Positions 1 through 64,000 of a stretch of 64,000 bases of DNA are shown here, one piece after another. Both the position numbers and the translations under genes were made by a program. How positions within the stretch are numbered: position 1 is the first letter of the stretch; every line of letters begins with the position of its first letter. Under the pieces are notes generated by a model. The model ran no database searches. It was not told the origin of the DNA and was given only the letters and a program-made list of their open reading frames with translations. The DNA comes from Anthoceros angustus (lineage: Eukaryota; Plantae; Anthocerotophyta): the NCBI GenBank assembly GCA_010909165.1, contig VJWM01000192.1:1-64000 (forward strand), given 5' to 3'.

Positions 1-421
1 GACACCGAAAATCAGATGGTATGTATTACTCTTGGAGGAGCACCAATATCTGGTCAAGTAAGAAACAACCTACTATAGCTTTGTCAAGCATCAATCGAGT
101 GGTACTAACCTCGGTTCTAAAGACATAGTGTGGTCCAAAGGTTAGTTGAGTGAACTTCACCATCCTCAACTTAAGCCTACATCTTTGTTTAGTGATAGCT
201 GTGGTGCCATTGCACTTGCGAAATCTGCTTTTCATTCTAGAACTAAACATATAGCTGTTGAGTATCACTACATAAGGGAAAAGTTAGAAGATCAAACCAT
301 AAATATTAGTTATGTTCAAACTTTAGACAATGTCGATTTATTAACAAAGTCATTGGGAATTGAGTTACATAGGAAACACATGAAATGTTTGGGTATAATG
401 GACACATGTCCAAACCTTTAA
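1..421 (+). pseudogene. Ty1/copia pol C-terminus (RNase H region), degenerate
   Basis: Translation gives GAPIS(W)SS(K)KQPTIALSS...SDSCGAIALAKS..FHSRTKHIAVEYHYIREKL...DLLTKSL, the typical copia RT/RNase H end. Frameshifts are present upstream of 146. Confidence 0.9.
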
Positions 422-2028
422 CCTAATACTCACCCTAGTAGCCTTAGATTTAAGATAACCTTAAAATCTTAGCCCAAAAATTATTGTCTTACTATTTTTC
501 TGAACATTTTCTTCTATCTCAAAATAGCTTAGGTCATCCCCGCCTTCTTCATAGACGGCCAACATAGAACCTGGAATATTTATATTAAAAATAAAAATAA
601 TATTTAAGCAGTATTTATGTGATTAAAACAATAAATTCCCTTAGCACCAAAGGCACCTCACGGAAAATATGTTTGATATGTCCTGGAAATTCCTCACATG
701 GGAGACTTGCTATTTTTATCATGTGGATGGTAGTTTCCTCACATATATAGGAGTCCGGGACATCTCCTTTTCACTTAAACCTAAGGTGAGTATGTATACT
801 TTATTTTCTGGTCACCTTTTGGTAGAATTCGCTTATAATAGCCCATGTTTTTGTCTTTAATACACTTAGGAAACAAAATGTGCCGCATCAAGCAGAAAAT
901 TTATGCTAGGTTATTGATCCTAAAACTCATATAGAAATTAGGATGCTTAAATCTTGGATAACCCTTATTTAATATATTGCACCTTTCTTTTCACTTCCTT
1001 GTCATATCCTCCCATGCCGTCTCCACCCATCCGCCTCGCAAGCGTCCACACACAAGTGTCGCCTTATCCATCAAGTGTTAGCATCCTTGTAATCCACTTG
1101 TGTCATAGCTTCTTCTTAGAAGCATAAGATGGGCAGCAATCTTTCCTACAAACACTTTTGGCGGTGGGCGGGAGCATCATTGAGAGGGGAGGGGCACCTC
1201 ATCACCTAGGCGCGCTTCCTCCCCTTTGGTGAGCACATCCGAATTGCTTCACAAATGAAGACATGGTGAAATGAAGACATTAAAATGAAGACGCAATCTT
1301 ACGGACGGCTTTCCTCTTCTTGGAGCTGGCCCCCAGGATCCTTAGGCATCTGGTTCAGCTTCATCCTCCGAGGATGAGGTCGGATCAATGACAAATGCGG
1401 AGATTTCTTTGAAAGGTCAGGAAGGACGAGGTCCGGAGGCGAGACTCTTCATCACCGCAGGGACACGAGATGCATCAGGTAGGGGCGCCCCGTCCTTTTG
1501 TTTGGGCGCCAGCGGCGCCGTGAGCGCCCCCTGCGACGCAGACGGGCTGAAGGCGCGCCCACGGCGCGCCGCGCGAGGGCCGGGCAGACACGGGCGCGCG
1601 CCCCCATGGGCGCCTCCGTGCGATTGGGCGCGCTGCGGGTAGCCACCCCTCCCGCCATCGCCATCACCGCATGTACCAACCACCAAGTTGTCGGGATCGC
1701 GTCGTGAAGTTTGAGGAAGAAGGGTATTATCCATTATCCTTTTGATTTTCCTTTTCGGAAATTAGGTATTTTCTGGATTTTCCTCTATATATAAATCCTT
1801 AAATACTTTTAATTAGTTTTAATTCCACCTATTTAAGTTGGGTTATTAGTTTCTCATCTCGCCTCCTTAAGTGGGAGTTATTTTAATAGTGATTATTACT
1901 TTCAGTTTTACCTTAAGTTTTACTTTATGCCTTTAAGTAAAGTTTAGTTAGGGACTAGTTTTTACTAGACTAGTTTTCCTAGACCTCTTTTTGGTCGAAA
2001 ATCACCCCTAGTTCATAGTGAGTGGGAG

Positions 2029-2246
2029 TGATAAAATAGCTTACTATTAGGGCACTCTTCACTAGGGCACCTAGGACTTAATAATTAATTTAGTCCTTAG
2101 GGCTCTAGGTAGTTTCTTTTAGTAGTTATTTAATTGGTTATTACAACCACTTATTGGTTACAACTACCTTGCCTACATAAAGGCATGTACTTTCTATTAT
2201 GAATGTAATGCAACACATATTGCTTGAGCTTGTATGATTCTCATCA
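2029..2246 (+). mobile_element. Putative 3' LTR of the copia element (TGATA...CATCA)
   Basis: A purine tract GAGTGGGAG lies immediately before TG at 2029. The segment ends in CA at 2246, exactly where similarity to the uninterrupted TFIIB copy (27639 onward, ACTC..GCTTGAAAG) begins. Confidence 0.6.
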
Positions 2247-2952
2247 ACTCCAGCTTGAAAGGAAACTCGCACTTTCCTTGCGCATTTCGAGCACTGGAAC
2301 AAGCAGTGCTGCAAAATCCTTGTCTTGGGATAGCTTTGGACGGCCAGGCGCAGTTTCCTTGGGTGCCACTCGTCATGCACGCCCTCATTTCTAGGAGGTC
2401 CACCCAACAACCCCACAGTCAAGGCTATAGGTCAGTACCCAAAGCCTCGTGGATTTCTTGCATTGACCGAGGAGTCCTTTCTTCTTTACAAGCCGCATTA
2501 CATAGCAGCAGACCACCGTCTCTTCACAACTCCCTTTTCTCAAGACCCTGCCTTCTTGTACAAGGAACTTGCCAATACTGCGTGTTGTGCACAATTCTCA
2601 TTCTTCTGCGAGCTCTGAAATCCTATCAAAGCGGATGCTCCTATTGCTGCGTCATGAGTGGGAACCCGTGCGTTCGTGTTCCGCGATTGTGGATGCAACC
2701 CATTTTTCCTTTACTTTGTAGTGCGGATGCAAGTAGTTGAAGCCAGCGTAGTCGACAACCGTGTCCGTGTCGTGGGGCGTCCCACACAGCTCCTTCTCCT
2801 CGTGCTTCGTGTCATTATCGAACTTCCTATATTCCAAGGGTTTCGTCGATCGTTCTTCTAACACTAGACCGCACCTGTGCAAATCATCTCCAGGACTTCT
2901 TGTCCTCATAAATCTCTGTCTTTATCTTGCACTCTAGACATTTCAGCTCCAT
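2247..2952 (-). pseudogene. TFIIB-like gene, copy 1 (intronless, 3'-truncated by the copia insertion, frameshifted)
   Basis: From ATG 2952: MELKCLECKIKTEIYEDKK..GD..RCGLVLEER..LEYRKFDND (Zn ribbon plus B-reader), then first cyclin-repeat residues (LASSLYKK...CKEERTPRSMQEI). Direct repeat of 27639-28329. Confidence 0.8.
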
Positions 2953-3140
2953 ATTCTCATGGTGTCAGATAATTAAAAAGTGGAATGTAGCCTTGAAATC
3001 GTTAACCCACGAGGGCTTTGGACAATGGAGTGACTAAGCACAATGATTGTTTTCAAGCGATAAAGTTCGGTGACCTTGAACCTTGACACCTTACGAGGGC
3101 TTGTCCAATGTTTATGAATATATGTAAGTCGCATCCCTCA

Positions 3141-3148
3141 TTTATATA
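3141..3148 (-). promoter_or_regulatory. Candidate TATA box (TATATAAA) of TFIIB-like copy 1; equivalent site at 28522-28529 for copy 2
   Basis: TATATAAA on the minus strand ~190 bp upstream of the ATG, conserved in both copies. Confidence 0.4.
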
Positions 3149-3408
3149 CCCAAGTTTTCCTTGGCCCTTGGGAATCTCGTGGAATTTTGCATCCAAAACC
3201 CCTAATTACCATGGGCCAAGGAACAATCATCCTTAGTTTCGTCATCCCCTTTTTTCCCCTTAAATTCGCCCTTACTTCCTTGAGAGGTTGATTCCGTCCT
3301 TGGAATTTGGCCTCTTTCCACAAAGTTCTTCTTTCAGGCAATAAGGACGCCAGAGTCCTTCTTCTGCGCCCTCAGGGCCGGGAGTCCCGTCCTATTGGCG
3401 CCTCGGCG

Positions 3409-6400
3409 CAACGTAAAGTTTGGGCAGCCCGGTCAAAGCGGCCAAAGGGCCGAACAAGTTTGATCTTTTGGCTAAGAGCGATTGAAGAGGAACATGCCGG
3501 GAAAATTTCGAGAATCTTAAAAGTGGCGTAGTAAGATATTGATTAGAAGGCAAAGAGGATATTCGAGAAGAAAAGCAGGTCAAAATGACTCCACGAGGCG
3601 GGAAGGCAGTCCAGAAAGGTTGGTAGAGGCATGGACTACCCACCATAGGTCGCCACACCACGGTAGCTGAGAAAAGGTCTGAGACCACCCATGTGGTGGC
3701 GGACTACAGTAGGCTGGCGAGTTCGGCCGAAAGGGGAATTAGTATAGGGGATATCCACTATATATGCTCCTGTGGGAAATATATAAATAGGACTAATTAG
3801 GAAACAGTTAGAGGTAGTAATCAAAATGTAGGCGGTAGGTAATTGAGATAGGATTAGGTATTTGAGAATGATGAACTCAATCTAGGGTTATCCTCCGGTG
3901 GCAGCCATCCCAGGAAGGCAAAGTCAGTTTGAAGCGCCAACTTTCTCGAGTTGGACGTCCACACTCCACGAAGGTGGGGCGGAGCTGGCGAAGCGCAAAG
4001 GAGGAAGGCTACCATCCGTCGCCCACTACTTAGCACGGGAAGGAAGGCGGTAGGAGAGGAGCTGTGTGTATGTTGAAGGCTAGGAGGAGCCCTAACGCTA
4101 GCAAGAGGAAAGGAAAGAGGTGGAGGAGAGGCGTCATGTGGGCGTGAAGGCACCAAGGGCATGGAGAGACAGGAAGGGCCGACGTTGGAGTAGGAGCACC
4201 AGGGTGGCCAGCGGTGAGGTTGAAAGCACGCGGCGTGAGAGGCGGATTGCGGAGGCGCCCTTGAAGGGAGGCGAAGGAGTAATTTGCAGATCGAGGAGGC
4301 CCGTGAGTGCGTTGCCGTTGTGTTTTGTGGGGTTCGGTTGCGGTGAGAAGGAGAAGCACTTGGGAGCAAGCTCGAGGTTGCGGTCTCAAATTGGGAGTAG
4401 TCTCTTCTACACCTTTAGAACACTTGGGGAGGAAAACGCCATGCGAGCGAGAAGGGGGAAGGAACCTTTAAGGGCTCTTCCTCGAGGAGGAAAGGAAGAA
4501 GGCGAGGCTGCGCGCCCGAGGAGGCGAGGTCGAGATGCCCCAATTCACTTGCTTTTGGGCAACAACCTGTTTGGTTGATTTTCGGCAATGGGCGGAGGAG
4601 GAGAACATCCAATTGGGATGGGTGTATGGCCGCCAATGGGCCTACACCAATTTGGAGTTGATTGAGGAGTGCTTCATCAATCTCCATCAATCAGAGGCAG
4701 CCCTCGGCGTTAGGAAGAATGCTGACGGATCCCTCCTTTGGGACCGTAAGGAGCATTCGTCAGGTGTATGGAAGGCCGGAGGAAGAGAGCTCCGGAATCT
4801 CGCTTCTCGAGAGGACAACAGGAGGGAAGAGGATTGCCCTCTCAGACATTCCACAAGAAGTCCTCGACATGATGGACGGAGGGGTGAAAGCCCATGCCAA
4901 GAATGGCTGGAAGACGGATAGCATCAAGGAGCTGAAGTGGAGGCTCTTTGCAAAAATTGTGTTGGGGTTGGTAAACTATCAGCGGACCTCTTACTTTGGC
5001 ACCAACTTCCTACAGTTTTTATGGAAGATTTCAAGGGGAGCCAAGCCAGATTGGGGCACTATCATGTATGAGGCCTACATCCACCACCGGGAGAGACTCC
5101 TCAAGCCGAATTGATTGGATGAGGAAGGAGGCCTTATCTTAGCACCTATTTGGTGCATTTGTGGGAGACCGAGGGGCTTCTCACAAGCAAGGAGTTAGAA
5201 GATGCTTGGCATCCTTCGGAGATAATCCATCTCCAGCCAAGCTTGGAAAGGCCCTTGCCTTTTGCATTAAGGAAGACAGTGGGAGGTCAGACCTCCGCAA
5301 GCGTGCCAGGGCCAAGGAAGGAAGATGTGGAAGCAACAAAGTTGCTGGAGTGGGAAGATTTTCCGCCACAGGAGCCAGGCGGAAGAGAAGAACAAGAATC
5401 GGAAGAGGCCGATTGGTGGTGTATGAGAGGAGAACCACCACAGGAGTGGTGACAGTCCCGAGGGTGGGGGGAGTCCCCACCATCTCATTTGTGCCTAGCG
5501 AAGAGGCACCACCCGGGGCAGCCTACCAAGGGTGGGCGGACTACCGTGGTGGGTAATCGACTACGGTAGGTAGGCAACTACCATGATGGGCTACCACCAT
5601 GGCGGGCACACCCGCGTGGCGAGCACCCCACGGGTAGGGAAGGGAAGGAAAGGGGCAGCGCGCAGTGGCCGGCCGCCCGCCACTGGTGGGAGGCGGATGG
5701 AGTGGCGGTGAGGGACCCGCGCCGCGCGATGGCCGAAACAGGAGAGCTGGAAATTTCCAAGAAGCAGGAGGGTGGAATTAGGACCCTAGGAGAATTCTTG
5801 GGTGCTTGTGAAGCACTCGGCCGTGTGGATTTGAAAGGGCTAGAGCTAGCAGCTTCCTTGTGGGCATGCCAAGGAGGCGAAATCTCAAGACATGGGCGGG
5901 AAGGAAGCAGTGGCGGTTGGAAGCCATGGAGTCAAGCGAAAGGCAGCCAAGTTAGAGAAGGTACGTGGAAGCTCCAGTAGCGACCTCGTGGAAACGGTGG
6001 CCGGAAAGTCCTGGAAGGAAAGTTGTCATGAGGAGGAAAGCCATTGGGCAACAACCCAAAAGGACTCTTGGAGGCAAAAGGCGGAAGAGCATTTTGCCCA
6101 ATTGGAGCAAGAAAGAAAGAGTAAGGCACAGGCACTAGGAAGGGAAAAGCAGGCGACTCAGCAAGTGACCGCACAAGAGCAGGTAGTGGCTACTCAAGCC
6201 ATCAAAATCCGGGACATGGGAGAGGAATTGAGAAGGACCCGGTATAATTTGGAGGAGAAGCGGCAGCAAGCACAAGACCAGCAATTGCGAGAGGCTAAAA
6301 GAATGCTTAGCGGAGAAGGAGGCTTGCCACAATTAGCGGACTGGAGCGAAGGAGGTCCCGGAGGAGGAGCACCACAAGAAGGTGGTGCATGGATCTTTGG

Positions 6401-7085
6401 TGGTGAGAAGATTTTGGCGATTATGCCCTTGATGAGCTAGCCAACCCAGTGGGGAGTAAGGAGGAGAATGTAACCCTCCATGTGAAGGTGGGGAATTAAC
6501 CATGAGATGCCTACAAGGTAGGTGCGAGATGGAGAGTGGCCCGAGTTGATGATCTCCAAATGCAATATCATAGCTTGGGGCTCACCTCCACAAAGTGAAG
6601 GCCAACAATGAGGTGTTGCGTTTGGCCAAGAGGAGGACAATTGGTCCTCATGATGATGATCTGAGGAGCTGCAACAAGCGCGGCCGAGGCCTCAGTTTTG
6701 ATGAGGGCCACTCGGTGACATGGACTCCAGAATGCAGGAGTCGGGAGACAGGAGGCGGCCGTGGCACCAAGGGTGGGAGGCAGTGGCGAGGAGGAGGCAG
6801 CCCGCCTCACCAAGGGGTCACCACCACGGTGACCACCTACCGCAGTGATGCCCGGACTACCGTGAGTGGCTCACCTCGCGGTGTCGCGGACTCACGGGGG
6901 TGAACAGGCCATGGGCACACTGTTGGGGAGTCAGGCGCGGGCTGGTGGAGGATAGAAGGGGATGGGCAACACGCCACGGAAGAGGAGGCAGGCGGTGGAG
7001 GGAGCAACTCACCAGGAGGAGGCAGGACGAGAGTCCGACCGTCGAAGGAGCGGAAGGGTGAATTCCCTTACCCGAATAAGGAGGA
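3409..7085 (+). repeat. 5' LTR, first part (equivalent to ~19940-23185)
   Basis: Colinear similarity starting AAAGTTTGGGCA...GGCTAAGAGCGATTGAAGAGGAACATGCC. The terminal TGTGG is missing in this copy. Confidence 0.8.
4441..6440 (+). pseudogene. LTR-borne accessory ORF (Athila env-like / putative plant transposon protein domain plus coiled coil), frameshifted
   Basis: Joined frames read WVYGRQWAYTNLELIEECFINL...KPDWGTIMYEAY...YLSTYLVHLWETEGLL, followed by an E/Q/K-rich coiled coil. The same peptides recur at 20779-22590 (+) and 9980-11905 (-). Confidence 0.6.
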
Positions 7086-7089
7086 GCCG

Positions 7090-7770
7090 TCGCCAAATTC
7101 ATGTAATCGCGGTCTCGGGATTGGGTCGATGCCTCTTCCATTGCAGGCCTCGGTGAACGACCCCTGAGTCGTCTTTGGTGTCCTCGCGCCACCCCGTACA
7201 CAGGATCCCCATTTTATGTCCCAATTCCTTACATACCTGGCAAAAGGAAGGTGGAAGCGGAGTTCGATTTCCTCAACGACTCCAGTGTGACATCCGGAAT
7301 TGTGGAGGAGGGGTACGAAGGAGAGATGAGTGCGGATGAAGGGTTGATGGTGGCCAGGGTGACCACCAGATCGGACCGTCGAGAGAAGGGCCGAAGTGCG
7401 GAGAGACGGCGTGAGCAAGAGGAAAGAAAGCGGAGGAAGGTGAGGGACGACTCACCTTGGCCTCCCGAGGCAGCGTTGGTGTGGCCGGAGGAGGCGGACT
7501 CACCAAGCAGGCGGGTGGCGGACTACCGGGTAGTCGGCACCCCTACGGGGTAGGCGTGAGACTGATAGGGGCGAAGAAGGGCCAAAGGAAGGGGAGGAGC
7601 AGTGCGTTCCCTCCGACATTAACGCCGGCGGCGTCTTGGAGGATGAGCTAAGCAGGCTCACCCGACCAGGAAGGTGGAGTCGCGGAGCCGAGGGGTGAGG
7701 ATCCGGCAGTGCAGGATCCCGCAGAAGGAGGGAACATGGAATCAGCTTTACCAATAAGGTCGGAATCGAC
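7090..7770 (+). mobile_element. Fragment of the gag/pol linker from a related gypsy element
   Basis: Encodes LMVARVTTRS followed by a charged stretch. Shares ACCAATAAGGTCGG with ~15827-15840 of the main element. Confidence 0.45.
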
Positions 7771-7772
7771 CC

Positions 7773-10700
7773 GGTGGTAGTGAGAATCCAGGCACTCCCG
7801 AGGTCCTCCCACTATAAGCGGCCACACTTATCCCATCGCCCGTGCGTTGGGTTTCGTCCCATGAGACTTGTGTGAAAGTTCGAGGCCTTGTGGTCACCAA
7901 TCACCCACAACTCACCCTTCTCAACAAGCAAGGCGCCACTACTCCTCTCAAGCACCACACTTGCACCGCTCAAAAAATCGCCAACCTCCGACCCACAACG
8001 ACACAAAACAATTGGTCCCGCCTCAAGAAGAAGAGCCTGTGGACCCCCGTTCACGCGATTCGTCCCTACTTAAGACCAAACGACCTACAACGACACAACA
8101 CAATTGGTGTCCCGCCTCAAAGAAGAGCCTACGGCGGGACCCCCGGTTCACACCGCGATTTTTACTACTCTTCTCCACCTGTGGAGCGCTGCTTACTTGC
8201 AGATTTGGGATTCCCTTAGGCTCGCCTGTGGCCTTCCACTAACACCTACACCTCTAATCCTCTACTCATCTTCTCATCTCCTCATCCTCTTCCTCCTAGT
8301 CTAACTCGCCATCGGGTTTCGACTGCCCTTACGCACAACCGCCTGGGTCCGCCTCCACCAGCAAGAAGTTCTTCCTTGGGCGGTTGCTATGAGTTTGACA
8401 CTGACAATGAGAACCTCCGGAGTCTTTCCTGTAGTCTACCCTCAAGCCGAGAGTTCTCCGGCATTTGCCACACACCCAAAGCAAAGCAATTTCAGAACCA
8501 TTCACAAGGGAGCAACTCGTTAGGCACTTGCATGAGCAAGTCCTCCACCAAGCACTCCGACCACCGCGACTTCCTCTACTGACTGGTTGGCTCACGCACA
8601 CGAAATTCCTCTGAATGGCAAAGGACTCGGTGAGCGTGGAAGCGCAAGACATGATACTTTACTTTGTGAAATCCTCCTCCTCTTATAGGAGGCCTTCCAC
8701 ATACAACCTCCCTTGGGTGACCCTCCGCAGTCACCTTTTCCAATATTCTATTATTTCCTACCGCCAAAGATTTAATGTCCGCACCTAAGTCTATTGTCCA
8801 TTTCTTGGTAAATCCTATTCTAGCAACTTCACCTAAGTCTATCCTCGAAGGATGTCGATTACATCACCGTCCTTCCCCTAGCATTTATGGCCCTTGACCA
8901 TATCTAGTCTTCACCTCACTGGGTAGGGACGTGTCCGTGGTGGATTGGCTCCTCGCCTCCTTTTGCTCTTGCCCTTCCTGCCTTTGTCCGCTTCCTAATG
9001 TGTGGGGCAAGTACAATCTTGCCCTTCCTCCATCTCCGCGGGCGGCTGATTCCTCGCCCTCCAGAATCGCGCTTCCCGCGCACCTAGGCGCCTTCCTCCA
9101 TCTCTCCGCCTGTCGCGATCTCATTCGCACTACCGCGTAGTCGCGATCATCGGGTAGGTCACACCTACCATCGTGGTAGTCCGCCCCTAGCTCCTTCTCT
9201 TCCCTTTCTCCGCTCGTGAGGGTTTCTTGGGTCGATCTTCATCTTTTGCCTTGCCCGATTTGTCCATACCTATCATAGAGCACCTTCATCCCCATCCGCC
9301 CACCATGGATTTCCGCCTAATCTCTCGGGCCCTTTTGCGTTGGACTCCTCCTCGGGTCCCGCCTCCCTTACTGGGATAAGGGATTCCTCCCCTTCGTCCT
9401 CCACGGTCGGACCTCCCTTAGTTTCCTCCGGGGTTGTCTCTCCCACCACCCCGCCTCCTTAGGGGTATACACCCCGGCCTTTCCATCTTGTTGGGCTCGC
9501 GTCCCAACTCCCCAACCGCCGTGCCTGGGGCTGCTACCCCAGAGTCCGCATCACCGGCAGTGTGGCGTCACGTAGTCCGGACACCGTGGTAGGGTGGTCA
9601 CCCACCGAGGTAGGTGACCGAGGGTGGCTCTCCTCCTTGCCTCCGCCACCGCCCGATCCGTGTCGCGGCTCCTTCACTCCCGACTCCTCGATTCCTCTGA
9701 GTCCATTTCGATGGCCTCATCAAAATCGGAGGCCTCGCTGCACTTGTTGCGCTCCTTCTCATCATCATGAGGACCCAATGTCCTCCTTTGGCCAACCGTA
9801 AGACTTCGTTGTTGGCCTTCAAGATCTGTGTGGAGGTGAGCCCCAAGTTGTGATGCATTTGGAGATCATCAATCTCCGTGGGCCACTCTCCATCCTCGCA
9901 CCTACCTTGTAGGCATCTCTTGAGGTGGTTAATTCTCCCACCTTCACATGGAGGTTACATTCTCCTCCCTCACTTCCTTTAGGGCTGGCTGGCCAATTTT
10001 GCCTCAAGGGCATAGTCCGCCCAAAATCGCCGCCTCACTACCAAGATTCTGCACCACCTTCTTGTGGCGCCTCCTCTGAGACCTCCTTTGTTCCGTGTCC
10101 AATTCTTGGCAAGCCCTCTTTCTCCGCTTGCCAAGCATTTTTCGGCCCACCCCGGTCTTGTGCTTCTGCCCGCTCGCTCCTCTTCCAAATTGTACCGGGG
10201 TCCTTCTCAACTCCTCTCCCATATCCCGGATTTTGATAGCTTGAGTAGCCATCACCGCTCATGTGCGGCCACTTGCCGAGTTGCTCCTTTCCTAGTGCCT
10301 CACCTTGCTTTTCCTTGCTCAGTTGGGCAAAATGCTCTCCGCCTTTTGCCTCCAAGAATCCTTTGGGTTGTTGCGAATGGCTCTTTCTTCACTTGTGACA
10401 ACTTCCCTGTGGCTTTCTCCGGCGCTGTTTCTATGAGGTCGCTGGAGCTTCTCCACACCCTTTTCCAATTTGGCTGCTTTTCATCGGACTCCATGGCTTC
10501 CAATTGCCACTTAGTCCCCGCCTTTCTTCCCATGTCTTGAGATTTCACTTCCTCTTGGCATGCCCACAAGGAGGCTGCTAGGTCCCTAGCCCCTTCAAAT
10601 CACAGCTGAGTGCTTCACAAGCCGGCAATTCTCCTAGGGTCCTAATTCCACCCCTCACTTTCTTCTTGAAATCTCAAATCTCCTGCCTCGGGCCATCGTG

Positions 10701-11990
10701 GCGGCGGGCCTTCCGTCGCTCCATCCGCTCTCCCACCGGTAGCGGAGATGGTGGCCTCGGCCTCGCGGCTTCTCCTTCCCTTCCCTTCCACCGGCTGTTG
10801 CTGGCGTGGGGTGCCTGCCTGTGGTGGGCTCCCTGTGATGATCGCCTACCATGGTGGGGTCCTAGCCACCCTTGGGTGGGCCTCCCTCCCAGGTGAGTCT
10901 GGGGGTGCCTCTCTCGGGGCACAAAGGAGATGGTGGGGACTCCCCACTCTGGGGTCACCCCTCACGTAGTCCTTCTCTCATAGACCACCATTCGGCCTTC
11001 CTCGGCTGCCTTCCCTTGCTTGCTCTGGGGAAAGGATTCCTCGGCAACCTTGTTGCCTCCATCTCTCCTCTTGCTTCTAGCATGCTTGTGGAGTCGACCT
11101 CCCACGTCTTCAATGCAAAGGCAAAGGCCTTTCAAACCTCGGTGGAGATGGATGACCTCAAAGGGATGCCATGCATCTTCAAGCTCCTTGCTTGTGAGAA
11201 GTCCCTCGGTTTCCCATAAATGCACCAAATAGGTGCTAAGGTAGCGAGGGCCTTGGCCTTCCTCATCCACAATTTGGCTTGAGGAGCTTCTCTCGATGGT
11301 GGATATGCGCTTCATACATGATAGTCCCCAATCCCTTGGCTCCCATGGAAATCTTCCACAAAATTGGAGGAAGTTGGTCTTTGAAATAAGAAGTGCGTTG
11401 GTAATTACCAACCCAGCACAATCTTGCGAGCCTCCACTTGACTCCTTGATGCTCTCGGTCTTCCAGCCATTCTTGGCGTGGGCTTCACTCCTCCATCCAT
11501 CATGTCGAGGAACTCTGCGGGATGTCGGAGAGGTGTCCTCTTCCCTCCATTCGACCTTTCGAGAGCAATTCGAGCTCTCTTCCTCGGTCTCCATACACAG
11601 CCGCGAATCCACGGTGTGGATCCGTTCAGCATTCCTTCGGTAGCGGCGGGCGCTTCCGATTGATGGAGGTTGATGTAACACTCCTCAATCAATTCCAAAT
11701 TGTAGGCCCATTGGCGGCCATACACCCATCCCAAGTTGGATGTTCTCCTCCTCGCCCTTCGAAATCACTAAATCACGGGGTTGAGCCCACAAAACAGTGA
11801 ATTGGGGCATCAGCTCACCCCTGGCGCTCCCGCCTTCTTTCCTTTCCTCCTCGCGAGGAAGAGCCCTTGCGGTGGCTCCTTCCCTTGCCTTTCCAGTAGC
11901 GGCATGGCACCTTCCTTACTTCCAGCAGAATTACTTTCCAATTCAGTTGTGCTCCAAGCTTCACTCCAAGCACTCCTTCCTTGTCACTGA
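7773..11990 (-). repeat. Inverted, 5'-truncated copy of the same LTR
   Basis: Reverse complement matches ~20700-24630, for example CACTCCCGAGGTCCTCCCACTATAAGCGGCCACACTTATCCC versus GGGATAAGTGTGGCCGCTTATAGTGGGAGGACCTCGGG. Confidence 0.85.
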
Positions 11991-12069
11991 GCAACACCCA
12001 ACACGGGAGCCAAGTCTGGCGTTAGCCACAGTGCGAACCTTCGGTGCAATTTCTCCTTAGCGATTTCTC

Positions 12070-13531
12070 CTCCCGGGGCAAGGCGGTAGAGTGCCCGGCA
12101 GGGGAGTCCGGCCACGAAAAGGCTCAGATTAGGAAGGAGATCCGCATGGTGGGGCAAATGGGGATGAAGGCTCTTTTAGGATGCTCTATGGTAGGTATGG
12201 ACAAATCAAACAGAAGGCAAAGAGCAATGGAGATCTTGACCCAGGAAACCCTCACCGACGCGGAGAAGGAAGGAAGGAAGGGAGATAAGGACCAGACTAC
12301 CACATAGGTAGTCTGCCTACATGGTCGCGGACTACCGCGGTATGCGATGAGCAGGCGCGACCGACGGAGGCGAGAAAAGCGCTAGGTCTTGGGGGCGATT
12401 CTGGAGACTGCGCCCAGAGAGGAAGGCGGATTGTACTTGCCCCACACATTAGGAAGGCGACAAGATGGGAAGGGGCAGAGCAAAGGAGGCGAGGAGCCAA
12501 TCCACCAGACATGTCCACCCTACAAGATAAGGAATGGTCAAGACCATAAGTGCGTTTGGAGGAATAGGAAGAATAGGGGATGTAGACTAACATCCTTTAA
12601 GGATGATCTTGGGTGAAGTTACTGAATTTACTTGGAATCAGACAATAAACTTAGGTGCCAAACATTAAATGCTGGCGGTAGGAAATAATAGAAAGTTGGA
12701 AAAGGTGACTTGCAGTCGGGTCACCCAAGGGAGGTTGTATGTGGGAAGTCTCCTATAAGAGGAGGAGGATTTCACGAAGTAAAGTATCATGTCTTGCGCT
12801 TCCACCCTCACCGAGTCCTTTGCCATTACAGAGGAATTTCGTGTTTTGTGAGCCAACATGTCTAGAGAGGAAGTCGCGGTGGTGTGCTTGGTGGAGGACT
12901 TGCTCACGCAAGTGCCTAAACGAGTTGCTCCCCTTGTGAATGGTTGTTGTGGTGCTTTGGGTGTGTGGCAAATGCCAGAACTCTCGGGAACAGGAAAGAC
13001 TCACTCTCGGATGGTGTCAAACTCATAGCCGCCCAAGGAAGAACTTGCTGGTGGAGGCGACCCAGGCGGTTGTGCCGTAAGGGCGAGTCGAAGCGAATCG
13101 AGGTTAGAATAGGAGGAAGAGGATGAGGAGATGAGTAGAGGATTAGAGGTGAGGTTAGTGGAAGGCCACAGCGAGCCTAAGGGGCCGAATCCCAAATCAA
13201 GTAAGAGCTCCACAGGTGGAGAGTGGTCTTAGAAGTAGGGAAATCGCGGTGTGGATCGGGGGTCCTGGCCGTGATAGGCTCCCTGCTGAGGGACCTGCAA
13301 TTGTTTTGTGTCGTTGTGGGTCGAGGATTGGCGATTTTTGAGCGGTGCAAGAGTGCACTGTAAGAGGAGAGTAGAGGCGCCTTTGAGAAGGGTGTTTGAG
13401 GTGTGATCGGTGATCACAAGACCTCGAACTTTCACACAAGTCTCATGGGACGAAACCCAACGTCTGCGACGTGGGATAAGTGTGGCCGCTATAGTGGGAG
13501 GACCTCGGGAGTGCCCGGTTTTCCTACCACA
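12070..13531 (+). repeat. 5' LTR, second part (equivalent to ~23185-24633), ends CCTACCACA
   Basis: Colinear with the distal part of the 3' LTR and directly followed by the PBS. Confidence 0.8.
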
Positions 13532-13534
13532 TTT

Positions 13535-13548
13535 TGGCGGTGCCGGGA
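13535..13548 (+). promoter_or_regulatory. Primer-binding site, Athila type
   Basis: TTTTGGCGGTGCCGGGA directly after the LTR end resembles the Athila PBS TGGCGCCGTTGCCGGGGA. Confidence 0.65.
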
Positions 13549-13955
13549 CTTGTTGTTGAAAGTTTGAAGTTTTGTGGTTTCCATCGCTAGTGCGTGTTTT
13601 CAAAGGGATGAGAGTCGACCATAGGGGTGAGAAGAAGGAACGCCTAAGTTGTCATAGGGGTGACTGGTTGAGACACTAAACGGGGTGTGATTTGCTTCCT
13701 TCTTAACACTGTGGGTTGGAGGACATGAGGATGGTTGCAGATGTCTGGTAGGGGTCGATCTCGGGAGATACACGCGGAAGGTCACCACACACCGCAAGAT
13801 TCTGAGCCTTGCGGATCGGCTAAGGAAGAGGCCCGCGCCGCTACTCGAGGGCAGCGGAGGGGAGTCAGGCGCGGAGGAAGTCGACTCCAAGGCGGAGGTG
13901 CGGAGCACGGAGAAGGAGGAGGAAGAGGCGGAGATCACCGGCGAGGAAGGAGGTC

Positions 13956-16900
13956 GTGGAAGAGAAATTGGTGTCCAAGACGAGGAAGGCGCACTTCTCC
14001 GAGCACGACACCTTCACTCGCGGAACTCGACGTTTTACTTCTCAAGCGGTGATACCACCCCAACTTCCAGTGGCGGACGGCGGGGTCGATGGAGAATTTC
14101 GGGCCGGTCGGAGGATTTGGCGGAGCGTCGATCGAATCTCCGATCAATTGATCTTTGGGACGACGGGGGGAGGTCGCTACTCCCTTGGTAGAAGATTTTC
14201 GCTCAAGGATCCCGATTTTTCGTTATCGAAGGAAGAAGAAGTGTTGGGCGGCGTGGGCTCCGAGCAACATGAGTGGAGTTGGTGGAGGAGGAGGCCGCCC
14301 AACTTCACGTCGCCACAATACGTCAAATTCGGGAGAAGAAGAAGGGAGATGGCGAGGCGTTGTAAGAACTTTCAGCACGTCTCCAGGATGCCGCATCCCG
14401 CCAGCGCGATCTTCAATATCGGAGGTCATGCACAACAATGCAGCCAGCTCTTGGAAGCTCTTAAGGCCTTCTTGAATCGGTTCGAGGGCTCACGCACACC
14501 ACACTTTGAGTTGAGAACCCTCCAAGGAAGAAGCGAGAATCGTTGTTCGATTATGTGGAGAGGTTTTACGGATATCTGGATCGAGTTCAAATGTGCACGA
14601 GAGGCCGGAGATCCACCCTCTGGGTACTCACAAGAGCAAGCGTTGGATTGGTTTGTGAGTGGCTTATCGCGAAAATGGAGGTACACTGGGGCGTGGGACG
14701 GCGGGAGCCCTCCGCTTTGAGGAATGGGAGTCCGAGTTGGGGAGGAGGAGAAGAGGCGAAGTCATAAGAAGAGGAAAGGATCGAGGAGATCTAGCTCCTC
14801 GTCTTCCTCTCTCCTCCAGCTCGTCGCCTCGTCCTCATCGAGTGAGGACACGGAACTCGAAAGCTCCACATCGGATGAGGAATCGGAGAAGGCCTCTGAG
14901 CACGAATGAAGAAGGACACGAGAAGGTCAAAAGGCACGAAGAGAGGCGGGCATTGGAGAAGGAGAAAGGGAAAGGTCCGTCGGATGGAGAAGGGAGAAAC
15001 GTCTGCGGCGGAGGAGGATTCTTGGACAAGTGGAGGCTTTGACCAAGAGGTTGACCGAGTTAGAGGTCAAGCGGTGAAGAATCAAGCTCCACGAAGATCT
15101 CCTTCACCCGCAGTTGGTGTATTGCTCAATCTGTCATCAAACGGGACACCAACCGAGAATGTATTCGCGACATCTGTAAATCATGTGGAAACCGTCATGC
15201 CGAGATTATTGGTATGTGGGCGACTGCAGTGCAAGCGGTCCGAAGTCGGCCACCTCAATCAATGAGGCGACTTACCAACCGACTACGAGTTCCCTCAAGG
15301 TATGGATCCGACATCGCGCCGGGACAATGGAGACCGGATCCATCACGAGGCCAATGGCGATTCCACAGGATGTTTATAATTGAGCCCAGTCACTACTCAA
15401 ACGAATGCCCGAACCACGGAAGCAAGTGGGTTATGTACCCTTTGTGTAAGGAATTGGGAGGGGGTAGATGGGATGATGGGTGTGGCGTGCAGTGCGCAGA
15501 GCCAACCGGTCGACCCCGGGGGGTGGGCCGATCCCCGCGAGTCAGGAAGATGTGAAGGTGGATGAGTATTTATGGCGAGTGGAAGGATGAGAGAGATGGG
15601 ATGAGAAGGAAGTTGAGGCGGGAAATGATGAGGGAGAAGGAGAAAGAGGAGAAAAAAAGAAAAACGAGGGCGGAGACCATGGCGAGGCAGGGAGGCGAGG
15701 ACCCACCCCAGCGAGAAGAGGGGAAGCAGGAGGCGCCAGTAGGCGGGCGGCGAGGAAGGAAAAGGAGCAGGGAAGTGCGGGAGAGGAATGACCACAAATG
15801 AACCCAGAATGATCATGGATCAAGTCACCAATAAGGTCGGGTCGGCCGTAGCTGCAAGCGGGAGGAAACCTTGTCGATAAGATCTCTTGGGCATTACTTG
15901 ACCGCGAATTTGTGGTCAGCTTGAGACAGTTGCTTGCGGTGAGTCCGAGATCCCGCAAAATTGTGAAGGAGGCGATCGGGGAATCCACAGGCGGGGAGGA
16001 GAAAGCGGCGGTGGAGGTAAATGTGGTCGAACTCGTTGATTTGGGGCACCGAGATTGAGGTTGAGATTGCAGGGTGTTTGGTGCCCAACGTGCCACTAGA
16101 TTCGGGATCGGGAGTCAACTTGATGACGGAGGAGACAGCTCATCAACTTGGGTTCACTGAGTTTCACCCGGCCCGAGTATTTTTACGGATGGCCGACCAG
16201 ACAAGGAGGAAGCCATTGGGGGTTCTGAAGAATGTACCACTGATTGGGGTCTCACCTTCCATCTTACCTACATTGTGATGCGCGGTTTGATTTAGGCTAT
16301 AAGGTTTTGATAGGTAGGCCTTGGTTGTATGGTACTGCGTGTGTTTTTGATTTTGGTCGTAGTGGCATCACCTTCAAGTCCAGCCGAAACGGACCTGCGG
16401 CGATCGCTTTTGTGTCATGGAGCAAGGCTCCCTATGAGGGGGAGTCTGCAATCCAGTCTGACGGGTACACCTCAGGTAGCACGGGGGTAAGCTCCTCGGG
16501 CAGTGACCAAGCATATCGGGGTCTTTCAGTCGAGGTCACGAAATAAAGAGTGATTTGGTGTACGCCTGTTTACATATAGAGGAAACCGTAGAAGAGTCTG
16601 AGGATGAGGCACATAGGGAAGGTGTAGCCTTTTGGAAGGGTAGGCCTATGATCGAGATTTTCCGGAAGAGGGGTCCGGAACCAGTATAGGTAGCAGTCCA
16701 GAGGGAACATATGTAGATCCCGATGCGGTAGAAGACCTAGAGTTAGAACCTAGCAAGGTAGTCAAGATTTCTAAGTACCTAGGCCAGATAGAAAAAGAAG
16801 AGTTTCGTAGGGTGCTTAGGGAATATGTCGATGTGTTTGCCTTCAAGATTACTGACATGGGATCTGGGATACATCGAATCGACTTGAAGGAGGCGCACTC

Positions 16901-19900
16901 GGTGAGGATCAAGCAATACTGGTGAATCCCAAGTATTCCATGGTTGTTAAGGATCACCGACCAATATTTGGAGGTGGGGTAATTTATCCGGTGCTCACCA
17001 GTGAGTGGGTCGCCCATCGTGTACCAAAGAAGCGGCAGGAAAGGTTCGTGTATCAAGATTTTGAAGCTCAATGAAGCAACGAAGAAGGATCATCACCCTT
17101 TACCTTTCATGGACGATGTCTGGACACGATGTGGACATGAGATGTACGATTTCTTGGGGGATACGGGTACAATCAAATTTACTGCGGAAGGAGGATCGGG
17201 ACAAGACAACGTTCACGGATTGGGGAACTTACGCTTATTCAAGCTCCCTTCGGGTTGTGCCTGCCACTTTCAGCGGGTGGTGAACGCGATATTCGAGATT
17301 TTCGAGAAGTTCATGGAGGTATTCTGGATGATTTGCGTGTTTGGGAGAGAACACGCATTTAGACCATTTGAGGCAATGTTTTCAGTGCGGGAATCGAACA
17401 TGAAACTTCATCCGGAAGTGTTATTTTGGTATGACGGAGGCATTTTGTTAGCACATCGAGTTTTCGAGGATTGCGTAGATAAGGAGAAAAGCGGATAGTG
17501 AGATGGACGCCCCCAAAGGTGAGGCAGTAGCTTTGTAGGGCTAGTAGGTATTAGGAGGTTCATCAAGGATTTCGCCAAGAAGGCGCCTTGTTGACACAAT
17601 TAACCAAGAAGGATACACCCTTGAATGGACCAATGCAAGCAGGCTTTTGAAAGGGGTGATTTGGTGCGCAACCGCCGGATTGGGAAACCGTTTCATGTAT
17701 ACGTGGATGTGTCCGCTATGCCATTGGGACCGTCTTAAGTCGGAAGAAGAAACGGATCATCCGATTTTCTATGCGGTAGGCGCTCACGGATCGAAAGAAC
17801 TACTCAACCACGGAGCGGGAGGGTCTTGGTATCATTTACTCGTAAGAAGTTTAGACACTATCCGCTTGCAAGGTGACGTTCATGTTGACCATTTTGCGTT
17901 GAAGTATCTTGTCAACAAGCGGTTGTCGGGAAGGATTGCCGGATGGGTACTCTGCTGCAAGAGTTTGACTATGACGTAGAAACTAGGCCGGAAGCAACAT
18001 CGAATCTGATTTCATTTCTCTGAAACGGAAGCGACTTGAGCCACGGATGATCGATTTCGACGAGGAGTTGGTTGCCAGTCGAAGGGGAGGACGTGAGCAT
18101 GTTGTAGACGGCCTAAGAATTGATCAGCAAGTCTTGTTGCCAGCGGAGGCCAAATGAGCAAGAAGGGCGTTGTCGAGGAAAAGGCGGCAGGACAATGGAA
18201 ATCCGAGAGAGAGGATAGGGGCGCCAGCATGCGAGGAGGAGGCTGAATGCTCCTCAAGGGTGAGCAGTCGAGGGCTGCAAGTGGAGGCCACACGTTGGCA
18301 AAGGAAGAAGCAAAAGCGGACATGAGCACCGTTTTTAGCGTGAAGGCCACACTTGGCGAGGTCAGCCAGGCGCCGCCAGGGAGGAGAAGGCCCTAGGGAG
18401 GTGGACACGCCCGAGGCGAAGAAGGAGATGCTCATGAAAGTTTGAGCTGCGGAAGGGAGTTGCGGATCATGGGCAATCACTCAAAATTCGACCATGGAGG
18501 TGCAACAAGGCGAGGTCGAGCGAGCTGGACCTAGAACGAGGCTAGACCAGGGGAATGGAAGAAATCAGTCCGTTAATGAGGAAGAAGCATGCGGACCCTC
18601 AAGGAGAGTGCGGCATGGGGGCGCGGAGGTGGGCCGTGGATGGATACACGCCATCCGGAGCTACTACGGCGACCTAGGAGGAGCGTGGCACACGGAAGGA
18701 GATTAGACGTGAGGGCGTTCATGCCCAAGATATTGTGTGAAGTCGCAATTCGGAGCATGGAATCATGCCGGATGGTTTGTCCGGGGAATGTCTTTCTCCA
18801 TAAAGCCGCACCCTATTGCCTAAGGAAGGCATCACAAACTTGGGCGGACGAGAGATCAAGATCTCGAGGGTTAAGGAGGCACGTCACGGAGGCGCTACAT
18901 GCGAAGAGGCGGTGGACACTATTGACGGTGACCGTTAAGAAGATTTTGAATGCCGGGTTGGTGGCTACGATGCAAAAGGATGTGTGGGAGTTCACTCGGA
19001 GGTGTGATGCGTGTCAGAGGGTTGGGCGGCCTACGTTGTCGACACAATGGCCTCTTACCTACATCTTACCGCTAGCACCGTTCGAGAAGTGGGGAATCGA
19101 TTTCGTAGGACCAATCAAACCACCAACGCAATGGACGAGGAAACAGTACATTTTGGTGGCTACGGATTATTGTACGAAGATGGTGGAAGCGGAAGCAACG
19201 AGGAAGGACGACGCGCCTGCAGTGGCCAAGTTTCTATTCGAGAACATCATAACGGTGCATGTCCTTTAGAGTTGGTCGGCGGGACACATTTCCTCAACTC
19301 TGTCGTTGAGTCCCTAACCACCTATTTCAACATTCGGCATCGAAAGACGACCCCCTACAACCCCAAAGCGAATGGATTGACGGAGAAGACAAATGGGTTG
19401 CTGTGCACAATCCTCACCAAGGTAACTGTGACGCACATGTATGATTGGGATGCTAAGTTGCATTCAGCACTGTGGGCTTACAGGACCGCGGAGAAGGTAA
19501 CCACCAAGAAGACCCCTTATTATCTAACGTATGGCATGTCACCTGTGATGCCCGTGGAATTTGAAGTACCTACCTACAGGATCATGGAGGATGAGCATGG
19601 TGTAGAGGATAGTAGCTACTAGAATCATTCATAGAGCGGAGGAGCATAGGGAGGATGCTTTAGAAGAAACCGGATTCGTGAACTCGGGAAGGGCGGGCAT
19701 GATGGAGGTTGAGAAGCGAGCTATCGTGGACGGGATTTGGTTCTTCTATATGATAGTCGATACCTAGACTTTCCAGGAAGCTTAGATTGAGATGGATGGG
19801 ACCTACGAGGTAGTAGCGATGTGAGAATGGATCTGTGCAACTCCGGGTATTGGCGGTTAGGAGTGAGCATGGGTGGAAGGTCAAAGTACCTTGACCAGTA
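13956..19900 (+). pseudogene. gag-pol polyprotein (many frameshifts)
   Basis: Zn knuckles at ~15120 (CSICHQTGH) and ~15370-15410 (HYSNECPN). Protease VPLDSGSGVNLM at ~16090. RT LNEATKKDHHPLPFMD at ~17070. RNase H VDHFALKYLVNK..SGRIAGW at ~17885. Integrase RRCDACQR, PFEKWGIDFVGP, TTPYNPKANG, ALWAYRT and WMGPY at 19000-19810. Confidence 0.9.
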
Positions 19901-19922
19901 CTGTTTGCGAGGGCAAAGCAGT

Positions 19923-19932
19923 GAGGTGGGAG
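19923..19932 (+). promoter_or_regulatory. Polypurine tract
   Basis: GAGGTGGGAG lies 2 nt upstream of the TGTGG LTR start and just after the integrase. Confidence 0.55.
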
Positions 19933-19934
19933 TA

Positions 19935-22900
19935 TGTGGAACGAAAGTTTGGGCAACCAGCCCAAAGCAAAGACACAAGTTTGATTTTTTGGCTAAGAGC
20001 GATTGAAGAGGAACATGCCAGAAAATTTCGAGAATCTTGAAGTGTAAATATTGTTAGGAAGGCAAAGGATATCCCGGAAGAACGGGTCAAAATGACCCCA
20101 GACGGGCGGGAGGCGTCAGAAGGTTGGTAGGTGGCGGACTACCATAAGCCACACCACGTGAGGTGAGAAGGAAGACTACATGTGGTGTGACTACCGCGGT
20201 AGGGAATCTCGGCTAAAGGAATTAGAATAGGGGATATCCACTATATATGCTCACCAATAGGAATATATATAAATAGGATTAATTAGGAAGCATTAGGATA
20301 ATAGGTAGGTAGATAGAATTAGGATTTTGGAATGATGAACCAATCTAGGGTTGTGCCTCGGTGGCGACATCCAAAGAGGCAAAGTGCTTTGGGCGAACTT
20401 CTCTTGAGGGAACACTCACAAGGAGGCTGGAGCTGGGCGTAAGCGCAAGAAGGAAGGCCATGCCATCGCCGCCAGCGGAGGGAGAGAGCGAAGGGAGAGC
20501 GGCAGAAGGAGGAGCTAAGAGGTGAGGCGAGAAGAGAAGGAGGAGGTGGAGGAGAGCTTGTCTGAAGAGCACTTGGGGAGAGAGAGGAGGAGGGGCGAGC
20601 ACCAAGGAGGAGAAGAGGAGGAAAAAGGCGAGGGAGGACGATCAGCGCAAAGGGAGCAAGGAGAATTCAGCTGAGGCCTCTGCGCCGTGTGAAGGGGTGT
20701 TGAGAAGAAGGAGGGAGAGTGAGGTTGGGCACAAATTGGGAGTAATCCCTTCCTTTGAGCACTTGGAGGAAGGCCGCCATGCCGGAAAGGCAAGGGAAGG
20801 AACCGAGGGCTCTTCCTCGCGAGGAAAGGAAGAAGGCGGAGGCTGCGCCGGGAGGAGTGAGTTCACTTGCTTTTGGGCAACAACCCCGATTTGGTTGATT
20901 TTCGGCAATGGGCGGAGGAGAACATCCAATTGGGATGGGTGTATGGCCAATGGGCCTACACCAATTTGGAATTGATTGAGGAGTGTTCATCAACCTCCAT
21001 CAATCGAAGCGCCCTGCGCGCGGAAAGGAATGCTCGAACGGATCCCACGGGGTAGTAAAGCATTCGACAGTGTATGGAAGGCCGGAGGAAGAGCTCGAAT
21101 TGCTCTCGAAAGGTCGAATGGAGGAAGAGGACACCCTCTCGACATTCCCAAGAGTTCCTCGACATGATGGATGGAGGTGAAGGCCCATGCCAAGAATGGC
21201 TGGAAGGCATCAAGGAGGAGTGAAGTGGAGGCTCTTGCAAAGATTGTGTTGGGGTTGGTAAATTACCAAGCACTCTTATTTCACCAACTTCCTCCAATTT
21301 TGTGGAAGATTTCCATGGAGCCAAGCGATTGGGGACTATCATGTATGAGGCCTACATCCACCAGGAGAAGCTCCTCAAGCCAAATTTGGATGAGGAAGGG
21401 CCAAGGCCATACCTTAGCACCTATTTGGTGCATTTGTGGGAAAGAGGGGCTTCTCACAAGCAAGGAGTTGAAGATGCTTGGCATCCTTGAGATAATCCAT
21501 CTCCAGCTTGGAAAAGGCCTTTGCCTTTTGCATTGGAAGGCGGTGGGAGGTCGACCTCCACAAGCTGCTAGGCAAGGAGAAGTGGAGGCAACAAGTTGCG
21601 GAGTGGGAATCTTTCCCCAGGGCAAGCAAGGAAGAACAGAATCGGAAGGCCGAATGGTATGAGAGGAGAACTACCACGGGAGGGTGGCACCAGGTGGGGA
21701 GTCCCCACCATCTCATTGTGCCTAGAGAGGCACCCCGCTACCCCGGTGGGGAGGCACTAGGGTGGGCGGACTACCGTGGTGGGTAATCACACGGTCTACC
21801 ATGAGGGGGCACTACCGCGGTGGGCGGGCACCCTCGCCGGTGGCGCACCCCACGCAGAAGGGAAGGGAAGGAGGGCGTGCGGGCGCGCGAGGCCACCACC
21901 ACTCCCCGGTGGGAGGATGGATGGCGGTGAGGGACCAGCGCCGCGATGGCCCGCAAGGAGAGGAGATTTCCAAGAAGGCAGAAGGGGTGGAATTAGGACC
22001 CCTAGGAGAATTTGGGTGCTTGTGAAGCACTCGGCCGTGATTTGAAGGGCTAGGGGCTCCTTGTGGGCATGCCAAGAGGAGTGAAATCCAAGACATGGGA
22101 GGAGGCAGGGACTAATGGCAATTGGAGGCCATGGAGTCCGATGAGAAAAGGCAGAAAGGCAGAAGCTCCAAGCGACCTCATGACGCAGGCAAAGTCCTGG
22201 AAGGAAGGTTGTCAGTGAGAAAGAGCCATTGCAACAACCCCAAAGGACTCTTGGAGCAAAGGCGGAGCATTTTGCCCAATTAGAGCAAGAAAAAGGCAAA
22301 GCGAGGCTCTAGGAAGGAAGCGGCGTCGGCAAGTGGACCGCACAAGAGCTGGCTACTCAAGCCATCAAAATCCGGGACATGGGAAGATTGAGAAGGACCC
22401 GGTTAATTTGGAGGAGGCGGAGCGAAGCTCAAGACCAGCAATTGGGCGCGAAAAGTGCTTGGGCGGAGAAGGAGGCTTGCCCGCAATTAGAGACTGGAAG
22501 GAGGTTCCAGAGGAGGAGCACAAGAAGGTGGTGGATCTTTGGTGGTGAGGAAGCGATTTTGGGTGTGCCCTTCAAAACCAGCAGTGAGGAAGTGAGGGAG
22601 GAGAATGTAACCCTCCATGTCAAGGTGGGGAATTGACCACCTCAAGGATGCCTACAAGGTAGGTGTGAGATGGAGAGTGGCCGAGTTGATGATCTCCAAA
22701 TGCAATATCATAGCTTGGGGCTCACCTCCACACAATGAAGGCCAACAATGAGGTCTTGCGTTTGGCCAAGAGGAGGACATTGGGTCCTCATGATGATGAG
22801 GAAGGGCTGCAACAGTGCGGCGGAGGCCTCCGATTTTGATGAGGCCATCGAAATGGACTCAGGAATGAGTCGGGAGGAGGAGCGCCGTGGCACCAAGGTG

Positions 22901-24633
22901 GGAGGCGGAGAGCAAGGAGGGGACAGCCCACCCTCACGGGGTCACCTACCACGGTAGGTGACCACCTACCAGTAGTCTGCCGGACCGTGGAGCCACTCTG
23001 GGTGTGCGGACTAGGGGGTGAGGCCCATGGGCACAGGCTGAGTCGGGCCGAGGCTGGTGGAGGATGAAGGGCCGGGGGTCCGGAGTATACCCCGGGAGAG
23101 GCGGTGGGAGACAACCCAGGAGGAGGGGCAGGGGTCCGACCCGTCGAGGGGGGAGGGGTGAGAATTCCCGCCACCGGATAAGGAGGCAGGCCGGGAGGAG
23201 TCAGCAAAAGGCCGGAGATTAGGAAGGAGATCATGGTGGGGCAAATGGGGATGAAGACTCTTTAGATGCTCTATGGTAGGTATGGACAAATCAACGAAGG
23301 CAAGAGCAATGGAGATCTTGACCGAAACCCTCACCCGGAGGAGAAGGAAGGAAGGAGATAGGCGGACTACCATAGGTAGTCACCCCGATGATGCCGGACT
23401 ACCGCGGTAGGGGTCGATGAGCAGAGCGACCAGCGGCGGAGGTGGAGAAAAGGCGCCTAGGGCGCGGAGGGGCGATGGAGGGGGATTTAGGGCCGCCCAG
23501 CGAGATGGAGGAAGGGGCAGATTGTACTTGCCCACACATTAGGAAGGCGACAAGATCCGGGAAGGGGCAGAGCAAAGGAGGAGGGAGCCAATCCACAAGA
23601 CATGTCACCACCCAGGATAAGGGTGAGAATGGTCGACCATAAATGCTTTGGGAATAGAAGAATAGGTGGTGTGGTACATCCTTTAAGGATGATCTTAGGT
23701 GAAGTTACTAGAATAGAATTAGGATCGAGATAGACTTAGGTGCCGGACATTAAATCTTTGGTAGGAAATAATAGAAATTGGAAAAGGTGACTGCAGAGGG
23801 TCACCCAAGGGAGGTTGTGGAAGGCCTCCTATAAGAGGAGGAGGATTTCACAAAGTAAAGTATCATGTCTTGCGCTTCCACCTCAGAGTCCTTTGCCATT
23901 ACAGAGGAATTTCGTGCCGTGAGCCAACGCAGTCGGTAGAGGAAGTCGCGGTGGTCGGAGTGCTTGGTGGAGGACTTGCTCCTGCAAGTGCCTAAACGAG
24001 TTGCTCCCCTTGTGAATGGTTGTTGTGAAATTGCTTTGCTTGGGTGTGTGGCGATGCCGGAGAACTCTGAGACAGACAGGAAAGACTCCCACAGGTGGCG
24101 CTGTCAGTGGTGTCAAACTCACGCAAGCCCAAGGAAGAACTTCTGGTGGAGGCCGACCCAGGCGGTTGTGCCGTAAGGCGACAGTGAAGCCCAGAGGAGG
24201 AGGAGGAGGAGGAGGAGGAGGAGGAGGAGGAGGGAGGTTGTGGAAGGCCACAGGAGCCTAAGGGACGAATCCCAAATCAAGTAAAGCGCTCACAGGTGGA
24301 GAAGAGTGGTCTTAGAAGTAGGGACGAAATCGCGGTGTGGATCGGGGGTCCACAGGCGCCCGTGATAGGCTCCTCGCTAGGCGGGGACACCGCAATTGTT
24401 TTGTGTCGTTGTGGGTCGAGGATGGTCATTTTTCGGGAAGCGGTGCACTGAGAGGAGAGTAGTGGGCGCCTTGCTTGTTTAGAAGGTGAAGTGGTGTTTC
24501 AGTAGCGATCATGATCGCAAGGCCTCAAATTTTCACACAAGTCTCATGGGACCAACCCAACGTCTGAGCACGGTGGGGATAAGTGTGGCCGCTTATAGTG
24601 GGAGGACCTCGGGTGCCCGGTTTTCCTACCACA
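19935..24633 (+). repeat. 3' LTR, ~4.7 kb, bounded by TGTGG...CCACA
   Basis: 5-bp inverted termini, an upstream PPT, and host flank resuming at 24634. Confidence 0.8.
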
Positions 24634-26606
24634 CACCGCAAGGCCAAGATGCAGAGTCCGTCGGCCTACCAGCACGATCGAGCCTCCCACTCCCCAATGC
24701 GACGTTCTCTCGGCCCACGGTTTAGGGTTATCGGGCCTACCACTCCCGAGTCGCCGTCCTTCGGCCCTCCCGTGAGACTTCTCACCGGTGAGTGCACGAT
24801 GGGTGCAATCCCACCGACGTGAAGCTTGAGAAACCGTTTTAATTTTTGAAAGTGTTTCGTAGAAAGGCCTATGTAAATTAGCCTACTTGTACCAAATATC
24901 AAAGGCTATCGCATCAAGCTATGTTGGAGCTTGAAATGACAACTTGCATGCGAGAAGGAAGAAGGAAGGAGATAGGCGGACTACCATGGTAGGTAGTCGG
25001 CCTACCTGTGCCGGACTGTGATATGATGAGCAGGCGACGAGGCGGATGGAGAAAAGGCGCCTAGGTGCGGAGGCGCGATTGGATCAGGAATTAGGCGCCG
25101 CCCGGAGATGGAGGAAGGCAGGTTGTGCCCACACATTGAAGGCGACAAGATCCGGGAAGGGGCAGAGCAAAGGAGGAGGCGAGGAGCCAATCCACAAGGG
25201 ACATGTCACCACCCCAAGATAAGGGTGAATGGTCAAGACCATAAATGCTTTGGAGGAATAGGAAGGATAGGTGGTGTGGTGACATCCTTTAAGGATGATC
25301 TTAGGTGAAGTTACTAGAATAGAATTTACCAAGGATCAATAGACTTAGGTGCGGACATTAAATCTTGTAGGAAATAATAGAAATTGGAAAAGGTGACCTG
25401 CAGTAGGGTCACCCAAGGGAGGTTGTATGTGGAAGGCCTCCTATAAGAGGAGGAGGATTTCACAAAGTAAAGTATCACGTCTTGCGCTTCCACCCTCATC
25501 GAGTCCTTTGCCATTACAGAGGAATTTCGTGCCGGCTGTGAGCCAACGCAGCGTCTGGTAGAGAGGAAGTCGCGGTGGTCGGAGTGCTTGGTGGAGGACT
25601 TGCTCCTGCAAGTGCCTAAACGAGTTGCTCCCCTTGTGAATGGTTGTTGTGAAATTGCTTTGCCTGGGTGTGTGGCGATGCCGGAGACCCAGACTACGTG
25701 GAAAGACTGAGGTGCCGAGTGGTGTCAAACTCACCGCCCAAGGAAGAACTTCTGGTGGAGGCCGACCCTGTGCAGCCGTAAGGGCGAGTCAACCAAGAAG
25801 CCCGAATCGAGGTTAGAATAGGAGGAAGAGGATGAGGAGATGAGTAGAGGATTAGAGGTAGGTGTTAGTGGAAGGCCACAGAGCCTAAGGGACGAATCCC
25901 AAATGCAAGTAAAAGAGCGCCCCGAGTGGAGAAGAGTGGTCTTAGAAGTAGGGACGAAATCGCGGTGTGGATCGGGGGTCCACAGGCGCCGTGATAGGCT
26001 CCTCGCCGAGGCGTGACCGCAATTGTTTTGTGTCGTTGTAGGTCGAGGATTGGCGATTTTTCAAGCAAGGCATGGTGCAAGAAGAGGAGAGTAGTGGGCG
26101 CCTTGCTTGTTTAGAAGGTGAAGTGGTGTTTCAGTAGCGATCATGATCGCAAGGCCTCAAATTTTCACACAAGTCTCATGGGACGAAACCCAACGCACGG
26201 GCGACAAAGGATAAGTGTGGCCGCTATAGTGGGAGGACCTCGGGTGCCCCGGTTTTCCTACCACACACACCGCAAGGCCAAGATGCACGGAGTCCCGGCC
26301 TACCAAGACGATCGAGCCTCCCACTCCCCAATGCGACGTTCTCTCGGCCCACGGTTTAGGGTTATCGGGCCTACCACTCCCGAGTCGCCGTCCTTCGGCC
26401 CTCCCGTGAGACTTCTCACCGGTGAGTGCACGATGGCACCCGTGCAATCCCGACCTCAGAATCGTGAAGCTTGAGAAACCGTTTTAATTTTTGAAAGTGT
26501 TTCGTAGAAAGGGCCTATGTAAATTAGCCTACTTGTACCAAATATCAAAGGCTATCGCATCAAGCTATGTTGGAGCTTGAAATGACAACTTGCATGCGAG
26601 AAGGAA
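23341..26606 (+). repeat. Tandem duplication (~1.6-kb unit) spanning the LTR/host-flank junction
   Basis: 23341-24951 is repeated at 24952-26597. GAGAAGGAA occurs at all three boundaries (23341, 24952, 26598). Confidence 0.85.
24194..24227 (+). repeat. (GGA)n microsatellite
   Basis: Directly visible run of about 11 GGA units. Confidence 0.9.
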
Positions 26607-27366
26607 AATCAAGTCAACCAAGAACAACCTTTAGACTAAACCACATCCTTGTAGAGGTGAAAACCAAGCGTGGGATGAAAACAATCACTACTATTCAAGT
26701 TTTGAAAAGGGTGGAGACCCCATTAAAAGCGTTGAGCGTTTTTAGAGGACTTAACTTTCTCTCAAGGAGAAGCTCTTTTGCCCACCAAAATTTTCAAACC
26801 TCCTAGGAGCAAAGATTTGCATAGTACTAAATTGCAATCAAGAATGTAGGTCGCTAGAATGAAGGTGGCGAGATAGTCTAAAATCTTATGTGAAACGAGT
26901 CATGTCCATGCACACGATGTTTGATTTAACGTAAGCAAAAATCTTGTCACTAAAGGACGTGGACGGCGAAGGTCTTTTCAATCCATGAAGTCCATCGGCA
27001 AACCTTTAACTTTGCATGGTCGGAGTGTGCATGAGTGTAAGTGTTGGGAATGCGTGTTGGCGATCTTGGCCGTGGAATGCGATGCGGATGTATGGATGGG
27101 CGGGTCGGATGCATAGGATTCAAACATTGACGATTAATGGAGGGAGTCTCGGTCACGGCGGCTATGTCGACTATGTGCGACGCGACATACTCCTCACATC
27201 ATTCTTGGCACCCGGGGACAAACATTTGACCCCCTTGCTTCAACAAGCATAACAAATTTGGCCGTCATAATGCACACAGTCTATTGATACATTTAATTTT
27301 ACGTAGTGAGAAAAAGTCACTGACCATGCTGCATGCTAGTATGTGAGCCTGAAGCACACAGCTGAG

Positions 27367-28329
27367 CTATTTGATTGAAGGCAAGTTCACAGCGCATAAT
27401 CTAAGGCTCAATTCCTGAGCTCTTCCAAACAAAAATTCCCACTTTGCAAAACCATGCCGGTACTATAACGGATGCATGCGGACGCAAAAATCGTAAGTGC
27501 TCTTGAGCGTACTCACCGCCACATTACATGCGTCGGCAATGCTCTTGAGCGAGCCGCAGTTCCCTCGAGATCTTCGGACCATGTATATAACTCCGTGGTG
27601 GCCGTAGCTTCGGATGTCAATTTTTGTTTTCCGAGGGCACTCACGGCTTGAAAGACTCGCACTTTCCTTGCGCATTTCGAGCTGGAACAAAGCAGTCTTT
27701 GCAAAATCCTTGGGCGGATAGCTTTGGGCCGCCGCGGATTTCCTCGGGTCTGTGACTCGTCATGCAGCCCTCATTTCTAGGAGGTCCACCAACTTCCCAA
27801 CAACCCCTGGTCAAGGCTATAGCTGCAGTACCCAAAGCCTCGTAGATTTCTTGCATTGACCGAGGAGTCCTTTCTTCTTTACAAGCCACGTACATAGCGG
27901 CTGACCACACGTCTCTTCACAACTCCCTTTTCTCAAGACCCTCGCCTTCTTGTACAAGGAACTTGCCAATACTGCGTGTTGTGCACAATTCTCATTCTTT
28001 CTGCGAGCTCAAATCCTATCAAAGGCGGATATATCGTCATGAGTGGGAACCCGTGCATTCGTGTTCCGCGGTGTGGATGCAACCCATTTTTCCTTCTTTT
28101 GCGGATGCAAGTGGTTAGGCCAGCATGGTCGAGCAAGTCATCCGTGTCGTGGGGCGTCCACACGCTCCTTCTCCTCGTGCTCGGTGTCATTATCGAACTT
28201 CCTATATTCCAAGGTTTCGTCGATCTGACGTTCTTCTAACACTAGACCGCACCTGTCCTCATAAATCTCTCGGACACTCTGTCCTCATAAATCTCTCTTT
28301 ATCTTGCACTCTAGACATTTCAGCTCCAT
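27367..28329 (-). CDS. TFIIB-like protein, copy 2 (intronless, full length; frameshifts may be consensus errors, or this may be a pseudogene)
   Basis: N-terminal MELKCLECKI Zn ribbon, IDETLEYRKFDND, cyclin repeat 1 WSAAMYVACKEERTPRSMQEIYEAL, and cyclin repeat 2 VIYMV...SLKSIADACNVAVSTLKSTYDF. These parallel plant TFIIB AACLYIACRQEDKPRT and [20 protein letters not shown]. Confidence 0.75.
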
Positions 28330-28797
28330 ATTCTCGGTGTCTGAGATAATTAAAAAGTGGAATGTGTAGCCTTGAAATCGTTAACCCACGAGGGCTTTGG
28401 ACAATGAGTGACTAAGCACAATGATTGTTTTCAAACAAGAAAGGATTCCAGTGACCTTGAACCTTGACACCTTACGAGGGCTTGTCCAATGTTTATGAAT
28501 ATATGTAAGTCGCATCCCTCATTTATATACCCAAGTTTTCCTTGGCCCTTGGGAATCTTACGTGGAATTTTGCATCCGAAACCCCTAATTACCATGGGCC
28601 AAGGAACAATCATCCTTGGATTTCGTCATCCCTTTTTTCCCCTTAAATTCGCCCCACTTCCTTGAGGTTGATTCCGTCCTTGGACTTTGGCCTCACAAAT
28701 TTTTCCACAAAGTTCTTCTTTCTCGACGGACGCCAAGAGTCCGCTAGCCTACTTGCGCCGGACGCCGGAGTCTGCCGTCCTATTGGCGCACTCCGGC

Positions 28798-29587
28798 ACA
28801 CCCGCAAGGCCAAGATGCACGGAGTCCGGCCTACCCGCACGATCGAGCCTCCCACTCCCCAATGCGACGCTCTCGCCCACGGTTTAGGGTTATCGGGCCT
28901 ACCACTCCCGAGTGCGCCGTCTTTCGGCCCTCCGTGAGACTTCTCACCGGTGAGTGCACGATGGCGTCGTGCAATCCCGACCTCAGAATCGTGAAGCTTG
29001 AGAAACCGCTTTTAATTTTTGAAAGTGTTTCGTAGAAAGGGCCTATGTAAATTAGCCTACTTGTACCAAATATCAAAGGCTATCGCAGTCAAGCTATGTT
29101 GGAGCTTGAAATGACAACTTGCATGCAGAGAAGGAAAACTGAAGTCAACCAAGAGCAACCTTTAGAATAAACCACATCCTTGTAGAGGCAGGTGAAAACC
29201 AAGCGTGGGATGAAAACAATCACTACTATTCGAAGTTTTGAAAAGGATGGAGACCCCATTAAAAGCGTTGAGCGTTTTTTTAGAGGACTTAGCTTTCTCT
29301 GAAGGAGAAGCTCTTTTGCCCACCAAAATTTTCAAACCTCCTAGGAGCAAAGATTTGCATAGTACTAAATTGCAATCAAGAATGTAGGTCACTAGAATGA
29401 AGGTGGCAGATAGTCTAAAATCTTATGTGAAACGAGTCATGTTTATGCACACGATGTTTGATTTAACGTAAGCAAAAATCTTGTCACTAAAGGACGTGGA
29501 CGACGAAGGTATTTTTCCAATCCATGAAGTCCATCGGCGGCAAACCTTTAACTTTGCATGGTCGGGAGTGTGCATGAGTGTAAGTGT
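28798..29587 (+). repeat. Upstream segment of the TFIIB tandem unit (other copies at 26266-27045 and, partial, 24634-24960)
   Basis: Near-identical sequence from CCGCAAGGCCAAGATGCA to GCATGAGTGTAAGTGTT. Confidence 0.85.
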
Positions 29588-29871
29588 TACTTCAGACAGC
29601 GAGTCTCTATTGCCCTTAAAAGGGCCCGCTCGACGGTAATCCTTTAGAAGGCGGCGACAGCAGGTGACACTTCTTCCTCGTCTGCTGTGGTTTGTAGGCC
29701 ATTTGCTCTTCCTGCATGTGATGTTTTGGGAGCAGTAGGTATCTTTAGGTAGGGAGCTTAGCCCCTCCTTTTCATCTTGACCCTTGGGGTGTTCCTTGAT
29801 TGTTCCTTGCTAGATGGGCTTTTTCCCATCATTTTTTCCTTAAATAAAATATACTTACGGGATAAAAAAAA
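29588..29871 (+). mobile_element. Possible 5'-truncated LINE 3' end
   Basis: Starts exactly where the repeat similarity stops. It is T-rich and UTR-like, ending in AATAAA followed by a short poly(A). Confidence 0.35.
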
Positions 29872-30746
29872 GAAATAAAAATCTCCACTCTCCAAGACTG
29901 AATTAATAATCAAATATATAAATTAAATTAAAATATATAAATTAAATAAACCCTAAAAATTATATAAATAATATATTAATATATATAAATTTATATAAAT
30001 ATTTAAGTAATATATAAAATTTTATGATAAGGATGGCTTTTAGAAGAGGAAAGGAATTTTATTTAAGTCCACTAAGGACGAATTTCCATCATGGACTGAA
30101 ATATGATAATTATATATATTATATTAAAATAATCTAAATAAATATAAGGATAAAATTCAAACAAGACAAACAATCTTCAATCAATCAACAATGTGAATGA
30201 AAATGCGTGTGCTGTAGAGCTCCCCTAGTTCCGCATGCCATGTTCTTACTTTATGTATGCGCCACGGCTATTTTGCGCACCGGTAAAAACTAAAACCCTG
30301 GATAGTCCAAGGGGAGTATAGGTATGATAGAACATCCCAATCCCAAGGCGGAAAGTAATTTGTACGTAACTGCAATATGTGAAGCTTGTTTAGTGGTGGA
30401 AGCAAGATCCCATACTTCTGCTGTTCCTGGGAGCCTTCTGTCATGAATACCCTGTCATTGCCATATCGATGGTCCGCATTCCATGATCGGCAGCCAGGTT
30501 GGGGCCAGTGTGCAGACCAAGGCTATGAAGGTGCTTGTCCAGCTGAGTCTGTGGACACCAGGTATCTGACACAGGCAAACAGGCCATCGTCTGGGCTTGG
30601 TGCCACAGATTTCTTGAATCTGGCCTGAATTGTGCAGGATTAGGTCACCGCATATCGGAGAATCGGTAGGGAAGGGAGCAAGGCACAGCCAGGAGCAGGG
30701 CCGAGGCGGAGGCACTTTTAGGTTTGACGGCCCATGATTGTCGGCA

Positions 30747-33113
30747 ATGGCTTTCAGGAGGCTAGGCTCGCAGACCTGTAGACGGATTAGCAGACGGCCT
30801 CTTCAATCCTTCTCCTTCTCCGATGTGTTTGCTTTCGCTGGATCCGTTCCAGGCGCAGCGGAGGAGGCTGCTGCCGTGTCTAGTTCCCACGTGCTGGAAT
30901 CGGCCTTCCAATGCACACGCTCGCGGTGGGTCATTTGGAGGTCGCATTGCGGACCTGCATTGTCTGACAGCGGGTCCAGGGAGAAGGACAGCCAGGTCCA
31001 GGAGGAGGCGGAGGGTAAGTTCGTGAGGAACTTGGACAGGGAATTTGGTTTTGCGGGAAAACGGTATGGAGCTTGGAGGAGCTTTCCTGTGGCGGAGGGG
31101 TTGGGATCTGCCAGGTTCGGTGGGAACATGAGGTGGTTTTCGTCTTCGACAAGAGTTTATGACCAAGCTCTTCAAACCGCGGTCTCGCATGCCACTGCAG
31201 CAGGCTACAAAGATGAGGAGGAAAAGGATGTGCCTAAAGTCCGGAAGGCTGAGGCATCAGCTGAAGAGTGTGATCAAGCTGTGGTCGGGCTCACTTCTGC
31301 ATCTGCCAAGGCTAAAATGAAGCAATCTCAGGAGCCTCCTAAGAAGAACGACATTGGAATGGCGCGGAAGTTCTGGAACATGATTCTTGGGATCGGCCCT
31401 GCGCTGAGAGCAGTTGCGTCCATGAGCAGGCAGGACTGGGCAATCAAAATCTCGGGGTGGAGGAAAGCTTTCTGGGCGGAACTGCAGCATTACTGGGTGG
31501 GAACCAAGCTGCTTTGGGCGGATGTAAGGATTTGCGTGCGTCTTCTTTCAAAGTTGGCCGCTGGGAAAAGCCTGTCTCGCCGAGAGAGGCAGCAGCTTAC
31601 CCGCACCACTGCAGACATCTTTCGGCTTGTGCCTTTTGCTGTTTTTATCATTGTCCCGTTCATGGAGCTGTTGTTGCCCGTGTTCCTGAAATTGTTTCCA
31701 AATATGCTGCCATCAACATTCCAAGACAAGATGAAGGAGCAGGAGGAACTGAAGAAGAGGCTGAATGCCAGGATACAGTATGCAAAGTTCTTGCAGGAGA
31801 CTGTAGGGGAAATGGCAAAGGAGTTGAAAACGTCAAGAACTGGGGACCTGCAAAGGTCTGCCAAGGACTTGGATGAGTTCATGAGCAAAGTAAGGAAGGG
31901 AGTTGATGTGAAGAATGAAGAGATTTTAGGTTTCGCCAAGCTCTTCAACGATGAACTGACGTTGGACAACATCAGCAGGCCTAGACTTGTGAGCATGTGC
32001 AAGTACATGGGCATACAACCTTATGGAACTGATGCTTACCTTCGCTTCAGCCTACGCACAAAGCTTTCCGGGATCAAGGCAGATGACAAAATGATTCAGC
32101 AGGAGGGTGTGGAGTCGCTGTCAGAGTCAGAACTCAGGGCTGCTTGCAGGGAAAGAGGAATGTTGGGCCTGGTTTCTGTTTCTGAGATGCGGCAACAGCT
32201 ACGAGATTGGCTGGACCTATCTTTAAATCACTCTGTTCCTTCATCTCTTCTCATTCTCTCAAGGTCCTTTGTAGTCACAGGAAGGATAAGCCGTGAGGAT
32301 GCTATTGAAGCAGCACTGTCCTCTCTTCCTGAGGAGGTGGTTGACTCCGTGCAAGCCACAGTTCCCAGTGAGGATGCTTTGGCTGATGCCAAGCGAAAGC
32401 TGGAATTGTTGCATGAACAAGAGAAGCTCATCAAAGAAGAGGCGGCCAAGGAGTTAGAGCAACAGAAGCACCTCAAACCAGAGGTCAGTGAGCGTCTACG
32501 GCAAGAGGTTGATGTCACGAGTGCAAAGGATGCTCGGGAAAAGGCGAAGCTCAAGGCTGAAGAGAAGCAGGAGCAGTTGTGCAAGATCAGTAGTGCCCTT
32601 GCTGTACTGGCATCGGCATCCTCTGTGAGCAAGGAGCGTGCAGACTTTTTGAACCTCGTCAACAAAGAGATCCAGCTGTACAACAGCATGGTAGAGAAGG
32701 AAGGTACCAAAGATGAGGAGGATGCGCGGAGAGCCTATCATGCTGCCAGAGAGGACAGTGACCATGCAGCAGAAGTTGCATCTGGCTCCAAGGTGTCGGC
32801 TGCCCTTGTTAGTCGAATTGATGCTATGCTTCACAAACTAGAGAAGGACCTGGACGAAGTTGATGCCAAGATCGGCGATCGGTGGCGAGTACTTGATAGG
32901 GATTCTGACGGGAAGGTGACTCCAGAAGAAGTTGCAACAGCTGCCATGTTTTTGAAGGACACCCTGGGTCAGGAGCCAGTACAAGAACTTATCAGCAATT
33001 TGGCCAAAGATCCGGAGGGTAAGATCCTTGTCGAGGACATAGTCAAGCTGGGTGCTGCAGCGGATTTGAAGGACGTGGCCGAACAAGAAGTGTTACGTCA
33101 CCATTTCTCTTAG
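30747..33113 (+). CDS. LETM1: Mitochondrial LETM1/EF-hand domain protein (proton/calcium exchanger), single exon
   Basis: 788-aa ORF with HYWVGTKLLWAD, LSRRERQQLTRTTADIFRLVPF, FPNMLPSTF, LTLDNISRPRL and the EF-hand LDRDSDGKVTPEE. The N-terminus looks like a mitochondrial presequence. Confidence 0.95.
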   Translation: MAFRRLGSQTCRRISRRPLQSFSFSDVFAFAGSVPGAAEEAAAVSSSHVLESAFQCTRSRWVIWRSHCGPALSDSGSREKDSQVQEEAEGKFVRNLDREFGFAGKRYGAWRSFPVAEGLGSARFGGNMRWFSSSTRVYDQALQTAVSHATAAGYKDEEEKDVPKVRKAEASAEECDQAVVGLTSASAKAKMKQSQEPPKKNDIGMARKFWNMILGIGPALRAVASMSRQDWAIKISGWRKAFWAELQHYWVGTKLLWADVRICVRLLSKLAAGKSLSRRERQQLTRTTADIFRLVPFAVFIIVPFMELLLPVFLKLFPNMLPSTFQDKMKEQEELKKRLNARIQYAKFLQETVGEMAKELKTSRTGDLQRSAKDLDEFMSKVRKGVDVKNEEILGFAKLFNDELTLDNISRPRLVSMCKYMGIQPYGTDAYLRFSLRTKLSGIKADDKMIQQEGVESLSESELRAACRERGMLGLVSVSEMRQQLRDWLDLSLNHSVPSSLLILSRSFVVTGRISREDAIEAALSSLPEEVVDSVQATVPSEDALADAKRKLELLHEQEKLIKEEAAKELEQQKHLKPEVSERLRQEVDVTSAKDAREKAKLKAEEKQEQLCKISSALAVLASASSVSKERADFLNLVNKEIQLYNSMVEKEGTKDEEDARRAYHAAREDSDHAAEVASGSKVSAALVSRIDAMLHKLEKDLDEVDAKIGDRWRVLDRDSDGKVTPEEVATAAMFLKDTLGQEPVQELISNLAKDPEGKILVEDIVKLGAAADLKDVAEQEVLRHHFS

Positions 33114-33426
33114 TTTCATCTGTGTATGAACAATTGTGTTGCGAGCACTTTGCATCCTGCTCCAATTATTACGGACACTTCTTCTGTGGGCTTATCCGCA
33201 AGTCAATTGTATTGGTAAGAGATCATTCCTTAGTTCATTGGATGTGATCCACCAGGACGGACATGCCGCCCACCTTGCCCCTAGCGCTACCCGTTCGGCG
33301 CCTCTCTCGGCTAACAAACCGACCGGATGCAACAAACGGAAGGCCTTAAATGTGAGTGCGATGCCATATACTGAGACGCAAAATGTGAATGTGAACGACT
33401 GTAACAGTTCCTGAAATCCCGGCAGC

Positions 33427-35260
33427 CTAAGATCCTCCAACCTTTACGGGGAACAATAACAAGCCTAGCAAGATTGTTGTCAGAGGGACAGTGACGTTGT
33501 CGTCGTACTTGGTCGTTAACGGGAGGGACTCAACGATAGTGGCCGCAAGGGCAATTGCAGCCACCTTGGGAAAGGCCTCAACCACGTCCAGCTGGAAGAA
33601 GCCCCAGGCGGAGAAGTACCACAGAAACCTGGGACAAAAACATGTAGGTGAACAGTCGGAGTTGAAGAAACAGAGAACCAATCTTCACTTGCAGCAGAAA
33701 CCGTCGTCATCCAGCAGTAGCAAGAAGGATTCCCACACTTACCCCACAGAAACCAGGAAGCCGAAAGAGCACATGGCCAAGCTCCCAGCCCAGCTTTTAT
33801 CTGCGTTGTATGGAAGCTTGAGTCCCCCGTATCGTCGACCCACTATGTCTGCAACACCTGCAAGATTGGAAGCAGGCTACCAATGTAAAACAATGGAGGT
33901 GGAGAGCATGTGTGCATGCAGAAACCGCGGTTAAGAGTCCACAAGTGTTACCATCCCCGCCGCACATCATTGCCAGGGAAATCACGCCGATGGGCGAGTC
34001 TCTCCAGAATAAAATGGTGCTGACCGTCAGGACGATCAGGTAGTAGAAGGGACCCCGCAGCAGTTCTCTGCACCCAAGAACATCCACCTCCACTCAGTGC
34101 CTGACCTGCTGGGCCAAAGAGTAGTCAGGGATGACAAAGCTTTCGTTGCTCCACTCAGGCCAAGGCTTGCAAGAGCATGCCGAGCTCATATTGCCCAGAG
34201 ACTTACTTCGGGTCTCCTTCTCGGCTCATGGAGGCCACAAGACTCTCATTTGCTTGAATCCCCACGGCAGCGACGAGGAATCTCACGATGTTGACAAGGG
34301 GGACCAGTGCTGCAGTGTACCGAGCTCCTGGAGACAAACTAGTAGAGACGACGCACAGACTGTGTGAGGCCAAGTTCGTCCCCTCTGCCGAAAGAGCTAC
34401 TACAAGAACCATGACATGATGAGCACAGCACCTGAAGAGAGGCCAACATGCCAGGTAAAGGAGGCCTGATGAGATGTGCACTAGCTTTCTGCTCAGCTTC
34501 TGTCACACAGCAAGCAACTGTCTCAGACCATGCACGCATGCACATGAACATGCAGTGACTTGGAGACACGGCTGGCTCCTGGCACCCTCAAACCACCACC
34601 AACACGTACTCGCTCAACGATCTTCCGCTGGCCAAGGAATCCGAAGATCTTCACCCACACAACCGCTCCCACCAGAACCAGCCCCATAGCGCCCAAGTCC
34701 TGCGGGAGGTCAGAGAATTGAAAATGCGGCTCCGCAGACACTATCTCCCGCCACTCCTGCTGCACCGAGGCCTGTTGCCCGCTGCTGCACTGCGGCCTGG
34801 CCACACGTCCCGTCCCAGCGGCATTTTCCTTCCGAAGACCCCAACAGCCGCCGGCTCTCCCCTTCTTCCACCCCGCTGTCTGGAATCCTCCTCCAGCCGA
34901 AGCCACCAAGCTCCTGAATTGGCGCCAGCTGCTCCCATTATCCTGGAGCCTACAATCTTCCACTCCACACAGCTCCGCGAACGCAGCCCTGCAGCATTCC
35001 GCGCAGCCCAAGGCAGAGGAATCCACCCAACCCCACCGGCGAGGGCGCGGGAGCTCCGGAAACACCCACCACTGAGGAACAACAGCTCGTGACCGGGCCT
35101 GCAGCACACGTCGTTGCGGGAGAGGAACAGCAACAGATTTCAACGACTGCTGCGCACACGACCAGCACGAGGGACCAGGAAGAGGCACAGCGTCGTGGCA
35201 CATCTTGAGCTGAGGAGACGGCAACGAGAGACGGTTGGAGGCCAGGAAGCTGGCGGCCAT
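33427..35260 (-). CDS. VTE5: Phytol kinase, plastid (multi-exon)
   Basis: KLSRKLVHISSGL, ARYTAALVPLVN, ELLRGPFYY, SPIGVISLAMMCGGDG, KSWAGS and VESLP..DDNVTVPL, with a long transit-peptide-like N-terminus. Confidence 0.88.
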
Positions 35261-35452
35261 AGCTACTGAGCTCTCTTTGCATTAATCTTATCTTTTACTC
35301 ATCCTGTTCATCGGTTGAGTATGTACTGCTTTGCATCTTACCCGTCTCTCGTTTCCGCCTGATCCGTGCCTCCGACACCGCCCATTTCCTCCTAACTTTC
35401 AGATGCATTTTCCTCGCACAGTACGGAAGAGCAGGACACAGATGTTTCAAGA

Positions 35453-37360
35453 TTATACAGTTAGCTGCAGAGACTGCTTTTCAGACTGGAGATTGAGGTT
35501 CTTCATCCTCAAGTAAGCTTTCATGAAGCCGTCCAGGTCCCCGTCCATGATGGCTTGCACGTCTGAAGTCTCTACACCTGTTCGCAGATCCTTCACTAGC
35601 TTGTAGGGGTGGAATACATAGTTTCTGATTTGCTGGCCCCATTCTGCTTTGACAACGTCCCCCCTTATTTCTTTTATCTCTGTGGCTCTCTGCTCTTCTG
35701 CTATGACGAGCAACTTTGCCTTCAAGTACGCCAGGGCTTTAGCCTTGTTTTGCAGCTGGCTTCGCTCCTCTGAAAAGAAGGAGCAGGCATTGCGTTAGGT
35801 GGGGGTGGTAGGTGTGCAAGGGTGGGATAGGGAGGGCGGTGGTGAGCCAGGAGAGACACAAACCTGTACAGCGCACTGAAATGCCGGTAGGAATGTGTGT
35901 GATCCGAACCGCAGTTTCGACTTTGTTCACGTTCTGCCCTCCTTTTCCTCCTGCTCTGGATGTGCTGATCTCGAGGTCGGTCTCAGGAATGTCTACTTTG
36001 AGGGACTCCTCCTCGATAAGAGGCATGACTTCCACTCCTGCAAAGCTTGTCTAGAGAAGTGGCACAGAAGTCAGCATCTCAAGAACGTTTTCTCTGGTAT
36101 GTCTTTGATATGGAGAGAGTGTACCTGCCGCAGACCCTTAGCATTGAAGGGAGACTGTCGAACTAGCCGATGAGTCCCTTTCTCGCTCGACAGGTAACCG
36201 TAAGCAAAACGACCATCCAGTTCTAAGGTGGCAGACTTGATTCCAGCTTCTTCGCCTTCCGAGCTCTCGACTATCCTTGTTTTGAAGCCCTGTTTGTCCC
36301 CCCACCGAGTGTACATGCGGAGGAGCATCTGTGCCCAATCCTGCACTGCAACAAACGGGAAGCATTCAAGTTAGTCACGACCCCAGTATTTGTCAAGGTG
36401 CTGCTTACATCCAAGGAACTTCACCACATTCAGGGACATCAAGGAAGGAGAGGCAACATGAACAGGAACCTGGGCATCAGTCCCTCCTGCTCCAGCAGAG
36501 ATGTACAGGCGAGCTCCCTTCTTGTCATACTGACCACAGAGGAGCTTCGTTAACTCATAACGATCAATACCAGACCTCAGCCATTCCACTATTTGTGCTG
36601 CCTCTTCCAGGAGTGAAGCATCTGCGGACTCCACTTCGTCCAGGAGCTGCATGATCATTTGTGCATCATCCATCTGCAAGCCCAAGGTGTCTCAGTGAGC
36701 AACCACCAGAGCAGACCCCTACCATGGTGTGACTGCGCGCTCACAAGCATCCCACCTTGCTCCTGAAGGCTTTCAGAGTCCCAATATCATCCTTCAAGTC
36801 CCCAAGTGTTGACAGGAGCTGCTGCGCTTTGGCAGGGTCATCCCACAGACTTTCCTCGGCCGCTCGTTGCTCGAGGTCAGCTAAAGTGGCCTCCTGCTGA
36901 GCTAGTCCAGATGACGCCAGGATGGCCTCCACTCGAGAAGCAGCATCTTCCACGTCCTTTCTGATGCTGTAGAATTCTGACCCACACAGAGGACAACATT
37001 TCAGCACTTCATCAATCCATGTTGCTCACAGCCTAGCAGCAACAAGAGCAAAGTAAGGAGCTGACCTAGCTCACGTCCAGATCCTGTGGCTGTTTCCCCT
37101 GTCGCGGTTGACCTGGGCCGGCCAATTCTATTCGACCCATATCCATGGTTGCTGCATGAACACGCTGCACCCACCACAGGCGTGGAGATTCGACCATTCC
37201 CATAAGTTAGTCTGTCACAGGCCTCCGCACATTGTACGAAAACGCGTTGAACGTTGCTGCCAGTAATTACAGCGCAAGGAGAATATTGCAGTTTGAACAC
37301 GACTGGGGCGTGTCTGCAGGGGGACGTGGGAGCGCCGAGCACAGAGAATGACCCCAACAT
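35453..37360 (-). CDS. PrfB1: Plastid peptide chain release factor 2 (multi-exon; start codon uncertain)
   Basis: [26 protein letters not shown] (SPF motif), [19 protein letters not shown] (GGQ motif) and [18 protein letters not shown]. Confidence 0.93.
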
Positions 37361-37466
37361 GAGCACAATTTTGCAATTCTCACAATGGACTGACTGATAC
37401 CAGAGAGACCTACGCAAGATCGAACAGCGTAGCGTCCTTGACAAAGATTGTATGCTAGATCAGCTA

Positions 37467-37475
37467 AAACCCTAA
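37467..37475 (+). promoter_or_regulatory. Telo-box (AAACCCTAA) in the ~600-bp divergent PrfB1/ABCD promoter
   Basis: Exact motif between head-to-head genes. Telo-boxes are common at translation-related genes. Confidence 0.35.
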
Positions 37476-37958
37476 GGGAAAAGAGTAAAAGAGAGAGAAC
37501 GGACCTGCCGAGATGCGCAACTGTGTTGGATTGGTGGAGTGGACCACCTGTGGAGGGGACCACAATCAGGCATCTGGACCTAGAGTCACAGTATATGTCT
37601 GCGCAGGATGGCGTCTTCACTCACACATTGCCTGTCCACAGCTGGAAACGAAGGGGGAAGAGGATTTCAACGAGAACACCGTTCGCCCCCAGTGAGTTAC
37701 GATGGGGAATTCAGCGGCTGATGGCTCATGAGATGACTCTTTTGGTGCAGGACTCGTTCCACCGGAGAATTCATTGATTGGATGAGGATCTGTGATAGCT
37801 CATCACAAGAAAATCTCATGAGCATGTGCTCAATTTGGCAATGTTAGCACCGTTTTCACTTCCTAGTCGGACAATTGCAGACTATGAGGCCAGCTCAATG
37901 AACAGGCACAAGTGATTTTCGCAGGGGAATCTACTGGGCAGCCACTGGGGCAGGTGAA

Positions 37959-40900
37959 ATGGCTGTTCTGAAGGACCCCTTGTTGCCACCTGGGGATGGG
38001 GATGCTGAAGCAAGGAATCCCGATGCTGGCATGAAGCCTGCAACTCAACGACCTGTCGCTGTGGATTTTCTGTTCTTGAAGCGTGTTTGGAGGTTGATGG
38101 TCATTGCCAGGGCAGGATGGGCATTTGTGCTTGTGATTCTATCAGTTCTCAGCGTGGTAGTTGTGTCCAGAGCTGGTCTGGTCATTGGCCACTTTTATCT
38201 GGCTCTCATCAACAAGGATATGCAGGTAGCGTATCGGGAGCGTAACAAAGCTTGGTTTGTTAGCTATCCATAATCATGAATATTTAGTGTGAATTCAGTT
38301 GTTTGTGTTTATCTTACACCTTTTGTGTGCTTTGCTGACAGCTTCTATGGGACGCTATTCGACTTTCCTTGTTGTGGTATGGGGCAGAGTCAATATGCAG
38401 TGCAGCACAGGTCTGGACAGCTGAGCTCTTAGCTTTACACTGGCGGAAAAACCTTACAGACGCTTGTCACCCTATTTATCTTACAGGTTCCAATCTCTGT
38501 GCACTCAACAGTCCTGTACAGATTATCGACAATCCGGATGAACGTGTGACACAAGAGTTGTATAATTTCTCTCAATCCCTTGCACAATTTATGTTGGAAA
38601 CAATTGCTGCACCACTTATGATAGTATACTATACATGGTGGGTTTGGAAATATGTGGGCTGGTATGGTCCCGTTACTGTATACGTTTTCTTTGTAGTGGG
38701 TGCTACAGTTACCAGGTGGATCATCTCTCCAATTGCAGGTCTTGTTGCAAGACAAGAAAAATTGGAAGCCTTTTTCAGAATCTCCCACGTCCGGTAACAT
38801 ACCAAGTCTTTTCTTAGAGCTTGTCTCGGTGGACCATGACCTTGACCATGAATTTTGTCTCTATTATTCTTGTCCTCCGGCAGTTCTAATGCTGTCTGCA
38901 TATTTGATGGTGACATGGATCATGCAGAATACGTAGAAATGCAGAAAGTATTGCTCTGAATGATAGTGGAGCACTGGAGCAGACTGAGCTGGAAAGAAAC
39001 TTTGGAGCTGTCCTGCTGAACCAGAGAAAGCTGGTTACGAGACACTGTTGGTTAGATTTTGTAACGAAGGCTTACAGTTATCTAGGTGAGCACTTTGTTG
39101 GCTGAATTGAGCTTCTACTGGGCCCTTATTTGTGGAGTTGCGGGTGGTTTACATGCTCGTGCGCACCTGGGTATTTGCAGGTAGCATCTTGAATTATTGT
39201 GTGGTGGGACTTGCGGTCTTCGGGGGACGTTATGATCAGGGATCAAGTGGGGATGTAGCAAACATGATCAGCAACGCATCCTTCTCTGTCCTGCAACTGA
39301 TTTTCAGGTATCCTTGGTCAAGTCATGTGCCTACCAAATTGCTCTATCTTTGCCAACTGTAACAGAAGCTGATAAACGAACTCTGCTCTGCAGCTTTACT
39401 CAGATCATTGAGACTGCCAAAAAGGTTTCTGATCTAGCTGGTTACACAGTTCGAGTTGCAGAGTTGTTTGAAGCACTGGACCTCCTTCCTGCGGTCTCTG
39501 ATTCTTTGCCAGATACCGCTGATACTACTTCACTGAGCCCCAAGAAGTATCGGGTTGCAGAAGTCAAGGACGATTCTGCAAATGGTGGTCTGTCGGAGGA
39601 TTCTGTGGAACCGGATCTTACTGAGTTTCTGGCAATTCCACCATCACATTTTCGTCTCCAGGATAGCAGGGTGCTTGAGTACTCTGTCCACTTCTCGCCA
39701 TCAGAGATTCGGCACATGCTAGCTGGTGTGTTCCCTGAGGTAGACCCGAGGGCAATTTTGGTTATCACCACCTTCCAACCGGCAGCAATCAACCTTTGGC
39801 CTGCTGCCTGCTGTCTGTATGAGGACGGCTCGACGTCACGAGATGCAGAGAAGAGTAATCTGGAGGTGGGGGTACAGGAGGAGATGAGCACCTTGGCCAA
39901 CCTGTTTCTTGCCTGGCAGCAAGAAGTGACTGACAGACTGAAATGTTCAGGACACTGGGCAGATGCCGTACATCCATGGACTGGGCTTCCCATTGGTACC
40001 TCTAGTCAAAGTGGGTCTTTAGAAGCTCCCTCATCCACCTCTCCGTCATCTGCAGAATCAACTGTATTGGAAGTGTCAGATGGGCCAAAGTTCAGACAGG
40101 TGGATGCTGCTCGTGTCCTTTTTGGCTACGCATCCATAGACGTTGGCTGCGGTAACGTCCTAGTCCACCCGAAGTACTTCACTCGCTGTTTTCCAGCCTC
40201 TGTGTTCACAACTGCCCCCTTGGGGGTACTGCTCTCAACAATGCAGTCCGTCCAGGAGGTGTACATATCGAAGGCAGGTTTACAGATGGGTGATGACGGT
40301 GCTGGCAGTGTGGAGGCAACTTGGGTCAGTGAGAATGCAGCTGTGCCGGGGGAGGTTGCTGCCCTTATATGTGACAACCTCACTCTCAAGATTCCGCATA
40401 CCCAACAGCTGATAGTGCAGTCCCTAAGTTTGAGAGTGAAGTGGGGGGAATCCCTTCTCATCACAGGTCCAACTGGTAGTGGCAAGACCAGCTTACTTCG
40501 AGCCATTGGTGGTGTGTGGCCACTGCAATCAGGTGCTGATTCTTGCCACTATCGGTGCAATGTTCCGCTCTTGAGCATAACCCGGCCTGATGCTCCGCTC
40601 TGGTGCAGGAAGGTTCTGGGTTCCGCCTCGGCTCGAGGGGAAGGGTGTGCTGTTCATTCCCCAGACACCACTCCTAGTGAAAGGAGGCCTTGCAGCTCAG
40701 ATCTGTTACCCCGACCAGGATAATTCTTCAACCGAAGTCTGCACACATCGACTTCGAGAAGCCTTACAAGCAGTGGGAATGGTCTACCTGCTCGACAAGG
40801 TGACAGAAGACTGGCAGGTTTGTCGGACCCCTCTCGATGTCATCAGGAATGGATATAGGTAACGTCTTCATCGAGGAACAGGAAGTGATTCTGATATCCG

Positions 40901-41272
40901 TTTGCGCTATGCAGAAACATATTGATATCGACACCCTCTCACCAGGGGAGAAGCAGAGCCTCTCGCTTGCACGCGTGCTGTACCATCGACCACAGCTCGC
41001 GATCATGGACGAAGCAACAAGCGCTTTGAATGAAGAGGCTGAGGTTAGTGATAAAGGAAGGCATCAGGTCAGGGGCACAGTTTGATCGTTTGCTAGTGCG
41101 AAAACTCATTCCGCGGCTTTAAATGATCTGCCCACAGGATCGAATTTACAAGCATATCATGAAGCTGGGTATCACGGTGGTCAGTGTGGCTCACAGACGA
41201 AGCCTCTTTCACTACCACACAAACATTCTGCAAATTCAAGGCGATGGAGAAGGTAGCTGGGCTACTAATTGA
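37959..41272 (+). CDS. ABCD4/CblJ-like half ABC transporter with an internal MMADHC/CblD domain
   Basis: Exons 37959-38225, 38342-38793, 38928-39085, 39181-39307, 39394-40532, 40609-40817, 40915-41043, 41138-41272 (all GT-AG). Membrane domain: [27 protein letters not shown]. ATPase domain: Walker [10 protein letters not shown], signature LSPGEKQ, Walker [17 protein letters not shown]. CblD-like block at ~39635-40250. Confidence 0.9.
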
Positions 41273-42319
41273 TGGGAAAAAGGCCGACTAAAAGACGCAG
41301 CTACATATAAAGCCGCCGTGCTTTACATCGTGAAAGACATTACGAATCTACGTTCGCACTGTCTGTGAGCTGGATTCATAGGTACTAGGTGCACATACCT
41401 TCGTCCTTCACCTTGCGTCGCAGAAAAATCCTGTCCCTGTCACGTAGTAAAAGACAAGCAACGATACTGAAAACATTGGCGCAATGGGCTATGGAAATGA
41501 AGTCTGCCCCGTCGGAACGCGTCATTAGTAAACCGTGGAATACAGTTGCCTGGGAAAGTTTCTGTTCTATGGCAAGTGGTCCTGCGCAGGACTTCTCTTC
41601 CTTCCAAGTTTCCTCCTACCTCATCGGGCAAGATCGCCTATCACAGTCCTCAGCCAATCAGAACAGCGGGTATAACTGCCAGCGACACTGCATGTGAACT
41701 TACCTGTGCCACCACAACCCATCGGGCACTGACATGCAGAGCAAAGTTCACGGAGAGCAGGCAAATCGGCAGTCATGCGGAGAACAAACAATGACAGACG
41801 TCACCGGAATGGGCTGGAAACAGAGATATCCTGGGCGAGGAGTCTCAAATTACAAATTGGGGGACAACCCAAATAAAGGAACAAGACACTACCGTTTAAC
41901 AGCAAACTTTGAAATGCAGCAGGCCTGCCATACGAGACCACCGTGCGTGAGTCCCCATCTGGGCTTGGCCCGGTTTCTATCCTGCGACTGGCTAGCCTCA
42001 TTCCCAGGATAACTTGGGCGGGAACTCGAGCAACCAATAACTTAGAGCAAAACATATGCTCAAGCTGACGTTCTTCTCCAACATTGAGTAAAGGTTGGCA
42101 TGGTTCCTACATCTGCCTTACTAGAGATTTCCTACCTTCTGATACATGGCAGAAATAACGGGATCACAAAGCCAAACCACCAGACATCCCAATTTCCACC
42201 CTTCATCTGAAGCAGAGGCCACCAGATAGATAACTAGCAATGATGACACTGGTATGTACAATCATCTATCGGACTTGGTTTTGAAACCTCTGGAGATATA
42301 TATGTATGCACTGCGCATG

Positions 42320-43582
42320 TCAGGCCCGTCTTGAATTATTTCGTTTCAAAGCTGACCTTTCTAATGAGGAGATGAATTTTCGGAGGTGGCGAATATATTC
42401 TGGATAAAGCTCAAGGTTGCAGTGACCGCCACCTTTCAGCCATAGAGGTTCATACTTTTCCTTACAGAGATCCCACAGCTGCTTTCCATGTGAGCAGTCA
42501 ACAACCTCGTCAGCCGTTCCCTGTAAACAAGCGCACCAATTCAAGCAACAAGCATTAGGTCCACAAGCTGCATAGCCTGAAATTTGCTCAGGCCGTCACT
42601 AAAATCTGAATGATTTTAAGATTCAAAGTGGCCTGGAAAAGGACTCACGTGCATGATGAGTACAGGGCATGTGACCTGCCCAATTTTGTCAATGTTCTGC
42701 AAAGTAACAAGGAGAGCATCACATCAGATATGCATCGCTTCAATTGGGCAGTCGGAGAGGGAGTTCAGGAGTGGGAGGTTTACTTTGTAGATGTCAAACC
42801 AATAAGTTCTCTTCACAGGGTACATAACCCTCAAGCCTGAAAGGATTGGACTATGCAGAACCACTGCTCGCAAGCGGGGCAACCGAGCTGCCAAATCCAA
42901 CGTCGGTCCACTCCCCACAGACTGTCCATACAGGACAACATCTTCTTGCTTCGCTCCATACTGCTTGTGGAGACAGTCGTAAGCTGCTTCGATGTCGGCA
43001 TACGTGTTCGGTTCAGTCGGCTGTAAGCATAAACGAAGGAAGTGTCTCAGCACTTTCTTAAGTTCCAGGAGACGTAGCCCCTGAAATCAATTGAATCCAC
43101 ACCTGACACACTATCAAGAAAAGCTAACCTTTCCAGAAGACGCTCCGTACCCGGTATAATCGTACCTACACAATTCAAAGAACAAAACAGGCGATTACGC
43201 CGGGCCGGAAGAAGGAAGCCGCGCAAACCGCGTTGCAATACAGTCCCGGAAGCTGGCCAAAAGGTGTACAGAAAAAATACCCTAGCACATTGACATGAAG
43301 ATGCACACTGAGCTCCACAAACAGCTCGTACATTTGCCCCAAATCAGCTGCATTCCCATGCGAGTAGAGCAGCGTGAGCGTCGCGGACGGGTTGCGCACA
43401 TACAAGGCTATGATATCCTGCGCCCGCTTAGTACGCAAGCGCAGCACATCCACGTTGTCTCGCAGCGGGACGTCGGCAAACCTCAACTTCCCCGTCAGCT
43501 CATCAGTCACCACCCTATACGACGGCGGATTGGGAGGGAAAAATGCAAATCTAGCGGCCACCGAGGATGTCACTGCTCCCAT
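42320..43582 (-). CDS. ABHD17-like alpha/beta hydrolase (acyl-protein thioesterase), 5 exons
   Basis: [57 protein letters not shown] and GGHCNLE. Confidence 0.95.
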
Positions 43583-46500
43583 CCCTCCCTACCACAGGAA
43601 CCCCTGGCTTCCTCGATCTGGCCACTGCTCTGCTTTGCTATCCACCGCAAACCCTGCCTCCTACTACAGAAACTAAACGCCGCTCCAAACGTCCCAAATT
43701 CCTTGCAGCTCTCCCCCTGCGCAGCAAACCTAGAGAAGAGGAAGGTGCAACGGCCCGGCCCTGGCCAGATTGCTCACATAGTCACAGCCGCACGCCGGGC
43801 TGACCGAGAGCCCCGCTTCCTCCGCGCTCCGCGGCCTCCATGGACGCGATCGCGGAGCAACTACGGGAGGCGCCAGTGCGTGCGCATGGCCGCGGGCGGA
43901 TCTACAGCAAAGCCGCAGAGCACCAGAGCGAAGCGCAGAGCACCAAGATCCGCACGCGAGGTAAGAGTGCCAGACTGGGAAACGCGTCACGCGCGGAGGA
44001 GAGACGAATTTTTGAGCCCGCGCCGGAAAGAAAAAGGCAACAAGAAAGCCTTGCTTGTCCTGGTCGAGGAGGCGCATGCGCATGCCCTACTCATCTGCCT
44101 AGCATGCTTGTCCTCTTCTATTCATTTGTTGAAGGCATCATGCTCCTCACTTCCAGCCTCTCGCCATTTCGTTCTCAAACGTGTCCCGTCGGCTGCCGTT
44201 CCCCTCGCTTTGCACACCTATATTTAGACAAGGTGAAAAATCGTCATTACCTACGTATATATGCCCATATAAAATTTCTATTTCATTCTCTTACAAGTTG
44301 CTTACGCCATGGAGAGATGTGGAAGCCTTCTCATGCTCCGGGTCTCATAAGTGGACTACAAAATCTTCTTCACTGAATCAAATCAGGAAGCCTTATAAAC
44401 AGGCATGACCTATTTCGTAATAATTAACAACAATGGCTAAATATTGGGTTGTGTCAATTTCAAAATAAATCACATTGTGCGAAAGTGAATTGATTAGGTT
44501 GGCCAAACGAAGGAATAATCTTAACCTCTCTTGGGCTATCTTCCAAATTGGATGATAGTAAATGGGAACACTCGAAGATAGGGCACAGCCCATGAATGTA
44601 GCTGGCTACGAGTGTGCCAAGGTGGTGGAAGCCAGTTGGAAGCATAGTGCCTGCAATTCTTCCAAAGCTTCACTCACAAGTCAATTGTGAGGCGTTCATC
44701 TCATTGCATGTAAGTATTTATACTGCTTTGAGTGTAGCGTAATTAATGATTACATTTGCACTTGGGCACCTGTGCGTGGTTAATAATTACATTTGCACTG
44801 AGATGGCTCCTGGCTACTTTGTGGCACAAAAATATAGTGCGCCAGAAGCAACAGGTCATGGCTATATTGTGGTAAAATCGTAGAGTGTAGAAGAAGCATG
44901 AGGTTGCCAATGTTTCTGGAGAATTACAAGCTTTTATCGTAGAGAAAGTGTTGGTTGTGCTTAATACGCGATGAGCAAGTTGCTTTCGTTTGCATCTAGA
45001 TGTTTGCCTTGATTTGTTTTGTTTGATTGTTTGTAAAGAAAGTGTTCAATTTCCTTGATTTCTTCGTTGTCACTCGTCTTTTTCTTTGCACTTTTGTCTA
45101 AATGTGAATATCCAACACTATTCATTATACAAGGCAAACTACACCTATAAAGACAATCCTCATAAAAAGATATAAAAAGTTCGTTTTCATCTGTCGATGG
45201 AGCAAAACTTAGGCTGGTCGAAAAGCCTACATTATGGAGGCAACAAGGGTTGTTTATCAAGGGTTGTGCTAAAGCCTACCACACCCATAAGAACGGTGTA
45301 GGCCTTCCCTATCATGTGTGGTGGCTTTCTTCCAGCAAAGTGTTTCCATCACTCTACAGAGTTATTTTCAAGACGACTTTGAATACGGGACATGTTGCAT
45401 CTTCAGCTCTGGTGGTAAGTAGGCCCTTCTTATCCTAGATTAGGACATCTTGGGGGCGGTATGTACCTTTAGGGTAGACACTCGTGGAGGCTAGTCCCCT
45501 TTTTGGCCGGGGCCCTATTGTGGGTTGTTCTCCAACGCTTTGATATAGATAGATAGATTATAAGATTTATTACATGCTGCATGTCTCACACATAGATGGA
45601 CTTTCCATCTCTGTTTATTTTATAAAGTCTCAAATAATCCTCTGTTTCTAGTAGAGGCAATATTGCACTCAGCTATATAATCTACAATCTTTCCTTTCCA
45701 TACAGATTACCTAGTTGAAAGGTATTTGTACGACGGATAAGAATGTTGTGGGATTTGATGGTGACACATACACGGCAACATGGGCTGCCCCTTTTTGGCC
45801 CTTCCTTCGGGTACCTAGTCGTCGTCGTGGCTCCGTCGGCCTTTTTCCTTTTAGCCCCAGCCATAGGTACGTGACCATTTACGGGGTTATGAAGTATCCA
45901 TTTATTGTTTTGAGCCGTTTACGTATGTAGATGGTAGGGCCTGGCCTGCGGGAAGCACGACCTTGAGCTGCAGCTCTTATGCTGGAATGGATGTAAAGCT
46001 GATGATTGATAGAAAGCATGATGTGATCGAATATTGCCGCCATTTAAAGATCCAGGTGCATACATATGCAGCTGCAGCCATTGAAGCAGGGGAATCCGTG
46101 TCTTCTCTGGGCCCTCGAGGTTCTGTCCCCAGATGCAAATCAAGCAGCCAATCTTTTCTGTTCTGGCGAGCCGGTTCCCCGATGAGGAATAGGATTAGAA
46201 TAGTCGAGGCCGGCGGCCATGGTTGAAACCTGGAGAATCGTTGTATGACACAGGCGAGCGTCCTGCCAAATCAGCTGATACTGCATACCAATTATGTGCC
46301 ACGCAAACCATGCTTGCATGGAAGTTCGAGTCCATGCGCATCCCGTAACATTAGAACCACTTGTTGCGTCCATAGGGAACTTGCCTGCCTTGGTCTCGGA
46401 CTCCCACGCGGCGCCGTTGAGCTGCATCACCTCAAGTACTCGAGTATGACGCGCTCGGGAAGGTGAGTTAATTGCTAGTGGTCGGCATCCGCCAAGCTCC

Positions 46501-48073
46501 AGGCAGATTAGAGCCGCTCGCTTTTTTGAGGACTCAGGATTTTTGGAAACCTAAGCCGAGTGTCGTAGTGCATGCGGGGCATGCTTGTGCCAAGTTCGAC
46601 ATGATGCACAGATGGCTTCACACTGGACGAGATTGCATGTGCTGCTAACAATGAGTACCCCGGATGTGGAAACCAGCAGGCGAGGATCTCCTCGGAATTA
46701 GCTTTCCTGAAGCTGGTGGCTCCCATGAGGGTAGACTGAGAGGACAAAGCTCTTCTACCTGCAGGTCCTGATTCAGAAGAGGATCTCCTGCATGTTACTC
46801 TTGACCGCTGGTTGTCGAACCCTAGTCTCTGCTCGCGTTTGCACCTGCCAGGCCTTCTTCCTGCACAGCGGCCTAAAGAGAAGGCTTCTTGGCCTGTGTC
46901 CTGATGGCAAAACCTTGCGAGACATTCCTCAAGTCACATAATTTTGGACAAGTCCGGTTGCACTCTCCTAACATCGCAGCAATGACGCACGAAGAAGGAG
47001 GGAATTACGATCTGCAAGCTCATTTGTATCCCACTGGCCCAGCAAATCAGCTTACGGCACCGGCCCAGGTTCAGGACTACTCCCCTTCCCACAAGGCTCA
47101 AGGGCGGCAGCAGATACATGGCCATCTAGCTCCCCACTTGACCCGCGCATCTGACGAAGCAATTGCATATCCTGCTTGTCTTATCCTGCGTTTCACATGG
47201 TTCTGAAAATATGAAAGACTACATGAAGGCGTATGGTTAACCTCACGAGCATGCGAGCATACATACGTAGGCTGTGGTTGCACAGGAACCCCTCCCGTGT
47301 TCACGAAATTCAGGCATTCTTGGCAGCGGCAGGACGTATTTGAGGAGGGACAATTCCGTGGAGAGGGGGCAGAGTTTTTAGGGTACCTAGCCTACTTACA
47401 GCAAGAAATTTGCATATGCAAGAGATTTGTAACCATCAAAGCAAGTTGCACTGTTCCTATTGTATTCCCCTGTACTTGAACGTCCTGTCCTTTTGGGAAA
47501 TCCAGAAGTCCTTCTGATAGAGATGAAGTTCTTGCCGCAAAGTGTCCACTGCACTTCGGTGTAACAGAGATGTAGCTCTTACCGCACTGTGGCCGGAGTT
47601 TCTGTACAGCATGAACGGGTTAGCATGGATTTAATCGTACCTTGGATGTAATTGATATGGACCATGGCTACAGGCACATTCAAACTGTAGACGTCCACTG
47701 ACATCAGAATGTGCCATTGCACATGGACGAGGACAACCTAGCAGAGCTGTGCAATGCCGTCAACAGCCCAGGTGGTTCTCAGTCAGGTCAAACATTTCCT
47801 GCCTATGGAAGGAGTATGGGAGCTTCAGGTCATCCCACGTCGTCTGCACATAGTCGTGGTTATGGGAAACGGGAAACCTCGAATCTTGATGGTATTTTAG
47901 ACGAAGGGCACCTCGACGACGGAAGGCAAAATCATATCGAATGACATTGACCATGCGGCGAAAATGGGAGCTGGTCATACCGATGAGACATAGCTTGGGC
48001 TTAGAGAGAAGGCTTCTTCGCCTGTGTCCTGCTGGAAAACCTGTGGAGACATTCCTCAAGTCACATAACTGAT

Positions 48074-48107
48074 AACCCTAAACCCTAAGCCCTAAACCCT
48101 AAACCCT
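48074..48107 (+). repeat. Interstitial telomere-type repeats (AAACCCT)~5
   Basis: AACCCTAAACCCTAAGCCCTAAACCCTAAACCCT. Confidence 0.85.
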
Positions 48108-50175
48108 TTGACACAAACACGGAAAATGGAGGGGACAACCAATTGAAATGCAAAGACAAGGGCAGTTGAAATGAAACATCCGCTGCTAAGTTCCCGTCTT
48201 CCCGGCACAGCCCTTGCATGAAACCAGAACTCTGCCGGCAACATTTTCCATCAGTCTCCATCACCATGGGTTTCCTAGCTATGACAGTCAGCATCAGAAA
48301 CGCCATGGAGCCTGGAGCGGGTAGAATGCAACTAATGCTGGATGCGGTGGCCAAATGAAATGCACGTCCCGAGGCGGTTTTTCGGGGCCAGGCTCTGTTG
48401 CTGGAAGGCCGGGACTCGATAGCTACCATTCGCCAGACTTCCGGTCAGGAATGCCCTCCTTGCAGAACAACTCGTACAAGACAGCTTGTTAGACGGACGC
48501 GCACTTTGCTGGCCGGCCCTCCAAAGCTTGCTCCCAGACGAGTTCTCCGGGCATGGACAAGTTTCCGAGTTACAAATCCGCCACAGCTCATCAGTCCGCA
48601 CGGATTTGATCCGTGTGCACATGGCACAGACAATGTGCGCGCAGATCAGGGTTTAGTCACATACATACGGTGGTTTCTGTTGCAACAGCGATCGTGCGGA
48701 CGCCCGCGCCGCATGTGCGTTGCAGCATGCTCCTTGGCACAAAGCTGGCAAGGACGACGTGGCCCCGTTCTCACGAACCGCGCTCACAAATCGAGGCGTC
48801 GACTTGGTGTTTGCGGCTCAAGAAAGGGGCACACGAGCGGGCCCCCGGCTCGCCATTTTTTTTCATTTATTTGTTCAAAACAACCGCCGGGCGTTCCCGC
48901 CCTCCCAGGACGTCTTGGCAGCTTTCCGGCGCAACCGGCGGAACCGGCCCAGCCGGTCAGTGACGGTTACGCCTCCACGGTGGTTGGAGCCGGGGCCGAC
49001 GACACGGCCGCACCAGCAGACGCAGCGCGACGGGCTACCCCACACACCTACTAGATCTGCGCCATGTCACATGCGCGCGCCCTTCAAATAATTCCGCCTT
49101 GCCGCGCGCGCGGTCGGCGACTGCCGGTCGCGGCCCGCGACCGGCCCCGGATTCTTGTCCTAATAAGAAACGCCCCCGCGCTGCCCGAACGCGGCTGCCC
49201 GCCCCCGCGATTCAGCCGGTTGACCCGCTCCAATTATTGTTTTGTTTGAAATTAGCGCCGAAGCACGCAGGCTCGGAGCCGAGGCAGCAGGTTCAAACGA
49301 GCGACGATCCGGGCCGGGGCGGGTCGCTGCCCGGGCTGCCCGTTCTGCCCGGGCTGCCCGCTGCCCGGCCGCGCCACTGAGACGCACGAAGCGAGCGGAG
49401 CGCCGGGAAGAAGCAGCGAGCGAGCCGGACGACAAGTCTGAAGACGCAGCCGAGCCCGGCCAGCCACCAAGATCCTCCATCTTTGTATTATCCGTGTGTT
49501 GCCCAATTTCTGTTGCATCTTGCCTCGCCTCGCCCCGCCCCGCCGGCAAGCCTGGTCCCCCCGGGATCGCTTCCTTCCTGCTTCCAGCCTTCCGGGCTTC
49601 CAGCCTTCCAGGTGGAGGTGGTTGGTATCTGGATCCCCCGCTCCCCCTCGGGATCGCAAAGAAGGGTGCTTGATCCGCCCCCCAGGCCCCCGCGCACCGC
49701 ATTGCTCACCTCTGGGCTGCAGCATTCTGCGATTTCTGGGGAGGGGGCCCCGCCGCGGGCATTGGCGATTTGGGTTGTTCGGGGGCCTGCAATTGGGGGC
49801 CGGGGATTTGGGGGTGAGGCATTTTTGGTTCGCGGTGGGGGCAGGATTGGGTTGGGATTGGGGGAGAAGGTTGTGGGGATCTGGGTTGTGAGGTGGGGGC
49901 GGAATTGGGCTTCGTCGACGCGGATCGGGGTTTGTGCTGCGGGAGGGTGTTGAGCTGGGTGGGATTGAGGGCTGCAGCGGGAGCTGCAGAGATGGCGTAG
50001 TGGGGAGCGAATTGGAGCAGAGGTTGTCCAGGTTAGTAGTTTCCGGGAGGCCTGACTTGATGCATCCAGGCGGATGCAGGTGCTGCTCTTGTGGGGTGAT
50101 GAGTGATGGGGTTGTGGTTGGACGCGGCGAGTTGTTGTAGGAAGCGTGCATGACGGCTATGGCAGCAGTGTTGTG

Positions 50176-53100
50176 ATGGCGCCCATTGAGATGGCGTCCA
50201 TGACTACGGCATTTGATGCAGATAGTTCGTTTCTTTATCCAGACAGGAGTGCTCTCGGGTATGAGAAGCAGAAGGGGCAGTTTTATGGCTCTTCTGGAGA
50301 CAGCCAAGGGCGAGTGCGCATGGTAGAAGCAGAGGCTGCGGGTGACAACATGGTCCCGGAGGGCGGTGGGCATGCCAGGAAATTGAGTGATGTCCAGTTG
50401 GCGTCTCGCAGGGCCGAGGAGGCAGGTGCGTGTGTGTTTAGGTCTCCTTGTGTATTCGATGCTGAGGGACGTGGCATGTTGATGACCCTGATTGTCTCCA
50501 AGTGTGATGGTTTTCCGTGGGCTCATTTGGTTGATCAGCAAGTAGAAGAGCACAGGCGGCGGCATGGCTCCAGAGAATGGTTGGAGCGTTAGACCTGTCT
50601 GCTGAACCCTCAGAGGAGGAGCTCAGACTGTGTCTGAGAAATGGCATGGTGCTGTGTAGCGTTCTCAACAAAGTACACCCTGGAGCAGCTGTGAAGGTAA
50701 GCATCATGCTGATTGCAGGCACTAGAACTTCATTGAATTCTAGCCAGAATATACGACTAGAACTTCATTGAATTCTAGGCTCTAGTCGTATATTCTGGTC
50801 ATCGGCGACAAAGATCTGGATTCTGGGTCCCTGATGGTAGGGTTTGCTTGCCATGTCAATCATTAACTCGTGATTTTCCACGGTGTCAGGTTGTTGAGAA
50901 CCCAACGCCCTCGACTCCAGAAGAGGGTGCACATTCTGCGTACCAGTATTTTGAGAATGTCAGAAACTTCGTGGTGGCAGTTGAGGAAATGGGTCTCCCA
51001 ACATTTGAAGCATCTGATCTGGAAGAGGTATTTGGAATGATATCTTGAACCTCCATATTGGGATCTGAGCCTAATCCTGTGTGAGCTCGTACCTACATAT
51101 TCACACAAATGTGTTAATCACATCTATATAGTTGGTGGTAATAAGTACTGGCGTTCTTGCAGGTTAGCTATCTCCCAGGGTCATCGGCAAAAGTAGTAGA
51201 CTCCGTGTTAGCACTGAAGGCATACCATGACTGGAGACTAAGTGGTGGAACAGGATTCTGGAAGTACAGCGGTCCTGTCAAGTCTCCGCGAATGTCTGGT
51301 GGCAGAGGCTTCTCTGGATTGACATCTAATGGTGTTGTCAAGTCACCGAGTTTACTGAGCCAGACAAACATTGCCAGGCCAAACAACAGCCATCGCAAGA
51401 GATGGCCGGTTCTAGATTCTGATGGTCATGAGGATGGAGAACTGTCATCACCTGACTCTGCTGACCTGAACAACTATAAGGCTGGAAGAGCACTGGCTCT
51501 GCCCCAAGGCAATGGTTATCACCGACTAAATGGATCTGCTGATGCAGCCCTTGAAACTGAAGCCCTCAACGGCCCTGTGTCAGGTTTGAAGAATAAGAGA
51601 CTGTGATGATGGCATGTTAGAGCCTCATAGTTGTGCTTCATAAAATTGTTTCTTGACAAATTTCAAGAGACTGTCTCTCGACTATTGTCAAACCGGGTGC
51701 GATAATTTGGCTGTTTCTGTACTGCAGAATCTACTGCCACGTGGATCCAACACATCGGCTTCAGGATTCGTGAAGTTCTGCAAGGGAAAGCGAAGCGCAT
51801 CGAAGGCTTTCCTGGATCAGATGACAAAGAGAATTCTGGAGCAATGAACATCTTTGATGTATGGCAGTTTGCTGTCGTCAGTATTGCCAAAGCCAATGAT
51901 TTATTATGTGCAAAAGCCAATGCTGTTTATTCAGCTCCTGACTTTCTTCATGCAAACTTCCTTCAGGATGCACCGTCACAGTCTCTGCTGAGTCTTGTGA
52001 GTGCAATCATTGGGGACAAGCATCCAGAAGAAGTGCCCATGGTATGTTTACCTATTCCCTTGCCATTTGCAGATCGGCTTGGCAATGAGCTTGTTTTCTT
52101 ACGGAGCACTGGTGGAATGTAATCATTAATGGTTTGTCTGTCACATGCAGCTTGTTGAATTTATCCTACGAAAGGTTATGGAGGAGTTTGAAAGGCGACT
52201 GCAAACACAAGGGGAGCAAATCAAGAAAGTAAGTGATGAAAGCAGGATGTGCATGTCAACAGTTCTTCAGATACTCACTCACAATTAGGTACTCTTCCAG
52301 ATGACAAGTGCTCTTAAGGAGATCCTTACAAGGGAAGAAAAGCTTACATCAAGGGCCAAGGTTCTTGAAGCACTTGCTGCTGGTACTGGCGAGGAGGTTA
52401 AGGTAGTATCACATACGTGTATTTTTTTTTAAGCAGTCTCTAGCATGAAAGGTACGCCTGACATGATATGTTGGGTTTCTGATTGCATTGTGTTCTGGCA
52501 GTTGGTCTCTAATCATCTTCAGCAAGTCAAGGTGGGTCCCACAACTAGTCATGCGAGTCTGCAAGAAGCTAGGATTGTTGAAGCTTGTGCTTGTGTTGTG
52601 TTTGAACTGTTGCATTCAGAACAAGGAACCGTTGGCCACTCAAGTAGTGAAGAACATAAACATCCCCAGAATCAGCTCTGTTATTGCTGATTGTTTCAAA
52701 GAGTTTGGTCTACCAGATCAAGGGATGCAGAAGGACTCGCACGGCGAATCTTGCCTCTCTTATGATGAGTTGCTTTCCTGTTCTTGGGCAAGTTATGGAA
52801 GCCCCCTTTCCCCTGCGAATGTAGATGAATCGGTAGAGTCGAATGCACTTAGTCTAGATATATGCTGCCAAGTGAAAACTCCATTATTTGGGTGGCCACC
52901 CTCTCGGCATCTGGATGAACAGTCTTTAGCCAAGAGCTCACCTTGGTTAAAGAGCTTGAGTCAAGAGTTCCTCGATCTCCAAAAATATTTGCCTTTATGT
53001 CCCAGCAAGAGATCAAGAACGGTGAATAATCATCACATTTGTGCAGAAAATGATAAATATGCTTGCAACTGTAATTGCCTTGCTGCCTGCCGCTTTGCTA

Positions 53101-56100
53101 GAGATAAGTCTTGTCTTCATTGCTATAAAGTTACTGACATTGGTGTGGATGCCTTCTTCATTCTTACATGAAGATGGAGAAGAAGCACATTGAGGAAGAA
53201 AAAAGAGCAAAGGAGGAGGACATTGAAAGACTGATGAGGGAGCGAGAGGAGAAACAGATGCATGTTGATGTCCTGAGAAACGAGCTGGAGGTGATAAAAC
53301 GTGCAGATCAAGAACAACAGCTTCAACTGCAGCTTCAAAAGAGAGAGTTGGAAATGGAGTCCAGAGTCAGGATAAGGAATGTGGAAAGCCAGCTACTTGA
53401 ATCACAACTGAAAGCTAAGGCAGTGGAAGCCAGCTATGCCAACGAGATCAAAGGTCTGCGGAAAAAGCATAGAGACTTTGAAGGGGCTATGTGGCTTCAG
53501 GGTGAGACTATCCAGGTATGTTGTGCCTTGTGACATGGAGTAACATGCTTGAGACGGTAGTGCAGGTGGTAGTGCAGATAATCTGAGATAAGACCAGTCC
53601 CAATCCAATTGGCATGGGCAGTTTTAGAGTTTGCCTGCTCTTGTCTGATGTTGCAGGAGTTGAAGGCAGCCTCTGAAAGAACACGATTAGAAGTTGTGAA
53701 CATGCAGCATTCTTGGAGTTCGGAGATTGAATCTCTAGGTTGGTGCATGCTTGTGACCCCTTTTGTTGGATGTGTCCAGCTTGACTCTGTACTTGGTTGA
53801 CTTTAAAGTTTTTCTGCCAACACTTTCCTTCTGCAACTCCTTGCACTGTAGGGACGGAAATGCTGAAGATGGCTCAAGCTGCCTCAGGCTATCACAAGGT
53901 TCTTGAAGAGAATCGCCAACTGTATAATGAAGTACAAGATCTGAAGGGTAATTCTGATGTCATTGGCAGATTATCAAAGGACAAAGGGTCCTAAATTGGT
54001 TCTTGCTATGGTGGTTCAACCTTATGATACCACAAGCTTGGCCCCAATTTTCACGCAGGAAATATCAGGGTCTACTGCCGTGTACGACCTTTCCTTCCCA
54101 GCCAATCTGCCCGACAAAGCACGGTTGACTTTGTAGGAGAGAACGGTGATCTAGTGATTGTGCATCCCAGCAAGCAGGGCAAGGATGCCCGAAAAGTTTT
54201 CAGCTTTAACAAGGTCTTTGACACTTCAGCTTCTCAAGGTGAGTACTCGTTGTGCAGCAAACACCATTCTTGAGCCCCTTGTCTAGTTCAGGAATTTGAG
54301 GGATAGATCGCCTAGCTGTCTCACATTGTCAGTATACCTGCCTTGAACAGAGCAAGTATTTCTGGACACTCAACCTTTGATCCGCTCTGTACTCGATGGC
54401 TTCAATGTATGCATTTTCGCTTATGGGCAGACTGGCTCTGGGAAAACCCACACCATGGTGAGCAAAATTCTCCTTATTCTATTGAAGTCTCCTGCATGAC
54501 TCCGTCAAATGCAGTACGTGTTTCCTCAACCTTTTCATCTGTGTGAACCTGCGCAGAGTGGCCCGACTGGTGGCTCTGAGGAAGACTGGGGAGTAAATTA
54601 TCGAGCTTTGAATGATCTTTTCAGCATATCTCAATCACGGACTAATGTCATCCAGTATGAGGTGGGAGTTCAAATGATAGAGATCTATAACGAACAAGTT
54701 CGTGACCTCCTGGTTTCTGATGGGTCATCCAAGAGATATCCTTCCTGACTTTTGTTTGCTGTAAGATCGTTATGTAAACATGCCTATGTTGTGAACCCAA
54801 TCCACCTGATGTCCCACCTTAACGTTCATACGCTTGAGATACGAAATAGTTCCCAACAGAATGGCCTAAATGTCCCAGATGCCAGTATGATGACAGTGGG
54901 CTCAACTGGCGATGTACTAGACCTGATGAAGATTGGACAGAAGAACAGGGCTGTTGGTGCAACTGCTCTGAATGAACGTAGCAGCCGCTCGCACAGGTGT
55001 TTTCTGTGGTTTCCTTTTGACGTGGTCTAACCTTGAAGACTTGTTTATGGAGGGTTCTGACCCATGCGGAGGATCCAGTGTGTTGACTGTCCATGTCCAG
55101 GGCACAGATCTGAAGTCAGGTGCCATTCTGCGTGGTTGCTTACACCTTGTCGACCTTGCTGGGAGTGAGCGTGTTGACAAGTCTGAGGCCACTGGAGAGA
55201 GATTGAAGGAGGCCCAGCATATCAACAAGTCTTTGTCAGCTCTAGGAGATGTGATTTCTGCCTTAGCACAAAAGAATGCACATGTCCCCTACCGCAATAG
55301 CAAGCTTACCCAGCTGCTGCAAGACTCACTAGGTTCTCATATCTTTTGTCTCTCACTTGCCTGTCACTTGGCTTTGAAAAGGCTATGCAGAAACCAATGC
55401 AGCACTAACCTATTTGGTGGTTTCAGGAGGTCAAGCGAAGACACTGATGTTTGTACATATAAGCCCCGATTTTGATTCCTATGGGGAGACTATCAGTACT
55501 CTGAAGTTTGCAGAGAGAGTAGCTACCGTAGAGCTTGGTGCTGCACGCTCACATAAAGAGAGTGGTGATCTTCGGGACCTTCGAGAGCAGGTAATTTAAG
55601 TCTGTTTGAGTAGCTTCCTTCCACTTCATGAGTGCATGTATCACCTCCAGGTACCCCTCCTTTTTTCTTTCTAACGGTTTCACTGTACAGATATCATCTC
55701 TGAAGGACCTGCTGGCGAAGAAAGATGCGGAGATAGACCGATTAACAAAGGAGATTAAGGCGCAAGAGGCAGAACGATTGATGAAGGAGGCAAAGGCACA
55801 TGGTGCCGAAAGTGGTTCTGCCAGCTTTCAACAACCAGTGCTGAAACCAAAGATTGCAAGCGCACCATTTACTTCTCGCAGGGTTAGCACAAGTGGTGAA
55901 ATTCCTAGGATCAGAAAGCCGAGCAGCGAGTCTATGCTCGTGCCTGAGGTACGAAGTACTCCCCTTCGCTGGAAAAAAACCAGGCATGCATTTCTAATCA
56001 GTGACTATCGCTATAGGTGTATGAACTGTAGAGTTGGCTACGGCGATGTGAGTTTTCGTATCTGGTCATCTGCAAATGTGGTTTGAACCATACAAGTGCT

Positions 56101-57438
56101 TGTATTGCGCATTGCAGGGCCAGCAGTCAGTTCGTGCTTCACATGAACGTTTCCCAAAGCAGCGTCCATCTTTGGTGATAGCGGTTAGTCAGGATGGCTC
56201 GTCAGAAGATCATGAGGCTGAGTCCCCATTGGATTCGCCTCCAGGTCAGAGATTATCATCAGAAGACGGACAGAGTAAACCTTATCATGCTCAACGTCAA
56301 GGTACTTCCAACAGGAGTACATCTCCAGACTCGGATCCTCCACCAGCAACGCTGGTAGAGACAAACCACTACAGGACAAGGCCTTCAAGGAATTTGGTTG
56401 TGAAGCAGGAATCCAATTCAAAAGACTGGCAGGATAGGATTGACAGCAGCACCAATATGTCGCTCCTCGGTACAGCGTGTCATGATGAAAATTCTAATAG
56501 TTGGAGCGGCGGGGAGTTACCAAAGCTTGATGGAGATGTGGCAGGGCTTCCTTCAGCACCTTTTGGCAGCAGTCAGCTCCAGGGACAGAGTTCAGGATCT
56601 GGTGTGCAAGAAGAAGCAGAGACCTCTGGCAGGAACCAAAGGCTTGTGGCACCTGATGACAGGGGTCCCGAACTCCCTGGTAGTCAAGAAACTGAGGTGA
56701 ACAGGGACCCTTATGCTTCAGTTGATTCACTGTTGAATGAGCCATTTAGGAATGAGATGCTAGACAGGCGGGAAGCTGAAGGGGACTATAGAAGTGATCT
56801 CTCTGAGGGGGAACTGTCACAGGGTACAGACTCCTCATCAGTTAACTTAACTGATCAGGTCGTGCCTGCCAGAAGGGAAGAGTCCAACATTAAAAAGCTT
56901 CAGCAGGGTGGGGAAAGGCGGTAAGACTTATGACCCAAGCCTGAAACTCTGAGCATAGCTGCATGGACTGTGAGAGCTGAGCTGAGAGACATTCTGGTGT
57001 CTGAAAACGTCCATGAGTGTGTCTCTCCTTATTTTGTGCGTATGAATAGCTTCAGCTTAGAATGTGTCATCCAATGCTCACAAGCTGCTCTTCTCCTGTG
57101 CAGACCCCATCTTCAGAGCCAGATCCCCCGACCACCCACAAAAGACCGTAAGCAGTCTGTAAGCGACCAGCCGCATGTTCGCGCAAGGAGATACTCTATG
57201 GCTGGAACAGATTCAAAGCGTTTGTCGTCCGGACTCAACAGACCTGGGACAGATGCCGGTAGGTTCCTCGCACTCTCTGCTTCACCCATCCCATGTTGCA
57301 TTGCAGTCCTTTGCCAGTCTGTTCTGACCCCCTCTCACCGTTGCTTTCATGCCAGTTCCGGTGGATGACACCAAGCCCGCTCCACCTCGCCACCCTCCAA
57401 CATCCACCCAGCAGAAATCCTCCAAACGATGGCTGTAA
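50176..57438 (+). CDS. Kinesin-14 with N-terminal calponin-homology domain (KCH type), many exons; start uncertain
   Basis: CH domain [28 protein letters not shown], a coiled coil, and a motor with [47 protein letters not shown] and [11 protein letters not shown]-terminus ends SKRWL*. Confidence 0.95.
54736..54831 (+). other. U12-type AT-AC intron in the kinesin gene
   Basis: Donor ATATCCTT, branch site CCTTAAC at 54817-54823, acceptor AC. Splicing restores the motor sequence SSK-R-LEIRN. Confidence 0.9.
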
Positions 57439-58920
57439 TCTGCCCATTGTACATACCAGATGTAGTAGCTAGCAATTGAATCGAAGGTATCCCAGATCAG
57501 ACCATCTCCAGCAAGCAGAAGGTAGCAGCAGAAGGTAGCTTCTCTGTTTTTCCGGGTCCAGCACCAATTCTGAATGCTGTAAGAGATACCAGTTTGCAAT
57601 CTCGCAGACCCTGTGAACGGGAATATTCCAGTCTGTAGGTCCTCCTCCTACATCATACCTCGATGTTGTGCAGAAGCTCTTTCTTCCTGAAAGCAAGTAC
57701 TGTTGTGAGTGTGCCACTGAGCGTCGAGCTTTCCTGAAACCGTTAGGTTAACCGTTGCTCCCAACTGTACTGAAAGGCAACAGCAGACGCGAGTACGTGG
57801 AAGGACCCAGGAAAAACAGGTTTCTGACATGCTCGCAGGACAGCAGCACCCGCCAAAGAATTGCCGACACATTCGCCGCATCTCAGCCAGGAAAGCACGT
57901 CTGCTTTTCCTCCACGACTCACCTTTTCTTCTGCTTTCCTCCTCGACCTGTCAGCTCCAGAGCCCTGGACCTGTCACCAGCCTGATGCACGTACATAAAT
58001 TTAGCATATACGCCTCTCTAGAACTTGCTGTCCCAGGTTCTGCGCTCTTGCGTAGCCAGAATGGCGGGATTAAGCTGCGGAGAGTCCGAAATGGCGGATT
58101 TTAGACGCACTTGAGCTGCAGTGCGCGGCACAGGATCTAAGTACAGGAAGCTCAGGTCGCCGAAATGTAACATTTCCAGGCACAAAGAAATGCGGAATTA
58201 TCTGCTCGTTCTCCTGTTGTGTGGCGGCAAAGCTGGGCTCCACTTGCAGGCTGTGAATTCTGGGAATCAGCATCTATAAATCCAGGCACACCGTGTTGCG
58301 GCAACAGCTCTACACCCGGTCGCGCCTCATCCGGAGCTCTGCGAGTCTGCATGCATGTGGTGTCGGTAGAGGAGAGAGGCTGCTCAACCCAAGGCATTTT
58401 CTACATTCAGTGAGTAGGCTCGCGGTCGTTTGCAGTTCCTGTAAGGCTAGGCTGGGGGAATTTGTAGGCAGGGAGGCAGGCAGGACTTTGTACAGTGGCA
58501 GTACTTATGTCTGACTTCCATTCCGACATTGTCATTGTCTGGCATTGTTGATTGTGTGCACGAACAATCTTTGTGACAGAAAAACGGAGCAGCAACTTAC
58601 CGCCCATCACCATGCTCAGCGGGCTGCACACTGCCATGGTCTTCATCCTGCTCTTGCAGCTGCTCTCGCTCTCAGAAGAGTGAAGAAGAAAGGGGCCCAC
58701 TGTCTGTGGCAGGAGCATTGCCAAATCTCACAGCTTGGATATTACTCCCATGTCGAGCTGATAGTACTTGGACTGAATTTGGTGAGTTGTCCTCTGAAAA
58801 GGTGGGATGTGTTGTAATGTTCTCCTCCGAGAGCTGGGTGCTGATTGTCTGGATTCACCTGACAGTGTTTGTGGGTTCAGGTTGCTGTGAGTGGGTGCAG
58901 ATTAGGTGCAGTCCACAACA

Positions 58921-61599
58921 ATGCAGGTGGTGCGGGCTGTGGAGATGTCCTCGGAGGCTGCAGAGGTGCTAAAAGGCTTGCAGAACGGTTGCAAGCAGAT
59001 TCCCTTCAGTTGCCTGTACGACCAGAAGGGATCCATCCTGTATGAGGAGATCACCGAGCTGGAAGAGTATTACCCGTTTCTGGCAGAAGAGGCCTTGCTG
59101 GAGTCTTACGCTGAGCAAATCGTTGATCACGTGCCTTCGGGCAGTGTGGTGACGGAGTTGGGTTGTGGGACTGGAAGGAAGACTGCAATGCTGCTGAGAG
59201 CAGTGCAATTTCGACATGGAAGGTAGGCAGGAAAAATGTTTTGTTATGTGCATGAAAATCTTTGTTGAGGAAGCTCCCTTCTGGGACTGTCTGCTAATTG
59301 TGGGCGGTGTCATGCAGGTGCACGTTTGCTGGGATTGATGTGTCGGGGCCCTTTCTGGAATCGGCAACCAAGAACCTGCTGGCTTCTGTGCCCGGGCTGA
59401 AGCAGGAGGATCTGCACATGGTGCAAGCCGATTATCTTGAGGGGTTGAAGCAAGTGAGGAAGAAGTTTCCCCATGAACTACTCACTGTCGTGTGGTTGGG
59501 AAGTAGTGTTGGGAATCTGAGCAACGAGGGCGCCATCTCTTTCCTCCAAGACGTCACAACATGCGTTGGTCCTCACCACCAGTTCTTTCTCTGCGCCGGT
59601 GAGTGAACTGTGCTGTTGTCTGGAATGTCGGTACCATCTGAAATGCATGCACCGGGTCTGTCCAAATACCTCATCAACGTGCCTCTCTTTTGTTAATCCA
59701 GACATGTGGAAAGATGAGAACACCCTGTACGCTGCATACCACGATTCCAAGGGCGTCACAGAGAGATTCATCAAAAACGGCATGGCAAACGCCTTGAAGA
59801 TGCTCGGGGTTGATCTGATGGAGGAAGAGGAAGGTTGGGTGTACGAAGTGGAGGTGAACAGGCGTCTGCGTCGGGTGGAGATGTATCTGCGTTTCCCACG
59901 TGGAGTGCAGCTCCCGCACCACGTCTCCGTCAGCGACATCATGTGCAAACGCCAACGCTTTCCTTGTCCGAGATTCACCGGTTTTGGTCATGTCTCTCAT
60001 CTCACCTCCCTCTTGAAACATTTCATGCTGCAGGTCAGGAGAAAGGGTGTTGGTGGAAGTCTCGAGGAAGTTCACCATCGCTGATCTGCAGCATCTGGCC
60101 AGCGAAGCTCGGTACATTATGAGCGCCGCTTGGCGCTCACCGGCATACGGCAGCCAGATGCTGGTGCCTGCTGGTGAAGCATTTCGCCAGTGCTGGGATG
60201 ACACTGACCACATCTTCCGAGGACTGGACAACTGGCGTGTGAAGCCCATCGATCTCCGCCATCCCTTCTGCTTCTACTAGTGAGTTACACAATGCCCCCT
60301 TTCTTCCATCCACCATGAGTGGTATCAGGTTTGTTGCTGCATTGCAAGGTTTCCATTGCAATCCAAGAGTTGCCTTCTTCGTGATGAGCTTACCTGGACC
60401 TCTGGTCTTGCCCATGGCCATGTTCCTGCAGTGGACATGTCCATGCCTTTGCCAAGCTCAAGCTCCTGCCCGATGAAGATGCATCCCACCTGGATGTGAT
60501 GTTCTCCAGGGGGATCGACCCAAACGTAGGAGACCCTGCCAAGTGCCACTCCCATCCGGATATCCCTCCCGAATGGCCTGCAACAGAGGACATCATCCAG
60601 TACGGGAAGCAGGTGAGATACCAGGTCCTGCAGGCACTGGCAGGTGGGATAATCAGCATGCGGATGGTGAATTTCGGGCTCGAACATGAGCGGATGCACC
60701 AGGAGACCCTGCAGTACATGGTGGCACAGGAGAGAAGGCTTTCCTTCGAGAAGCACTTCGAGAGCAGGAAGCTTGAGCTTGCAAAAGGCAACGGCCACCA
60801 CTCCAACGGCCATGCCAAGAAGCAGACTACATTGTACATCCCTCCAGGAGTAGTCCACCTGGGGTTCGACGCCAGCGGTGGGCAATTCTGCTGGGACAAC
60901 GAGTACCCGCCACACGAGAGCAGGTTGGAGCATCCGTTTGTGGTGAGCACCAGGCCTGTATCTGTCTCCGACTTCCGCACCTTCGTGCTCCAGAACGGCT
61001 ACCAGCAAAAGCATCTCTGGAGGGGGGTGGACTACAGCTGCTTCCATGGAAAGGGTGTCAAGTGCCCCGCCACATGGTCACTGCTGGACGGCGACTTCTG
61101 GGTCCACTCTCCATCTTCGTCGCAGCACTGGAGTCAGGTTGCCAGCGAGCCGGTGTTTGTGAGCCTGGCGGAAGCAATGGCCTACTGCGCCTGGGCCGGG
61201 GCCAGGATCATGACTGAGGCCGAATATCACCGCATCCTGGACGTGGTGGACGCGGATGTTGGGCGGCAGGAGAAGAAGCAGCTGTTGCAGAAGGGGAATG
61301 GGCTTCGCAGTGGTAATGAGAATTGCAACAAGCTGAATGGAGTTTGTGGGGCAAGGATAGAGCAAATCCGTACTGGTGGGTGGGAGTGGACAAGTTCTGT
61401 CTTTGAACCATTCCCTGGATTTCAGCCCATGATCGAGTATCCCGAATATTCTGCCGATTTCTTTGATGGTGAGCACTACGTGCTCAAAGGATCTTCTCCA
61501 GTTACGCATCCTTCCATGCTGAGGGATTCCTTCCGCAATTTTTATCAGCGGCTCTATCCTTATGTGTTTGCCAAGTTCAGGTGTTGCTTTGATCTGTAG
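58921..61599 (+). CDS. EGT1: Ergothioneine biosynthesis fusion: histidine trimethylase (EgtD) plus DinB/FGE sulfoxide synthase (EgtB), Egt1-type; multi-exon, start uncertain
   Basis: EgtD part: LYDQKGSILYEEITELEEYYP, ELGCGTGRKT, LGSSVGNL, AAYHDSKGVT, EVSRKFT. EgtB part: KPIDLRHPFCFYYGH, RGIDP..CHSH..WP, HERMHQETL, WDNE.P, WEWTSS, ADFFDGEHYVLKG, FRNFYQ. Confidence 0.92.
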
Positions 61600-61715
61600 G
61601 TGCCTTGTTTACTGTTGATTCCCCGTCGTCTCTCTGTTGCACAACTTGTGCAGCTGTGCAGACAGTGTGTGTGTATGTGTATTGTGTGTGAAAATCAAGT
61701 GAAGTCACTTTCACC

Positions 61716-61812
61716 TGTCAATCAAATGGTGAAGTCAAGCTTCACCATCACTTTGTAACATCCTTGTCAACCAAATGGTGAAATCAAGCTTCACCATCAC
61801 CTTGTAACATCC
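61716..61812. repeat. Two ~49-bp tandem units, each with an internal hairpin
   Basis: TGTCAA.CAAATGGTGAA.TCAAGCTTCACCATCAC.TTGTAACATCC occurs twice. Confidence 0.8.
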
Positions 61813-61927
61813 ACCATCTCTGTTACAGTACATATTTAGTACTAGAACCGACCCCCGACAAAACTGTACACTCGGCCAGTTGCAAACCGTCAAAAACCGG
61901 TGGATGCATTGTTGTACAGCACCCCTG

Positions 61928-63050
61928 TCAATAATCCGCCTTCCTGAGAACTTTCTTTAGGAAAGTTCCTATCATATCTGAAGCTTGCTTCTCTAACGTT
62001 TCTTGAGTAAACTCTCTTTGCTTCAACAGCTGCTTGCCAACTTTGAACGAGTGATCCCCACCTTCGATGACGAAGACCTCGTTCAGACCCGTCATGCACT
62101 CCCGGACATGGTCAAGCTTGTCCAGAGGACACATGGAGTCCTTGCTTCCCTGGATGAACAGGACCGGAAGTGAAAGATCCAGCAATGTCGAATCCCGGAG
62201 AGCTCCATTCACACCCTGCCAACTCCCCGACCTATCAGCCTTCTGCAAAACTTTCGTGCTGCTTGCAAGCAAGAAGCGTAGCACTGTGCGCAAGCAAAGC
62301 CAGAACAACCTTCAAGGGATAACCCAGACACACAACAGCAGCGGCACCACCCTCCTCTTTCGCCGCAACCATGCAACTCACCCTGTCGTCAACCCAGATC
62401 TGCAGCTGAGAATTGTGAATCAAGGAGGAGAGGTGCAGAGAGGCACACTATGAAACAAGAGCACAGAACCTGGAGCCCATGGACTTTCCAACCAGCACCA
62501 CGGGATGCCCAGGATGCCTAGAAGCAGCCTTCTTTACTTGAGCAAGGTGGAAATCCACCAGCTTTTCAGCTTTGGGCGGAGCCCCACGCTTACCTCCAGC
62601 CAGATCTGCCACAGATCCCCGTTGTGAGTCACCTCATCCCCCAGCCCTGCCCTGGCGCATGACTTCACATCTGCAGATTGCGCTTACATGGGTAATCGAA
62701 GGTAACAACCTCCACCGCGTTGGTTGCAGATTTCAGCAGCTCCGTCCACCTGCTTGCAATCAAACATCAGGCACCCGCAGAAAAACATCCCACCGCCCAT
62801 CAAGTCCTGACACTTACCTGATCATCCAGTCCGAGGAAGAGGAGGCCCCAGCCCCATGTGCGAAAACCAGCAACGGTCTTGCATCAGCATCAGCATCAGC
62901 ATCAGCATCACCGACCCTGACCTGATCACTTCCCGCCCCATCAGAGCAAACCTTGCTGCCCCCGGGCTGTAACTCATCATCGTGCTCAGAGCTGAGACGT
63001 GTGCGCTTCTCGGTCACGGCAACTGCACCCCTTTTTCTTTTAGGAGGCAT
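61928..63050 (-). CDS. KANSL3/Tex30-like alpha/beta hydrolase (multi-exon)
   Basis: FAHGAGASSSSDWM, GKSMGSR, CLGYPL, FIQGSKD and GGDHS, with an N-terminal PKRKR and a (DA)n tract encoded by (GCATCA)5 at 62881-62910. Confidence 0.85.
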
Positions 63051-64000
63051 CACTGGAAAGTCCGAAATGCCCCACGACTAACGCGAGCTCTGACCACCAG
63101 ACGAAAGTAAGGACTCAGAGGTCGCGCTGCTGGAGAGCAGGTTGAGTTAGATTGCTGCGGCACGTAACCGAGAAGCTGCTGTGATCACAGCTGCAGATTT
63201 GGGCAAGTCCCTTGCAAGGTGTCAAGAGGAGAGCTTGTTAGAGTCGGTAAGCTTGTGATTGTTCGTTTTTTTGTTTCCTTGCAGTTGTTGTTGGTTTCAC
63301 CTGGTGAGAGGAGAGGGCGGCAGTGGCAGGCAATGAGAGGTCTGTCAGACAAGAGGACTCGGATGGGAATCCTGGCAGCGGGTTTACCATATTTTATTGA
63401 CCCACCAAGTTGGATGTGTTGCTGGTGAGGTGGTGGGAGGATGTGCTGGCCAGCGGCCAGTGCTATCCACAAGTGTTCCGTCCCACGTGGGACGATGCTA
63501 CTGTAACGCAACATTCCAGGCCAGGCCGCTTTGGGCCGTGCATGTTGCCATTTGATGAGATATGTCATGGGTGGCAACTTGGTGCTGACACGCTTTTCGC
63601 TGTGACCGCAATGGGCCTGCCGCCTGGGCCATGGACCGTCCCACTTCCACACGCCTAATTTGTCCTTGACTCCCTTCTTGTGCGGAATGTATGATGCGGC
63701 TTCCAGCTTGTGGCCAATGGCCTCTGGCCACAGGCTACGTGAACCTATTCCCGAACCTTTCGAGAGGTGGGTCACCGGACTGCCCGCCAATCTCCGGCCA
63801 AGAGTCGCAATTCCTGTTTCACAAACATGAGGCGAGCCTCTCATGCTCTTGCACTGCTGCTTCACATACTGCTGAGTTCATACGAGGTGAGGTGAGGTGA
63901 AGCGTGCCTCCTCCTGCCTTGAGGCGGCGGCCGTCCAGGGGAGGGTGAATCTGTCGACAAGTCTTGCTGCTGTACCGTGCTGTGCTGTGTGGGGTTATAT

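Follow-up and report, generated by a model that had tools for sequence, protein, structure and literature searches.

Whether an exporter of B12 and a chaperone of the same cofactor can form one protein is the question raised by a locus in the hornwort Anthoceros angustus. The window analysed is a stretch of 64,000 nucleotides (contig VJWM01000192.1), and its initial annotation, made from the sequence alone, described an ABCD4 (CblJ)-type transporter with a MMADHC (CblD)-like domain inserted between the transmembrane domain (TMD) and the nucleotide-binding domain (NBD). On the plus strand, positions 37959-41272 of the window hold an eight-exon gene of 871 codons with GT-AG introns of 76-134 nt. 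Its features are listed below, with their basis in brackets; L001 denotes a second hornwort-like genome.

37959..38225, plus strand: exon 1, with the start codon, the cytosolic N-tail and TM1 (gene model and spliced contigs)
37968..37985, plus strand: dileucine motif LKDPLL, of the LxxxLL / [DE]xxxL[LI] type for vacuole/lysosome sorting (motif scan of N-tails)
38342..38793, plus strand: exon 2, ABC_membrane_2 domain, top PDB match ABCD4 (Pfam, PDB search, spliced contigs)
38928..39085, plus strand: exon 3, TMD and start of TM5; Tyr291 corresponds to human Tyr279 (gene model, spliced contigs, residue mapping)
39181..39307, plus strand: exon 4, TMD, TM5 to TM6; Tyr298 corresponds to Tyr286 and Phe327 to Phe315, with Gln331 at the Tyr319 position (gene model, spliced contigs, residue mapping)
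39394..40532, plus strand: exon 5, end of the TMD, linker, MMADHC-like domain, linker and start of the NBD (gene model, Pfam, spliced contigs)
39485..39664, plus strand: variable linker 1, TMD to MMADHC domain (28% identity to the L001 orthologue, dN 0.85; low pLDDT in a full-length relative)
39665..40267, plus strand: MMADHC/CblD-like domain, nitroreductase-like fold with two hornwort loop insertions (Pfam, PDB matches, model, structural searches)
39884..39886, plus strand: Met at the human Arg197 position, CblC interface (PDB alignment, residue count)
40148..40150, plus strand: Cys587 at the human Cys261 position (cobalt ligand), with Gly at the Cys262 position (PDB alignment, hairpin count)
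40268..40357, plus strand: variable linker 2, MMADHC domain to NBD (L001 comparison; low-confidence linkers in the model of a relative)
40466..40492, plus strand: Walker A (gene model, motif mapping)
40609..40817, plus strand: exon 6, NBD with the Q-loop (gene model, spliced contigs)
40915..41043, plus strand: exon 7, ABC signature LSPGE and Walker B with the catalytic Glu (gene model, spliced contigs, motif mapping)
41138..41272, plus strand: exon 8, H-loop and stop (gene model, spliced contigs, motif mapping)

Exon 5, at 1139 nt, is bounded by AG and GT and reads open throughout in a single frame that begins as TM6 ends and reaches Walker A. In four runs, from four organisms and four studies, single spliced contigs have all seven predicted introns removed and positions 39391-40529 continuous, and because these contigs are joined across introns the runs are taken as RNA. 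The ABCD4-MMADHC fusion gene is expressed. The spliced contigs of these four runs and four organisms hold no splice joint that removes the MMADHC insert; the initial annotation had raised the possibility that ~39635-40250 is spliced out, and exon 5 is whole in all four. Three relatives with ~95% identity differ over exon 5 by substitutions and by one in-frame 18-nt insertion in linker 1, and their frameshifting 1-nt indels are confined, in the contig comparison, to the region 5' of the exon 1 ATG (37959). Merged gene models or a retained intron are ruled out as the source of the fusion by this one exon, intact in the spliced contigs of four organisms, and the in-frame 18-nt indel and the identical exon 5 borders in L001 also stand against them. 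The uninterrupted 1.14-kb exon that the annotation had drawn from the ABCD membrane domain to Walker A is thus borne out by the open frame and the spliced contigs, as is its statement that the fusion is not the product of two merged gene models.

On the minus strand, head-to-head with the fusion gene, lies a spliced gene (35453-37140) resembling peptide-chain release factor 2 of the organellar type, with Pfam RF-1/PCRF matches; L001 has the same gene, exon 5 borders and release-factor neighbour in the same head-to-head layout (blastn 71%). Beyond it, also on the minus strand, exons at 33797-35281 with a transit-peptide-like N-terminus presumably belong to a phytol/farnesol kinase of the VTE5/FOLK type. 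An alpha/beta-hydrolase gene, with a weak Pfam Hydrolase_4 match and ABHD17-like by eye, is placed tail-to-tail on the minus strand at 42323-43582. One more contig, at a depth of 13.8, aligns over 38782-40945 in short stretches of the TMD and NBD only; the sequence between them is dissimilar, and the contig is probably another ABCD paralogue.

The identity of the insert rests on profile, sequence and structure. Exons were searched one by one, questions of full-length fold and search were answered with database relatives, and the joined 871-aa model was used in local scripts only. By Pfam, exon 2 matches ABC_membrane_2 (6.5e-30) and exon 5 reaches 37.7 bits for MMADHC against a cut-off of 27 (insert taken by itself, 41.1; E 2.3e-10), after which ABC_tran begins, so that the three domains stand in the order that had been anticipated. 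Against PDB sequences, significant matches of the insert are confined to MMADHC chains of mouse and human, in three collinear stretches. An AlphaFold model of the insert, made without templates from an alignment of MMADHC relatives, has a pLDDT of 85.7; human CblD is its best match by Foldseek (E 1e-9), and in an exhaustive structural search it scores VIA Z 17.8 against human CblD, with an rmsd of 2.3 Å over 147 residues, the next fold having a Z of 7.3. Chance similarity is ruled out by these four lines of comparison, and the annotated nitroreductase-like core of MMADHC is confirmed. Its length requires revision: the ~200-aa insert reported holds for the folded domain (~39665-40267) only, the whole spacer between TMD and NBD being ~290 aa with both variable linkers, as compared with 24-72 aa in unfused ABCD4. 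In the model of the Chlorokybus fusion, whose top structural match is ABCD4, three confident domains are joined by two low-confidence linkers, and by predicted topology the insert faces the cytosol. Together, the single open exon, the Pfam match, the fold and the spliced contigs show that the original observation was right.

The same architecture is not confined to one genome. Exon 5 was compared by phmmer with 1.84 billion cluster representatives (50% identity clusters), and local domain mapping of the best 150 shows MMADHC joined to ABCD parts in 33 of these 150 clusters; 25 have all three parts in the order membrane domain, insert, NBD, and eight are fragments with insert and NBD. Members include Spirogloea, Mesotaenium, Closterium, Chara, Chlorokybus, Mesostigma and Riccia, as well as Chlorella A99, Micractinium, Tetraselmis, a pedinophyte, Chloropicon and Picocystis; among the best 150 clusters, Zygnematophyceae, trebouxiophytes and Pedinophyceae are thus represented. 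Pfam independently recovers the three-domain order in 8/10 fusions tested, and does so more weakly in some others. The search for like architectures that the annotation had proposed is therefore answered in hornwort-like L001 and the streptophyte algae, and also in chlorophytes; a hornwort-specific novelty is ruled out by its presence across green algae, Chara and Riccia. Word-index homologue searches gave 2, 3 and 4 relevant matches and are weak, with no bearing on absence, and the same applies to the ESM Atlas, where no large cluster has the TMD-MMADHC-NBD architecture. The commonest named phylum in the top atlas MMADHC cluster is Cyanobacteriota, which may reflect mislabelled records or real bacterial homologues; to our knowledge, MMADHC is described as absent from bacteria. 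MMADHC domains also occur in long proteins without ABC parts (P0150, 822 aa; P0034, 490 aa), and other CblD fusions may therefore exist.

In a tree of TMD and NBD the fusions form one clade (100) that branches as the species tree, the A. angustus protein being sister to that of the liverwort Riccia sorocarpa within the streptophyte clade. This clade joins animal-type ABCD4 with a support of 99 both by SH-aLRT in a quick IQ-TREE run and by FastTree, and peroxisomal ABCD1-3/CTS form a separate clade (100). A tree of the inserted domain splits fused from free MMADHC at 97/87, with a free Volvox protein among the free ones. One fusion has the label Pavlova lutheri but falls within Picocystis, and contamination is its probable origin; all fusions without a named source nest among green ones. 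As the fusions are one clade grouped with animal ABCD4, they probably derive from a green-plant ancestor, and the fusion is apparently ancestral to Viridiplantae. The simplest reading of these trees, with the best 150 matches covered, would be that the domain was duplicated and inserted once, no later than the divergence of chlorophytes and streptophytes.

The assignment of the host as an ABCD4 (CblJ)-type transporter is upheld by the TMD match and the clade with animal ABCD4 at 99. An identity as peroxisomal ABCD1-3 or COMATOSE is ruled out by the TMD, whose top match in the PDB search is ABCD4, and by the separate clades; whole-protein phmmer does put CTS at the top, but CTS has two units and their scores are summed. 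Numerous ABCD-like transporters of two units (full-length), some with N-terminal dileucines, fall outside both the ABCD4 and the peroxisomal clades (P0087, P0028, P0029, P0130 and relatives). The cobalamin pocket of human ABCD4 (PMC13434180) was mapped onto the fusions through sea-urchin ABCD4. Tyr68, Tyr279, Tyr286 and Phe315 are found in 100% of scored fusions, Asp329 in 84% and Asp278 in 72% (most others having Glu), whereas in peroxisomal ABCDs Tyr68, Tyr286, Phe315, Asp278 and Asp329 are at 0%, Tyr279 alone being common to both. The aromatic ring at Tyr319 is needed for transport by human ABCD4 (PMC13434180). In fusions this position is never aromatic, and it is Gln in the A. angustus copy; one turn away, position 322 is Tyr, Phe or Trp in most fusions, and an aromatic residue there could possibly compensate. 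The A. angustus copy further has Ser at Asp278, Glu at Asp329 and Ala at Val60, and differs also at Pro64. Its Walker A, signature, Walker B and H-loop are intact. We infer that B12 would be the substrate of the fusion transporter.

Sorting of human ABCD4 depends on LMBD1. Among algae, CblF/LMBD1 is almost restricted to dinoflagellates according to the main text of Dorrell 2024 (PMC11439496). The N-tails of the fusions are unalignable except for a dileucine, found in 11/13 full-length fusions (mean 0.8 and maximum 5 in 5000 shuffles) and also in 8/28 other ABCD-like N-tails. In plants and yeast, a dileucine of this type directs proteins to the membrane of the vacuole (PMC3355574), and the motif is an indirect hint that the fusion may reside at a vacuole- or lysosome-like membrane.

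Although the fold is that of CblD, the residues by which human CblD acts are altered. Human Cys261 is the cobalt ligand, and the C261S change abolishes both CblC-B12 binding and the loading of methionine synthase; Cys262 frees the cofactor through disulfide formation (PMC12501144; 10.1101/2023.07.25.550549). Hairpin Cys were assigned by their spacing to a conserved His-Pro, which may be off by one residue where a row has indels. On this basis, free MMADHC domains have the 262 Cys in 38/38, as part of a Cys261-Cys262 pair in 24/38 and as a single Cys in 14/38. Of the fused domains, 24/33 have a Cys at 262, 1/33 (the A. angustus copy) has one at 261, and 0/33 have the pair. A hairpin Cys of either kind is present in 25/33, the L001 copy and Picocystis being without any. 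The Arg197 position, of minor weight in the human CblD-CblC interface (PMC12501144), is Met in 18/19 fused domains and Lys or Arg in 31/32 free ones. The fused domain is therefore taken as a paralogue distinct from free CblD, in keeping with the 97/87 split in the domain tree. Without the pair, single-thiol ligation of B12 would be possible in most species, with the human unloading chemistry absent, and the loss of the pair together with Met at Arg197 suggests a tethered domain for catching or docking, not a full substitute for CblD. The export and handoff unit envisaged in the annotation accordingly stands in part: the MMADHC fold is cytosolic, but handoff in the human chemical sense is not supported, given the pair at 0/33, Met for Arg197 and the L001 hairpin without Cys.

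Between A. angustus and L001 the MMADHC core has 55% identity, with a dN of 0.37 and a dS above 1.5 (saturated), the linkers ~30% identity with a dN of ~0.8, and the NBD 74% identity. The lower dN of the core relative to the linkers, at this dS, places the domain under purifying selection that is weaker than that on the NBD. The two hornwort copies have loop insertions in the domain, differ from one another at the Cys hairpin, and have Gln at a Glu244-like site where every other domain has an acidic residue. In the one liverwort available, the R. sorocarpa orthologue (L002 3001-6938), TMD, pocket residues and dileucine look intact; its 285-aa spacer holds a decayed MMADHC remnant with 24 bits to a local profile, no Pfam match and no Cys hairpin. 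The main text of Dorrell 2024 (PMC11439496) places METH, CblC, CblD and CblJ in hornworts, which also retain MTRR, and only CblB and CblJ in liverworts. The decay of the Riccia insert fits this loss of METH, as far as one liverwort can indicate.

We favour, with modest confidence, a reading in which the green ABCD4 orthologue exports B12 from the vacuole and directs its own sorting; its tethered domain would catch the cofactor or dock partners, with unloading left to free CblD. A duplicated CblD domain would have been inserted into the TMD-NBD linker in early Viridiplantae. A homodimeric, ATP-driven exporter, sorted to a vacuole- or lysosome-like membrane by its own N-terminal dileucine in place of LMBD1, would move cobalamin from lumen to cytosol, and the inserted domain, held near the cytosolic exit by a flexible linker on either side, would catch or dock the exported cofactor (by one hairpin Cys in most algae) and/or the machinery of CblC, free CblD and METH; Cys-Cys unloading chemistry would remain with free CblD. 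This builds on an established gene, splicing, fold, clade, distribution, residue pattern and purifying selection on the domain core, and adds to them, as inferred elements, B12 as the substrate, a vacuolar location and a partner or ligand for the fused domain. The place in the ABCD4 clade counts for a B12 exporter, and so does a B12-pathway domain that was fused once and kept in chlorophytes and streptophytes. The decayed insert of Riccia points the same way, as liverworts reportedly have CblJ but neither METH nor CblD (PMC11439496). Pocket residues, intact ATPase motifs, the dileucine and the scarcity of CblF/LMBD1 speak for export at the vacuole, and the three-domain Chlorokybus model with disordered linkers and the conserved domain core for a tethered domain. 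Against this reading count the Tyr319 position, never aromatic, the pocket changes of the A. angustus copy and the inconstant hairpin Cys.

Other readings assign the domain a different part. If it were a fully working CblD, it would form a Co-S bond to accept B12, either from the exporter or from CblC, and load methionine synthase at the membrane; the modelled fold is correct, 14/38 free domains are likewise single-Cys, and the A. angustus copy keeps the Cys261 equivalent, which in human is enough for stable complexes with CblC and METH. We nevertheless hold this to be unlikely, as no fused domain has both cysteines, 32/33 are without Cys261 (human C261S being inactive in CblC-B12 binding and METH transfer), Arg197 is replaced by Met, the L001 copy has no hairpin Cys, and free CC-type CblD persists in green algae (Volvox). 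Accessory domains regulate the ATPase cycle in other ABC transporters. By analogy, the domain might be a regulatory sensor that slows or permits the ATPase cycle once it has bound cytosolic cobalamin or a partner loaded with B12; its predicted position in the TMD-NBD linker, adjoining the NBD, would suit this, and a domain that binds but does not hand on could do without the unloading Cys and the Arg of the CblC interface, but Cys-less copies would require a different binding mode, and we regard a sensor as quite unlikely. Finally, B12 handling might be algal only, the bryophyte domain being a structural leftover in the course of loss, as in Riccia, or its transporter having changed substrate. 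The disagreement of hornwort copies at the hairpin, their loop insertions and Gln at the Glu244-like site, the several pocket changes in A. angustus, the faster divergence of the core (55%) than of the NBD (74%), and the retention of the transporter by liverworts without METH (PMC11439496, main text) all suit such a leftover. It is made distinctly improbable by the core dN of 0.37 against ~0.8 in the linkers with saturated dS, by the confident predicted fold of the hornwort domain, and by the METH, MTRR and CblC that hornworts keep according to the same main text.

An extension of the exporter reading, which we offer tentatively as possible but doubtful, is an LMBD1-independent B12 relay at the vacuole surface of green algae and hornworts, in which a single-Cys CblD paralogue on ABCD4 would catch cobalamin at the pore and hand it to membrane-anchored methionine synthase and its reductase. 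If true, the chemistry and layout of the relay would be unlike the soluble animal pathway, and it would supply, for algal B12 uptake, the step inside the cell that is missing after CBA1.

The annotation knew of no description of this architecture, and no account of an ABCD4-MMADHC fusion was found in the literature searched, which took in few subscription papers. The early-fungi survey reports no fusion, and none appears in the main texts of Dorrell 2024 (PMC11439496) and its preprint, the former suggesting that B12 trafficking outside animals may differ. ABCD4-like homologues are named as BLAST candidates only (PMC10828217), as is a Chlamydomonas homologue in Sayer 2024. A survey of ABC proteins describes ABCD proteins as absent from Anthoceros agrestis and Chlamydomonas (PMC10513242), which conflicts with the fusion gene in hornwort-like genomes and with PMC10828217. 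Database entries with the Pfam combination bear names such as hypothetical, ABC transporter or ABCD4. The fusion, which unites two known families of the B12 pathway and shows changes specific to its clade, is real, expressed and ancient, and apparently undescribed. As a Rosetta-stone hint it suggests that the functions of ABCD4 and MMADHC are physically coupled, and a chaperone domain fused into the green ABCD4 orthologue is independent evidence that this transporter is the B12 step. It singles out one testable gene for intracellular B12 acquisition in green algae and hornworts, and points to how green cells export B12 from the vacuole. Decay of the insert, in the one liverwort, may mark a loss of B12 use in land-plant evolution.

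Compared with known systems, the fusion is closest to human ABCD4/CblJ, the lysosomal cobalamin exporter (6JBJ, 24VC-24VE; PMC13434180), likewise a half transporter of ABC_membrane_2 and ABC_tran in the same clade. Both have intact ATPase motifs and share Asn141, Tyr68, Tyr279, Tyr286 and Phe315; the fusion differs in its ~290-aa spacer with the MMADHC domain and in the loss of Tyr319. Sorting appears to differ as well, by way of LMBD1 in human and by an N-terminal dileucine of its own in the fusion. Peroxisomal ABCD1-3 and plant COMATOSE (AtABCD1) have the ABCD fold and Pfam domains in common with it, but form a separate clade (100) without the inserted domain or, Tyr279 excepted, the cobalamin-pocket residues. 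In Dorrell 2024 (PMC11439496), the main text gives a CblJ set of hornworts, liverworts and green algae with vertical inheritance, among whose matches the fusion gene is very likely included; that study scored CblJ from ABC_tran and CblD from MMADHC, treating the two as distinct proteins. With human MMADHC/CblD (5CUZ, 6X8Z, 9MRS; PMC12501144) the fused domain shares the nitroreductase-like core, the beta-hairpin and, in the A. angustus copy, the Cys261 equivalent. Unlike human CblD, it is tethered to the membrane within a transporter, is without the disordered N-terminal targeting part, never has Cys261-Cys262 and has Met for Arg197; its clade stands apart from all free CblD, that of green algae included. 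The green design, with its own sorting signal, a tethered CblD paralogue and altered cysteine chemistry, would thus be unlike the human one.
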